Made by a program: the position numbers and the translations under genes
Source of the DNA: a virus
Lineage: Duplodnaviria > Caudoviricetes
Reading direction: 5' to 3' (one strand)
Length of the DNA: 63,581 bases
IMG/VR virus record: IMGVR_UViG_3300036830_000158
Location: 1-63,581 of that record
The notes under the pieces: generated by a model
The model's input: only the letters and a program-made list of their open reading frames with translations
Told to the model about the DNA's origin: nothing
Database searches by the model: none
Part shown: piece after piece, positions 1 to 63,581 of the stretch
Layout of the letters: each line of letters begins with the position of its first letter
How positions within the stretch are numbered: position 1 is the first letter of the stretch

Positions 1-134
1 CTCAACCGGGCCGTTGGTCTGAATTTGCGTGCCGGTCGCGGCGTCGATGAGGCCGAATCCGACGGCAATTCCGACCGCCATCTGCAAAATGCTGGCCCAG
101 ATCGTTTGTGAGAGATACCAGGGTTTCGTGTCGT
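1..134. repeat. Terminal direct repeat (circular assembly overlap), left copy
   Basis: 1-134 equals 63448-63581 except one mismatch at position 127 (c vs t). Confidence 0.95.
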
Positions 135-138
135 CCAT
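1..138 (-). CDS. Holin-like membrane protein, 5' part (continues across the junction to 63310)
   Basis: ATG at 138: MDDTKPWYLSQTIWASILQMAVGIAVGFG..., hydrophobic helices, directly downstream of the endolysin. Confidence 0.6.
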   Translation of the reverse strand, partial: MDDTKPWYLSQTIWASILQMAVGIAVGFGLIDAATGTQIQTNGPVE

Positions 139-153
139 GCCATGTTCCTTAGA

Positions 154-735
154 TTAAGTTAAGTCTTGGAGATTCACAATTCCAGCGGCGGCCATCGCTT
201 TTAAAATGGCCGCGGCGCCGCATTGTTTGCTGACCGCGCCCGCGTTGAACCGTCCGTCTGCGACATATTTGCCCCTGGTGTAGAGCGTGGTGAAGCTCCA
301 GACATACGGGCTGTTGATGGCGTGGTTGAAGTAGGCGAAGCCGTTGTACTTCTCGAATTGATAGAGCGCGCGCGGGACCGTCCACTTATTGACGGCGGCG
401 ACGCCTTCGAGCGTCAGCGCATCGGCGGCGGATTGCTCCCAGGCAAACGGCGGCATCAACGGTTTCGGCGGCCGTCCTGCGGGCACATGCACGGTGCGCG
501 CGGTCAGCGGATCGCCATTGTGGAGGTGCTTGGTGAAGTTGGCGTCCGCCTCCATTTGGTGAATGATCGCCACCCACCACCAAGGCGCGCCGACCTTTTC
601 CGAAACGGCCTCATACCGCGCCTTGTCGCCGGCGAGCTTTTGCGCAATCGTTTTTGCCGCGCCGGCGCGCTCCGGCCGGATCTCGGCCTTCGCCCACAGA
701 TTGGCGTAGCCGTGCTCTACGGATTCAAATTGCAT
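154..735 (-). CDS. Endolysin, lysozyme-like (COG5526 type)
   Basis: HLHNGDPLTARTVHVPAGRP, EKYNGFAY, SPYVWS, GKYVADG motifs; lies in the lysis cassette. Confidence 0.85.
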   Translation of the reverse strand: MQFESVEHGYANLWAKAEIRPERAGAAKTIAQKLAGDKARYEAVSEKVGAPWWWVAIIHQMEADANFTKHLHNGDPLTARTVHVPAGRPPKPLMPPFAWEQSAADALTLEGVAAVNKWTVPRALYQFEKYNGFAYFNHAINSPYVWSFTTLYTRGKYVADGRFNAGAVSKQCGAAAILKAMAAAGIVNLQDLT

Positions 736-746
736 CTATTCGCTTT

Positions 747-1067
747 CTATTGATCGGATTGCGGGAGTTCGGGGCAGCGGAAATTCTTGTTGATCCGCTC
801 GGCGGCGAGGCAAAACCGGAACATATCGCTTTTCCGCAAGACATCGCGCGGCAGGGTGTTCATGCTGGTGCGGATCAAATCCATACTGGCCTTGAGCGCC
901 GAGATATCGGCCTGGATCAGCCCGACCTGCTGTTGCGTCACCGTGCCGGCGACGTTGATGCCCGTGTAGACCGAGCCAGCCTGGAAGGCGACGAAGATGA
1001 TCGCGGCGACGACGCCGAGGGGCATGAAGCCCTTCGAGACGTCGACCATTTTATCTCCAAGCGTCAT
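747..1067 (-). CDS. Membrane protein with coiled coil (lysis-associated)
   Basis: One N-terminal TM segment; directly upstream of the endolysin. Confidence 0.55.
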   Translation of the reverse strand: MTLGDKMVDVSKGFMPLGVVAAIIFVAFQAGSVYTGINVAGTVTQQQVGLIQADISALKASMDLIRTSMNTLPRDVLRKSDMFRFCLAAERINKNFRCPELPQSDQ

Positions 1068-1090
1068 CGTTGTTCCTCCGTTCTCCCAAT

Positions 1091-1113
1091 AAAAAGCCCG
1101 CCGGAGGCGGGCT
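1091..1113 (-). terminator. Rho-independent terminator
   Basis: agcccgcc-tcc-ggcgggct hairpin followed by a U-tract on the minus strand. Confidence 0.7.
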
Positions 1114-1147
1114 GTGTGGGCTGGAAATCAGCGCCTAGGGGCCATCC

Positions 1148-1366
1148 TTATTCGGTCGCGTTCGCTACATCCGGCGGCGCGAGCGCGCCGTCGCGGTGCA
1201 ACCAGCCGATCTGCGCATCGCCGGCGTCGACCAGAAGCGCGCCGGGGATGGCGAAATCCGCCGCGCAGACGATGACGTTGACGACGACGCCGTCAGCCAC
1301 CACCGCCTTGCGCAGCCGCTCATTGTCATGAATTGTGACTTTCATCCTGCCGCCAAACCCTATCAT
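1148..1366 (-). CDS. Small tail-fibre-associated protein
   Basis: AVVADGVVVNVIV...AQIGW motif, typical of small genes following Gly-rich fibres. Confidence 0.5.
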   Translation of the reverse strand: MIGFGGRMKVTIHDNERLRKAVVADGVVVNVIVCAADFAIPGALLVDAGDAQIGWLHRDGALAPPDVANATE

Positions 1367-1392
1367 TGGTGCATCCCTTAAGCCCGCGCCGC

Positions 1393-2610
1393 CTACGCGA
1401 CCGGGAAGACGTAAACGTCGATGCGGCCGTCTGCTCCGGCGCCGAAAGTTCCGCTCTCCGATCCGCCGCCGCCGCCGCCCGGTTGCGTGCCCGCGCTGGC
1501 GGCGGCCGCGCCAGTCGCTCCGGCTCCTCCATCGCCGCCTTCGATGGACGTTCCTCCGATGGAGCCCGTTCCGGTATCCGATCCACCGCCGCCGCCGCCG
1601 CCGCCCTTAACAGACTTTCCACCTGCGGTATTCAGGTTTGTGGTCGCTCCGCCGCCGCCGCCGCCGCCGCCCCATCCGGAATCTCCGGCCGCCAAATTGT
1701 CGCCGCCGCCGCCGCCGCCGCCGAAATCGCCCGCCCCCGCAGGGGTAGTGCCTGAGATCGATCCAGCGCCGCCGTTTGGACCGCCGCCCGCGCCGCCATT
1801 CGTTCCGTTGCCATTGCCGCCCGCAGCGAGCGCCCCCCCTCCGCCGCCACCGGTGACGCCTAACGACGAGCCGCCATGATGCGCCGTGAGGTGAGAGCCG
1901 AAAGTGGTATCGCCGCCCGCAGCGCCGCTCGTGACGCCGCCCGCGCCAACCGTTGCGGTCTCCGTGCCAGAAAGCTCGGACAGCAGCATCCACCGCTCAT
2001 TATAGCCGGCGCCAGGACCGCCAGCGGCGCCAGTGCCCGCTATGCCCTGAACGCCGGCGGTGCCGCCCGCCCATTCCCGAATAAACACCAGGCTGTTCGG
2101 TCCATAGGCCGGGTCAGTCGGCTTGGTCCATGTGTCGGAGGAGTTGAAGCGCTGAAAATCGACGCTAGGAGCATTGGCCCATGCCGGATTAGCGCCCACG
2201 CCCTGTGTTTGCAGGAACTGCCCTGATGTGCTGGCGGCAAGACTGGTCCATTTCGTGCCATCGGCGTAAATAATATCGCCTTGGGAGGGCGCGTCGATCG
2301 CAACCTGGTTTCCAGCCGGCACATCATTGGTGACGTCCTTGGTCCCAGCCGAGAAATCCACCGCTGCGTTGGAATTCGTCGATTCCAATACCGTGTCGCG
2401 CACCAGCGTGTTGGCGTCCGACATATGCCCGGCGCCGCGCTCCCACTCCGCAGCGGCCTGGTTCGAGATGAAATAGTCGAACACATCCGTCGTGACGCCG
2501 GTCCCGAAAGCGGTCGAGAAGCGCTGCTTGCCATTGACGGCGGCGACGGTGAAATCGCCCGTTCCGGTGGAGGCGCTGGTTTCGTGGACGAGATTGGCGG
2601 GCGCTGGCAT
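1393..2610 (-). CDS. Glycine-rich tail fibre protein
   Basis: N-terminal VHETSASTGTGDFT...EWERGAG domain, TWTKP motif, long poly-Gly tracts. Confidence 0.75.
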   Translation of the reverse strand: MPAPANLVHETSASTGTGDFTVAAVNGKQRFSTAFGTGVTTDVFDYFISNQAAAEWERGAGHMSDANTLVRDTVLESTNSNAAVDFSAGTKDVTNDVPAGNQVAIDAPSQGDIIYADGTKWTSLAASTSGQFLQTQGVGANPAWANAPSVDFQRFNSSDTWTKPTDPAYGPNSLVFIREWAGGTAGVQGIAGTGAAGGPGAGYNERWMLLSELSGTETATVGAGGVTSGAAGGDTTFGSHLTAHHGGSSLGVTGGGGGGALAAGGNGNGTNGGAGGGPNGGAGSISGTTPAGAGDFGGGGGGGDNLAAGDSGWGGGGGGGGATTNLNTAGGKSVKGGGGGGGGSDTGTGSIGGTSIEGGDGGAGATGAAAASAGTQPGGGGGGSESGTFGAGADGRIDVYVFPVA

Positions 2611-2613
2611 CGG

Positions 2614-4011
2614 TCAGCCCATCCAACGGACGGCCATGATCATCGCAGTATTTCCGCCGGAGAATGTTGGCGCGCTGGCGTCCGCAATTTCCAAACACTG
2701 AATATCATTGATCCCCAACGCTAGTATTGCCTGGTGATACCCATTCAATGTTTCGTCTGTGATTGTACTGCTGTCGCTATGACCTGTTCCGGCGAATCCA
2801 GAGAATGCCGTCGTCGAGTTAACGCCGGCTCCGATGCGCGCCGTGTCGGAGTTGCCTAAATTGACGTTTTGATAGAACGTCGCCGATACAGGGCCATCTT
2901 GCAGCCCCTGGAATGCCGTTGCTTTGTTCGCCGAAGCTCCATTCGAAGCCCGAATGGTCGCCGTGCTATAAGCCCACGAGACAGTGGAATCGCCAGCCTC
3001 AAGGATAATTTCACGCTGGTTGTAGGCGTTCCAAAGCCCGAACTTTCGGCTTTGGCCATAGGCCCGATGACAGGTCACCTGCCCGTTTGTGCCATCCATG
3101 AAGATCGATCCGACATAGGTGGCCAGATTGGCGCCGACTGTATAGGTGGTGCTGCCATTTCTAGTCGTCATGGAAACGGCGTTGACGAGAAGGCCGTTGA
3201 TGCGCGTCAGTTCGGTTGACGACGCGCCAGTTCCGCGCGCGCCGGAACCCGCCGTCGATACGCTCCATGCCGGACCGGTCCCCAGCGTTAGAACGCCGGA
3301 TTCCGACCAGACGAAAATATCGTAGAGCGTGCTCGCCACATGCGAGGCGACCAGCGTAAGGCTAAGTTCTGAAAACGCCGTTGGCGTGAAGCTCGCGCCA
3401 TTATAGATCGGGATCAAATTGCCCTTATCGGGCGTGTAAAAGACGGTGGTCTTCGCGGACTGATCCGCCGTTATTACAGGAACGCCTGTGACGAGCGTCA
3501 GGTATCCCTGTGGCTGTGGAACCGATGGCGTGGCGGCAGAGGCATTCAAAGCCGTCCAGACGGCGGCGGCCGCATCGCCTGTGGCGGTGCAGATGTACAG
3601 GATCTGATTGGCGTAGTCCCAGTATTGGGTCGGCAGCACGCCGGCCGATCCAGCTGTGCCGGCCACGGAACCGTTCGGCGAGCCGGAGCCGACCTGGGTA
3701 TGCACGACCGCGGCGAAGTCGGTGCCGTAGTAATTATCCGCCGTCCAGATCGGCGAGGTCGGCGGGTCCGCATCCGTCGACGGCGCCAGCACGATCTTAT
3801 AGGCCTGGTTGGCGAGGAAGATGTCCGTAGGCGGATAGCCGGCCGAGTTCAGCACCACGGGATTGGTGTTCGGCGTCGCCAGCGCGGCGTCCGAATAGGT
3901 GTCCAGCTTCGTCGAGGTCCCGGCCTCATAGAAAAACAGCTTGGCGCCGGAAAGCACCTGAGGCGTCGAATTGAAGAATTGCGGGAAGGGATTGCTGAAG
4001 CGGGCGGCCAT
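2614..4011 (-). CDS. Tail fibre / tailspike with podovirus virion-anchoring N-terminal domain
   Basis: QFFNSTPQVLSGAKLFFYEAGTSTKLDTYSD...NTNPVVLNSAG N-terminus; position after the ejection genes. Confidence 0.75.
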   Translation of the reverse strand: MAARFSNPFPQFFNSTPQVLSGAKLFFYEAGTSTKLDTYSDAALATPNTNPVVLNSAGYPPTDIFLANQAYKIVLAPSTDADPPTSPIWTADNYYGTDFAAVVHTQVGSGSPNGSVAGTAGSAGVLPTQYWDYANQILYICTATGDAAAAVWTALNASAATPSVPQPQGYLTLVTGVPVITADQSAKTTVFYTPDKGNLIPIYNGASFTPTAFSELSLTLVASHVASTLYDIFVWSESGVLTLGTGPAWSVSTAGSGARGTGASSTELTRINGLLVNAVSMTTRNGSTTYTVGANLATYVGSIFMDGTNGQVTCHRAYGQSRKFGLWNAYNQREIILEAGDSTVSWAYSTATIRASNGASANKATAFQGLQDGPVSATFYQNVNLGNSDTARIGAGVNSTTAFSGFAGTGHSDSSTITDETLNGYHQAILALGINDIQCLEIADASAPTFSGGNTAMIMAVRWMG

Positions 4012-4024
4012 CTGATTTTTCCAT

Positions 4025-4050
4025 TAAAAAAGCCCGCGAGAGGCGGGCCT
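4025..4050 (-). terminator. Rho-independent terminator, identical to 5880-5905
   Basis: gcccgc-ctctc-gcgggc hairpin + T6 on the minus strand. Confidence 0.75.
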
Positions 4051-4076
4051 GAATCCTGTGTTCTGTGCGATGGCGG

Positions 4077-5663
4077 CTATCTGCCCGCAAGCGCCTGTTG
4101 CGGAATGCCCCGCAGCACGGAATGCACTTCATCGGCCGTGGTCCCGGCCAGATGGGCGATATCCTCGGGGTCCAGTCCGGAATCGCGGCTGAGCTGGATC
4201 GCCGTCGATCGCGGGCTTTGCCGCCAGGCGCGCGCCACGTCCGGGTCGCCGGCGGGCAGACGCGATTGGCGAGGGCCGGAATTCACCGGCGAGCGCTCGG
4301 GCATTTGCGCCATCTGATGGATCTCCTGCGCCTGCGGACTGATGCCGAGCAGGTGCTGTCCGCCCCATGGCCAGTGCTGCGCCACGCTCTGGCGGGCTTC
4401 ATCGATGTTGCGGGCGGTGGCCTCGCGGCTCTCGCCTTCGAGCGGGTCGAAGCTCATCGCCGTCAAGGGACCGCCCATGCCGCCCGCCAGCTCGCCAGCG
4501 CCAGCCGGGATTTTCGCCATCAGCTTCTGCGCCCCGTAGGCTGCCCCGCCCGCCGTTGCCGCTGCCGCGGCGCGCTCGCCGAAGCCGGGTTCGCGGGCCG
4601 GCGCCCCTGTGGCGGCTTCGGCGCGATCGCTGCCGGCCATCTCATAGGCCAGCCCACCGGCGGCGAGCGGCAAGAAAATCGCGGATCGACCGGGCAGCTT
4701 CATGATCGAGCGGGCATGGCTGAGCACGCTGGCCCGGTCGGCATTGCGGGCGAGGCCGAGCGCATCGGCGACATCGGGCAGATTGGCGGCGTTCAGGTTT
4801 TTCTTCATGATGTTGTAATGCGCCGTCTTGCCCGCCTTCGCCGCGATCGGCGCGCCGGTGGCGCTCACCGCATTACGCAGCCGCTCGGCGTTGGGGACGG
4901 GTGTCTGGGTGGCGTGTGGCGCGGAAGCTGCGGGCGGAGACGATAGCTCCGGCGGCGCGGGAGGCATATTCCCCGATCTAATTCTAGCCACATCGATCGG
5001 ATCGACGCCTTGGCCCTTCCGAAGACTATTCAGCGCGCCAATCGCCTGATGTGCCCCAAGCGCCAATGCTGCGGCATTCTCTCCGGCGCCGACGGAGTTA
5101 ATAACATCGCGCGCCTGCGGGTCGGAGAACATCGGCGCGACGTAATTGCGTGTCGCATAACCGCCGCCGGCAAGCAACGCAGGTCCAGCGAATTGACCGA
5201 TATCGCTCGCTGTCCTGCGTCTCAAAACAGCATTTAGTTCTGCCTCGCGAGCCGCCGGATGCAGGCCTCCCGTTGAAGCTAAATTTTTGACTTGCCGCCC
5301 AAGCGCTTCATCGGCGCCCCTACCGCTGTAATGGCCAATGGCCGCACCCGCGCCAACACCAACTCCGTAAGGCACAACTTCGGAGCCGAGCTTCGTCAGA
5401 CGATTGACTGGATTGTTTTCCGCAATCCTACCAGCGGCCTCCTGCCCATGAACCTGCTGATCGATCGCTGTTGAGATATCGCTGCGATATTTACCGATCG
5501 CGCCAGATGTGGCGGGGCCGAGTTTCCCATCGGGCTTGACATCGTAGCCGAGCGCCTGCAAATCCTTCTGAGCCGCCTGCACTTGCCTTACATCGCCAGA
5601 TGCAAGCATAGTGGCGAGCTGCTGAAGATGCTCTTGCGCCCGTCTAATTTGTTCGGGATTCAT
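4077..5663 (-). CDS. Putative ejection/virion protein with N-terminal peptidoglycan-binding domain
   Basis: VQAAQKDLQALGYDVKPDGKLGPATSGAIGKY resembles PG_binding_1; Ala/Gly-rich body. Confidence 0.6.
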   Translation of the reverse strand: MNPEQIRRAQEHLQQLATMLASGDVRQVQAAQKDLQALGYDVKPDGKLGPATSGAIGKYRSDISTAIDQQVHGQEAAGRIAENNPVNRLTKLGSEVVPYGVGVGAGAAIGHYSGRGADEALGRQVKNLASTGGLHPAAREAELNAVLRRRTASDIGQFAGPALLAGGGYATRNYVAPMFSDPQARDVINSVGAGENAAALALGAHQAIGALNSLRKGQGVDPIDVARIRSGNMPPAPPELSSPPAASAPHATQTPVPNAERLRNAVSATGAPIAAKAGKTAHYNIMKKNLNAANLPDVADALGLARNADRASVLSHARSIMKLPGRSAIFLPLAAGGLAYEMAGSDRAEAATGAPAREPGFGERAAAAATAGGAAYGAQKLMAKIPAGAGELAGGMGGPLTAMSFDPLEGESREATARNIDEARQSVAQHWPWGGQHLLGISPQAQEIHQMAQMPERSPVNSGPRQSRLPAGDPDVARAWRQSPRSTAIQLSRDSGLDPEDIAHLAGTTADEVHSVLRGIPQQALAGR

Positions 5664-5675
5664 TGGGTTTCACCT

Positions 5676-5882
5676 ATGCCAACTATGTGGATCGAGCAGT
5701 TTTGGCCATTGCGCGAGCGACCGGAAGGTTTCGACGACGTTGAACTGTGGGCTGAGATGCAAGAATATGAACGGCAGAATCGCCGGCGTATGTTTTGGCT
5801 CCTTGTCCCGTGCGCTGCTGTCGTCTTGCTGACAGGCTTGCTCGCTCTTGTGGCCATCATCGACCCTAACTTTCCGCAATAA
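5676..5882 (+). CDS. Small membrane protein (moron)
   Basis: MPTMWIEQ... with a C-terminal TM helix; antisense to the structural operon. Confidence 0.4.
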   Translation: MPTMWIEQFWPLRERPEGFDDVELWAEMQEYERQNRRRMFWLLVPCAAVVLLTGLLALVAIIDPNFPQ

Positions 5883-5905
5883 AAAAGCCCGCGAGAGGCG
5901 GGCCT
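5880..5905 (-). terminator. Rho-independent terminator downstream of brnA
   Basis: Same 26 nt as 4025-4050. Confidence 0.75.
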
Positions 5906-5943
5906 TGATGGCATCCGTCATCGTGACGGATCGTTTAGATTTC

Positions 5944-6234
5944 CTACACCTTCTCGCGCTTCATCGCGTCGCGCAGCGTTTCATTGATCCGCTTGTGCCA
6001 GCCGTCGCCGGTGGCGCGGAAATGATCGAGAACATCCTGGTCCAGACGAAGCGAGACAAGCTTCTTGGTCAGCGCCTTTTGAGAACCGCGGCCTTTCGTC
6101 AACCGGGACAACTCTGCCGGCCGGAGAAATTTTCTCGCAGGCTTAAGGCGCGCCAGTTGCTCATCCGTAAGCGGCGGCGAGTCCACCGCGTCCCAATCTT
6201 CCTGGCTGATGTGGTCAGGTTTCTGCTTCAACAT
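5944..6234 (-). CDS. brnA: BrnA antitoxin
   Basis: DSPPLTDEQLARLKP...KKLVSLRLDQDVLDHFRATGDGWHKRINETLR; start uncertain (6234 or 6249). Confidence 0.9.
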   Translation of the reverse strand: MLKQKPDHISQEDWDAVDSPPLTDEQLARLKPARKFLRPAELSRLTKGRGSQKALTKKLVSLRLDQDVLDHFRATGDGWHKRINETLRDAMKREKV

Positions 6235-6487
6235 AGGATTGCTGTTCACGTCCGTTCGCCTTTCGCAGGCTGATAATTCGATATTTGCGTCCGCGCGGCG
6301 CATAAGTCACGACATGGAGCCGGGCGCCAATAAACCCGATTGCGTTGATGCGGAGTTCACCATAATCATTTCGATCATCGACCGTGAACTGCGCGGTCGC
6401 CCAATCAAACCGATGGATCGCTTCAAACGCCACGCCATGCTTGACCGAATTGACGGCCGCTTTGCGCTCATCCCATTCATATAGCAT
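6215..6487 (-). CDS. brnT: BrnT ribonuclease toxin
   Basis: YEWDERKAAVNSVKHGVAF...DYGELR...RIISLRKANGREQ. Confidence 0.92.
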   Translation of the reverse strand: MLYEWDERKAAVNSVKHGVAFEAIHRFDWATAQFTVDDRNDYGELRINAIGFIGARLHVVTYAPRGRKYRIISLRKANGREQQSYVEAET

Positions 6488-6557
6488 ATTTCGTAGCTAC
6501 AAAAAAGAAGGGCCGATGACCCTTCTTATCATTCCTCGGCGCATTGCGGCCTGACGA

Positions 6558-6788
6558 TCACGTCAGCGCGAACAGCTCGTTGACGTTTCTCCGCAGCCTG
6601 CCATGCAGGCATTCCAGCGATTTGACGACATCGTCGCCGGGGGCTTCTTCGAGCCCTCTGACGGTGTCCATGACGCAGTAAAGCAGCATCACATCTTCGT
6701 CGACGCGGTGCAGGGCGTCGGCAAGCCGCTGCTTCTTGACCTGCGGATTGCTGAGACTGGGGTGCTCGTGTAGTTTCGCGATAGCCAT
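6558..6788 (-). CDS. Hypothetical protein, divergent from the RHH regulator
   Basis: 76-aa ORF with a GAGAGG RBS. Confidence 0.5.
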   Translation of the reverse strand: MAIAKLHEHPSLSNPQVKKQRLADALHRVDEDVMLLYCVMDTVRGLEEAPGDDVVKSLECLHGRLRRNVNELFALT

Positions 6789-6850
6789 GGTGACCTCTCA
6801 TCTAGGTTGCTGTGGTTAGGCTTGGCGGCGAAGTTGCTACCTTCCCGTCA

Positions 6851-6903
6851 GGCCGCTATATACGCTAGCGCCGCTATACGGTATTGTCAATAGCGCCGTT
6901 ATA
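6851..6903. promoter_or_regulatory. Divergent promoter with direct-repeat operators
   Basis: TAGCGCCG(C/T)TATA at 6866 and 6891, plus GCCGCTATA at 6852; minus-strand TTGACA at 6885-6890. Confidence 0.55.
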
Positions 6904-6919
6904 GGCGATAGTTCCGCCC

Positions 6920-7093
6920 ATGGCTGATGTGATTTACCCCGTCAAAAAACTGGTTCGTCTTACCGAGGCCCAAGAGAAACGTATCGCGGACTTCCGGTTC
7001 GCCTCTCGGCTGCAATCGGAAAACGAAGCTATCCGCCGCCTGATCGAGCTTGGTCTTGAAGCGGCTGAGAAGCGGCAGAAAGAAAGCGCATGA
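6920..7093 (+). CDS. Ribbon-helix-helix (Arc/CopG-like) regulator, 57 aa, not in the ORF track
   Basis: My translation: MADVIYPVKKLVRLTEAQEKRIADFRFASRLQSENEAIRRLIELGL... Confidence 0.75.
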   Translation: MADVIYPVKKLVRLTEAQEKRIADFRFASRLQSENEAIRRLIELGLEAAEKRQKESA

Positions 7094-7458
7094 CGACCGC
7101 CGATACCATGAATGAGACCGTGATTTCGATGCTGAAGGATATGCAGCGTTCCATCGACGGCCAATTGAAGCTATCGATGCAAATATTCCGTAATGGCGAG
7201 CGCGTCGAAAAACGTGTTGACGTTGTCGACCGACGGCTAGGCGAGATCAATCGGCGTTTCGATGCTGTCGACCAGCGTATTGGTAATCTTGACCAACGCG
7301 TCGATGAAACCAATGAGCGGATCTCAGACCTCAAGGACGAGCTGTCGCTCATGCTAAAGATGGAACTCAGCGGCTGGGCTGCGAACTTTGAAACCAGGCT
7401 TGATCAGCGGCTGGAACGGATAGAGAACCGCCTCGATAGCTTGGCGCGTCACGATTGA
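7090..7458 (+). CDS. Coiled-coil heptad-repeat protein
   Basis: RVDVVDRRLGEINRRFDAVDQRIGNLDQR heptads; ATGA overlap with the RHH gene. Confidence 0.6.
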   Translation: MTTADTMNETVISMLKDMQRSIDGQLKLSMQIFRNGERVEKRVDVVDRRLGEINRRFDAVDQRIGNLDQRVDETNERISDLKDELSLMLKMELSGWAANFETRLDQRLERIENRLDSLARHD

Positions 7459-7643
7459 GACCCCCGGAAGCCTGCATTTGCTTCACCCGCATCTCAATAA
7501 GAGGTTCTCAATGAAAAAACTCAAGCGCCGCGAGCCTATTCTTGCGCCCGGAGGTCTCGGCCGGCTGATACAAATCATTGCAGTTATGATCATCGCGAAC
7601 CTGATCACCCGGTTCATGATCAGTCCGCTGGTGGGCATTCCCG

Positions 7644-9797
7644 TCAAGGCTGCATTTGAGGCTGCGGGGATCGTCGAGCCTCATAATTCCCAGCAATCTC
7701 GCCCGTGATGCCGCTGAGCGTGCGCCGCATCGTCGCCATGCGTTGTTTCAGCACCCGCTGCGCCCGGTTGATCACGGCGCGCGTATGGCCGCGACCATAA
7801 GTCTGGGCAAGCCTTGACAGCGTCGCCCGCTGCGCCGCCGGATCGGTGTCGAATAGGGCGCGCGTCAGGGCGACGGCGTCATCGTCGCGCATCGCAAAGA
7901 ACTTGGTGACCTGATCGAAGACCTCATTGGACAAGGCGCTGCGAAGACCCTGGTCCTTGATCATACGGCCGAGCCGGGTGCCTAGGCTGAAATCGAGGAT
8001 GTTCTGCTGCCGTCGCGCCGTCGCCGAATTGCCGCGCACGGCATTGTTCGTAGCGGCAAGTCCCTGTTCCAGTTCGACGAGTTGATAGAAGCGGTCGCGC
8101 TGCTTCGGCGTCATGATCTCGCCGAGAACCTCGCGGGTATTCGGCCGGTCGAAATAGCTGATCATATCAGTGCCGAGCCGCTTGCCGCCGAGTGCTTTGC
8201 GAACTTCGCGGGCGATGCCGATGCGGAACATGCGTTTTTCGCCAGTGGACAGGGCGCGATATTGATCGCCGGTGATTTCAGCGTCACCTTTCATGAAGGC
8301 CCGGCCCGAATCGAGCGCCTCAAGCATCTCGGCGCGGCTGCCATAGACATCGCGGGCCTTGGCGTAAAGCGATTCCGTCAATGGTTGTCCGGTTTTCGCA
8401 TCGATTGCCGGTTTGCCGGTTGCATCGAGCACCGGCGCCATCGTCGATTCGTCGGCAACCTTGACAAGCTGTTTTTTCAGCGTGGTCAGCAGTCGCGCCT
8501 CGTTGTTGCGGCCGGCCTTCTGCGCGCTTCCGATCATGTCGTCTATGGCGCGCTTGCCAGCATCGAAACGGGCAGGCGACAGATCGGTGTAAGCCTGTTT
8601 TACGGTTTGACCGCCCACATCGCGCGTCGCGGTCGCGGCGATGAACTGTTCGCGCGCCTGATCGAGCGTGCGCTTCAGTGCTGGCGCGGCGGCCAGATCC
8701 TCGATCTGATTGCCGTAGAGCACATCGCCAACCGGGATGCGCACATCCATGTTGCGGAAGGCGTCATACGCGGTTTTCGATAGGCGCTGCTGCTCATCGG
8801 TCAGTTTCGCCTGCGTCTTGGCAAAATCGCCCGTCGTCACTTGCATCGACCGGCGCAGATAATCATTGATCCGGCCATATTGCCCGCGAGCCCGATCGAC
8901 CAGAAAATCGCCCGATATCGCCCTGGCCTCAGGCGACACCAAGGCTGCAGTATCGGCAAGGTCGCGCGTCACCGGCCCCAGATCGGCGATGCCCATCTGC
9001 GGATTGAGCTGCGTCTTGCCGAATTTCGTCGCCGCCTGCGCCTCGTCCAGCATCCGCTGGGCTTCCCCCGGCGGCGTATTCTGGGCCGCCAGAGCTTGGT
9101 TTAGCCTGGCGTCAACGTTCGCGCTGCGGGAGCGGACAAAGCCGGCCGCCTGGCCGAGACCACGAGCGCCGGAGCCAGCAGTCCGTGCCACAGCGCCAAC
9201 CACAGGCGCTACGACTTCGGTGATTAATGGAGCGGCAACCGCGCCTGTCCCGGCTCCCCAGGCGGTTCCCTCGATGCGACTGCCGACGCCGCCCTCGCTA
9301 TGCCCGAAGCCCGACGCGCCGCCATACTCGCCGCCGCTGATGATGCCTTGCCTGACGCGACCGGCAAGCGTCGGGGCCAACCGGAAGCCCTTGGCGATGC
9401 CGGCGGAGCCTACCGCGCCGACCAGCTCGGCCGGATAGCGGACGTACCAGGGAATATACTCTTCGGCTTGCTGTTCCTGCTTCCTGGTGCGCCCGGCAGC
9501 TTCGGAATAGGCTTCGCCGGCGCTGTTCCAGATCGACGGATTGCCAGTCCGGCGAGCGCGACTGCCCGTGACGAATTCCTTGGCCGCAGCTCCGGCGCCG
9601 ACAATTTCGTCGCGCAGACCGAGTGGGTCAACGGCGAGATTGGTGAGGTCCTCAAACCCACGCGCCGTGGAAGCGAGCGGCCCGAAGCTCTCGTAGCGCG
9701 TGTCCTTTGGCGGCTCTTGCGCCGCAGCGTATTTTTCCCATGGACCACTCGCTGGGGCCGACGACTGATCGGCATATTTTTCCCAAGGGCCAGCCAT
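7644..9797 (-). CDS. Large DNA ejection (internal virion) protein
   Basis: MAGPWEKY...SGPWEKY N-terminus, Ala/Gly-rich helical body, P22 gp16-like position. Confidence 0.7.
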   Translation of the reverse strand: MAGPWEKYADQSSAPASGPWEKYAAAQEPPKDTRYESFGPLASTARGFEDLTNLAVDPLGLRDEIVGAGAAAKEFVTGSRARRTGNPSIWNSAGEAYSEAAGRTRKQEQQAEEYIPWYVRYPAELVGAVGSAGIAKGFRLAPTLAGRVRQGIISGGEYGGASGFGHSEGGVGSRIEGTAWGAGTGAVAAPLITEVVAPVVGAVARTAGSGARGLGQAAGFVRSRSANVDARLNQALAAQNTPPGEAQRMLDEAQAATKFGKTQLNPQMGIADLGPVTRDLADTAALVSPEARAISGDFLVDRARGQYGRINDYLRRSMQVTTGDFAKTQAKLTDEQQRLSKTAYDAFRNMDVRIPVGDVLYGNQIEDLAAAPALKRTLDQAREQFIAATATRDVGGQTVKQAYTDLSPARFDAGKRAIDDMIGSAQKAGRNNEARLLTTLKKQLVKVADESTMAPVLDATGKPAIDAKTGQPLTESLYAKARDVYGSRAEMLEALDSGRAFMKGDAEITGDQYRALSTGEKRMFRIGIAREVRKALGGKRLGTDMISYFDRPNTREVLGEIMTPKQRDRFYQLVELEQGLAATNNAVRGNSATARRQQNILDFSLGTRLGRMIKDQGLRSALSNEVFDQVTKFFAMRDDDAVALTRALFDTDPAAQRATLSRLAQTYGRGHTRAVINRAQRVLKQRMATMRRTLSGITGEIAGNYEARRSPQPQMQP

Positions 9798-11314
9798 TAC
9801 TGAACCTTCTCCCAACTATTGGGGTCCGCCGGATTGCCGCCCTTAAAGCGGTGTCCGTCTTCAATGTCGCCGATCCGTGGGCCACCGCCCTGCACTGGCG
9901 TGCCAGCAGGCGGCCCGGACGGCGCCGCCGTCTGCCCGCCCGGTTTCTGCCGATGCGCCTCGCGCGCCATCTCCGGCGCTTGCGTGGCAAGCATGGCCTC
10001 ATTGGCGAGCGTATCCAGCACGGCGCCATAGACATCCTGGTCCATCGCGGCGCTCAACTGTTCGTTGGCGTTTTTCTGCGCGTTGACGGTGACGGTCGAA
10101 TTGCCGCGGCCGATGATGGCGGCATAGGCGTTGATGACAGCCTGCGTTCTTGACCGCAAGATGGCCTGGGCGGGGTTAAGCGTAGCGTTCTGGTAGCCCT
10201 CCAGCAGCTTGTTCCACGGCAAGAATGAGGATCGCGGAACATTCTTGATCGCTTCACGGGCCGGCGGAAGGAATTGCTCCAATTCCTTGGTGGCGATCTC
10301 CATCTTGCGCTCTTGAACCGATCCGGTGCGCTCCGCCGCTTTCTTGCCGCCGAATTCGATCCTGCGATTGAAAAGCTCTTCCGGCGTCAGCCCGCCTTCT
10401 TCCTGCAACTTCTGCGAGAATTCGATCACCTTGGCGCGGTTCTTGTTGCCGACATCGCGCGTGCCGAGACCTTGGAGAACGTCGGTCTCGCCCATATTGT
10501 AGCGCTTGGCCAGATTCATCGCCGCCTCGTCGGACAAATAGCCCGAGCCTTGCGTGCCTGGCGGCAGCGGCGGCGTCACGTCCGTCGCCTCGCCGGTTTT
10601 CGGATCGTAGCGGAGCAGCCGCCCATCATACGTCTTCTCGATCTTTGGCAGGAACACGCCGCCGGTCAGCGCCGTGCGGCCTTCAGGCGAGGTCGGCTCG
10701 ATGCCGGCCGCCTTGAGGTTTCTGACCTCGGCTGTCGGTTCTTGCGCCTTGTACAGCTCCTGGATCGGCACGGCCTGCGAGATGATATTGTGCAAGAGCA
10801 GATCGTTCGGCGGCTGCTGGGAAAGCTGCTGGAACTGCTGCGGCGGGATATCGCCGTGATCGGCGGCGTCCTTCAGGCTCTCCTGCCAGCCTTGCGTCTT
10901 GGCGTCGCCCTGCAGGCCCATCACATACTGCGCCCGCCTGGCGTTGCGCATCATCTTCTGGTCGAACTGCTGCCGCTCGCCTTCGGCCATCTGGCCGCGC
11001 ACCGCCAGGACATGCGACTGCACTTCAGGATATCTCGACAGCTTGTCGACGGCGCCGGGCGCGTTCGGGTCCTTGCTGTATTCCGTGAGAGCGTTCTGCT
11101 CGCCCCGCTGCTGAGAAAGCTGCAGCTGGATCAGACTATTACGCTGCGCCGCTTGCTGGCGCTCCATCGCCAGCCTTTGATCCTCGATCCCCATCGAATG
11201 CCGGGCCTGCTCTTCGGCGAGTTGCTCGCGTCTGAGCTGCGCGGCCATCGCAAACGGTCGCGCGATATCGATCGTCGGCGACTGGACGCCGAGGGCGACG
11301 GAATAATCGGCCAT
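9797..11314 (-). CDS. DNA ejection protein (gp20-like position)
   Basis: Gln-rich coils; C-terminal DGHRFKGGNPADPNSWEKV motif typical of podovirus ejection proteins. Confidence 0.7.
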   Translation of the reverse strand: MADYSVALGVQSPTIDIARPFAMAAQLRREQLAEEQARHSMGIEDQRLAMERQQAAQRNSLIQLQLSQQRGEQNALTEYSKDPNAPGAVDKLSRYPEVQSHVLAVRGQMAEGERQQFDQKMMRNARRAQYVMGLQGDAKTQGWQESLKDAADHGDIPPQQFQQLSQQPPNDLLLHNIISQAVPIQELYKAQEPTAEVRNLKAAGIEPTSPEGRTALTGGVFLPKIEKTYDGRLLRYDPKTGEATDVTPPLPPGTQGSGYLSDEAAMNLAKRYNMGETDVLQGLGTRDVGNKNRAKVIEFSQKLQEEGGLTPEELFNRRIEFGGKKAAERTGSVQERKMEIATKELEQFLPPAREAIKNVPRSSFLPWNKLLEGYQNATLNPAQAILRSRTQAVINAYAAIIGRGNSTVTVNAQKNANEQLSAAMDQDVYGAVLDTLANEAMLATQAPEMAREAHRQKPGGQTAAPSGPPAGTPVQGGGPRIGDIEDGHRFKGGNPADPNSWEKVQ

Positions 11315-11324
11315 GGTCGACCTC

Positions 11325-11972
11325 CTACATCGTCACCGGCACAGAGCCGGTCATCATGGTTGGATTGGCGAAGGACGCCGGCGGCGAATAGGCGCTGGTT
11401 GATGCCGGGTTCTGGTTGAGCAGGTTGTAAAGCATCAGATTGTTGGCGGTCCCGCTGAGGCTGGAGTTGAGCGCGTTCGCCGATCCAACCAGCCCAGAGG
11501 CCGTCGCCTGACCGGCATTGCCGATCTGATTGCCTTGGCCAGCGGCGGCGTTCTGGCCGATGCCGGCGAGCTGCAAGAGCTTGTTCGCATAGTTCTGGAA
11601 ATTCTGCGTCGCCATGCCTTGTCCGTAACCGACAAGATCGCGCGCATTGTTGCCGGACAACAGCTGCCCTTTGGCCGCGTTCGAGAATTCGAGCGCGCGC
11701 TGGCCCTCGCCAAAGGCGAACTGATAGTCGGGCGAGTTCTTGAACGCATCGAGTGCGGCGGCGTTGAACGGCGTCGTCGGCTGGCCGTCCGGGCCGATGC
11801 CGTAGAGCTGACCGAGCGTTGCGATCGCGCCGGTCCCGGCATTGGTGAACGGGGCTTCGAGCGCGGCGGCTTTGTTGGCTGCCTTGGTTTGCGTCGACGC
11901 CGCTTTGTTGGCGGCAAAGATGGACGCGCCACCGCCGATCACGGCGGAGCCGATAGTCGCGCCGATTGGCAT
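11325..11972 (-). CDS. DNA transfer/pilot protein (P22 gp7-like)
   Basis: Hydrophobic Gly/Ala N-terminus; SPDYQFAFGEGQRALEFSNAAKGQLLSG motif. Confidence 0.75.
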   Translation of the reverse strand: MPIGATIGSAVIGGGASIFAANKAASTQTKAANKAAALEAPFTNAGTGAIATLGQLYGIGPDGQPTTPFNAAALDAFKNSPDYQFAFGEGQRALEFSNAAKGQLLSGNNARDLVGYGQGMATQNFQNYANKLLQLAGIGQNAAAGQGNQIGNAGQATASGLVGSANALNSSLSGTANNLMLYNLLNQNPASTSAYSPPASFANPTMMTGSVPVTM

Positions 11973-12002
11973 GATCAGTTCATCCTTAAATGATGACGGC
12001 CG

Positions 12003-12773
12003 TCAGTGCAGTTCTCTGACGACGGGAACGAAGAAATCGTCCTTGCCCTTGGCCTTGACGACGACCGCGTTGCCGATATCGAGGGTGACCGGGTCGCGGC
12101 ACATGATGGACATCGGCACATAGCCGGCCATGGCTGCAAATCGGTTGTAGAAGATCACCGCCTTATCGAGCTGCCCGCCCAGCAGCATTTCGACGGCGGC
12201 GCCGACATAACGGTCATGGATGTTGTCGTCAGGATGTTGCGGCTCCTTGCGGCCGCGCAGAGCGAATTCGGCCGCAAGCCGTTCATGGAACCAGGTCCCA
12301 CGGTCATTGAGGCCTGGGGCGGTGCGAATCCAGTCCTGAACGGTGAGGGCATGGATATCGGCCGGGATCGGCTGGCCGTCGCTGGTCCACCCAGTCGGAT
12401 TGGTGAACTGATAGACGCCGTGGATTGCTCTGGCGAGCGCCCTGGCGGCGATATTGCCCTTCGGACAGCGGGTCATCAATTCCATTGCCGGCGTGCGGCA
12501 GAACATCCATTTCAGGCAGCCCTGAGCGAATTCAAGCGTCCAGGCGCCTCGTCCCTCCGATAGCACCATGGTGTGCGCTTCGTAGATCCCTCTCTGCAGA
12601 TGCGCGAACAGCATGACGCCGTGCGCGCCGGCAAGCGCGATGTTGGCGGAATCGGCCACGGCCGGCGTCAGATCAAGGTCACGATCCGGGGTCGGATTGA
12701 CCCAGGCGCGAATATCGGGATGGTTGGCGATCGCATTGATGCGTTCCGGCGAAACGGTGCGCTCGATGTTCAT
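12003..12773 (-). CDS. P22 gp14-like GNAT-fold virion assembly protein
   Basis: INAIANHPDIR...IYEAHTMVLSEGRG...WMF; position in the tail module. Confidence 0.6.
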   Translation of the reverse strand: MNIERTVSPERINAIANHPDIRAWVNPTPDRDLDLTPAVADSANIALAGAHGVMLFAHLQRGIYEAHTMVLSEGRGAWTLEFAQGCLKWMFCRTPAMELMTRCPKGNIAARALARAIHGVYQFTNPTGWTSDGQPIPADIHALTVQDWIRTAPGLNDRGTWFHERLAAEFALRGRKEPQHPDDNIHDRYVGAAVEMLLGGQLDKAVIFYNRFAAMAGYVPMSIMCRDPVTLDIGNAVVVKAKGKDDFFVPVVRELH

Positions 12774-13216
12774 TTCAGGATGAATCCTCCATTGCCGCTG
12801 TCGAAGGCGTCGGCGACGACCAGCAGATAAAGGCTGCCGGAGACGATGTCGGCATTGCCGGCCTGAGACGCCCCATCAGACTTGTAGACCTTCAATGTCG
12901 GCAGGGCGCCTTTCGCGGGAACCACGGTCGCGGTCACCGATCCGGTCGAGCCCGCGTCGGCGACAAAGGCGAAGATGTCGTAATCGCGATAGCCGGTCAG
13001 GCGCGGCGAGGCGTTGTTCGGCGTCAGCGTAATCACATTCGATGTGGTCGACGCCGAGCACGGGATGACCCGGCTACCCGCATTGATGTAGCCGGATAGT
13101 CTCTGCCAGGCCAAAAGGAACTCCGCGGTCGGCAACCCGGTTTTCACATCGACGATCGGCACATTGGCATTGAGCGGCGGCAAGGCGTCGGCGATCCAGG
13201 CTGTCGGAATGGTCAT
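12770..13216 (-). CDS. Tail structural protein
   Basis: PIVDVKTGLPTAEF motif; follows the gp10-like gene. Confidence 0.5.
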   Translation of the reverse strand: MTIPTAWIADALPPLNANVPIVDVKTGLPTAEFLLAWQRLSGYINAGSRVIPCSASTTSNVITLTPNNASPRLTGYRDYDIFAFVADAGSTGSVTATVVPAKGALPTLKVYKSDGASQAGNADIVSGSLYLLVVADAFDSGNGGFILK

Positions 13217-13217
13217 G

Positions 13218-14639
13218 TTAAAGCCCGATGCTCATTTCAGGGCCGCGCGCGGCGTAGATCGTGCGGCGCACCGGATCGGAGCAGGTCACCTTCAGGCAGC
13301 GCTCGAAGAAATTCCCGAGCCGGTCCCATCTGAGCTGATAGGCGGCGCCATCGGTCTCTCCTCGCCTGCCCATCGACGCCCAGAGTTCCGGCGTATCGAA
13401 CGTCCAGCCGCCATCGTCGGAGATCGACAGCATCATCTGCGGGTTCTCGCCCTGTCCGGCGGTGAGACCGACGCCGGTTTCAATATCAAGCTCGAACCAG
13501 GGCATGAAGACGCGCTTGCCGGAGCCATGAAGAGGCGGCGAAACCGCCTCTGCGCGGGTGTCCTCGCCGAACTCGGTGTAGGTCGCGTTCGAGAGATAGG
13601 CGATCTTGCCGGTAAAGGCGTCGCCGATATAGGTGCGCCCATAAGCCGATACGGCGCAATTGGCCCGCCACCGGCCAAGACTGTTGCCGAGCCGGTCGTG
13701 GCTTTCCCGTTCATGCCAGAGCCCGGTGGCGATATCGTACTCCCACGTCGCCGCCACGCTCGGGAAGGTGAAGCACACGAATTTATGTCCGTTCCAGCCA
13801 TAGCTGCAGCAGAAGGCGTCCGAGATCGAGCCGTAATCTTCCCAGGCCTGTTCGATGGCGTGCGTCGAGATCCGCTGCAGGGATCTTCCGCTAAGCCGAT
13901 AAGCGATGCGGTCGTTGCCGAGAATGTACAGCCCCTCGTCTTCCGATGCGATCGCCGCGGCGGCGGCAAGTCCGCGCTGGATCGTGGCGCCTGGAATGCG
14001 TTCGAATGGGAAGTTAGCGGCGCCTGTGTTGGAATAAAGCTCGGTTGATCGGGTGCCGAGGACGTAGACGATCTGGTTCTGATTGAAGACGGCGACCACA
14101 TTGTCGGAGTTCGATTCCGCCGTGGCGAAAGCGGTCGAGTCATAGCTGGTTCCGTCGAGCAGATCGGAGCGGAACCATTTGCTGGTGCCGTCCCGATCGA
14201 ACAAGAAGAACTCGTCCATGAAAGTGACCGATTTCGCGGCGTTAAAATCGGTATCCGAGATCAGCCGGAACCCGGCGGCGGCCGACCAGATATAGCCATT
14301 GACGCCGTTCACGACGACGGTCTGCGTGCCGTTGTCGGACATCGACACCGGAGCCGAACCGGAAATCTGTCCGCCGAGTTGCGTCACGGTGTGATCGGAA
14401 TCGATCTGATAAAGGAACGCCCCGGACACCGCGAAAAGCGTTTCGTTCATCACCCGGAAGCCGCGCACCGGCCCGTTGCCGAGGGTTGCGGCGGTGACGA
14501 CGCCCGGAGAGCCCAGCAGCGCCACGGACGACTTCGCGCCTTTGGGTTGCGCTTCGGCGTAATAATTGACGAGACGCTGCGCTGAGAGCGGCTTTGACGG
14601 GTGCCGGTAGCTTTGCGTCGCGAACGGGATATCGGTCAT
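13218..14639 (-). CDS. Packaged-DNA stabilization / tail hub protein (P22 gp10-like)
   Basis: SAQRLVNYY, GPVRG, FATAESNSDN, QRISTHAIE, TWEYDIATGLWHER, SDDGG motifs. Confidence 0.9.
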   Translation of the reverse strand: MTDIPFATQSYRHPSKPLSAQRLVNYYAEAQPKGAKSSVALLGSPGVVTAATLGNGPVRGFRVMNETLFAVSGAFLYQIDSDHTVTQLGGQISGSAPVSMSDNGTQTVVVNGVNGYIWSAAAGFRLISDTDFNAAKSVTFMDEFFLFDRDGTSKWFRSDLLDGTSYDSTAFATAESNSDNVVAVFNQNQIVYVLGTRSTELYSNTGAANFPFERIPGATIQRGLAAAAAIASEDEGLYILGNDRIAYRLSGRSLQRISTHAIEQAWEDYGSISDAFCCSYGWNGHKFVCFTFPSVAATWEYDIATGLWHERESHDRLGNSLGRWRANCAVSAYGRTYIGDAFTGKIAYLSNATYTEFGEDTRAEAVSPPLHGSGKRVFMPWFELDIETGVGLTAGQGENPQMMLSISDDGGWTFDTPELWASMGRRGETDGAAYQLRWDRLGNFFERCLKVTCSDPVRRTIYAARGPEMSIGL

Positions 14640-14642
14640 CGG

Positions 14643-15593
14643 TTACGGGTTCATGTCCGGACCGAACTGTATGGGTTCGGCTTCACGGTCCCAGCCTTCC
14701 ATGTCGTCGAGGAATTGCGCCGCCTTTTCGGCGATCATCGCCGCCTTTTGCGCCGGCACGTCGAATTCAGGGGCGAGCTCGTCGGCGAGCTGCCATTTCA
14801 TGGTCCTGATCCATTCCTGCGGCAGGTCGGGATTGTCGCCGGCGGCGTCGAAATCCATGATCGGACGCCACCAGGTGAAGTTGACGAAGCCCTCGAAGGG
14901 ATCAGGCACATGCCAGAGATTGAGATAGCCGGTCGTCAGTTGCGGGTCGTAGAAAGCCGAAACCGCCGCTCCGGACTCGGTTTTGTTCGGCAGGCGGCGG
15001 TAGTCGAGCCTTGAGATCATTCTGATCACAGGACTTTCCGTGCCGGTGTCGGCGTCCTGCCACCTGGCGTCGACAATCTTCAGAGGCCGCACGATCTTGG
15101 TCGTGTAGGCGTAGACATGCGATCCGGCCGACACTGAATCTGTCAGCGTCGCCGCCAGCGTAATGGTCGATCCGGCCGGCGCGCCGCTGACTGTGGTCCA
15201 TTGCAGCGAGCCGGCGTCGAGCACGACGCCGATATGGTCCCCGTCGGAGATCCCCGTGATGGAGTCGACATCGATGCTGCTCGCGGCTGTTGAGGCTGCG
15301 GCAGAGACGGAGGTCGCCGTATAGCTCTGCGTGGCGTGGTCGGATAATGCGGCGTCGGAGAGCGCATACGTGACTTGCCCAGGCTGCGGAAACAGCGTCG
15401 CCTCGGTCTCGGTCCAGACGTGGAGGCCCTTGCCCTGCCAGTGCTTGACCAGCATGTTGAGCGCCTGAGCGCTATCGGTCACCATCTTGGCGTTCGGCGT
15501 CTGTGTCGCCCGAATCGCGCCGATCAGACGCAATGCGGCAAGAACGATATCGTCGCGGACGACGTTGAAGTCGGAAGAACCGGACGTCGCCAT
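14643..15593 (-). CDS. Head-tail adaptor (P22 gp4-like) with an inserted beta domain
   Basis: MATSGS...DIVLAALRLIG...ALNMLVKHW...DLPQEW...LADELAPEF. Confidence 0.75.
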   Translation of the reverse strand: MATSGSSDFNVVRDDIVLAALRLIGAIRATQTPNAKMVTDSAQALNMLVKHWQGKGLHVWTETEATLFPQPGQVTYALSDAALSDHATQSYTATSVSAAASTAASSIDVDSITGISDGDHIGVVLDAGSLQWTTVSGAPAGSTITLAATLTDSVSAGSHVYAYTTKIVRPLKIVDARWQDADTGTESPVIRMISRLDYRRLPNKTESGAAVSAFYDPQLTTGYLNLWHVPDPFEGFVNFTWWRPIMDFDAAGDNPDLPQEWIRTMKWQLADELAPEFDVPAQKAAMIAEKAAQFLDDMEGWDREAEPIQFGPDMNP

Positions 15594-16060
15594 TACGCCA
15601 GATCCGATCGCGCCACGGCGCTTGTGTTGATGACGCTGTTGCCGCTGGACGCAGCCCAGGTCAGGGGAGAGACCACGGTGACGGACGTTGCATCGGGCAC
15701 GGTCTGTACTCGCGTTGAGAACATCTGCTTATTGTCCAGCCCGACGAGCAGCCGGTCGCCAACTCCGAAGCGCGCCGATGACGTCAAAGTGAGCGTCGAC
15801 GCGCCGGCGGCATGATCGCCGTCGAGCTCCGCCGTCAGTGGTCCGATGAACTGGGATATCTGACGCGGGCGGGGATCTTCGACGAAGAGGTCATCGGTCA
15901 GGCCGCGCACCAGATCCTGCGGCTGGCGCGGAAACCAGGCCCGCGTCCAGGTTCTGAGGCCGTTCCACTCCTTGCGGGTTTCCGAGGCGTAGCGGACGAA
16001 CCCGGTGCGGTCGCAAACAACCAGATGATCGCCGAGCTTCCAGCGATTACGGATCGGCAT
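15593..16060 (-). CDS. Virion-associated hypothetical protein
   Basis: VVCDRTGF...RKEWNG...PRQPQD motif common in podovirus head-completion regions. Confidence 0.55.
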   Translation of the reverse strand: MPIRNRWKLGDHLVVCDRTGFVRYASETRKEWNGLRTWTRAWFPRQPQDLVRGLTDDLFVEDPRPRQISQFIGPLTAELDGDHAAGASTLTLTSSARFGVGDRLLVGLDNKQMFSTRVQTVPDATSVTVVSPLTWAASSGNSVINTSAVARSDLA

Positions 16061-16061
16061 G

Positions 16062-16358
16062 TCAATTCCTTCCCCGCCAATAGCCGCGCGCAATCCCGAT
16101 TCCACGCAGCAATGGCCGTGAATTTAACCGAACCAGCGCAAGGATCGACCCAAGGACTGACGCCATCGCCGTGACGGTCTTGGCGATGGAGTTCGGTCCA
16201 AGGCTCATGGCTAGCTGCATATTGGCGATAACGCCCTTTCCGGTTGACCGGACAACCGTTGCGGCTAGAGAAACATTCGCGACGATGGCCTGAGTGAACA
16301 CTGTTCCGGTTGAGGAGATCGGCTCCCCAATCGCCTTGCCGACAAAGCCGCCGATCAT
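16062..16358 (-). CDS. Hypothetical structural protein
   Basis: ORF in operon context. Confidence 0.4.
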   Translation of the reverse strand: MIGGFVGKAIGEPISSTGTVFTQAIVANVSLAATVVRSTGKGVIANMQLAMSLGPNSIAKTVTAMASVLGSILALVRLNSRPLLRGIGIARGYWRGRN

Positions 16359-16361
16359 GGA

Positions 16362-16751
16362 TCAAGCCTGATCCAGAACCGCTTTGACGGTGAAACTGAT
16401 GCTGTCGCCACTCGACAGGTTGATCACCCCGAAATCTCCGTAGATCCCGAGATTTCCGCCAGCGGGTGGGTTGCCGGCCCCCGCCGCATCGAACACTCCC
16501 ACCTCGGTAATTGCCCTGCTTCCCGTTGCAACGATGGTTCCCGTTATCTGATAGGTGTCATCAGCGGTGTTGGTGGTCTGCTGGCTGCTTGTGCCGGGGA
16601 CGCGGGATTCATTGGCCGGCGTCGCCAGATCGGTTGCTGTAGCCGTCTGACCTGATCCGGTTCCCCAGCCTACATGGAGAGGGCGAGAGGCGTAGCTGTT
16701 CCATGCGGCCGTCGCATTGGCGAGGCCGGTATTCACGACGAGCGAAGCCAC
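16362..16751 (-). CDS. Structural protein
   Basis: GWGTG...AITEVGVFDA...GDSISFT motif. Confidence 0.6.
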   Translation of the reverse strand: MASLVVNTGLANATAAWNSYASRPLHVGWGTGSGQTATATDLATPANESRVPGTSSQQTTNTADDTYQITGTIVATGSRAITEVGVFDAAGAGNPPAGGNLGIYGDFGVINLSSGDSISFTVKAVLDQA

Positions 16752-16906
16752 GCGATCAGTCTCCTGAGCCTGTAAGCAAGACGGCGGAATGGGTTCTTGT
16801 GCCAGTAGGAGACCGTTCCAAGGTCTTCGACAGTCCCGTCGGCGCGGGTGATGACCGCAGTGATCTCGACCTGCCCAAAGCCAGACCGGGCCTGAACATT
16901 AGCCAT
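16733..16906 (-). CDS. Small hypothetical protein (57 aa, not in the ORF track)
   Basis: My translation: MANVQARSGFGQVEITAVITRADGTVEDLGTVSYWHKNPFRR...; fills the operon gap. Confidence 0.55.
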   Translation of the reverse strand: MANVQARSGFGQVEITAVITRADGTVEDLGTVSYWHKNPFRRLAYRLRRLIAWLRSS

Positions 16907-17306
16907 GGCTCTTCTTTGTGACCGCGATGATGATTGACCCGAACCGGTCGGACCGAAGCCCGATCGTCGTCAGTTTAAGACGACCGCTGCCGCCCATTTC
17001 CGTCGCTCTGTCCGGGAGGCTGCCGCACCAACCGAAATCAGGCGCCCCGCTGCCTCTGACCAGCGTCCAGACCGGAACGTCGCCGCCGTCATATTCGAAT
17101 TCCAGCCGGCAATCGAATCCGATGAGGCCATACATGATCTTGTCGATGCACAGCGTCGGGACCTTGCCGCCGTTCGGATCGAAGGTCTTCTCCGGGTCGA
17201 TGACGATCCGATCGACAAGATCGCCATCATCGTCGCCGACGATATCGACATGCAGAAAAGCTTGGCGACTGCCGTCCATGAGTTTGGAGACCACGAGACC
17301 GGACAT
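16899..17306 (-). CDS. Structural protein, paralog of 17306-17707
   Basis: Shared K-(L/I)-x-DG...GD-DGDL...IDP...GSG-LKLTT motifs. Confidence 0.6.
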   Translation of the reverse strand: MSGLVVSKLMDGSRQAFLHVDIVGDDDGDLVDRIVIDPEKTFDPNGGKVPTLCIDKIMYGLIGFDCRLEFEYDGGDVPVWTLVRGSGAPDFGWCGSLPDRATEMGGSGRLKLTTIGLRSDRFGSIIIAVTKKSHG

Positions 17307-17707
17307 CAGGACTTTTTCACCAACAGAATCAGCGTGCCGATGCTGCTGGCGTCGAGCCCCATCGTGGTGAGTTTCAACTGGCCGGAGCCATCGAGTTGAT
17401 CGGATCTATCGGTGAGACCGCCGAAACAGGAGAAGTCCGGTTGGTTCGCTTGGCCGGCCGACATCGACCACACCGGCGTGCCGGTGACCAGATCGTCGAA
17501 GAACAGGTAGCCGGTGAAGCCGATGAAATCATACCAGAGCTGTTCGATGCGCAGCTCCGGGACCGGCGGCAGCGGCGGCGTGAAATCCACGGCTGGATCG
17601 ATGATGACCTCGCCGTTCAGATCGCCGCTGCCGTCGCCGCGCAGGAACACGTGGACGACGGAGTTTTTCGCTCCGTCGAGGATTTTGGTGACGGTGATCT
17701 GCGACAT
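17306..17707 (-). CDS. Structural protein, paralog of 16899-17306
   Basis: Same motifs as its neighbour. Confidence 0.6.
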   Translation of the reverse strand: MSQITVTKILDGAKNSVVHVFLRGDGSGDLNGEVIIDPAVDFTPPLPPVPELRIEQLWYDFIGFTGYLFFDDLVTGTPVWSMSAGQANQPDFSCFGGLTDRSDQLDGSGQLKLTTMGLDASSIGTLILLVKKS

Positions 17708-17719
17708 CGACGTGCCTCG

Positions 17720-18247
17720 TTACGCGGGGATCTCGACCCAGGTGATCGAGGCAATACCGACCGCCGCTGTTGTCAGATAGGATAGCGACAAGTTGGCGCC
17801 CGGCGGGATGATGATGTCGCCGTCGGTGCGGTCTTCGTAAACCGTGGGTGTAACCGATGATGCAGCGACCACGGCGGCAATTGCCCGGAGCCATACAGGG
17901 GCGGCAGGAAGCGTGGCCGCGGCGTCAACGAGCCCGACGCCGACATTGAGGTTGCTGCCGTTGGTGATGGCGTTGTGAATAACCATCGGCGTCGTATGCG
18001 TAACAGCGGTGACGGTGACCGCCGGACTGATTGCAAGTCCAACGACCGACGCGCCTGCAGGCGCGGTCGACGGCGCGAAGCGCACTTTTCGCACGACGAG
18101 TTTTTTGGCGGAGCCGGCCGGATTGGAAAGCGCTAGGCCCGTACATGTGGCGCTGACGGTTGAAAGCGTGACGGCGCCGGCTGAGCAAGCATGAAACATA
18201 TGACCCAACCGGGCTTGTTCCACCCACCAATCGAGGGATGCGGACAT
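17720..18247 (-). CDS. Hypothetical structural protein
   Basis: Beta-rich ORF in the head module. Confidence 0.5.
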   Translation of the reverse strand: MSASLDWWVEQARLGHMFHACSAGAVTLSTVSATCTGLALSNPAGSAKKLVVRKVRFAPSTAPAGASVVGLAISPAVTVTAVTHTTPMVIHNAITNGSNLNVGVGLVDAAATLPAAPVWLRAIAAVVAASSVTPTVYEDRTDGDIIIPPGANLSLSYLTTAAVGIASITWVEIPA

Positions 18248-18281
18248 GGGAGTAATCCTTCAGAGAATTCGGGGGAGCGGG

Positions 18282-18428
18282 TTAATACGCGGACTTGCGC
18301 TTGGCTTTCTTCTTCGCCTTGGGCTTGGCTTTCGCCTTGCCCTTGGCGGGTTTGGCGATCATGTCCTCGGCCTTCTTGGCGAAGGGATTGGCTTTCGCTT
18401 TCGTGGATTTCTTCGACTTCTTAGCCAT
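18282..18428 (-). CDS. Lys/Ala-rich histone-like basic peptide (48 aa, not in the ORF track)
   Basis: My translation: MAKKSKKSTKAKANPFAKKAEDMIAKPAKGKAKAKPKAKKKAKRKSAY. Confidence 0.65.
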   Translation of the reverse strand: MAKKSKKSTKAKANPFAKKAEDMIAKPAKGKAKAKPKAKKKAKRKSAY

Positions 18429-18430
18429 TA

Positions 18431-19147
18431 TCAGCGCTCCTTCGCGACAAGTAGGTAATCGATGGACATCACCTTCGCGACCGCTTCGCCGTTCTGAATG
18501 CCGAAGCTGATGGTCAGCTCCTCGTCGTCCACCAGATTGGTCAGATCCGAAGTTCCAAGCTGCACGCCATCCTTGTAGTACGCGATGCCGGCGCTGCCGT
18601 CGTAATAGAACGACAGCTCCATGTAGGTGTCGTCGGCGACCGTCGCAAACGCTGTCGCGGTCGAGGCCGTCGAGTTCTTGATCACCACAAAGTCGAGATC
18701 GGCATCGCCGTCATCCTTGCGGAAATAGACGCCGTCCGTCACCGCAAGCGGAGTGGTGTCGGTGATCTGCAATCCAATGACGAAGTCAGATTGCGTGGCG
18801 TCCGAAACCTTGAAACGGGTTTTGAAGAAGAGCTTCTTCCCGGCAATAAATTTGAAGGTCTCGACAGCGCCAGCAGCGTCGACGCCGGACCATTGGAAGA
18901 AATCGGCGTCATTGTCGGCGTCGTCATTGGTGACGACCAGGATGCCGCCGTCGGCGCTCGCAACGGCCTCGGTCGCCGATCCGCTGCCCGCTTCAGTGGT
19001 GGTGATGACCCATTGGGCGGCGGCGTAATCGTCGAAATCATCGAACCAGACATGATACCGCGTCGGGTCCGGCAGGCCGAACATGCCGAGTGGATCGGTC
19101 TTATGGACCGTGGCCACGCCGGATGGAAACCTAGCGGGTGAAGGCAT
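18431..19147 (-). CDS. Head decoration / minor capsid protein
   Basis: MPSPARFPSGV N-terminus, acidic beta-rich, directly after the major capsid gene. Confidence 0.55.
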   Translation of the reverse strand: MPSPARFPSGVATVHKTDPLGMFGLPDPTRYHVWFDDFDDYAAAQWVITTTEAGSGSATEAVASADGGILVVTNDDADNDADFFQWSGVDAAGAVETFKFIAGKKLFFKTRFKVSDATQSDFVIGLQITDTTPLAVTDGVYFRKDDGDADLDFVVIKNSTASTATAFATVADDTYMELSFYYDGSAGIAYYKDGVQLGTSDLTNLVDDEELTISFGIQNGEAVAKVMSIDYLLVAKER

Positions 19148-19247
19148 TAGAAAACCTCATGCGTCTGAGTGGAAAACAGACGCCGGGGTCGCCCCGGCGC
19201 ATGAAAAAGGCGGCCCTGAAGCCGCCTGATGGTTTTAGGAGGCGGGA

Positions 19248-20156
19248 TCACGCGCCTTGGGTGCCATACATGCACCGCCAGTCGTCGAAGCCGTGCGTGT
19301 AGATCGCAATGACCGAGGCGCAGGCGTTCTTGGTGTCGAACTCCTGGTCCTTGTCGAACGTCGCCGGCATTGCGGTGTAGTGCACCATGCCGTTGTCGCA
19401 GTCGGTCTGGATGAAGAACGCATCCGCGTCGGTGAGGTATTCCCAGACCAGGATGCCCTCCGGGAAGATGTTCATCATCTTGATGGCGTTCACCGCGTTA
19501 TTGGCGGTGTCGTTCTGTAGCACCGACTTCACGATCCGGGTCGATTCGAACATGTTGGCGTGCTGAACGATCAGCCGCCGGGGCATGTTGTTGAAGCGGA
19601 GCCCGCGGCTATCCTTGGCGTCGCGGATCTGAATGCAGAGATCCTCGATCGAGGCCTCGGAAAGATCGGCGTCCGTCGACAGCCTATTGGACTGATTGCC
19701 GCTGTCGGTCGGATGGCTGGTCGACAGAAACGTCGCGCCGTCGCCAAAGGTGAAGTTGCTGTCGAACGCCCGATTGAAGTCCTGGGCGTGCGTGGTTTCC
19801 TCGGTCTCGCGGGCGGAGCGGGCAAGCCGTCCGGCGCGCTTCAGCGAGATCTTCTCGTAGAGATTGAAGAGGATTTCCTCCAGCGACACCTTGAAGCCGA
19901 GGCCGTAGGTGATGTGGGTGTGCCGCTGGGTGTAGCCCTGGTGGCTGATGTCGTAAACAATCGATCCGGTCTCGCTCTTGGTCGACATCAGACCGAACGG
20001 GACTTCCTCGATCGACTCCTCGTAAGACTGTGAGGACGGCTGGTCCTCGTAAATGGCGCGCCACCGGGGCTGATAGTCCTTGTACGATGTGCCAAACCAG
20101 TCTTTCACGCCCGGCCACTGCGCGGCGGGGTGCTGGGCTCTTGTAATTGTAGCCAT
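19248..20156 (-). CDS. Major capsid protein (HK97 fold)
   Basis: TYGLGFKVSLE, ARSARETEE, GDGATFLSTSHP, DLSEASIE, WEYLTDADAFFI, DWRCMYG. Confidence 0.9.
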   Translation of the reverse strand: MATITRAQHPAAQWPGVKDWFGTSYKDYQPRWRAIYEDQPSSQSYEESIEEVPFGLMSTKSETGSIVYDISHQGYTQRHTHITYGLGFKVSLEEILFNLYEKISLKRAGRLARSARETEETTHAQDFNRAFDSNFTFGDGATFLSTSHPTDSGNQSNRLSTDADLSEASIEDLCIQIRDAKDSRGLRFNNMPRRLIVQHANMFESTRIVKSVLQNDTANNAVNAIKMMNIFPEGILVWEYLTDADAFFIQTDCDNGMVHYTAMPATFDKDQEFDTKNACASVIAIYTHGFDDWRCMYGTQGA

Positions 20157-20165
20157 TGGTCCCTC

Positions 20166-20756
20166 CTAGACGCCGGTGGCGGCGAGCATTTGATGCTCGA
20201 AGATGCTGACGAGCCATTTGGCGTTGGTCAGCGTGGGGTCATTATCGGCCCGAAGCACCGCGGCGATAATGCGGAGCGTTGCGGCGGTCGTGGCCAGCGT
20301 GTTGCTATCCAGCTGAAAGCCGGACCACCCGGTGACCGTCGAGCCGGAGCCAGCGACGAGATCGGCGTTGCGGCCAACCGCGCCGACGCCCATGGCGCCG
20401 CCGATCCCGTCCTCCTGAATCTCGAACAGAATTTCAGGATCGTCGACGACGAGGACGTAGCCCTCGGTCGAGGCGGCATGATGCCGGCCGGAATCCCTCA
20501 GAACCGGAATGGCCGGATCGCCGCCGAAGCCAAGCGACAGAACGGCGCCGATGATGGTGTCCCCAGCCGATGCGGCCGCGACGGTCTGGATGCCGTTGCC
20601 GTCAGCGGAGTCGGTGACGGTTTTTACCGGGTCACCGACGAATAGCGCCGTGCCGTAGGATGCAGGAACGTAATAGACATTCGCAGCCCCATTATACGGC
20701 GCGCCATTACGATGCCGCACGGGGACAAGCCCGCGCGGAATGTTAGCGTTAGCCAT
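20166..20756 (-). CDS. Capsid cement/decoration protein
   Basis: MANANIPRGLVPV...ALFVGDPV...VVDDPEILFEIQ, upstream of the capsid gene. Confidence 0.65.
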   Translation of the reverse strand: MANANIPRGLVPVRHRNGAPYNGAANVYYVPASYGTALFVGDPVKTVTDSADGNGIQTVAAASAGDTIIGAVLSLGFGGDPAIPVLRDSGRHHAASTEGYVLVVDDPEILFEIQEDGIGGAMGVGAVGRNADLVAGSGSTVTGWSGFQLDSNTLATTAATLRIIAAVLRADNDPTLTNAKWLVSIFEHQMLAATGV

Positions 20757-20853
20757 GTTGGTAAGCTCCTAAAAAGGATGAGACAGGCCCTCGCCTGCCG
20801 GTGAAGGTGGATGTTCGAAGTCGATGGGGCGTCGATGGAATGCTTAAGGTCGT

Positions 20854-21501
20854 TTACAGCCGCCGGCCGGCCCGCACCATGCGGATGCCGGTGTCCGGAA
20901 CGTAGGTTTTGTCGTCGGGCTGCGCGTTCAGCGAGCCGCGATTGAGCGCGCGGTCGACCTCGTCATTCTTGGCCGATTTGGCCTCAAGGTCTTCCTCGCG
21001 CAGATGCATCGGTAATTCCATGGCGTAGGCCCGCATGCCGCCGCCTTGTTCCAAGGTGCCGGCCGGGGCCGACTTCGGCTGGCCGTCACGTCCCATGATG
21101 AAGGTGTAGCCGGCCGCCTTGGCGCGCTCGATCCGGCCGGGGACGTCATTGAGCCAGCGGCGATAGAAACCGGGTCTTGGATCGAGACGCAGCCTGGCGC
21201 TGAGCGTGCCCATTGGAATGCGGCGGATATTGCTCGGCCCAAGGGCTTCGCCATTCTCGTCGCCGAACGGGTCATCGGCGTTCTCGGCGACAATGCCGGC
21301 GTCAATTTCAGGCGCGGGCTTGGCCTGCTGGAGCGCGGCCTGGACAGCGGCGATCGACGCCTTCAGCGCCTGTTTGTTCAGGCCGAAGGAATTGATGCCG
21401 AGTTCCTTGGCTTCGCCTCGCAGCGCCCCGATGGTTTCGGTTTCGGCCTCGTTCTCGGCCTCGACTTCTGTGCGTTTGGCATAACGGACGGCTTCGCTCA
21501 T
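20854..21501 (-). CDS. Head-module hypothetical protein
   Basis: RPGFYRRWLNDVPGRIERAKAAGYTF motif. Confidence 0.6.
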   Translation of the reverse strand: MSEAVRYAKRTEVEAENEAETETIGALRGEAKELGINSFGLNKQALKASIAAVQAALQQAKPAPEIDAGIVAENADDPFGDENGEALGPSNIRRIPMGTLSARLRLDPRPGFYRRWLNDVPGRIERAKAAGYTFIMGRDGQPKSAPAGTLEQGGGMRAYAMELPMHLREEDLEAKSAKNDEVDRALNRGSLNAQPDDKTYVPDTGIRMVRAGRRL

Positions 21502-22478
21502 TGCTGGCCTCGCTCAAGCTCGAAATAATAGGTCTGGGCGTATTGTTCTGGCGTGTATTTCTTGCCCTTGGATTCGTAGTACCGCGCCAGGCGTTCATAG
21601 GTCTCCTTGGCGTTCTGCGGCAGACTGTCGAAACCCTTCTTCTTCGCGTCCCGTCGCGGCGGCGATGTCGTCGCGACCGTCGACGGCTCCTCACGGCGGC
21701 CGTTGTTGAATTTGTGCGGCACTTCCTTCTTGATCCGATCCGTCAATGTCCGGAACGAGTCTTCCTCGCTGACGCCGCGGGCTAGGTCCTGCGTATGCAG
21801 GGCAACGGCTATGGCGTTGGTGACGGGGTCCGCCATGAGCGGTTTGTTGTCATCGAGCCAGCCCTGCGCCTTTTGGCTGATCTGTGTTTGCTGCTGCGTT
21901 TGCTGCTGCTGCGCAGGCTTGCGCTCGGTCTCGCTGCGTTGCCGCTGTGTTTCCTCTGGATCCTCACGACGACGCGTTTGCTGCTCGTTGCGGTGGCGCT
22001 GCAGCTCTTCCAGACGGCGGTCGGCTTCGTCGTAAGTCGCTTCGTCCGCCTCGGCCACCGCACGGCGCTTCACCGCCTCCAGGTCGCGCCTGGCGGCCTC
22101 ATAGGCGCGCTGACCGATCTGCTTATTTTGCTCATTCAGCGACTCGACCAGCTGGCCGAGGTCTTCGAGCCGTTCCGCGGCGGTCTTGAGCTGCGTCGAC
22201 ATCTGGTCGAGCTTGTTGTCCTGCTTGGCGACGGTCTGATCGAGAAAGCGGTTGCGCTCTCTCAGGATCGGCAGATCGCTTTCGACCTTGTCGATGTATT
22301 CGTCGGCGCTCAAGAATTTCTTGGGCTTCCGCTCCATGGAGGCGTCATCCCAGTCCGTTTCCGGGATCCAGCCCATTCGGCGGGCGCGGGCCTCTGCGCC
22401 GGCGTCGACAGGTTCACGCTGCTCGGATTGCGAGCGCGCGCCCTCATTCGCCGAAATTTCGGCGTTCTCGTCTGCCAT
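21498..22478 (-). CDS. Scaffolding protein
   Basis: ARRMGW...SADEYI N-terminus, long charged coiled coil, upstream of the capsid genes. Confidence 0.7.
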   Translation of the reverse strand: MADENAEISANEGARSQSEQREPVDAGAEARARRMGWIPETDWDDASMERKPKKFLSADEYIDKVESDLPILRERNRFLDQTVAKQDNKLDQMSTQLKTAAERLEDLGQLVESLNEQNKQIGQRAYEAARRDLEAVKRRAVAEADEATYDEADRRLEELQRHRNEQQTRRREDPEETQRQRSETERKPAQQQQTQQQTQISQKAQGWLDDNKPLMADPVTNAIAVALHTQDLARGVSEEDSFRTLTDRIKKEVPHKFNNGRREEPSTVATTSPPRRDAKKKGFDSLPQNAKETYERLARYYESKGKKYTPEQYAQTYYFELERGQQ

Positions 22479-22500
22479 CGATGATGTCCTTGAAAGTCGT

Positions 22501-22971
22501 TTAAGCGGCGATTAGCGGATCGCTGGCCTGATCGGGAAGAGCGATGCGCTCAACCGTCGCGGCGATCTGCGGTGTCGGGGCGCGCAGGCCGCCGATGCAG
22601 TTGTCCGACATCAGACGGTAGAGCTGACCGTCGTCGCCGAACACCTCCAGCCCCGCATAACGGGTAAAGCAAACGCGCTGCCCGACGACGGGTCTGGCGC
22701 CTTCAAAGCGGCGGGTGCGGTCCATGTTCCACGACCATGCGCCGTCGCCGATTTCGATGATGACGCCGGTCTCCGCCGCGCCGCTCATACGCTCGCGTGT
22801 CGTCTCATCAATATAGACGCCGCCCTTGGTTTGCTCCGGCGCGGCGTCGGGCAACACCAGCACCTGGTCGCCAATCGGCGTGATGCCGGAACGGTTCTCG
22901 CCGTCCCAGGCATTGGCGACATATTCCCCGATCCGGGTTTTACTCAGAATTTTGTCCTTCATCCGGGTCAT
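22501..22971 (-). CDS. groES: GroES-like co-chaperonin
   Basis: PIGDQVLVLP..EQTKGGVYI...GVIIEIGDG...VGQRVCFTRYAGLEV. Confidence 0.85.
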   Translation of the reverse strand: MTRMKDKILSKTRIGEYVANAWDGENRSGITPIGDQVLVLPDAAPEQTKGGVYIDETTRERMSGAAETGVIIEIGDGAWSWNMDRTRRFEGARPVVGQRVCFTRYAGLEVFGDDGQLYRLMSDNCIGGLRAPTPQIAATVERIALPDQASDPLIAA

Positions 22972-23229
22972 TTTCCTCGTTTTGTTGATGGTAGAACTTG
23001 TCGATATTGTCGTGCCTGAGATCGCCGATCTCTTGCAGCGTCAGCACGCGCCCGCGCGCCTCGGCTTCGAGATCGGCGTCGGCCGGCCCCTGTTTCCAGC
23101 GCTCGACATGATCGCGTTCGAGCGCGGCGGCGTAGTCGGCGAGATAGGCCATGAACGCCTTGGTCGCCGGATGATTGCGCCAGACGGCGAAGCTCTCCTC
23201 GGTGAGGTCGCAGGGGGCGATGTCGATGG

Positions 23230-24453
23230 TCACCTCTGGCGCACGATCTGCTGTTCGCGAGGCACGTCCTCGGTCTCCCATGGCGGAGAGGCGCGGCGCT
23301 GCTCGGGCGTCATGTCCATGCGCGACTGGACGTTGCGGGCTTCCACCTCGCCGGCGAGACGGCGATATGCATCGCGTGCGGACCATGGCCGAGTGAAAAC
23401 GTCCGGCGACATGGCGATATCCATAATCTGAGGCGTCGCTTGACGGCCCGTCAGTCGTTTGAGTTCAGCCGCCGCCTCTGATGGCTGCCGTCCCCTGGCG
23501 ATAAGTGCAGCAACGATACGACCGTCATTAACATCCTGCTCGACGATATGAGGAAAATCTCCCGGCGCCCCCCCCCGCGCAAAGCCTTCACGCATCTGCA
23601 CGCCGTGCTGCGTTTCATGTAATCCGGTGCTGAGTGGCGCATAAGCGTGCGATGGAATCACGTTCAACCTGAACACGTCCATGTCAGGATAATATGTGCC
23701 GCGAGCGAAACGGCCGCCTGGAGCCGGATCGAGCCTTTGATAAAGCAGCGGGCGCTCCGGAATATCCGGGTAAGCAGCGGCCAGTTCTGGATGCTGTATC
23801 GCCTCGCCATGCGTCGTCTCGACGGGCAACTCGCCAGGACGCATTTCTGCATGAGCAGGCAAATCGACCCGCGCAGCGTCATCCGAGATCTCAAACCGCC
23901 ATTTGTCGTCCGCGCCACGGCCCCAGCCGGTCGCGCGCCAGATCTCGTCAGGGTGCTGGCCCTGCGCTTCCATCTCGGCTGCCCGCGAGAGCGCAACGTG
24001 ATTGGCCGTCTTCGCCATCGGCCCGGCAAAAATCCGCGTCGCCGACGGTCCCATCTCGGCCGCCGTGCGCGCCGTCTCGCCGAATGGCAGGCCGGTCACG
24101 GCGCCCAGCGTCGATAGCTCCGCCATGATGGCGGCCTTCCGCGCGGCCTGCGGATCACCGGTCCGCGCCGCGCGCGCCCATTCGGAAGCGTAATGCGGCA
24201 CGTCCATCGCCGACATGACGTTGCCGACAACCGGCGTGATGTAGCCGATATCGGTGAGCGTCTGCCGCCGGTTCGCCGAAGCCTGATCCGGGGAATAGCC
24301 GCCGCGGTTGACGATCCCGGCGCGCAGCTTGATGGTCTCGTAGGGATCGAGCGAGGACAGATCGCCGTCCATGCTGACGCCAGCGGGCGGCGAGAACGGA
24401 TCGTGGTCGACGGGAACCAGCGAGTAGCCGGGCGAGGCTTGCGGGTCAGGCAT
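23230..24453 (-). CDS. LPD23-like domain plus zincin HExxH protein
   Basis: IWRATGWGRGADDKWRFEISD; LHETQHGVQMREGFARGG; YRRLAGEVEARNVQSR. Confidence 0.7.
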   Translation of the reverse strand: MPDPQASPGYSLVPVDHDPFSPPAGVSMDGDLSSLDPYETIKLRAGIVNRGGYSPDQASANRRQTLTDIGYITPVVGNVMSAMDVPHYASEWARAARTGDPQAARKAAIMAELSTLGAVTGLPFGETARTAAEMGPSATRIFAGPMAKTANHVALSRAAEMEAQGQHPDEIWRATGWGRGADDKWRFEISDDAARVDLPAHAEMRPGELPVETTHGEAIQHPELAAAYPDIPERPLLYQRLDPAPGGRFARGTYYPDMDVFRLNVIPSHAYAPLSTGLHETQHGVQMREGFARGGAPGDFPHIVEQDVNDGRIVAALIARGRQPSEAAAELKRLTGRQATPQIMDIAMSPDVFTRPWSARDAYRRLAGEVEARNVQSRMDMTPEQRRASPPWETEDVPREQQIVRQR

Positions 24454-25862
24454 TACAGCTCGATCCCGAACTCTTTCAGCTTGTCGATCTCGCCCTGCGC
24501 GTCGTCAAGGGCGCCCGGCGTCGTCTCGATGCAGTAGCCCTTGACCTCATCGGCGATCTCCTTGACCTCCTTGATCGCCGCGTCCAGCGTGTCGCCGATC
24601 GCCACGATGCCGCCGATCTGCGGCATGTCATCGCCCTGAGGCACGAAGTAGTACTTCCCGTCGATCATGGTCAGATTGGTGATCCGCACATTGTCGCGGA
24701 TATCCTCGGGGAACTCGATCGGCTGCCAGTTTTCTTCAGCCCAGTCCGAGATCATGATCAGCTCAGCGCCGGCTTTGCCGGCGAATTCCGGCTCGACAAC
24801 CACGCCGCCGGCGCCTTCCCAGATGATGTCGCCCCAGTTCTTGATCATGACCCAGTAAAGTTGCGATGGCGGCGAAGGCGCCCTGCAGGTCGGATCGATG
24901 ACATAAGACCTGCCATCCCTGGTGATGCGCACCTCGTCGGAAAAGAAGCCCCGGTACTGAAAGTCCCGGAAACTGGGAGCCAGCTTCGCGTTGATGTCGC
25001 GCAAGGCTTGCGGCAACTCATCGTAGCGCCCCGTCTTCATGACGAAGCCCTTGTCCTTGATCTCGATGCCGCGCGTCGCCTTCGCGGCGAATTCGCCGTC
25101 GATGGTCCAGCCATCATAGCCGATCTCGACGGCGTCCGGGATCGCCTCCTCGACGATGAACTCGATCAACCCCTTCTTCGGACCGAACTTATGTTCGAGA
25201 TCGTCGAGCAGCGGCTCGATCAGCTCGTAATTCTCGGAGTGGAAACTCTCCATATCGCCGCGGGTGCGGCTGATCTTGACGTACTGGTCCTCATGCGCCC
25301 GCAGATAGTTGCGCAACGCCGGCAGGCCGGTGACGATGGCGTACTCGCCAATGTCGATGCCGAGCGCGCGCATATGCTGTTTGGCGGCGGCGCGGTCGAG
25401 CTCTAACTCCTCGCCCATCCGCGCGCCCCAGACACGCTTGCCGAGCCTCACCAGGTGCAGCTGCAGCGGACCGAAATTCACATCCGGGAACACGAACAGA
25501 TCGATCTCGTCGAGCAGCGGCCAGAACGCGCCGATCTTGCGCACGCCCGGAATGCCGTCGCCGAGCAGCATGCGGTTGGTTTTCGGGAACGTATATTCCC
25601 ACGGCGCATAGTAGTAGACCGCGCCGAACTCTTCGGCGAGCCGCACGGCCATTTCGACGAACAGGCCGTTGTCGACGACGCAGACGGTCTTGTCGGCGTA
25701 TCCAGAACTTTCAGTGGACCGGCCCTCGGTCTTGCGCTTCGGCGCGCGGCGCGGACCGGCTTGGCCTCGCGCGGGCAGCGGCTCCGGCCTATCGCCCGGC
25801 AAGGGTTCGCGAAACGGATCGTGATCGACGGGGATCAGGGCGATGTCAGACCCCATCGCCAT
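24453..25862 (-). CDS. ATP-grasp enzyme (PurD-like fold)
   Basis: ELELDRAAAK, YVKIS, FIVEE, EIGYDG, YRGFFSDE, IDPTCR motifs. Confidence 0.7.
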   Translation of the reverse strand: MAMGSDIALIPVDHDPFREPLPGDRPEPLPARGQAGPRRAPKRKTEGRSTESSGYADKTVCVVDNGLFVEMAVRLAEEFGAVYYYAPWEYTFPKTNRMLLGDGIPGVRKIGAFWPLLDEIDLFVFPDVNFGPLQLHLVRLGKRVWGARMGEELELDRAAAKQHMRALGIDIGEYAIVTGLPALRNYLRAHEDQYVKISRTRGDMESFHSENYELIEPLLDDLEHKFGPKKGLIEFIVEEAIPDAVEIGYDGWTIDGEFAAKATRGIEIKDKGFVMKTGRYDELPQALRDINAKLAPSFRDFQYRGFFSDEVRITRDGRSYVIDPTCRAPSPPSQLYWVMIKNWGDIIWEGAGGVVVEPEFAGKAGAELIMISDWAEENWQPIEFPEDIRDNVRITNLTMIDGKYYFVPQGDDMPQIGGIVAIGDTLDAAIKEVKEIADEVKGYCIETTPGALDDAQGEIDKLKEFGIEL

Positions 25863-28083
25863 GCGGCACCACCCTCATAAATTTTCCCGGCCTTGCCGGA
25901 TCATCGACATAGTGATGCCCGTCCGGCGCCTGCCTGGCCCCAGGAATGCCGATCTGCGAGCCAGCGCGCGTTCCCGCGCCGGGCGAAGCCGCGCCGCCTG
26001 GACCAGCGGCCCCCGGCTGCTGTCCGCCCGCCATGGAGCCATTAACGGCCTCCATGCGGAATTTCAGGATCTCCATCTGGTGCTCGGCCCAGGCGATATC
26101 GTGCTCGCGATCCGTTTTCGACGCCTCGTTGGCGGCCGCGCTCAGCGCCTGGATCGCCTTTGCATAGTTCAGCACCTCAATCGATCGCGCCTTGGCCCCC
26201 TCGCGCTCGATGTTGGCGGCCTCGATCATCAGCATCGGATTGGGCGGCTGCTGTTTGACGATCAGTTTGTCGGCGTCCGGGATATCGGCCGCGTCCAGCT
26301 GCCGGCGCCTGATCTCGACCTGATCGATCAGCGGGTCGTTCTTGAAGCTGCCAAGAAACTCCGCGCGCGCCAGCTTGATCTGGTTCGACACCATCGACGG
26401 ATCGGAGATGGGTTCCACGCCGGCGCCCTTGGCGTAGTCGTCGCGGCCGATCGCACGCCACTGATCGCCTTCCTGGTAGCGGGAGTGGTCCTCCAGATAA
26501 ATCCGGTTCAGCCGGTAGTGCTTGCGGTACTCGGCTTTCATGCTGCGGTGGATGCGCTTATAGATGCCGACGAACACCTGCAGGCCCTGATCGATCAGCC
26601 CCATGAACGTCGTCGGCGACATGTTTGCCGAGACCGCCTGGCCAGACAGGATGTCCTTGATCGATCCGACTTCCTTCGCCGCCTCGACCATGAGCCCAAG
26701 CAGCGAGAACAGCACCTGGCTCGGCTGCGGGAATTGCAACGGCACGATGGCGTCGCGGATGCGTCCGCCCGGCGCATTGACCGGCATGAACTGGCCCATC
26801 TTGAAGCGCACCGCGCCGGTGTTCATGCTGAGGCCGCGCCCGATGAAGCCGGTTGCCGTATTCGATAGCGTCCCGGCGTCGATCAGCTGGTTGATCAGCG
26901 TGTTCACGGAATGATTGAGCGGCTGCAGAAGCTGCCCGAAACCGACGCCGTAGATGCCGCCTTCCGGGTTCGGGAAAAAGTCGTACTTGGTGTAATACTG
27001 CACCGGCTCGATGCGCATGATCGTCTGGCCCCGGATCTTGACGCCGTCGGCATCGTATCGGGCGACGATACGGGCAACCTTGCCGGTGCTCTTGTGCACG
27101 GTGACCACATAAGGCTCGGCGTAGCCGTCATCATCGAGGTCGAGCCGGCGATGCTGCTCGATGAACTCGTGCGGGGCGTCGTCATCTTCTGAAGAGATGA
27201 CCGGCTTGTCGTCGCTTCCCGACGGCATCGCCTTGCCGAAATCTTCCTTCAGCCAGACCTCGGAGCGCTGCAGCTCCTCGATCTCGGTCGGATAGAACCA
27301 GACGCATTCGGAGATCCGCGCCGCGCGGGCCAGCGATTTCGCCCAATAGTGGATGACGACGTTCTCGGCCGTGGCGAGATCGCAGACATTCTGGCCCAGG
27401 GCGCGATCGAAATAGGACTTCGTGAAGCAGCAGCCGGCGATCGGCAGCATGTGCGCCAGCTTGTCCTTGTCGTCCTCCCATTCCTCGATTTGCGAGAGGA
27501 ATTGCCAGGACATATGCGCGGCGATCTTATCGGCGCGTTTGCGTTTCGTCCCTGGCTGGACCGCCCATACGGGCTGCGGCTGCCCGTCGGGCTGCATCTG
27601 CATCGCGGGCGTTCCATCGGGACCGACCCGTGGCTCGCCATTATCGTCGCCGATGACAATGCCCTTAACGACGCTGCGGCCCGGCACGATGGCGGGCGTC
27701 AGCCGGCCCGCGAAGTGGATCGCGGCCGTGGTCATCAGCGGAAAGATGACGTTCGACGCCTTCGGCCACGGCGAGGTCTTCTCTTCGGCGACCTGCATGG
27801 CCAGCTTGAAGGCGGCGCGGTTCTTCTCGACGTAGTCGGAGCGGCTTTGATCGTCGATGTCGAATTCGCGCGTTACCTGCCGACCGATGGTCTGCAGCCT
27901 GTCGTTGTCGAACTCATCGGCGATGTTCGGCGACTTGATCCAGTCAACGAGATGGCTGTGCGGCCCGTTGTCGGGAGAGCGCTCCATACCGCCAGGGATC
28001 ACCGCCGGGGCGGGGAAAGACGGCGCTGACAACGGGTCGCCGTCCCCAGCGTCTGAGAACGGCGGGCTATCGAGTGGGTTCAA
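25846..28083 (-). CDS. Portal protein
   Basis: KTSPWPKASNV.FPL, FIEQH..LDLDDDGY.EPY, YGVGFG.LL..N..IDAG, PQPSQVLF.LL. Confidence 0.9.
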   Translation of the reverse strand: MNPLDSPPFSDAGDGDPLSAPSFPAPAVIPGGMERSPDNGPHSHLVDWIKSPNIADEFDNDRLQTIGRQVTREFDIDDQSRSDYVEKNRAAFKLAMQVAEEKTSPWPKASNVIFPLMTTAAIHFAGRLTPAIVPGRSVVKGIVIGDDNGEPRVGPDGTPAMQMQPDGQPQPVWAVQPGTKRKRADKIAAHMSWQFLSQIEEWEDDKDKLAHMLPIAGCCFTKSYFDRALGQNVCDLATAENVVIHYWAKSLARAARISECVWFYPTEIEELQRSEVWLKEDFGKAMPSGSDDKPVISSEDDDAPHEFIEQHRRLDLDDDGYAEPYVVTVHKSTGKVARIVARYDADGVKIRGQTIMRIEPVQYYTKYDFFPNPEGGIYGVGFGQLLQPLNHSVNTLINQLIDAGTLSNTATGFIGRGLSMNTGAVRFKMGQFMPVNAPGGRIRDAIVPLQFPQPSQVLFSLLGLMVEAAKEVGSIKDILSGQAVSANMSPTTFMGLIDQGLQVFVGIYKRIHRSMKAEYRKHYRLNRIYLEDHSRYQEGDQWRAIGRDDYAKGAGVEPISDPSMVSNQIKLARAEFLGSFKNDPLIDQVEIRRRQLDAADIPDADKLIVKQQPPNPMLMIEAANIEREGAKARSIEVLNYAKAIQALSAAANEASKTDREHDIAWAEHQMEILKFRMEAVNGSMAGGQQPGAAGPGGAASPGAGTRAGSQIGIPGARQAPDGHHYVDDPARPGKFMRVVPHGDGV

Positions 28084-28262
28084 TAGCCGCTCGTCTTGCC
28101 GCGCTTCACCCTGACGCGCGCGGGCGACTTGCGCGGCGCGCGGATCGGCTTCTTCTTCGGCATGCGCTTCATACCCTTCTCGCCGCCAATACCCATGGCG
28201 AGCCCCTTACGCAGAGACACGCCGGTCGCGACGATGCGTTCCAGATGTGCGGTGTCGTCCAT
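28080..28262 (-). CDS. Small basic protein
   Basis: 60 aa, Lys/Arg-rich C-terminus, GAGGA RBS. Confidence 0.45.
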   Translation of the reverse strand: MDDTAHLERIVATGVSLRKGLAMGIGGEKGMKRMPKKKPIRAPRKSPARVRVKRGKTSGY

Positions 28263-28355
28263 GACAAATCCTCATGCGCGCTTGCGCGTCTTCCGTTTCG
28301 TCTTCCGCACCGGCTTGCGCCAGCCGTCGGTCGCGTAATACGCCTTCACCTGCCG

Positions 28356-29444
28356 CTAAAAGATCGTCCCATTCTTAGCAAATCTCTTCATTGCTGAAGA
28401 AAGACCTTGCTCAGTATAACCTCGGATCATGTGAGCGCCATTTTTTGCGGTTGCGTTCGAGAACGTTAATTCATCGTATCCGATATGATGCGCATCATAT
28501 CGCGTCTGATTCACAATGAAATCAGCAGTTTGCAGAGGAATAACTCGTTTTGGAAAATCGAAAGCTAGCGGCCCTAGCGCGTCCTGATACCAGTCTTGCG
28601 AACCATAGACCCTAACTGTGCGAGGACTATATTCCGGATGATAGGCGAACATCGGCGCAACCAACTCCCCATCCGCTCTCTTTTTTGACCATCCGCGCAA
28701 CCATCGAACGGTGTGCTCGAAACAAAGATCATAGGGTGTAGGAAATGTGGTCAAAAAGCTGTCGTCTTTAACCACCTCGGCCCAGTCTGCATTGTCTACC
28801 CACACCCCAATTGCATGGATGTCCGCGTCTCTTAGGATTTCGGATAGGCGTTTGATATGTGCTAATCGGTGGAATTCTTCGACAAGGGCATATTCCCCTT
28901 CGCCCACAATGCATTCATGCATGTGAAAGGTTTTCACGCCCCTCTCCGCCAACAGCGCCAATTCTTCTCGCCAAAGCTTCTCGACGCTTGCCCATGCATC
29001 TTTGGTTGCTACATAGCCAGCTATGGCCGTAATAGTCGAACCGCCGCTCGTACCACTTTCGTCAAAATATGCCCTAAACAAACCGATCGCCCTCCATCTC
29101 GCAGAGGCCGGATGTAGCCAGTCCGCAACCTCGATGATGGAAACGGACTCTACATCATGCGCATCGGTATGTGAAGTGTAACGTTGCCGACTTTCTTGAA
29201 CGGCATCGTGCGAATTTCCATTCAGCTTCGACCGCCATTCCGCGCACCATTCCGTCAGCTGCATGGTCGGAAAAGCGGTCACGGTCAGCGGCCCCTGCGG
29301 CGAGCCGAGCACACACACCTGCGGCGGACGGGCGCGGCAGCTCACGGTTTTGCCGTTGGAATCGCCGTTCTTGCAGGTCTCGCAGCGCTGTGGGCGGATC
29401 AGCTTCTGTCCCCCAGGCAAGCCGGGCAGGATGACTTTGTTCAT
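28356..29444 (-). CDS. In-frame fusion: small Cys-rich phage protein + DUF3800-like RNase H-fold protein
   Basis: CETC...CRARPP...WCAEW followed by RAYFDESG...AIAGY...FHM...PLQTADFIV; the DUF3800 part is visibly lower in GC. Confidence 0.65.
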   Translation of the reverse strand: MNKVILPGLPGGQKLIRPQRCETCKNGDSNGKTVSCRARPPQVCVLGSPQGPLTVTAFPTMQLTEWCAEWRSKLNGNSHDAVQESRQRYTSHTDAHDVESVSIIEVADWLHPASARWRAIGLFRAYFDESGTSGGSTITAIAGYVATKDAWASVEKLWREELALLAERGVKTFHMHECIVGEGEYALVEEFHRLAHIKRLSEILRDADIHAIGVWVDNADWAEVVKDDSFLTTFPTPYDLCFEHTVRWLRGWSKKRADGELVAPMFAYHPEYSPRTVRVYGSQDWYQDALGPLAFDFPKRVIPLQTADFIVNQTRYDAHHIGYDELTFSNATAKNGAHMIRGYTEQGLSSAMKRFAKNGTIF

Positions 29445-29640
29445 TGGGTGTCTCTCGTTTCGATGTCGATTGCCGTCATTTCGTCGATGGATGCCGGGAG
29501 CGCTAGAAGGCGGGGCGCTCCCGGTCTTGAGGCTGCCGGACTCGTGGGTGGTGGGCGTTCGGCAGCAACACGCTTCCATCCCGGTCGACCATACGGAAGC
29601 CGTTTAGTATGGATGGTTTGGCGATTTGCCTATTTAAATC

Positions 29641-31449
29641 TCAATATCCTGTGACCGGGTTGCGGCTCTGATCGGCCCATTCGTCCATGGTCTCCTCAAC
29701 GACCCGGCGCTCGACCGAGGCAATGCTGAGCCCGGAGGCCAGCAACAATCCCGTCGCATGCATGAGGCCATCGTTTTCCTCGACGATCTCCCCCTTCTTA
29801 CCGCGGCGATAGGCGCGGTACTGAGCCAGCCATTGAGCCAGATTGGCGGCCACGCGCAGCTGGCGCGAGGCAATCCGAGCGTTGATCTCGGCCGCGGCGT
29901 TCTCGGCGTCGAACTCGGCGGTGTAGATGTCGATGTCGCTATCGATTAACCCTTCGACGATGCGCTCGCCTTGCTCTTCGGATCGGCCGCGGGCGCGAAG
30001 ATCGAATACGCCAGGGATCAGCTTGCCGCGCCGACGGATCGCATTGGCCCAGATCTCCGGGCGCGCCCGATCCTCGGCGTACTCGCCGTAGAGATAGACC
30101 ACATCGCCGTGCGGATCCCATGCCGCCCACACCCCCGACACCGCGCCGCCCACAACATCGAGGCCGAAGACGCGCGGCCAGTCGGTCAGCACCTTGACCT
30201 TGGTCGGATCGAACAGGAAGTTGCGTTCCGATGTCTCGCCCACGAGCGCCATGCGCACTCCTTCGACGGCGTAACGCGCCGCATCGATGACGTTGTTGTC
30301 CTTATCCTCAAGCACCGGCAGAACCTGCTGCGTGATTTTGTCGATCTTGTAGGAATAATGCGTGAACTCCGCGATCGTGTGCTTGCAGCGCGGATGAATG
30401 ATGATGTCGTAGCTCTTCAGGAACTCGACGCCATCCTCGATCGAGCCGGGGCCCTTGATCGCGGGCACGATATGCGGGTAACCGTTGCGGCGCATATAAG
30501 AGACTGTCTCCGGCCGGGCCGAATCCGCGGTGATTGGCCATTGCCTGGCGTGACCGTCATCGATCTCGTCGAACAGCGCCGGCGTATCGTCGATCTCGCA
30601 GCCGACCTTATAGGCCTCTGCGTCGATGTAGAGCGTCTTTTCCGCGATGATCCAGCACCGCACCAGCACGCTCGGATCGACGGCGAAACCCCAATCCGCG
30701 CCGTAATAGGGCCTGGCGTCATGCGGGATCTCGGCCTCATCGACGCGCCAGTTCTTGAATACGCGGGCTTCCGAATGCCGGCGATAATGCCCCAGCCAGA
30801 TATGCTGGTATTTCTCGAAATCGCGGCGCTTGTCGCGCTCCATGTCCCGGCGCAACTCATCCGGGAACCATGGGTTGTCGAGATAAGAGACATCGACCAG
30901 CACAAAATCTGGATCGCCCGCCGCGACATTCTCACGGAAGAACTTATCGACCGGATCATCCGGCGACATCGGGTTCCAGCCGAACATCATCTGCGAGCCC
31001 GGCGCACGGATGGTTGGGTAAAGCAGATCGATCGATGTTTGGCTGATCGTCTGCGCTTCTTCGACGAAGGCCCGCGTATATCCCTCAAGAGACTTCATTG
31101 AGGTGGCCGTCGCCCCCTTCAAGCCCTTGAAGATCATCAGGCTATCGTTGGGGCCAACAATCTCCTTTTCCGTGATCTTAAACCGACCCGCATAGCCGAA
31201 CTTGTGGATTTTGTCCTCGACCAGCTGCTTGACCGAGTCCTTGATGCTGCTCTGCACCTCGCGAAGACAGGCGACGCGGTGATGCTCCGCGATCATATCC
31301 TCAACCAGCAACTCACAGTAGAAATGCGACTTTGCCGCGCCGCGTCCGCCTCTGGCGCCCTTGTACCGATGCCCGCCTAAAAGCGGGACGAAAGCCCGAG
31401 GCGTCTCGATACGGAGGACGCCAGCGTCAGCGGCGCTTCTCTCGGTCAC
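29641..31449 (-). CDS. terL: Terminase large subunit (PBSX-like)
   Basis: Walker A GGRGAAKS, Walker B FVEEAQ, WNP, YYGADWGF..DP, ADSARP, DAARYA. Confidence 0.95.
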   Translation of the reverse strand: MTERSAADAGVLRIETPRAFVPLLGGHRYKGARGGRGAAKSHFYCELLVEDMIAEHHRVACLREVQSSIKDSVKQLVEDKIHKFGYAGRFKITEKEIVGPNDSLMIFKGLKGATATSMKSLEGYTRAFVEEAQTISQTSIDLLYPTIRAPGSQMMFGWNPMSPDDPVDKFFRENVAAGDPDFVLVDVSYLDNPWFPDELRRDMERDKRRDFEKYQHIWLGHYRRHSEARVFKNWRVDEAEIPHDARPYYGADWGFAVDPSVLVRCWIIAEKTLYIDAEAYKVGCEIDDTPALFDEIDDGHARQWPITADSARPETVSYMRRNGYPHIVPAIKGPGSIEDGVEFLKSYDIIIHPRCKHTIAEFTHYSYKIDKITQQVLPVLEDKDNNVIDAARYAVEGVRMALVGETSERNFLFDPTKVKVLTDWPRVFGLDVVGGAVSGVWAAWDPHGDVVYLYGEYAEDRARPEIWANAIRRRGKLIPGVFDLRARGRSEEQGERIVEGLIDSDIDIYTAEFDAENAAAEINARIASRQLRVAANLAQWLAQYRAYRRGKKGEIVEENDGLMHATGLLLASGLSIASVERRVVEETMDEWADQSRNPVTGY

Positions 31450-31647
31450 GAAAGATTTTTTCTACGATGTCGAGCCAGGCATGGCAGCAAGCCGGATCCT
31501 TTTCGGCCACATAAAAGGCGAAGACGCCGGCGACAAGAACCGGGTCGTACCGATCGCAAAGCTCGACCATCCGATTTGCAGCTTCCTCTCCCATGAGTTT
31601 GAAACGCTCCGTCTCGGAGAGGACCCGGAGCAGCGCCGGCGGCAGAG

Positions 31648-32235
31648 TCATTTCGATTTCGGGTCGACGATCACCCGCTCGACGCGCCTGATCTCGATCG
31701 GCTTGCCGTCCTTGCCGGTGTGCTCGTGCCGTTCCACGAACATATTCAGATGCTTCGCCATGCTGTCGAGCGCGCCCTTCTTGTCGTGGAACTTGATCTT
31801 GACGCCGTTCTGGGTCTGCGAGACCTCGGCGATGGCGGCGGCCGTGTCGTCGTCGAGGTCGTCGCTCGACATCAGCTCGATCGCATTCGAGTAGATGTTC
31901 TTAATCACCAGGACCTCTCCGCCGTCCGGGTTGTCCTCTTCCGTGATCAGATCGCCGCGCCAGCACACCGCCTTGCGGATGTCGGCGAAACCGATCCTGG
32001 CGTATTCGGCGAGAATCCGCTCCTTGGTGACCTCGAACTTCGTGTGCAGACGGTTTTCGCGTTCGGCGAGAAGCTCTTTGCCGCGGGCCTGTATCCGTTC
32101 ATCTCCGTTCAGGCGTGCGGAATTGCTGTCGTTTCGTTTGTATCCGGCCCTGACATAGGCCTCGTCAGCCGTCAGCCCATCCAGATATCTGAACTGTGCG
32201 AACGCCTCGTGCTTCGGATTGGTGAGTGGCGGCAT
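31648..32235 (-). CDS. terS: Terminase small subunit
   Basis: LTNPKHEAFAQ..AYVRAGY..RL; KIKFHDKKGALDSMAKHL; EHTGKDG. Confidence 0.9.
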   Translation of the reverse strand: MPPLTNPKHEAFAQFRYLDGLTADEAYVRAGYKRNDSNSARLNGDERIQARGKELLAERENRLHTKFEVTKERILAEYARIGFADIRKAVCWRGDLITEEDNPDGGEVLVIKNIYSNAIELMSSDDLDDDTAAAIAEVSQTQNGVKIKFHDKKGALDSMAKHLNMFVERHEHTGKDGKPIEIRRVERVIVDPKSK

Positions 32236-32256
32236 CTGTCATTGTGGTTTAATGGA

Positions 32257-32644
32257 TCATTTGTCGCTGCGCAAGACGCTGGTCACTCAGGCCAATCGCA
32301 AGTCCTATCTGATGACCGATGAAGCCCAAGCCTATAAGGGCGTCGGCAAGGAATTCTCCGGTCACGGATCGGTCAATCATTCAGCCGACGAATATGTGCG
32401 CGGCACGTTCTGGCATACGAACACCGCCGAGAGCTTTTTCGCCATCCTGAAGCGCGGCGTGTACGGAACCTTTCATTCGGTTTCCGAAAAGCACCTTCAA
32501 CGTTATGCCGATGAATTCGCATTCCGCTGGAACACTCGCGTCAAGCTCGGCTTTGACGATTTCGAGCGCGCCAATCTCGTGCTGCAAGGCGCGGTAGGCA
32601 AGCGCCTGACCTATCGGCGGACTGACGAAGCCGCGCACGCTTAA
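32257..32644 (+). pseudogene. IS1595-family transposase, C-terminal fragment
   Basis: LMTDE..Y, HGSVNHS..EYVRG, HTNTAESFF..LKRGVYGTFHSVSEKHLQRY.DEF.FRWN, GKRLTY; N-terminal zinc ribbon and first catalytic Asp missing. Confidence 0.85.
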
Positions 32645-32689
32645 GCAGAAAGCGAGGCGCTTTCTCAGAAAAATGCGCGGACGATCAGG

Positions 32690-32860
32690 TTAAGCGCCCT
32701 TCGATTTTGGGCGTTTGCTCTTCTTCATGTCCTTGTGCTGCTTGGGCGGTGTCTTCAGCATGCGTTTCAGGATCGCATCGCCACGATCGGTTGCGTCCTT
32801 GCGATCTCCGCAATCATCCGCTGTGGGCGGATTTTCTTGTGCCTCTTGTGACTTAGGCAT
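32690..32860 (-). CDS. Small protein convergent with the IS1595 fragment
   Basis: DAILKRMLKTPPKQH motif. Confidence 0.5.
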   Translation of the reverse strand: MPKSQEAQENPPTADDCGDRKDATDRGDAILKRMLKTPPKQHKDMKKSKRPKSKGA

Positions 32861-33019
32861 GGTCAATCCCGCTGCGAAGCAGCTATCTTCCCGTTGCCAG
32901 ATTCGACGGAGGGGAGCCACCAGCAAGTGATTCTCCCCGCCATCTCTTCGTGGCGTCTGGCTGGCGTACCCGACCTAGCGGTGGGTGCCTTTGGAGTCGA
33001 TCCGTCGCGGCTCCATTGT

Positions 33020-33088
33020 GGGGACGGCAGGTTCGCGGGAGGCTCCCTTGCGAAGTAGCGCCCGTCGGTTCAAGTCCGACCGTCTCCA
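33020..33088 (+). tRNA. Degenerate tRNA-like element (no normal D-arm, ambiguous anticodon)
   Basis: Acceptor GGGGACG/CGTCTCC + A; T-arm GTCGG-TTCAAGT-CCGAC; imperfect anticodon arm around cttgcgaa. Confidence 0.45.
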
Positions 33089-33159
33089 ACTCGAATCAAG
33101 CCAAGACCTAGCTTGATCCATTCCTATGTAAGCAGCCATTGCCGGTCTGGCAATTTCTA

Positions 33160-33178
33160 AGTGCACAGATTGTGCACT
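33160..33178. promoter_or_regulatory. Putative repressor operator upstream of the late operon
   Basis: AGTGCACA-gat-TGTGCACT palindrome, same consensus as the cI/cro operators. Confidence 0.65.
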
Positions 33179-33264
33179 CGACCGCGCATTCCCTGTTTGC
33201 GGCTCAAACATTTCTGGAGCCATACCGCAATCTACCGGAATGATTTTTGAATTTTCGCTTTTTG

Positions 33265-33906
33265 TCAAGCGCCGATCTTCCATGGCTCACGTAAGGCGCC
33301 GATTCCAGACACTTCGAAGCAGGCCAGACGTGGGTCGACGCGAAACGCCGACTTCAAGCTGGCCAAGCCCTCCCACCAGGTCAGGTAGTGGCCCCTGGCC
33401 TCGTCACGAATGGCGTCCGCGATCGCCGGCGGGGTGCCCTGATATTCGATCAGACATCCGATCGCATGCCGATGTTTGTTCCATATCATTCGGATCTCTC
33501 CGCCACCCGCCTTCCGCGACGGCACGATACGAAACCCAGGAACGATGGGATTCCAGTTCGGCGGTATCGCTGTAGAGCCAGCCTTGACGATCAGGCGCTG
33601 CGCTATGCTGGAACGCTGCCTGACATGGGCGTGAACGACATGAGCAGCCAGGGCGGCGGATGTGCCGGCGCCATTGATGCAGCCCCTGCCATCATAACCG
33701 CGCCGGACGCCGAGGAGGTCGTCGATCCAATTTCTGTCATTCCGACCGGGCAGGAATTCAGCATGCCTGTCGACCTCATACTGCACCATCTGTATCCGGT
33801 ACGCCCAGATCGTCAGATCGAACACGGAAATGGTTCGGCGTCCGCCTTTGGGGTTTGCAGGGTTCGCGGGGTTCGCTACACCCGCACCTATGAAACTGTC
33901 AAACAT
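33265..33906 (-). CDS. Hypothetical protein (Q-like late-regulator position)
   Basis: Last early gene before terS; function inferred from position only. Confidence 0.45.
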   Translation of the reverse strand: MFDSFIGAGVANPANPANPKGGRRTISVFDLTIWAYRIQMVQYEVDRHAEFLPGRNDRNWIDDLLGVRRGYDGRGCINGAGTSAALAAHVVHAHVRQRSSIAQRLIVKAGSTAIPPNWNPIVPGFRIVPSRKAGGGEIRMIWNKHRHAIGCLIEYQGTPPAIADAIRDEARGHYLTWWEGLASLKSAFRVDPRLACFEVSGIGALREPWKIGA

Positions 33907-33979
33907 TCACCACCATTGTATACAATTGACACTTTCTACACGAGTAATAAGGGAAACCCCTGTTTCCCCATAAACCCCC

Positions 33980-36547
33980 TCAGAGGAGTCGCCTCGTCGG
34001 ATCGTCCAAAAAGAACCGGTGTCCGTTCTTCGAATCAGCCATTTTTCTCAGTTTCAGCCCATCACTGACTTTGTTCTCTTGTCGCACCAGCCACCGTCCC
34101 AAGCTCTTGGAATTCAATCGTTTTTCTGGGATAATGTCGTGTAGACATTCCCTGAGTTGCGGACATCTGAACACGCCGGCCTGACCGTCACCGGCGGCCT
34201 TGATCAGCTCCGCCGCCGTCATCTCATAGTTGCGCCCGGTCCCGATCTCTGCAGCCCATGCGTGCATCAATCCGACGAAGCTGACGCGCGTCGGATCGTT
34301 GTCGCGCGCCTTTTCCATGGTGACAATCGGGTCGTCTTCACCCAGCCAGACCAGTGCGGAGCGCACCATATCCGACCAATCCTCGAAGGATGCCAGCGGT
34401 GCAAGGCGCCCAGGACGGCCGGCGAAATGGTAGGTGCGAACGATCGTCAGGCATGCGGCGATGTAAGGTCCGCGCTCGGCCAGAACGGCGTGTACCGGTT
34501 TGGTTCCGAAGACGCGAAGCTCGGGGCGTTCCTCGCCGCTGTCCATTGCACAGATCACCGCGCGCCGCGTCATGTCGTCGAGCAGGACAAGATTGTTGCC
34601 GGTGGCGAAGAACGTCGCCCGGTTCTGGACCTGCCCGATCTCCGACTTGCCGAGAATACGGGGCGTGATCAGCGGGCGCTCGATCGCCTGGCAGAGCAGA
34701 TCGCCGCCGAGCTCGCCATTGACGTTATCGATGGAGATCAGTGGCTGGCCGGCCATCAGAGCGGCGCCGAGACGTTTTTCCATCTCCTCCTCGGTCTTGC
34801 CGGCGGCGATGACGGGACAGACCTGTCCGAGCGATATCGCGGCGGCGATATCGAAAATATAGCTCTTGCCGGTTCCGGCCTGCGGGGCCGTGGTGACGTG
34901 CATCGGCGCCGCGCTCATCGCGGCTCTGACGACCGGGGTGATCAGCGCCGAGAGCGCCACGGCGCGGCTGCCGGGGCCGACGAAGGGGAACTCGGCGAGC
35001 AGCTCGTTCAACAAAGCGATGGCGTCGAGCGCATCCTCGCGTGTCGGCTTCTCGACGATTTCCGGCAGCTCAGGCGGATTGATCAGAATCAAGCCCGTTC
35101 GGGCGTCATAGCCGGGCTCAATGATCATACTGCCGTCGCGGCGGATCGTCGGGGCGCCGATGATGCCGCAGACGCTGGGAAAGCCCCAGTCGCCGTAGCG
35201 CGCATTGAGGATCGAGGAGATGTCCTTCGATGGGTCGGCCCGGACCCAATCGCCGACGCGCCCATCGAATTTCTCCCATTGGATATGACGGGCGAGGGCC
35301 AGACGCATATAGACATCGTCGACCATGGCCAGGCGCGGGATCTGTGTTTGTCGCTCGTCCGATGCTGACACCGTCTCGATTACAGGGCGCACCAACCGGT
35401 TGCCGCGCCGATAGAACGGCACTTTGGCGTCGATCAGATAGGCTTCCGCCTCATCGACGATGCGTGCGAGCTCGCCGGCGGCGATCTGGATCAGGGGACG
35501 GCAACCGCTGGTCCACGCCCCGCCCGATGATCCACCTGCGGACGCCGTCTCCGGCTTGCGTTCCCGCTTCGGCCTGGCCTTCGGCGGCGACCATGGCTTG
35601 GCGATCGCAACGGCCGCCCGGATATAATCAGCAGGCGTCTCGTCCCAATCCTTGCCGGCGAGCGGCGGATAGAGCAGATCGAGTGCGATGCCGTCCTCCT
35701 CCATCGCCTTCGCGGCCTTGTGGATGGCGGCTTCGCCGGCGCCGTTCGGATCGGCGCACAGGGTGACCCTCGTGGTCCCGCGCGGCCAGACGATCGACGG
35801 CAGCAGTGTCGCCGAGAGACCGACCGCGCACGGGATGCCGGTGGCGGCCTGACAGGCCAGACCTTTCTCGATGCCTTCGGCGCAGAGCATGTGAGCGGCG
35901 AACTCGCCAAGCCAAATCGCGCCGCCCTTGCAGGATCCAAACATCTTCTTCGCCGGCGAGACCTGCGCCTTGGCGCCGGTGCTGGGATCGAGGAACGTGA
36001 CATGGACGGCGCTGATGCGGCCCGCGGTTTCATCGGTGCGGGTGATCGGCGCGATCATCGCCGGCAGAGACGCGGCGGCTTCCTTGTGCCAGACGCCGGA
36101 ATTGAAGCGGAAATGGTCCGGCGGCGGACCATCGATGCCGCGGCGCTCGCTCAGATAGCGTTCCGCAAGAGTGTTGGTTATGGGGACGCCGGCGCGATAG
36201 AACTCTCTGGCCCGGTCTTCGGTCGACTTCTGTCTTTGCGGGGCGGGCTGCGCCGCAGCCGGCGCATAATTACTGGAGCCATTGAGCTGACGCGGGGTCT
36301 GCATGCCGCTGCTCAGACCGGACTCGACCGTGCCCTCGGCTTCATGTCGATCGATGCCGCAGAGCTTGGCCGCCCCGAGGAGAGCGACGCGGGCATCGCT
36401 GAGACCGATCGCGCCGGCGCCGATCAACTGGCCGATGCCGTAGCTTTCAGAGTTCAGGACTTGATTGCGGACGCCGGATTGCGCCGTCGAAATAGCCGCG
36501 CAGGCGCTGTCAAGGGCGGCCTGCCCGTATTTCTCGGCGCGCTCCAT
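33980..36547 (-). CDS. Toprim primase fused to a P-loop helicase-like domain
   Basis: AERYLSERRGI, VHVTFL, AEGIEKGL, LCAD, GKDWD; APQAGTGKS, ISIDNV. Confidence 0.8.
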   Translation of the reverse strand: MERAEKYGQAALDSACAAISTAQSGVRNQVLNSESYGIGQLIGAGAIGLSDARVALLGAAKLCGIDRHEAEGTVESGLSSGMQTPRQLNGSSNYAPAAAQPAPQRQKSTEDRAREFYRAGVPITNTLAERYLSERRGIDGPPPDHFRFNSGVWHKEAAASLPAMIAPITRTDETAGRISAVHVTFLDPSTGAKAQVSPAKKMFGSCKGGAIWLGEFAAHMLCAEGIEKGLACQAATGIPCAVGLSATLLPSIVWPRGTTRVTLCADPNGAGEAAIHKAAKAMEEDGIALDLLYPPLAGKDWDETPADYIRAAVAIAKPWSPPKARPKRERKPETASAGGSSGGAWTSGCRPLIQIAAGELARIVDEAEAYLIDAKVPFYRRGNRLVRPVIETVSASDERQTQIPRLAMVDDVYMRLALARHIQWEKFDGRVGDWVRADPSKDISSILNARYGDWGFPSVCGIIGAPTIRRDGSMIIEPGYDARTGLILINPPELPEIVEKPTREDALDAIALLNELLAEFPFVGPGSRAVALSALITPVVRAAMSAAPMHVTTAPQAGTGKSYIFDIAAAISLGQVCPVIAAGKTEEEMEKRLGAALMAGQPLISIDNVNGELGGDLLCQAIERPLITPRILGKSEIGQVQNRATFFATGNNLVLLDDMTRRAVICAMDSGEERPELRVFGTKPVHAVLAERGPYIAACLTIVRTYHFAGRPGRLAPLASFEDWSDMVRSALVWLGEDDPIVTMEKARDNDPTRVSFVGLMHAWAAEIGTGRNYEMTAAELIKAAGDGQAGVFRCPQLRECLHDIIPEKRLNSKSLGRWLVRQENKVSDGLKLRKMADSKNGHRFFLDDPTRRLL

Positions 36548-36550
36548 GGG

Positions 36551-37615
36551 CTAGCCTCGCGCTTCGTTGGCGAGAATGGCGCGGCCGGTCGGCTCGGAGC
36601 GATAGATTGCAGCAATATAACGGCTTAGCGGCAGCGGAATTTTCGCGATCATTGCTGACGCGAATTTGCGCTTCGTGCCGATGTGGTCGCGCTTGTCTTT
36701 CTCGCTGCGCTTGATCTTCACGCCTTCGACCATGTGTCCGAACTTGTGCGCGGATGCCACATTGAACCCGATGTCGCCAAGCTCAATGCCGGGGTTCTTG
36801 CGTCCGTCCGGATTGCATCCCTTGCCGCTGGTCGTGTTATGGGCGACATTGAACCAACTGCCGCCGTTGTCCTTGTGCTTCACGCCGTCGTGCTCAGCCG
36901 GATTGGTCAGATGGCGGGTATGGCTGTGCCCGTCCCTTTTGTTCAAATGCCCGGCGTTTTTGATGGCCTGATCGCCAGCGACGCGGGTAAAGTCCTGGCC
37001 CCGCAGCGTCGGATCGCTCCAGTTCATGCCGACAGACTTATGCCCCGTCGCTTCGACGGATGCGGTCTGAAAACTCCCGCCACTGCCGTCGAAGCGGAAG
37101 CCATTTACCTTGACGGCCCTGCTCGTGATCGGCATCAACGCCGGGACATCGCCCCAAAGGTAAAAGCTGCCGAAGTTCCAGCGTGCCCGCCCGACCCAGG
37201 GCTGGGCGCCTTTTACGTTCTCGACGATCAACGGGATGTGGCGTCCCGCAGCCTCGGTGGCTTCCCGCTGAATGCGGAAGCAGGCATCGAACAGACGATT
37301 CAGATCGGCAAGCTTCGTCCCCGTCTCATCGGCGCGAATCGTTGAAGCCTTCGCCTTCGCCTTCTTCCACGGCATCGCCATGTAGGAATAGGCCTGGCAT
37401 GGCGGCGACGCGACGATCAGATCGGCCGACCGGAACTGCGAGCCATGCAGCGTAAGCACGTCCTGGACGACGAGCTGCGCGGGATAGCGGTGATCGCCAT
37501 ATTCGTGCCGCTCGATGTCGAAGCCGATCACGTCATAACCTTCGGCGAGCAAGCCTTCGGTCCAGCCACCAAGGCCGCAGAAGAGATCGATCGCCAAGGG
37601 CTTTAGTACGCGCAC
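36551..37615 (-). CDS. DNA cytosine-C5 methyltransferase-like protein
   Basis: IDLFCGLGG (motif I), SPPCQ (IV), VENV (VI). Confidence 0.8.
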   Translation of the reverse strand: MRVLKPLAIDLFCGLGGWTEGLLAEGYDVIGFDIERHEYGDHRYPAQLVVQDVLTLHGSQFRSADLIVASPPCQAYSYMAMPWKKAKAKASTIRADETGTKLADLNRLFDACFRIQREATEAAGRHIPLIVENVKGAQPWVGRARWNFGSFYLWGDVPALMPITSRAVKVNGFRFDGSGGSFQTASVEATGHKSVGMNWSDPTLRGQDFTRVAGDQAIKNAGHLNKRDGHSHTRHLTNPAEHDGVKHKDNGGSWFNVAHNTTSGKGCNPDGRKNPGIELGDIGFNVASAHKFGHMVEGVKIKRSEKDKRDHIGTKRKFASAMIAKIPLPLSRYIAAIYRSEPTGRAILANEARG

Positions 37616-37629
37616 GGAACACCTTTATC

Positions 37630-38049
37630 TCAAAACGGCAGAGCGTCGCCCTTGGAGGCGTCGGTCCCATCGGCGAATTCGATCGGCGCCTGGGGATCGA
37701 CTTTCGGCTTACCGGCCGCCCTCGGCTTCTTCGGCCTGGCCCGGCCAATGAGCGCCATGGGCTGGACGAGAGAAGCGGACACCGATAATCCGTGGCGTGT
37801 CTGTCCTTCGGCGCTGTCCCAGGTCTTGAGCTTCAGCTTGCCTTCGACATAGACCTCGGCGCCCTTGATCAGATGCGCGGCGATCTCGGCGATGCTCTCC
37901 GACCAGGCGACGACATTGAGCCACTGGACGTCGTCATCCTCGCCCTCGATCACGGACATCGCCACGAATTGCCGGCCCGAGGCGCGCGCCGTCTTGATCT
38001 CGGCGTCGCGGCCGAGACGGCCCTGGAAAGCGCAGTGGACGCCTTTCAT
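37630..38049 (-). CDS. ssb: Single-stranded DNA-binding protein
   Basis: GRLGRDAE, WLNVVAW, KGAEVYVEGKL, C-terminal DALPF. Confidence 0.9.
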   Translation of the reverse strand: MKGVHCAFQGRLGRDAEIKTARASGRQFVAMSVIEGEDDDVQWLNVVAWSESIAEIAAHLIKGAEVYVEGKLKLKTWDSAEGQTRHGLSVSASLVQPMALIGRARPKKPRAAGKPKVDPQAPIEFADGTDASKGDALPF

Positions 38050-38813
38050 AGCGCCAGCTCCTTCGGGAACAGAGCCGCCCATTTCGGCTTATCGGCCTCG
38101 ATCTCGGCGTAGTTTTTCGGGTGCTGCGCCCGGAAATCAGGGCAATGCTTGCCGCGCATATAGCCGCGATCCGATTTGACCAGCCAGCCGGCGTAAGGAT
38201 CGGTCCAGCGGGATGGCGACAGGCCTAGCGCCTTGAAATCGCGCCGGGTCACCGGGCGCTGATCAAGTAAGATGCTGAGCTTGATGGCTCTGATTTTCCA
38301 ATCGGAAAGCTTTACCGGCGCGCTGTCGCCGGCGCGGACATCGGGGACATAATCCGGAAGCCGACAACGCTCCGAAGGACACCAATCGAACCAGTCCCCT
38401 TCTCCGCCATAGGCGTACCATTGCCCTGGTTTCGGCAGCGGCGGCCAGATCGGACTATTCCATTTATCGGTCAGGAATTGCCGTCTGACCACAATAACGG
38501 TGATGCCGAGCGCCTCGCAAATTGGGGCGAGATCTGATGTCGCATATTCCGGCACCAGGACGGCCCGATAATCCGGCCCCCTGAAATCATGGATTAATCG
38601 GATATGCTCCGGCAATGCTTGCGCGACCACCTTACCGTTGAGCTTGAGCTTGGCCTCGACGCCGATCTGGATGTCGTCGGCTTTGCGTCTGAGCAGGATG
38701 TCGAAGCCAGCTGTCTCCGGATAGCAGACCCAGTCGCCTTCCTTGGCAACAACATCGATGAAGTCCCGGCAGAGATCGGACTCTTTGAGATATTTTCCCG
38801 GATCCGGTCTCAC
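38046..38813 (-). CDS. PD-(D/E)xK-like hypothetical protein
   Basis: YPETAGFDILL...QIGVEAKL motif. Confidence 0.55.
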   Translation of the reverse strand: MRPDPGKYLKESDLCRDFIDVVAKEGDWVCYPETAGFDILLRRKADDIQIGVEAKLKLNGKVVAQALPEHIRLIHDFRGPDYRAVLVPEYATSDLAPICEALGITVIVVRRQFLTDKWNSPIWPPLPKPGQWYAYGGEGDWFDWCPSERCRLPDYVPDVRAGDSAPVKLSDWKIRAIKLSILLDQRPVTRRDFKALGLSPSRWTDPYAGWLVKSDRGYMRGKHCPDFRAQHPKNYAEIEADKPKWAALFPKELAL

Positions 38814-39292
38814 GCCACGTCCTCCATCGCCCTCTGCATCCAAGCCCCGGCCCTGAGATCGGCGATATCGATCGCGCCGTCCGGAACTGGCGGCAGCGCC
38901 GGCAGGCTGATGCTTTCCGCTACGGCTGCGTCCGCCCTGTCCAAACGCTTCGGCCTCTTCGGCTTCAGATTGCGGCGGTCCACGAAACCGGCGACGGCGC
39001 CCGGCGTCGAGCCGATCTGTCTGGCGATGCCGCGCAGGCTGTGGCCGGTCCGGAGCAGATCGCCGATCTCGGCTTGTCGGCCCTCCAGGATGGAAATTTG
39101 CCGCTTGCGCGGCCGCGCCGCATAGCCGAGCCGGCGGGGACAGCGCCCGATCCTCTCTAGCCATTGATGCAAGTTGTTGATCTGCTTAACCGTCAGGCCA
39201 AGCCGCGCCGCGATCAGATCGCGCGGCGTCCCGGCTCGGCACAAAGCGAGGAATTCATCGGTCTTCTGAGCATAGGAAGCTCTGCGCCGCAT
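38810..39292 (-). CDS. Two-HTH DNA-binding protein
   Basis: RDLIAARLGLT and SLRGIARQIGST helices. Confidence 0.55.
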   Translation of the reverse strand: MRRRASYAQKTDEFLALCRAGTPRDLIAARLGLTVKQINNLHQWLERIGRCPRRLGYAARPRKRQISILEGRQAEIGDLLRTGHSLRGIARQIGSTPGAVAGFVDRRNLKPKRPKRLDRADAAVAESISLPALPPVPDGAIDIADLRAGAWMQRAMEDVA

Positions 39293-39299
39293 CGGAGCC

Positions 39300-41021
39300 T
39301 CAGGCGTCGCAAGTTCTGTGTCCGGTCGCCAAGTCGACGCGGCAGGCGCCGCCGTTTAGGGTGGCGATCGGCTCCTGCTTGTTGTCCTCCTTCGCCTTGA
39401 GGACCCCGCTGCGCTTGCCGTCAGCTCGGAAAGTAGAACAGCTCTTGGCGCCCTCCCGCCAAGCCACCGCATAGACGTTTTTGAAATCGTCCCATGTTAC
39501 ATCCGGGCCGACATTGCAGGTTTTAGAGACGGCGCTGTCGACCATCTGCGATGCCGCGCAAAGCACGGCGAGATGGTCGTTAACCGTGCATTCCAGCGCG
39601 GTGCGGCCCCTTACGCCGAATCGCGCCAGGCCGTAATCCTGCATCTGATAGACTTTCGGCCCATCGGGAGTGATCAGCGTGCGGTCATATTGGTGGGCGA
39701 AAACCGGCTCGATGCCGGATGAGATGTTGTCGGCGGTGATCGAGATCGTGCCGGTCGGAGCAATCGAGGTGAGATGCGAATTGCGGATGCCGTATTGCCG
39801 GATGCCGTCGCGGATGTCCGCCGGCAGGGTCTGAATGAATTTGCCTTGTAGATATTTTTCAGCGTCGAATAATGGGAAACGGCCTTTTTCATCAGCCAGC
39901 CGCACCGATGTCCGATAGGCCGTGTCGCGCAATATCGTCAGAATGGAACGAAGCACCTTTAGGAATTCCGGGGAGCCATAAGGCGCGCCGAGAACTTCGA
40001 TTGCGTTTGCGGCCCCGGTGACGCCGAGCCCCATGCGCCGCTTCTGGATTTCCTCATGCTTTTGCTGCGGCAGCGGATAAACCGCCAGATCGATGACGTT
40101 GTCCATGCCACGCACCACAGCGGCAATGTCGCCTTTGAATTGATCTTCATCGAAATAAAGCCCCTTGCTGTCGCGATGGATGTAACGGACCAGATTGAAG
40201 GAGCCGAGTAGACAGGCGCCGAATGGCGGCAGTGGCTGTTCTGCGCACGGATTGGTGCTGGCGATAGTCTCGCAATAGCGCAGATTGTTCAGCCTGTTCA
40301 CTGCGTCGATGAAGATGATGCCAGGCTCGGCCCAATCCCACGTCGACCGCATGATTTCCGCCCAGAGATCGACGGCGCGCACCGTGGAGTGCACCCGGCC
40401 GCCGAATTTGAGATCAAAGCCGGCGTCGGCTTCGACGGCATGCATGAACTCGTCGGTAACCGCGACCGATATGTTAAAATTGGTGAGACTGGACTGGTCG
40501 CGCTTGGCGTGAATGAAGTCCAGGATATCGGGATGGTCGACACGCAAGATCCCCATCATCGCGCCGCGCCGATGCCCGGCGGAGCAAACCGTGCCGCACA
40601 CCGAATTGAATACGTCCATGAAGCTGATCGGCCCGGACGATGTTGACTGCAGGGACCTGATCAGATCGCCCTTGGGCCGGATCGTCGAAAAGTCGCTTCC
40701 CCAGCCGCCGCCCATGCGCAGCGTTTGCGCGCATTCGGTCGCCGCAAGCATGATGCCGTCCATGGAGTCTTCGATGGCGCGGCCGACGAAGCAATTGATC
40801 GGCGTCACCTTGCGCAAACTGCCAACGGCCGCCTGCACACGCCCTGCGGGCAGAAAACGCATGTCGAGCAAGATGTCGCGAAGAGCGTGGAAGTGTTCGG
40901 GGGAATCCTTCATGCCATCCGCAATCCGATTGATGGCGGCGCGGAAATCCTCGTTTGGTCCGCGATATTTCTCAGAATGGATTAAATCAGAAACCGTCAG
41001 CGTAGGCCCGCTCATCCGCAC
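39300..41021 (-). CDS. nrdJ: Class II (B12-dependent) ribonucleotide reductase
   Basis: FLPAGR, NCFV, RRGAMM, NFNISV, EPG, TNPCAEQPL, ACLLGS, IAPTGTIS, SGIEP; C-terminal C...C pair; no nrdB in the window. Confidence 0.9.
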   Translation of the reverse strand: MRMSGPTLTVSDLIHSEKYRGPNEDFRAAINRIADGMKDSPEHFHALRDILLDMRFLPAGRVQAAVGSLRKVTPINCFVGRAIEDSMDGIMLAATECAQTLRMGGGWGSDFSTIRPKGDLIRSLQSTSSGPISFMDVFNSVCGTVCSAGHRRGAMMGILRVDHPDILDFIHAKRDQSSLTNFNISVAVTDEFMHAVEADAGFDLKFGGRVHSTVRAVDLWAEIMRSTWDWAEPGIIFIDAVNRLNNLRYCETIASTNPCAEQPLPPFGACLLGSFNLVRYIHRDSKGLYFDEDQFKGDIAAVVRGMDNVIDLAVYPLPQQKHEEIQKRRMGLGVTGAANAIEVLGAPYGSPEFLKVLRSILTILRDTAYRTSVRLADEKGRFPLFDAEKYLQGKFIQTLPADIRDGIRQYGIRNSHLTSIAPTGTISITADNISSGIEPVFAHQYDRTLITPDGPKVYQMQDYGLARFGVRGRTALECTVNDHLAVLCAASQMVDSAVSKTCNVGPDVTWDDFKNVYAVAWREGAKSCSTFRADGKRSGVLKAKEDNKQEPIATLNGGACRVDLATGHRTCDA

Positions 41022-41041
41022 TCATCCTTTTGTTGGTTTTG

Positions 41042-41689
41042 TCATCCCAGCGCCACCATTCGTCTGCGCGGCTTGCTCAGCAGTCTGGCGAAGTGGTGGT
41101 CGCAATAGCCGGCGAACTTGGCGCCGCTCCGAGGATCGGGGCGGCGCTTCGGGGCGCCACAGAACAGATACGGGTTGCCATCGTTAACCGGCCAGCAGCA
41201 TTGGTCGCGGCGGCGATCGGCTAAGGTGACGGGGACGCAATCCGGAGCGGGCGCATGGGCAACCGGGACCGGCCTCGGCGCCACGACCACGACCGCCGCG
41301 CACCGCTTTGGCTTCAGGACATGATTGCCGCCGGAATTTTTGAGATCGCGGAGCCCAAGCTTCTTGACCTGGTTCACCGTCCGCTGGCGTGAATAGCGCC
41401 AGCCGAATTCGGCGGTCAGCTTGTCCGCGAGCCCATCATAGGTGAGACCTTCGCCATGCCCGGCCTTGAGCGCCTCGACTACCTCTGGGCGCCAGTGGTC
41501 AATGGCTTCCAGAGGCTGAACGCCTCCCATGCGTCTGAACCGCGAGAGCACGGCGTTCTTGGTCAAACCGGCGCCAAACATCTCGTTGAGACGGCTGGCT
41601 ATGGTTTCGAAGGCGAGATCGGCATCCCGCAGGCGCAGCAGCGCCCGATCCTTTTCATCGTCCCACGGCGAAACGCCCTGCCGCATCAT
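41042..41689 (-). CDS. gcrA: GcrA-like transcription regulator
   Basis: W...IASRL..TKNAVLSRFRR HTH; CCWPV...FCGAP...YCDHH. Confidence 0.8.
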   Translation of the reverse strand: MMRQGVSPWDDEKDRALLRLRDADLAFETIASRLNEMFGAGLTKNAVLSRFRRMGGVQPLEAIDHWRPEVVEALKAGHGEGLTYDGLADKLTAEFGWRYSRQRTVNQVKKLGLRDLKNSGGNHVLKPKRCAAVVVVAPRPVPVAHAPAPDCVPVTLADRRRDQCCWPVNDGNPYLFCGAPKRRPDPRSGAKFAGYCDHHFARLLSKPRRRMVALG

Positions 41690-42069
41690 GCCGCCTCCGC
41701 GGATTCGGTCGATTTCCGTTCCTGGGTCTCTTCAGATAGGACGAGCGCTTCGCGGCGGCGCTTCCAGCCCTTATAGGCGGCAAGCGAGCGGCGCGCTTTT
41801 GCAATGCGGTCATTCTCAGCCGGCGAACGGGCCGGCGGGGCCGGGGCTGTCGCCACGGCTATACGGCCGAGAAGATCGTAAGAAATCTCCCGGCCGGTTT
41901 TGCGCCGCACCGCTTCAATCAGCGCAGGCCAGTACGTTGGACGCAGAGACCCGCGCGCCCGCCACTGACGCGCCGTGCACTTTTTTACATTCATAGCCAG
42001 CGCGATCTCCTCATCGGTTCGACCGATGCACGACAAAAGCTCAATGAAAGTAGGGATTTGTTCAGACAT
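41686..42069 (-). CDS. Cro-like protein
   Basis: IALAMNV..TARQWRARGSL..YWPALI; divergent from the CI-like gene. Confidence 0.7.
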   Translation of the reverse strand: MSEQIPTFIELLSCIGRTDEEIALAMNVKKCTARQWRARGSLRPTYWPALIEAVRRKTGREISYDLLGRIAVATAPAPPARSPAENDRIAKARRSLAAYKGWKRRREALVLSEETQERKSTESAEAA

Positions 42070-42081
42070 GTTTGAAAATAA

Positions 42082-42177
42082 TGCACAAATCCGGCGCCTG
42101 CGCAATGCACAAAATGCGCACTACAGTGCACAGCGCGGCGCGTGACAAAACACGAAAAAAAGTGTACAGTTTGTGCA
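42082..42177. promoter_or_regulatory. cI/cro operator region
   Basis: TGCACA-aaa-TGCGCA (42106) and TGTACA-gtt-TGTGCA (42163), plus extra half-sites. Confidence 0.7.
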
Positions 42178-42950
42178 TGGATAAGAAAAAGCTGACCCCC
42201 TACAAAGAGTTTGGATGCCGGCTGGCGGAGGCGCGCATTAACGCTGGCTTCCAAACTGCGGTTCAGGCGATCCACGCCTTGAAGCTGATCCGGCGCACCT
42301 ACTACAGCCACGAAGCCGGGGAGCGGATGCCATCCGACGATGACATCTGCCGCTACGCCGATCTTTACGGCGTCACCCCGACTTATCTTCGGTATGGCGA
42401 CGACGCCGCAGAGCAAGATCGCGGCGCCGGGAGGTCAGCTAAGAATTCTCTAGTCCCTTCAACGGTTTTGGTTAACCAACCGTCACAATTGTCCAAATTA
42501 AGCGCTTCACAAAATTATGGCGTCAGGCCTATAGTCATCCTGTCGGCGAAGGACATCAGGAGCTTGAGCAAAGGACGAGGGGTCCTGACCTTCATGTCGC
42601 GAGAAACATTGCCCGTGCCGGAATTTCTCGCCGCCGGTCCGGATGCGTTTGCTTATATTATACCGCCAGGTGATTTTTCCATGATCGCCAGGAACGGTCC
42701 ATCATTTCACCCCGGCACGGCTCTGGTGGTGGATCCGGAGCGCCGGATCGAGCCCGGCGATAAGGTATTGGTGGACCTCAAAGATTTCGATGCGCCGCTG
42801 CTGCGTATCTATAAGGCCGTGCGGCCTTATATTCCCGGCACGCCCTTCACGCTCTCAGCTCTGAACGAGGCCTTCGACGATATCCGAGTCGATGACGCCG
42901 ATCGCGTGCTCTCCATAGCCAGACTGATCTGGACTGGCCATCAGTGGTAA
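42177..42950 (+). CDS. CI-like repressor (XRE HTH + S24-like domain)
   Basis: RLAEARINAGF...TYYSHEAGER...YLRYG; DFSM...VVDPERRIEPGD. Confidence 0.85.
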   Translation: MDKKKLTPYKEFGCRLAEARINAGFQTAVQAIHALKLIRRTYYSHEAGERMPSDDDICRYADLYGVTPTYLRYGDDAAEQDRGAGRSAKNSLVPSTVLVNQPSQLSKLSASQNYGVRPIVILSAKDIRSLSKGRGVLTFMSRETLPVPEFLAAGPDAFAYIIPPGDFSMIARNGPSFHPGTALVVDPERRIEPGDKVLVDLKDFDAPLLRIYKAVRPYIPGTPFTLSALNEAFDDIRVDDADRVLSIARLIWTGHQW

Positions 42951-42978
42951 TCCCGTCCCGTTTCTGAAATCCGCCTTT

Positions 42979-43051
42979 TAATGCACATTTTGTGCATTAG
43001 GCTCTTGACATCGGTGCACAGCTCAGTGCATTAATATGCACGTAGCGTGCA
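42979..43051 (+). promoter_or_regulatory. Early promoter with operators
   Basis: TAATGCACA-ttt-TGTGCATTA (42979-42999), TTGACA (43005), TGCACG-tag-CGTGCA (43037). Confidence 0.75.
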
Positions 43052-43801
43052 CTTGAGTGCGCTGCAACGCTGGTCAGTCAGCGTTTCCTCCCTCAAACTT
43101 GCCGGCTGCCTCTCACGTTCCCTGCGTCGCAGCCGGCTTTTTCGGAGCAGTGCACATATGTTCGAGATTCGGTGCACACATCGACCGACTGCCTCCAGCC
43201 TCATCTTCCTGCCCGAGGACATCGAAAGCGATCGCGGCGCCGCGCTGCGCGTCAGTTTCGAGACCGTGGCCTATTGGCCGGCAGAGCGCGATGTCGGCGC
43301 CGGAGATGATTTCGACGCCAGAATTATCTGCGTCGAAATCAATGATGACCGCGACAACGGCTGGCGCCGCCTCGATGGCCAGTCCAGAGAGAACGCCGAA
43401 AAATTTCTTGAGACCCACTATCACAACGAGATGTGGGAGGCGGCCGGCGAGCAGGCCCGTGAGGATTTCGCCATCGTCAGATATGGGTGGGCGGCATGAC
43501 GGAGCCCGCTCTTGATTTCGATCTTGATTTTTCCCGTTACGCCCCGTCGCCGCCTCGACTTGTGGTCCGTCAGGAAGTCGCGGCTCCAGGGGAGCTGGCG
43601 CTGGCCTTCGGCGAGATCGCGCACGCTCTCGGCGTGATCTGGCGATGCCTCGTATTCGCCGCGGCTACGATCTGGCGTCGCGGCGCTCTCTGGTTCGAGA
43701 TCCGCATCCTGCATTCACTCCATGCCGCCTGGAGCATCGGCTCCATCGGCTGGGGCGCCTTCTTATCCCTTTTCGCCATCGAACTCTTCATGAGGTAGCC
43801 A

Positions 43802-44176
43802 ATGTCCTGGCCGAATGACGAAGTCTACAGCAAAGCTGCGCTCGCCCTGCTCATAATGGAGGAACTCCACGGTGACGAAGAAACCATCCGATTCCTGCAA
43901 CAAGAGCTCGTCCGCCGCCACGTCATCAAAGAGCACAGAGCCGCCCATCGCGCGCTCGTTGCTATTGCGCAGCGTCAGGCGACGGACGCATCTGCTGAGA
44001 CCGATCGGACCGTTGCCGCTCTCATCGCAGCGCTCGAATTCTATGCGGACCAGGATAATTACAAGAGGCGCGGCAACAAGCCCTCGGACGTCTCGGCAGA
44101 TGGCGGCTTCGTCGCTCGGGAAGCGCTTGCGAAAATAGCAAATGACAGCGACGCCGATGGCGAAGGGGGGCAATAA
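43802..44176 (+). CDS. Hypothetical protein
   Basis: ORF with GAGG RBS in the early operon. Confidence 0.5.
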   Translation: MSWPNDEVYSKAALALLIMEELHGDEETIRFLQQELVRRHVIKEHRAAHRALVAIAQRQATDASAETDRTVAALIAALEFYADQDNYKRRGNKPSDVSADGGFVAREALAKIANDSDADGEGGQ

Positions 44177-45111
44177 TGGCCGCATCGTCAATTCAGCGCT
44201 GGACCATCACCGGGCGCGAGGAATGGCTCGCCCGCCGGAAGCCCAACATCAACGGGTCCGAGATCGGGGCGCTGTTCGGCTGCTCGCCGTTTATGACGCC
44301 ATACGCGCTCTATGCGGAGAAGGCGGAGCTGGCTGCGTTGCCGGACATCGACAACGACGCCATGCGCCGGGGCCGCATCATGGAACCGGCGGTCGCCCAG
44401 GCGATTCGGGAGCAGCATCCGGATTGGAGCATCGTCAAAGCCGACGATTACGTCTGGTCGCCGGACTGGCGGCTGGGCTGCACGCCGGATTTCTGGATCA
44501 GCGCCCCAAGCACCGCACGCCATGGCGTGTTGCAGGCCAAATCGGTTGCGAAGCCGATTTTCGACGCCGAATGGCAGGACGGTCCGCCGCAGTGGATTGT
44601 CCTGCAAACCCTTCAGGAAATGATGCTGGCGGATGTCTCCTGGGGTGTCATCGGCGCGCTGGTGCTGTCGACTTTCACCGTCGATCTGAAGCTTTTCGAG
44701 TTCACCCGCCATGCCGGCGCCGAGGCGAAGATGATCGCTGAGGCCAAGCGCTTCTGGGCCGATGTCGAGGCGGCCCGGCCACCGAAGCCGGATTACGCCG
44801 CCGACGGCGACGTCATCAAGGCCATTTATGCCCGCGACGATGGCCCGACCCTCGATCTAAGCCGGGACAACAGGATGCCGGAGCTTTTGGACCGACATGA
44901 GCAGCTCGCCGCCATGGGGCGGCATGCCGAGACCGAAATGAAAGCCATCAAAGCCGAGATCGCCGACAAGCTCGGCGCTGCTGCGGCGGCGACGGTGCCG
45001 GGCTGGCAGATCACCAATAAGCTCCAGCACCGCAAGGAGACCGTGCAGAAGGCGTCATCCTTCCGGGTGCTGCGCATCAAGCGGCTCCAGACGCAGAGCG
45101 AGGCGGCGTGA
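44176..45111 (+). CDS. YqaJ-like recombination exonuclease
   Basis: EWLARRK..INGSE, MRRGRIMEP, GCTPDF, LQAKS. Confidence 0.85.
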   Translation: MAASSIQRWTITGREEWLARRKPNINGSEIGALFGCSPFMTPYALYAEKAELAALPDIDNDAMRRGRIMEPAVAQAIREQHPDWSIVKADDYVWSPDWRLGCTPDFWISAPSTARHGVLQAKSVAKPIFDAEWQDGPPQWIVLQTLQEMMLADVSWGVIGALVLSTFTVDLKLFEFTRHAGAEAKMIAEAKRFWADVEAARPPKPDYAADGDVIKAIYARDDGPTLDLSRDNRMPELLDRHEQLAAMGRHAETEMKAIKAEIADKLGAAAAATVPGWQITNKLQHRKETVQKASSFRVLRIKRLQTQSEAA

Positions 45112-45564
45112 CGACAGAACCGGAAATCATCACTGGGCCGCAGGAATGGTGCGAAGCCGGACGGGCGCAACTTTACACCCGCGCCTGTCATCTTGAGGTC
45201 GCGCTCGCGATCGTCTGCTCACATCTCGAACACCGGGAGCAGGCGCTTGAGGCGCTGGGGATGCCGCGCTCTGGGGTTGTCACCGACCGGCTGGAAAAAT
45301 GTCAGGAGCTGCTGGAGCGCCGTCCCTATCAGCCTCCTCGGGAGAAAGCGGCGTGACCAAAACCGTCCTTGGCGAGCAGATCGCGGAAATCGAGCGCGAG
45401 CTGGCGCTGAGGCGGTCCGTCTACCCGAAATGGGTTCAGACCGGAAAGCTCAGCCAGGCGCTCGCCGACCGGCAAGTCGCCTGCATGGAAGGGACGCTGC
45501 GGACATTGCGGTGGCTCGAAAAACACGAAGTCAGGATCAAGCAGATGCTCAAGGAAACGCAGCC

Positions 45565-46737
45565 ATGAACCAGATCACAACTCAGGCCCAGGCAGAGCGG
45601 CGCGTCTCGCCGGTTGAGGCCTATACGGCCCAGGTCATCGGCGATGAAATCACAAGCGCGGAGTTGTTCCGAGCGCTGCCGTCGCATATTCCGCCAGAAC
45701 GTTTCAAGCGCAACCTCATCAATGCGCTGATGCAGAACCCTGACATGCTGAAATATGACCCACGCCTTGTTTATCGTGAGGTTTCCAAGGCCGCCGCACT
45801 CGGGCTTCTACTCGATCCGCAGCTTGGCGAGGCCTACATCGTGCCGGTCTGGAACGCCAAAGCTGGGCGGCCGGAGCCGCAATTGCGCGTCGGCTACCGC
45901 GGCATCATCAAGCTCGGCCGGCAGTCAGGCGAAATTACAGCGATCTATGCGCACGAGGTTCATGAAAACGATGAGATCGATTGTGATCTCGGTGTTGATA
46001 AGCGCCTGGTCCATAAGCCGCTTCTGTTCGGTGACCGTGGCCGTGTTGTCGGCTATTATGCCGTCGCCAAGTTCAAGGATGGCGAGGCTGATTTCGAGCC
46101 GATGACGCTTGATCAGATCCACGCCATTCGCGATAAATCCGATGGCTGGCGGGCATTCAAGGCTGGCAAGATCAAGTCGACGCCATGGTCGACGGATGAA
46201 GGCGAGATGGCCAAGAAGACGGTCATCAAGCGACTTTGCAAGCGCATCCCGCAGTCTCCGGACTTGGCGACGGCGCTCAGTCTGGAGAATGACGCCAATC
46301 CAATCGAGCCGACGCGCATAATCAATCTCAATGCCGGCCGTCCATTGGCTTCGCAGACACGCGCCATCGAATCCCGTCTCGACCAATTCGCCGCCGCCGG
46401 CGACCAGTCCCCCCAGCATCAGCCAGCCGAGGATGCGCACCCTCAGTCGGCTGATGAGCCCGAGGCCTTCACAGCTCCCGCTGAGGCCGACGGCGCGCCC
46501 GCGTCATCTGAAAACTCAGCAACAGATCCTGGGACTGAGGATGACGCGGGCGCTCCCCTGCCGGAAAAGATTGTCGTTGCGATGGAGATGGGACGAGGCG
46601 CTCGCCGCAGCGGCTTGCCGCGCGAGACGCCGCGCACGCTGCAATACAAATCCAAGCAGGATGAGGCCGCCGCGTTCCGGCGCGGCTGGGATGAAGAGAA
46701 CCTGGAAATCCAGGCCGAAGACGGTGGCACGGTGTGA
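45565..46737 (+). CDS. recT: RecT-like single-strand annealing protein
   Basis: AALGLLLDPQLGEAYIVP, GYRGIIKL, PWSTDEGEMAKKTVIKRLCK. Confidence 0.9.
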   Translation: MNQITTQAQAERRVSPVEAYTAQVIGDEITSAELFRALPSHIPPERFKRNLINALMQNPDMLKYDPRLVYREVSKAAALGLLLDPQLGEAYIVPVWNAKAGRPEPQLRVGYRGIIKLGRQSGEITAIYAHEVHENDEIDCDLGVDKRLVHKPLLFGDRGRVVGYYAVAKFKDGEADFEPMTLDQIHAIRDKSDGWRAFKAGKIKSTPWSTDEGEMAKKTVIKRLCKRIPQSPDLATALSLENDANPIEPTRIINLNAGRPLASQTRAIESRLDQFAAAGDQSPQHQPAEDAHPQSADEPEAFTAPAEADGAPASSENSATDPGTEDDAGAPLPEKIVVAMEMGRGARRSGLPRETPRTLQYKSKQDEAAAFRRGWDEENLEIQAEDGGTV

Positions 46738-46795
46738 CCAACATCGACATCACCCGCAAGCCGGACATTATCGCTCAGACCTATGAGGCGGCGGA

Positions 46796-47185
46796 ATGAA
46801 ACTCGCCGTCGATATCGTCGTCCAGCGTGGGCACGACTTCCTCTTCATCCGCCGCAAATTTCCACCGTTCGAGGGCGAGTTGGCGCTACCGGGCGGTTTC
46901 GTCGAGGACAACGAAACCTGCGAAGCCGCAGCGGTCCGCGAACTTGCCGAGGAAACCGGCGTCCGCGTCGAGGAAAAGCAGTTGCGGTTGATCGGTGTAT
47001 TCTCAAAGCCGAAGCGCGACCCACGCCAGCGCGTCATCTCCGTCGCTTACCATGTCGTCATCCCGCTCGGAACCGAGGCGCATGCCGGCGATGACGCAGC
47101 CAGTTTGATCTGGATAAAGAAATCTGATTGGCTCAATGAGCCGCTGGCGTTCGATCACGCCTGGATTGTGGAGGCCGCGCTATGA
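46796..47185 (+). CDS. NUDIX hydrolase
   Basis: LPGGFVEDNETCEAAAVRELAEETG Nudix box; RDPR; LAFDH. Confidence 0.92.
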   Translation: MKLAVDIVVQRGHDFLFIRRKFPPFEGELALPGGFVEDNETCEAAAVRELAEETGVRVEEKQLRLIGVFSKPKRDPRQRVISVAYHVVIPLGTEAHAGDDAASLIWIKKSDWLNEPLAFDHAWIVEAAL

Positions 47186-47424
47186 GGAAAGTTCTAGTGC
47201 TCGGCGTCCTGCTCCTTGCCGCCTGCACCGATCCCGATGGCGCCACGCGCGCGCTTCGGGATCAAGGGTTCAAGAATATCGAGATCACCGGATATCAGTT
47301 CGTCGGCTGCGACGACAAGGACACCTTTCATACCGGCTTCAAGGCGACCACCGTCAACGGCGTCCCAACGATCGGCGTGGTCTGCTCGGGCTTGATGAAG
47401 GGGTCTACCGTGAGGTTCCAATGA
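47182..47424 (+). CDS. Small lipoprotein
   Basis: Lipobox LAAC. Confidence 0.7.
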   Translation: MRKVLVLGVLLLAACTDPDGATRALRDQGFKNIEITGYQFVGCDDKDTFHTGFKATTVNGVPTIGVVCSGLMKGSTVRFQ

Positions 47425-47778
47425 CCGTCGCCGCGATTGTCCTGGCCGTCGTTCTAATCATTACGGAGCCGAGCCGATGAAACCCTCCCGCGCACTCGCC
47501 ACGCTCATTACCGGCAAGGTCTTGGACAAGATCGAGCAGACCCGCACGCTGAACAGCGACCAGATCGAGGCTGCGGCCTGGGAGGCGCTGCTGGTGGCGT
47601 CCGCCGATGATGACGAGGCGTCGCAGAGCGCGGAGACCGACGGCCCGGTCCGGAATGCGGCGATCGCGCTGGTCAAATTCGCGCTCGCTAATCCCGAGAT
47701 AATCAAGAAGATCGATCAAACGATTTGCATATACATGAACGAGCTTTACCACACCCTCTTAGATACGGGGTGGAAGCC

Positions 47779-48189
47779 ATGACCCTCTCCGTCTTCGTCG
47801 CAGGCCAACCGGCGCCGCAAGGTTCCAAGCGTTATGTCGGGCGCGGGATCCTTGTCGAGTCCTGCAAGGCCGTGAAGCCATGGCGGTCCGATATCCGCTC
47901 TGCATGTGTCGATGATCGAGGCGGCCCCCTTGTGTTCTTTTCCGGCCCGGTCTCGGTGCGCCTCGAATTCGTCATGAAGCGCCCGGCATCCGCGCCGAAG
48001 CGGATGACGCCGGCGGCGGTCAGGAAGCCCGATATCGATAAGCTCGCCCGCGCCGTGCTCGACGCCATCGGCTCGGCTGGCTGTTGGCGGGATGACAGCC
48101 AGGTCGTAAAACTGTTGGCGGACAAGCGGCTTGCCGAGATCGGAGAGACACCCGGCTGCAAGATCAGGATTGAGGAGGCGGCAGTCTGA
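47779..48189 (+). CDS. rusA: RusA-like Holliday junction resolvase
   Basis: PAPQGSKR; KPDIDKLARAVLDA; DDSQVV. Confidence 0.9.
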   Translation: MTLSVFVAGQPAPQGSKRYVGRGILVESCKAVKPWRSDIRSACVDDRGGPLVFFSGPVSVRLEFVMKRPASAPKRMTPAAVRKPDIDKLARAVLDAIGSAGCWRDDSQVVKLLADKRLAEIGETPGCKIRIEEAAV

Positions 48190-48521
48190 TGGACCATGAA
48201 CGGCTTATTCGCGTTATCGCCTGGCTGGGCATCGGCCTGATCCTGGCCTCGCCGGTGGCGGCGTTCTGGAGCTTCTGGGCATCGGTGCTGATGCTGCTCG
48301 CCGGCATGGTGACGATCATTTTTGCCGATGAGAACTGGCCGTTCGATCGATGAGCGGCGAATGAACTTCCCGCGCCGGAAGAGCGGGCGGGCCGGGGCGT
48401 CCAGACCAAGGGACGATGCGGAGGTGCGGGGAAAGAAAACGCACCGCAAATCGCGCCTGAGCCGCGAGGAATACAGCGCCCTCGCGGGGACCCCGGCAAC
48501 TTTATGGAGGTGAGAAGCATC

Positions 48522-49067
48522 ATGGAGCGAGAATTCCCTTTGCAATGGCCGGCGAGCCAGCCACGGACCGAGCGCAGGGACCCCGGCAAGTTTCAGCGCT
48601 CACTAAACGATTCTCGTGTCCATCTAATCAAGCAGGTTCAATTGGCAGGAGGCTCCGATATTCTGATCTCCTCCAACTATGGCGGTCTCAGCGGCAAGTC
48701 TCCAGCCGATCCGGGCGTCGCGGTTTATTTCAACCGCCGCAATAAGCGGCTCGCAATGGGCTGCGACCGCTGGCGCCTGGTTGCTCACAATCTGACCGCG
48801 CTCGGCAACAGCATAGAGGCAATGCGCGGCATCGACCGCTGGGGCTGCAGCCATTTGATGGAACAGGCCTTTTCGGCATTTGAGGCGCTTCCCGCGCCCG
48901 GATGGCGACAGGTGCTTCAATTAATCGGGGGAAGGCCGTCCCTTGAAGATGCCGAGGCCAGCTACCGGGCGCTGGTCAAGAAGCATCACCCCGATGCAGG
49001 AGGCAACCAGGAGCAGTTCCTGCGGATTCAGAAGGCCGTCGAAGACGCCAGGCGGGAGTTGAATTGA
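48522..49067 (+). CDS. J-domain-containing phage protein
   Basis: PLQWP...DPGVAVYF...CDRW; C-terminal YRALVKKHHPDAGG. Confidence 0.85.
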   Translation: MEREFPLQWPASQPRTERRDPGKFQRSLNDSRVHLIKQVQLAGGSDILISSNYGGLSGKSPADPGVAVYFNRRNKRLAMGCDRWRLVAHNLTALGNSIEAMRGIDRWGCSHLMEQAFSAFEALPAPGWRQVLQLIGGRPSLEDAEASYRALVKKHHPDAGGNQEQFLRIQKAVEDARRELN

Positions 49068-49102
49068 GCGAGAGTCCGGCAACTTTATGGAGGATATGGA
49101 CA

Positions 49103-49555
49103 ATGGGATACAGCACAAGCTTTGAGGGCGTCATTAAATTCAGCCGCGATCTTACTGCCGCTGAATTGCGTGAGATCAATGAGATCCTTGAGATTGACGA
49201 TGTCGCCGAACACGCCAAGAGCATCGGCTTCATAGCGACGAAAGAGGATATGTTCAGTTGGCTGGCTCTTCGTCTCGCCAAGGATTTCACAGGCCTTGAA
49301 TGGGATGGGAGCGAAAAAACCTACGGCATGATCACGGCGCTCAACGTCATCATGCAGGTGATCAAGCGGAAGATCCAAGACCTGTCATTTAGCGGTCGAA
49401 TGACGGCCCAGGGTGAAGAGGTCGGGGATATCTGGGGCATTGAAGTATCTGATGGGAAGGCGGTCCGCACTGAGCTGAAAAAGCCGGCCATGATGAAATG
49501 CCCTCGATGCCGTGAATGGTTCAGAACCGAAGATGCCGAAGAACGCTCAGAATAG
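49103..49555 (+). CDS. Hypothetical protein
   Basis: MGYSTSFEG...WDGSEKTY...QGEE..D.W; C-terminal CPRC. Confidence 0.6.
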   Translation: MGYSTSFEGVIKFSRDLTAAELREINEILEIDDVAEHAKSIGFIATKEDMFSWLALRLAKDFTGLEWDGSEKTYGMITALNVIMQVIKRKIQDLSFSGRMTAQGEEVGDIWGIEVSDGKAVRTELKKPAMMKCPRCREWFRTEDAEERSE

Positions 49556-49556
49556 C

Positions 49557-49629
49557 CGCACCGCGTCGCCCCGCTACGCAGCGCCACGCTTCGCCACGCC
49601 TCGCGGCGCTTCGCATCGCATCGCAACGT
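49557..49629 (+). repeat. Pentamer array 1, (CGC-NN)x14; candidate guide RNA
   Basis: CGC at exact 5-nt period; NN = ac gt cc ta ag ca tt ca ct gg tt at at aa; intergenic. Confidence 0.85.
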
Positions 49630-49650
49630 CAATAAAAAGGAAGGCCGCAT

Positions 49651-50256
49651 ATGTCACTGACGACCGTTACAGCCCAGCTCAAATCGGTTTCGCCCTATTC
49701 GCAGAGTAAGCATTATCAGGTCGATCCTCTTCAGGGGGAATCGAAGGACGACCATTACCGCCGCACCTGGCGCAATCATATGCATTGCGATCAGGACGGG
49801 CAGGTTTTCATTCCCCCGAACGCATTCAAGAATGCGGTCGCCGAAGCCGCGAAGTTCTTGTCGATCTCGGTCCCCGGCGGTGGCAAGGCGAAATATACCA
49901 AACATTTCGAGGCCGGGATTCTTGTGATCAAGCCGGTCTTGCTGGGTGTCCACAAAGACAGCGTCGAATGTGAAAATCTGTTCCTTCCCAGCGACGGGCG
50001 GCGAGGCGGCGGCAGCCGTGTCAATAAGTACTATCCCTTCATTCCGGATTGGACGGCTGCGGTCGAATTTCTCATCACGGATGAAACCGTGCTGCAAAGC
50101 TCCGTCGTGGATAAAGACCGCACCATTTTCGAAATCGTGCTGGAGGCCACCGGGAAGCTGATCGGGATCGGCCGCTTCCGTCCGCGAAACAACGGCTATT
50201 ATGGCCGGTTCAAAATCGAAACGCTTGAGATCAGCCGCATGGCTATAGCTGCTTAA
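49651..50256 (+). CDS. Stand-alone RAMP (Cas7/Csm3-like) protein
   Basis: N-terminal beta strand + SP, VFIPPNAFKNAVAEAA helix, W...F strand, Gly-rich loop GKLIGIGRFRPRNNGYYGRF. Confidence 0.7.
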   Translation: MSLTTVTAQLKSVSPYSQSKHYQVDPLQGESKDDHYRRTWRNHMHCDQDGQVFIPPNAFKNAVAEAAKFLSISVPGGGKAKYTKHFEAGILVIKPVLLGVHKDSVECENLFLPSDGRRGGGSRVNKYYPFIPDWTAAVEFLITDETVLQSSVVDKDRTIFEIVLEATGKLIGIGRFRPRNNGYYGRFKIETLEISRMAIAA

Positions 50257-50260
50257 TCCG

Positions 50261-50327
50261 CGCAGCGCTACGCGCCGCTCCGCGCCGTGGCGCGCCGCCC
50301 TGCCACGCATCGCGCCGCAACGCAACG
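50261..50327 (+). repeat. Pentamer array 2, (CGC-NN)x13 (two variant triplets); candidate guide RNA
   Basis: NN = ag ta gc tc gc gg gc cc ca at gc aa aa; begins 4 nt after the RAMP stop codon. Confidence 0.85.
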
Positions 50328-50328
50328 A

Positions 50329-50850
50329 ATGAGTACAGAAATGTTGAAGCCGCCGGAATTCCGCCAATCCAGGGAAGCGCAGATCATCTCGGAACTGTTT
50401 CGAGATATCGAGCAGAAGGACGGCGGCCTGATCACATGGCGAGAACTCTGTTCGGCGACAGGCAAGGGCCGGGCTGAACTGAAAAGCCCGATCCAGACGG
50501 CCATTCGCCGGATGCGCAAAGACCACGGGCTCGTCATCGAGAATGACCGCGACCTTGGCTACCGGCTGAAGGCCAACAATCGTCTGGTGGGGTCGGGCCG
50601 GACCGCGCTGGAAAGATCCAGGCGGATTGAAAAAGTTGGCCTGGAAAAGATGGATTGCTGCGAGCTGGCCAAGCTGTCGATGGAAGAGAAGGCCGAGCAC
50701 ATGGTGGTCAAATCCGCGATTCAGCTCGGCTTGATGACCAAGCGCTCTCGCGTGCGCAGCAGTCTGACGCAGATGGTCATCCGCAAGCACAACGCGCTGA
50801 CCGAGCAGGAAATGCTGCAAGCCATCGTCGAAAGGCTGGGGCAGAAATGA
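50329..50850 (+). CDS. Winged-helix-like accessory protein between pentamer arrays
   Basis: ITWRELCSATG...IQTAIRRMRKDHGLVIENDRDLGYRL. Confidence 0.6.
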   Translation: MSTEMLKPPEFRQSREAQIISELFRDIEQKDGGLITWRELCSATGKGRAELKSPIQTAIRRMRKDHGLVIENDRDLGYRLKANNRLVGSGRTALERSRRIEKVGLEKMDCCELAKLSMEEKAEHMVVKSAIQLGLMTKRSRVRSSLTQMVIRKHNALTEQEMLQAIVERLGQK

Positions 50851-50859
50851 GTGGTTTAT

Positions 50860-50919
50860 CGCCGCGCCCCGCATCGCATCGCGGCGCTCCGCCCCGCCCC
50901 GCCACGCATCGCAACGCAC
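50860..50919 (+). repeat. Pentamer array 3, (CGC-NN)x12; candidate guide RNA
   Basis: NN = cg cc at at gg tc cc cc ca at aa ac. Confidence 0.85.
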
Positions 50920-50940
50920 CTGTACGCCCATGAGTAAGCC

Positions 50941-51210
50941 ATGAACGAGCATGTCAAGCCCCGCAATGTTCTTCCGGCCTCGCTGCCGCCGCGGGGCTTG
51001 AGGCGTGTGGAGGCGGCGGCATATGTCGGGGTCTCCCCGAGTACTTTCGATGAAATGATCCGCGACGGGTTCATGCCTACCCCGAAGCGGTTCCGCGGCT
51101 GCATTATTTGGGACCGCATGGCATTGGACGAAGCCTTCACTTGTCTTCCTGACAGGGAAGGCGCAAAACCGGCCTCGACCAATCCGTGGGACGCCATGAG
51201 CAATGTTTAA
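50941..51210 (+). CDS. xis: Excisionase (AlpA/MerR-like HTH)
   Basis: PRGLRRVEAAAYVGVSPSTFDEMIRDG.MP.P...WDR..LD; directly upstream of the integrase. Confidence 0.8.
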   Translation: MNEHVKPRNVLPASLPPRGLRRVEAAAYVGVSPSTFDEMIRDGFMPTPKRFRGCIIWDRMALDEAFTCLPDREGAKPASTNPWDAMSNV

Positions 51211-52298
51211 TGGTTAGGGTGCGGCTCAAATATGTTATCGCCGATGTTGATCGGCACGGGAACGTTCGCTATTATTTTCGCCGTCGCGGACGCAAGGGCA
51301 AACTCCGATTGCCTGGCCTGCCTGGCTCCGATGAGTTCAACGCGGCCCATGCCGCCGCTCTAGCAGGCAGGCCGCCGCCGGTCAAAATTACTCAACCGCT
51401 TTTAGAGCGCGCACCGCTCGGGACGCTTGAATGGCTCCGCAAGAGCTATTTCTCTTCCATCGAGTTCGGTGGGCTTTCTTCTTATACGCAGCGCGACCGC
51501 CGGAATATTCTGAAGGCGATTTGCGCCGAAACCCTCTCGCCCCATGATCCAACGCGCATTGGCGACCTGCCCTTCGTGCAGATGTCGGAAAAGAGCGTTC
51601 GGATGCTCCGCAACCGCAAGAAAGACGCCCCGAACGCAGCGAACAATTGGGTCAGCGCCCTGAGCACTCTCTTCAAATGGGCAATCGAGGAGAACCTTGC
51701 CGAAGTCAATCCGGCGCGCGACGTGCCGAAAATCGGAATATCGACTGAAGGCTATCATACCTGGGCAACCGAGGAGATCAAACAATACGAGGCTGTCCAC
51801 CAGATAGGAACCCAGGCGCGTCTCGCCCTCGCGCTGCTCGCCTATACCGGGCTGCGTCGAAGCGATGTCATCCGCATTGGCCCCCAGCACGTCGATGCTG
51901 ATGGCGCGCTGGTCCTCAAGCCTCAGAAGACGAAGAAGACTAACGTAACCGTCCATGTGCCGATTTTGCCGGAGCTGCAAAAAGTGATCTTGGCAACGCG
52001 CTGTGGACATCTCACATATCTGACCAGCGAATGGGACCGGCCATGGTCCGCGGCGGGCTTTTCGTCTCGTTTCAAGCAATGGTGTAAGGAGGCCAAGCTG
52101 GGGCATTGCAGCGCTCATGGCCTGCGAAAAGCTGGGGCCTGTTTAGCTGCCGAGAATGGTGCGACAGAACAGCAAATGATGGCAATTTTTGGCTGGAAAA
52201 CAGCCAGCATGGCGAGCAAATATACGCGGGCCGCGAACCGCAAAAAGATCGCTGGCGCAAGCATCCATTTGCTCTCGAAAAGGCGGAACGAGACTTGA
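51210..52298 (+). CDS. int: Tyrosine integrase
   Basis: TGLRRSD, HGLRK, IFGW, KYTR catalytic motifs; DRHGNVRYYFRR arm-binding N-terminus. Confidence 0.93.
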   Translation: MVRVRLKYVIADVDRHGNVRYYFRRRGRKGKLRLPGLPGSDEFNAAHAAALAGRPPPVKITQPLLERAPLGTLEWLRKSYFSSIEFGGLSSYTQRDRRNILKAICAETLSPHDPTRIGDLPFVQMSEKSVRMLRNRKKDAPNAANNWVSALSTLFKWAIEENLAEVNPARDVPKIGISTEGYHTWATEEIKQYEAVHQIGTQARLALALLAYTGLRRSDVIRIGPQHVDADGALVLKPQKTKKTNVTVHVPILPELQKVILATRCGHLTYLTSEWDRPWSAAGFSSRFKQWCKEAKLGHCSAHGLRKAGACLAAENGATEQQMMAIFGWKTASMASKYTRAANRKKIAGASIHLLSKRRNET

Positions 52299-52500
52299 AC
52301 AAATGTGTCCCACTTTCGCTCCCGATTTTCCATCGGTGGGACCATTTAGCGAGAAACACCAATGAAATCAATGCTCAATTTAAGCAGATAAAGTTTTATC
52401 TTTTCTTTCTTTTTCTAGTGGAAACAACAACTTAAACGGCGGTGGGACTCATTTTTATTTTGATTTTTATTAAGCTTTTCGCCGTTTGTGTCCCACCCAA
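52299..52500. other. Putative attP
   Basis: AT-rich stretch after int with four GTCCCAC arm-type repeats: 52304 and 52487 direct, 52335 and 52441 inverted. Confidence 0.65.
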
Positions 52501-52835
52501 AAAGGGGGCCGAGCCGGCCAATGTGATCGATTTGAAGCTATCCAAGAGGAAGGCGGGGTGATGGGCGGCGAGGATAGTCAACCATGCACGCCGAGTTGGT
52601 GCGGCGAAGGCCATGGGGCGAAATGCTTCAACGCCGGACGTTGCCTTCGGAACGTAAAACGCGGATCCCATGCGAAAGGGGATGATGAAGCCCGCAGACC
52701 AGGAACCAAAGCGTCGGCGGGGGGAGTCCCTAAGTAGGCCGGTCGCCCGGCGGAGGGCGACTGCAACGTCTGAGATATGGACGCGACAGGAGGGAGAGAC
52801 CCCGTCATTTTGAAGCTATCGAAGAGGAGAGCAGT

Positions 52836-53264
52836 TTGAGTAAGCGCAAAGGCGATCCCGGCTATTCCGATGGCTGGTGCATTCATTTTCGAAGCATCGG
52901 TCAATTTGATACGTGTGAGGTGGGTGTCAGCTATAACGATTTTCATGGCACGCCATTCGCCGAACGTCCCTGCTTTTTGCTCAAGGGCAAGCCGAAACCG
53001 GGCGCGAAATCATGCCCGCACTTGCGCCTTCCGACGGCGGAAGAGATGGCTGCGCATGAGATTTGGGTGCAGGGGCACATGGGCAAGGTGGCGACCGTCA
53101 TGAAGGGCATCGCCCCATGGCGACAGAAGCACAAGGGCAAGTCAGCGCGAGAAGTCGTCGAATGCCCGGCTTGCAGGGGCCGACTTCATCTCTCGATAGC
53201 GGCATATAATGGGCACGTCCACGGCAGATGCGAGACCGATGGCTGTGTTAATTGGATGGAGTAG
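52836..53264 (+). CDS. Cys/His-rich hypothetical protein
   Basis: CIHF, CPAC, HVHGRC...C motifs; GAGGAG RBS, TTG start. Confidence 0.6.
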   Translation: MSKRKGDPGYSDGWCIHFRSIGQFDTCEVGVSYNDFHGTPFAERPCFLLKGKPKPGAKSCPHLRLPTAEEMAAHEIWVQGHMGKVATVMKGIAPWRQKHKGKSAREVVECPACRGRLHLSIAAYNGHVHGRCETDGCVNWME

Positions 53265-53564
53265 ACGATGGTGGACGATGCTCGCTGAAATGCGTGCCGC
53301 CGAGACCTTGCCCTGGGACCGCAAGCGGGCGCTGCTCAACGCGAAGATTTTTCCCCAAATGACAAACTGGCTGCCGGATGACGAGGCGGCGCAACTCCGT
53401 TTCGAGTTTGCGGCGGAATTGGCGCGTCTCAACCTGGCCTGAACCGAGGCCAGACATTGGCGGCCCGCATTCGCTGTTGGCCAGCCGCGCTGACAATCCA
53501 TCCGACCGCTGATTATCCTCGTCTCGAGATCCGCTTACGTAATTTTCCCTATGCCGGATTATGC

Positions 53565-53720
53565 AAAGCACTTGTGCAGCACAAAATGCACAACATGTGC
53601 AATTTTGCGCTTGCACCGTGCATTTCTTTACGCCACAGTGGAAATGCACTGGATGCGAGGGGATTGAGCGATGTCGGAACGCCATTTGGCGGGCCGCGAT
53701 GTGCATAAATGTGCACACCG
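53565..53720 (+). promoter_or_regulatory. Operator cluster in front of the accessory/CRISPR operon
   Basis: TGCACA-aca-TGTGCA at 53587-53601 plus several TGCAC/GTGCA half-sites. Confidence 0.65.
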
Positions 53721-62930: not shown

Positions 62931-63310
62931 TCAGAACTGGGGATCTGTTCCGGAACCGGGGCGCCCGTATCCGCCGGCGTGCCGGAAACAATCAGCGATG
63001 CGAGCCGATCCTGATTGGCGGTCATGGCGTCGTTGAACGCCTGCAGCTTGGCGATATCGGCGCCTTCGGCCTGAAGCTCCGCGGTGAGCTTGGCCTGGGC
63101 GGTGACATTGGCGTCGATGAACGCCTTGATCGCGTCGATGATCGAGGTTTCGCGAGAAACGGCGTCGCCGATAGCGGCGATGGTTGCGTCTGTGGTCTGG
63201 GTCATTTTACTGAATTCTCCTATCAGGTGTTCGAGCGCGGTCTCGATCCGATCCAGCCGGCGCTCAAGGGCCGGATCGGTCAGGTGACGGATATTGATCG
63301 TGAACCCCAT
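62927..63310 (-). CDS. Coiled-coil hypothetical protein in the lysis cassette
   Basis: ORF abutting its neighbours. Confidence 0.55.
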   Translation of the reverse strand: MGFTINIRHLTDPALERRLDRIETALEHLIGEFSKMTQTTDATIAAIGDAVSRETSIIDAIKAFIDANVTAQAKLTAELQAEGADIAKLQAFNDAMTANQDRLASLIVSGTPADTGAPVPEQIPSSE

Positions 63311-63581
63311 TATTGGGCTACAGGCGTCACGGGCGGCGTCGCGATGGGCGCTGCCGGAGCAGCGGGCGCCGTCGTGAGGTTCTTGCTGGCGACGATGCGG
63401 CCATAGAACGCCCAGATCGCCAGACCCATCTGAATCAGATTGATGGCCTCAACCGGGCCGTTGGTCTGAATTTGCGTGCCGGTCGCGGCGTCGATGAGGC
63501 CGAATCCGACGGCAATTCCGACCGCCATCTGCAAAATGCTGGCCCAGATCGTTTGTGAGAGATACCAGGGTTTTGTGTCGT
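63310..63581 (-). CDS. Holin-like membrane protein, 3' part (starts at 138 via the circular junction)
   Basis: ...QMAVGIAVGFGLID...GLAIWAFYGRIVA. Confidence 0.6.
   Translation of the reverse strand, partial: DTKPWYLSQTIWASILQMAVGIAVGFGLIDAATGTQIQTNGPVEAINLIQMGLAIWAFYGRIVASKNLTTAPAAPAAPIATPPVTPVAQ
63448..63581. repeat. Terminal direct repeat, right copy
   Basis: Matches 1-134 with one mismatch. Confidence 0.95.

Follow-up and report, generated by a model that had tools for sequence, protein, structure and literature searches.

The segment 49557-50919 of the window (the whole stretch of 63,581 nt that was analyzed, viral record IMGVR_UViG_3300036830_000158) is very probably a complete VIPR (Viral Interference Programmable Repeat) module, formed by the gene vipr, a winged-helix vap gene and three vrRNA genes. 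The first-pass annotation had regarded the segment as a candidate for a non-CRISPR RNA-guided system and had pointed to the phage VIPR systems as something similar. The VIPR systems do exist, and the kind is already in print (10.64898/2026.04.26.720920). VIPR is a discovery only months old, in which DNA is recognized under RNA guidance by means of a gapped code, and it is proposed to be older than CRISPR. The locus adds nothing to this principle. It is a compact natural example, with three guides and two genes in approximately 1.4 kb, and is unusual mainly by the fixed triplet CGC in the place of the GGC or GGT of the 2026 preprints.

Genes, arrays and phage context

The DNA is that of a temperate soil phage, with terminase, portal, RecET, RusA, xis and integrase genes in the window, and the module is placed directly upstream of xis-int (Table 1). 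The order described in the first-pass annotation is the one present in the sequence: array, 201-aa gene, array, 173-aa gene, array, xis and tyrosine integrase. The neighbouring genes in the module region are a DUF6205-like gene, vap, xis and int. The integrase likely starts at the ATG at 51210, which overlaps the stop codon of xis. The 63.6-kb window contains no tRNA, and no att-like direct repeat of at least 13 nt is shared between 52251-53000 and 1-45000, apart from two 13-mers with no evident meaning.

Table 1. Features of the VIPR module and of its surroundings in the window
Feature	Position	Strand	Description
vrRNA array A1	49557..49628	+	14 CGC-NN units, then CG; 14/14 exact CGC; NN: AC GT CC TA AG CA TT CA CT GG TT AT AT AA (AA = last unit)
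vipr	49651..50256	+	201 aa, predicted single-domain RAMP (Cas7-like)
vrRNA array A2	50261..50327	+	13 units; 11/13 exact CGC, two worn constants (CGT, TGC); NN: AG TA GC TC GC GG GC CC CA AT GC AA AA, then CG
vap-like accessory gene	50329..50850	+	173 aa
vrRNA array A3	50860..50919	+	12 units; 12/12 exact CGC; NN: CG CC AT AT GG TC CC CC CA AT AA AC; 3' end CGC-AA-CGC-AC
xis (excisionase-like HTH gene)	50941-51210	+	HTH_17, phrog_25900; context, outside the module
Tyrosine integrase	ORF from 51186 to 52298	+	Phage_integrase 4e-14, phrog_1 1e-40; context, outside the module
Type V CRISPR-Cas locus	57216-62616		5-10 kb beyond the module; 707-aa TnpB-like protein, Cas1, 29 exact repeats
CRISPR array	60820-62616		sole CRISPR array in the window; 28-nt repeat; TnpB-like/Cas1 locus without a RAMP gene

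The RAMP (Cas7) fold that had been assigned to the 201-aa protein is supported by structure comparison of the predicted model, in which the G-loop corresponds to residues 172-186 (GIGRFRPRNNGYYGR) and the thumb hairpin to residues ~106-131. In family searches, Vipr matches no Pfam family at E <= 0.1 and no NCBIfam family at E <= 0.001. No named family was found for Vipr or Vap in Pfam, PHROGs and NCBIfam, the sole match being phrog_4652, an entry with no assigned function. The second protein had been described as winged-helix-like, and its predicted fold agrees: Vap contains an N-terminal winged helix (~13-81) and a C-terminal helical hairpin or bundle (82-171). The Vap profile finds nothing below E 0.1 among the PDB sequences, and Foldseek gives no match for Vap at E <= 0.001.

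The three arrays are intergenic, keep a period of 5 nt, vary in NN and carry the motif CGCAACG at or close to their 3' end, all of them features already pointed out in the first-pass annotation. A1 begins 2 nt past the stop codon of the preceding ORF, and 22 nt separate its end from the vipr ATG. A2 lies between the stop codon of vipr (50254-50256) and the vap ATG (50329), 1 nt before the latter, and its 3' end is CGC-AA-CGC-AA-CG. A3 follows the stop codon at 50848-50850 and ends 21 nt before the xis ATG (50941). Considering A1-A3 together, the exact CGC is found in 37 of the 39 units and position 1 is C in 38, and the fixed G2 and Y3 are preserved. Eleven distinct dinucleotides occur among the 14 units of A1.

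The pentamer arrays are real and beyond chance. All 63,581 bases were scanned for period-5 tracts, defined in 40-45-nt windows by a share of at least 85% for one base in three or more of the five phase columns. A1, A2 and A3 are the sole tracts found, and no tract appears in 50 simulated windows (first-order Markov, same dinucleotide make-up). A chance origin is thus excluded. In the flanks of A1-A3, no sigma-70-like promoter or intrinsic terminator was found. Among the public sequencing runs, no RNA run is listed for the locus, and one soil metagenome DNA run contains 0.37 of the words.

Relatives of Vipr and their fixed triplets

The survey covers 106 loci that encode relatives of Vipr: 25 from genomes, 80 from viral contigs and that of the window. 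An array was counted if placed within 1.5 kb of the gene, on the gene's strand, under a strict criterion. Period-5 arrays were counted in 86 of the 106 loci, as expected in the first-pass annotation, and no array under the strict criterion in 20. A homologue of the 173-aa winged-helix Vap is encoded beside vipr in 97. The module of the window is identified as a VIPR system on the basis of these two associations. The upstream gene is unrelated and common to one locus of the 106 only.

The NN entropy in the array bodies amounts to 3.84-3.89 of 4 bits, the CGC-type arrays having 3.84. In the second- and third-last units, where the dinucleotide is mostly AA, it is lower (2.3-2.9 bits). The conserved array end in the relatives is ...C-AA-xxC-AA-xG, followed by an A/T-rich stretch only, and the RNA of the CGC clade is predicted to end in one to three fixed AA units and then CG. 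Close Vipr relatives read different fixed triplets and always keep a pyrimidine at position 3. The triplets of the family are GGC, CGC, GAC, GTC, GTT, CAC, CTC and GGT, with a pyrimidine as the third base in all eight classes, as in GGY. A single triplet is used in 61 of the 63 loci having at least two arrays.

The Vipr of Escherichia phage SUSP1 is the sole solved protein that is found by sequence (phmmer, E 0.0048). A profile built from 40 homologues reaches the same protein with an E of 2.5e-5; the aligned part, chain residues 111-191, takes in the thumb and the G-loop. The likeness is limited to the C-terminal half (80-90 residues). The roles of the residues were read from the profile alignment against the contacts that the text of 10.64898/2026.04.26.720927 describes. 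In this alignment, F176 and R177 of the G-loop are paired with W178 and R179 of SUSP1, for which that text describes stacking on G2 and on Y3. Two base-contacting residues of SUSP1 differ in the window Vipr, which has R175 in the place of D177 and Y128 in the place of the thumb residue R138.

Across the aligned relatives, the fixed triplet appears to track residues of the thumb and of the G-loop, an association for which shared ancestry may account. L112 and Y128 are found together in 13 of the 14 CGC rows, and the GGC rows contain V112 and F128, each in 26 of 28. The CGC clade, in which the first fixed base is C and not G, is marked by Leu112 and Tyr128 in the thumb hairpin, the relatives whose arrays start with G having Val and Phe. 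The AU test does not reject a tree that unites all 13 CGC rows in a single clade (p-AU 0.82), which even scores 44 log-likelihood units better, nor does it reject a single origin of GAC (p-AU 0.40). The independent-pairs test of the link between triplet and residues found only 2 pairs on well-supported branches. Since the AU tests are compatible with single origins of CGC and of GAC, a repeated convergent switching is not established.

A tentative reading of the pairing between triplets and residues goes further, and we consider it possible rather than probable. Within one Vipr family, the triplet might have been re-specified repeatedly (GGC, CGC, GAC, GTC, GTT, CAC, CTC) with matching changes in the residues that grip the RNA. 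Since triplet and residues change together, each phage would own a private Vipr-vrRNA pair, and the CGC clade of the window would be one such code. The thumb residues 112 and 128 would set base 1, Glu108 and Arg175 would set G versus A at base 2, and the replacement of Ser19 by Gly would provide for T at base 2. Satellites of SUSP1 hijack Vipr by solo or decoy vrRNAs as a counter-measure, as stated in the text of 10.64898/2026.10.15.759431. If the codes were private, their orthogonality would shield the phage from rivals hijacking its Vipr, and the family would constitute a ready-made set of non-cross-reacting programmable silencers. If the pairing were causal, it would provide a rule for orthogonal Vipr/guide pairs, and the escape from guide hijacking would be the reason for diversification.

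Proposed mode of action, natural targets and alternative readings

The texts of the two preprints describe experiments with the systems of SUSP1 and of Pseudomonas fulva, which include RNP formation, the 1-nt skip, the silencing of GFP and of phage, and cryo-EM (10.64898/2026.04.26.720920; 10.64898/2026.04.26.720927). Each pentamer is occupied by one protomer, with its triplet sequestered and its NN displayed and read against the DNA with one base skipped, resulting in transcriptional silencing. By homology with the same systems, the arrays of the window would be transcribed from the + strand, probably jointly with the flanking genes. Vipr protomers would then polymerise on each RNA, one per pentamer, and each pair of protomers would bury the fixed triplet C1-G2-C3 and present the two variable bases. 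By analogy, the 10-13 displayed dinucleotides of these CGC-type guides would pair with double-stranded DNA as NN-x-NN-x..., one target base being skipped per unit. The resulting R-loop would keep a gene of a rival phage, satellite or prophage from being transcribed. The predicted outcome is silencing and not cleavage, because no nuclease is involved; the module (49557-50919) contains no nuclease gene, as had been noticed before. The earlier proposal of one subunit per triplet, displayed NN, a gapped target and silencing coincides with the published mechanism as these texts present it.

In the published VIPR work, as its text reports, the guides of SUSP1 silence the recombinase of a rival. Together with the location of the module directly before xis-int, this suggests a use in the competition between prophages.

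The natural targets were searched in several collections. Skips of 0-3 were allowed in the 603 kb formed by the window and the 105 other loci, and the best matches were 18/26 for A1, 17/22 for A2 and 15/20 for A3, no better than those of shuffled guides. Only a trivial self-match at skip 3 stood out. When 200 unique arrays were compared in 10-unit windows with the same 603 kb, arrays masked, no skip rule beat the shuffles, and the published skip-rule test is thus not reproduced with a database of this small size. Exact gapped patterns gave 0 matches in viral_contigs for A1 (13 units), A2 (11 units), A3 (10 units) and two 10-unit parts of A1, and 0 in metagenome_contigs for A1 (11 units) and A3 (10 units). 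With at most 3 mismatches, A1 was found in 0 of the 5 records behind related loci and in 0 of 401 genomes sampled from one class, that of the genome carrying the relative locus L001.

The lack of a target in any collection searched, as well as the two degenerate constants of A2, could point to a decaying or idle remnant, in which the genes and arrays are inherited and the silencing is lost. We regard such a remnant as improbable. Both vipr and vap are intact ORFs with confident predicted folds, the exact CGC is kept in 37 of 39 units, and all the residues invariant across the 40 homologues are present in the window Vipr. A lack of targets is, on the other hand, to be expected when the competitors of a soil phage have been little sampled. 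Still less credence is given to arrays acting as DNA, namely as iteron-like sites for the winged-helix protein or for Vipr that regulate the xis-int end, instead of as guide RNAs. A winged-helix DNA binder is indeed encoded between the arrays, the arrays directly adjoin start codons, a place suited to operators, and no separate array promoters were found. However, operator repeats conserve the whole unit, whereas two of every five array bases are near-random (3.84 bits). The grammar is also strand-specific, with Y3, AA units at the 3' end and arrays always on the gene's strand, and the protein has as a homologue an RNA-binding Vipr whose structure was solved with its RNA. Moreover, an integrase adjoins the module in one locus of the 106 only, that of the window, within the fetched flanks.

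The type V-like locus, 6.4 kb downstream in the same window, raises the question of whether the RAMP serves CRISPR-Cas, perhaps as a stray Cas7 or as a Cas6-like processing factor, instead of forming a system of its own. To our knowledge, type V CRISPR systems use no RAMP, and we give this role almost no credence. The combination of vipr, vap and arrays is found again in 105 further loci, and CRISPR played no part in the choice of their flanks. In the window, xis, int and ~5 kb of unrelated genes separate the two loci, and the CRISPR repeat lacks the period-5 grammar. None of the 28 spacers delimited by the 29 exact repeats is matched elsewhere in the window or in the related loci; the spacer matches at 60848-61368 are self-matches, as masking began only at 61400. 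The description of the RAMP as solo consequently holds for the VIPR module and not for the whole window, given the type V CRISPR-Cas locus downstream.

Comparison with known systems

The resemblance of Vipr to the backbones of class 1 CRISPR systems (Cas7 of type VII, Csm3 of III-A and Cmr4 of III-B) is structural only. The module lacks a repeat-spacer array, Cas5, Cas6, large and small subunits and adaptation genes, and the class 1 backbones advance in steps of 6 nt with 5 reading bases, whereas VIPR advances 5 nt with 2. An assignment as a class 1 CRISPR-Cas effector was rejected, with no further cas genes in the module and no match to the Cas7, Csm3 or Cmr4 sequence families in Pfam and NCBIfam.

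The type II VIPR systems, represented by Escherichia phage SUSP1 and a Pseudomonas fulva prophage (PDB 36pp and related entries), share with the window the architecture of the thumb and of the G-loop and a vap with a winged-helix-like domain. In the G-loop, an aromatic residue is followed by Arg in all three: F176-R177 in the window, W178-R179 in SUSP1 and Y176-R177 in P. fulva. On the other hand, D177 of SUSP1 reads G1 and the aligned residue of the window is R175. The SUSP1 clade has a structured 3' pseudoknot tail of ~40-60 nt, for which there is no space in the window, since the arrays end 22, 1 and 21 nt before the next ATG. Furthermore, the arrays of the window are interleaved with the genes, while type II has one array upstream and three downstream. 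Membership in type II was considered and set aside: neither the structured tail nor the close Vipr kinship, represented by the G1-reading Asp and the thumb Arg, is found.

The discovery preprint describes 667 systems of seven types (I-VII) with the accessory genes vap1-6, and defines the arrays by at least 4 tandem pentamers with a conserved trinucleotide and a hypervariable NN, intergenic and beside vipr (10.64898/2026.04.26.720920). The locus of the window has the same composition of two genes, a small single-RRM RAMP and a DNA-binding accessory gene. Its Vipr carries the glycine-rich loop and the thumb and is kin to the characterized Vipr proteins, and the adjacent Vap is predicted to bind DNA through its winged helix. 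The intergenic pentamers are placed on the same strand, with three fixed and two hypervariable bases and 9-16 units per RNA. The provirus context is also shared, as is the lack of a nuclease, which is characteristic of the types that have a DNA-binding vap. The difference is the triplet, CGC in the window versus the published GGY. The main texts of 10.64898/2026.04.26.720920 and 10.64898/2026.04.26.720927 do not contain "CGC". The methods of the discovery preprint allow GGY or the related consensus NNNGG, YNNNG and NNNNG (10.64898/2026.04.26.720920). The proposal that CGC-NN is a distinct variant is therefore only partly new: the triplet departs from GGY, but the YNNNG alternative of the preprint already accommodates it when the unit is read as C-NN-C-G.

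The Vipr protein, its arrays and their surroundings

The 201-aa product of vipr, which the first-pass annotation had described as a solo Cas7-like RAMP protein, belongs to no family of Pfam or NCBIfam and matches one PHROG family, of unknown function. Among all PDB chain sequences, the sole significant match is the chain named 'SUSP1 Vipr protein' (36pp_D), from the characterised Escherichia phage example, with an E-value of 0.0048 for the single sequence and 2.5e-5 for a profile of 40 homologues, where profile positions 99-191 align with chain residues 111-191. The AlphaFold2 model, built on a 40-homologue alignment, is confident (pLDDT 91.4, pTM 0.86) and yields 119 Foldseek matches in the PDB (E <= 0.001), the leading ones being type VII Cas7 (8z4j_J, E 1e-7), Csm3, Cmr4 and gRAMP. 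The Foldseek library ends on 8 April 2026 and lacks the VIPR structures, a gap filled by the PDB sequence search. The RAMP fold of the protein and its kinship with Vipr are established. The family is a large one: of 2253 candidates, 2121 pass E <= 0.001.

Three arrays of strict 5-nt periodicity lie on the + strand of 49557-50919, each between two genes (see table). The period-5 scan, which uses 40-45-nt windows and demands that at least 3 of 5 phase columns carry one base at 85% or more, returns the A1, A2 and A3 regions and nothing else from all 63,581 bases, and no region from 50 simulated windows of the same dinucleotide content. The arrays of the first-pass annotation are confirmed, at the positions given there. 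Tandem Repeats Finder detects A1 alone of the three, as multiples of 5. The two variable bases of each pentamer (NN) differ inside each array and from array to array, and the 3' end is CGC-AA-CG or a near variant in all of them. The arrays end 22 nt (A1), 1 nt (A2) and 21 nt (A3) before the next start codon, which leaves no room for a structured tail of 40-60 nt. Since a consensus scan finds neither promoter nor terminator beside the arrays, we infer that they are co-transcribed with the flanking genes. No RNA sequencing run carrying this DNA was found.

No family of Pfam, PHROGs or NCBIfam includes the partner gene, which also lacks a match below E 0.1 among PDB sequences. Its structure model is confident (pLDDT 94.1) and gives no Foldseek match at E <= 0.001; residues 82-150 align structurally to generic helical hairpins.

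The window is a virus record, in which the module follows genes for a terminase, a portal, a head-closure protein, a primase, a ribonucleotide reductase, RecE/RecT, a repressor-like product and RusA, and is followed by xis and int. On the far side of the integrase are genes for a glycosyltransferase and a LuxR-type regulator, as well as a type V-like CRISPR-Cas locus; this part may be host flank or part of the element. Neither a tRNA nor an att-like repeat was found. The overlap of the xis stop with the likely integrase start suggests, from the sequence, translational coupling. In the CRISPR-Cas locus, the 101-aa ORF may be cas2, and the spacers between the 29 exact repeats have no match in the rest of the window or in the 105 loci encoding Vipr relatives.

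Features of the VIPR module and other elements of the window
Feature	Position	Strand	Description
CCG/CGC trinucleotide runs	1586-1723		three short perfect runs, 6.7-7.7 copies each, within ~140 nt; inside long ORFs, both strands
187-aa phage protein	48504-49067		phrog_9210 (E 5e-33); C-terminal similarity to DnaJ (J-domain), weak (E 7.6e-4, under the Pfam cut-off); second gene upstream of the module
gene directly upstream of A1	49064-49555		weak DUF6205 (E 0.009), phrog_38666 (4e-7); CxxC motif at end
array A1	49557-49628	+	14 units, CGC in 14/14; 11 distinct NN
vipr	49651-50256		201 aa
array A2	50261-50327	+	13 units: CGC 11, CGT 1, TGC 1; 9 distinct NN
partner	50329-50850		173 aa, winged-helix, vap-like
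array A3	50860-50919	+	12 units, CGC in 12/12; 8 distinct NN
xis stop / likely int start	51208-51212		TAATG; longest integrase ORF begins earlier, GTG at 51186
type V-like CRISPR-Cas locus	57216-62616		~5 kb past the integrase
TnpB/Cas12-like protein	57216-59339		707 aa; NF040570 guided_TnpB 4e-22, OrfB_IS605, N-terminal DUF2695
Cas1, I-E kind	59400-60263		TIGR03638 3e-90
candidate cas2	60260-60565		101-aa ORF
CRISPR array	60820-62555		29 exact 28-nt repeats and one truncated copy, 33-nt spacers
duplicated spacer	62068-62100, 62373-62405		identical 33 nt, five units apart

The conserved unit and its fixed triplets

The relatives were taken with their surrounding DNA, 25 from bacterial genomes and MAGs of many phyla and the best 80 of 129 from viral contigs. 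With the window they amount to 106 loci, oriented by the vipr gene, with the arrays read on its strand. At least one period-5 array lies within 1.5 kb of vipr in 86 of them, as the earlier proposal had anticipated for homologues; arrays are upstream in 48 loci and downstream in 73, and in the other 20 no array is called under a strict criterion. A homologue of the partner gene adjoins vipr on the same strand in 97/106 loci (jackhmmer), whereas the gene upstream of A1 has a homologue in 1/106, so the conserved unit consists of vipr, the partner gene and the arrays. Of the 97 loci having both genes, 12 show the full order array-vipr-array-partner-array. Among the 106 loci, the window alone has a tyrosine integrase inside the fetched flanks. 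Some relatives carry very many arrays (11 calls in L070, 8 in L100).

The three constant bases of the pentamer are GGC in 43 loci, CGC in 18, GAC in 10, GTC in 6, CTC in 3, GTT in 2, and GGT and CAC in one each; two more calls, TCA and GCA, are probably mis-phased. The third fixed base is a pyrimidine in all triplet classes, as in GGY, so the + strand is the RNA strand. One triplet is common to all arrays in 61 of the 63 loci with at least two arrays. The triplet therefore belongs to the locus as a whole, as would follow from a need to match the local protein. Two loci, L034 and L035, each contain one CGC and one CTC array. NN entropy is 3.84-3.89 bits, out of a maximum of 4, within array bodies. 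It is 2.3-2.9 bits in the second- and third-last units, where AA prevails, and arrays of the CGC type usually end in ...CGC-AA-CGC-AA-CG, then A/T.

Residues that accompany the triplet and the search for targets

The residue comparison covers 63 unique proteins with an assigned triplet, in the numbering of the window protein. Positions 112, 128 and 127 carry the most information about base 1: L112 and Y128 occur together in 13/14 CGC rows (the exception, L025, is a long branch), and GGC rows have V112 in 26/28 and F128 in 26/28. When base 2 is G, E108 and R175 are each present in 42/43 rows; in GAC rows both are replaced in 7/9, R175 by F, V, T or S and E108 by L, Q, N or V. Position 19 is Gly, not Ser, in 4/6 GTC rows. 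In the model, positions 108, 112, 127 and 128 are predicted on both strands of a thumb hairpin (106-131) and 175 in the G-loop, the same elements by which SUSP1 Vipr holds the fixed triplet in its structure.

These associations may reflect repeated co-adaptation or shared descent. A quick tree scatters the triplet labels: CGC requires 9 changes, and well-supported branches force at least 4 of these. Supported branches hold only 2 independent pairs. The AU test does not reject a tree that keeps the 13 CGC rows together (p-AU 0.82), which scores 44 log-likelihood units above the free search, nor does it reject GAC monophyly (p-AU 0.40). A single ancestral event may therefore underlie each association. 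The association of residues and triplets is suggestive, not proof. Of most interest is the possibility that the numerous fixed triplets within this single Vipr family represent private, co-adapted codes.

Targets were sought on either strand by the published rule NN-x-NN-x (one target base skipped per unit). No A1-A3 guide scores above shuffled guides against the window and all loci, and with 200 unique family arrays against the same 603 kb no skip rule stands out. Exact gapped guide patterns have 0 matches in viral contigs and 0 in metagenome contigs, and guide A1 with up to 3 mismatches has 0 in 5 related records and 0 in 401 genomes of one class. Against the window, A1, A2 and A3 all remain below the 80% NN-match threshold of the preprint, in agreement with the absence of self-targeting reported there.

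Comparison with published VIPR systems

The phage VIPR systems named in the first-pass annotation do exist. Vipr is described as a minimal RAMP, chiefly of proviruses and phages, in loci usually of two genes, vipr and vap (10.64898/2026.04.26.720920). The vrRNAs, which consist of 9-16 YNNGG units and then a 3' tail, co-purify with Vipr and target double-stranded DNA; NN alone pairs, one target base is skipped per unit, and transcription is repressed in a reprogrammable way (10.64898/2026.04.26.720920). Among the seven types, II, VI and VII have a DNA-binding vap; winged-helix-like domains are mentioned in the legend of fig. S21, and the alternative repeats NNNGG, YNNNG and NNNNG in the methods (10.64898/2026.04.26.720920). 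The guide mechanism first proposed for the window, in which each subunit would grip one triplet and display NN as a gapped target code, corresponds point for point to this published one. A satellite's recombinase is reported to be silenced by SUSP1 guides; in response, satellites use solo vrRNAs to draw Vipr away to decoy sites, and orphan vrRNAs directed against the vipr genes of rivals occur in some phages (10.64898/2026.10.15.759431).

In the SUSP1 structure, one protomer covers each pentamer: H17 and D177 read G1, thumb R138 and G-loop W178 hold G2 between them, Y3 occupies a purine-excluding pocket with R179, and NN pair with the target, whose skipped base is flipped into a thumb-bundle pocket (10.64898/2026.04.26.720927). 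Similarity to the window protein is confined to the C-terminal half; H17 has no mappable counterpart because the N-terminal halves do not align. By profile alignment, D177, W178 and R179 correspond to R175, F176 and R177, and R138 to Y128. At the positions holding G2 and Y3, the window protein keeps the aromatic residue and the arginine, consistent with the retained G2 and C3. The two differing positions, R175 and Y128, are part of the elements that read the first bases in SUSP1.

Judged from its sequence, the window module has the defining anatomy of VIPR; it is a genuine, intact-looking module of a kind already in print. Unlike the published YNNGG arrays with a 3' tail, its arrays have CGC as the constant triplet and are tail-less. 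These are minor variations, which the published 'related consensus' may already cover.
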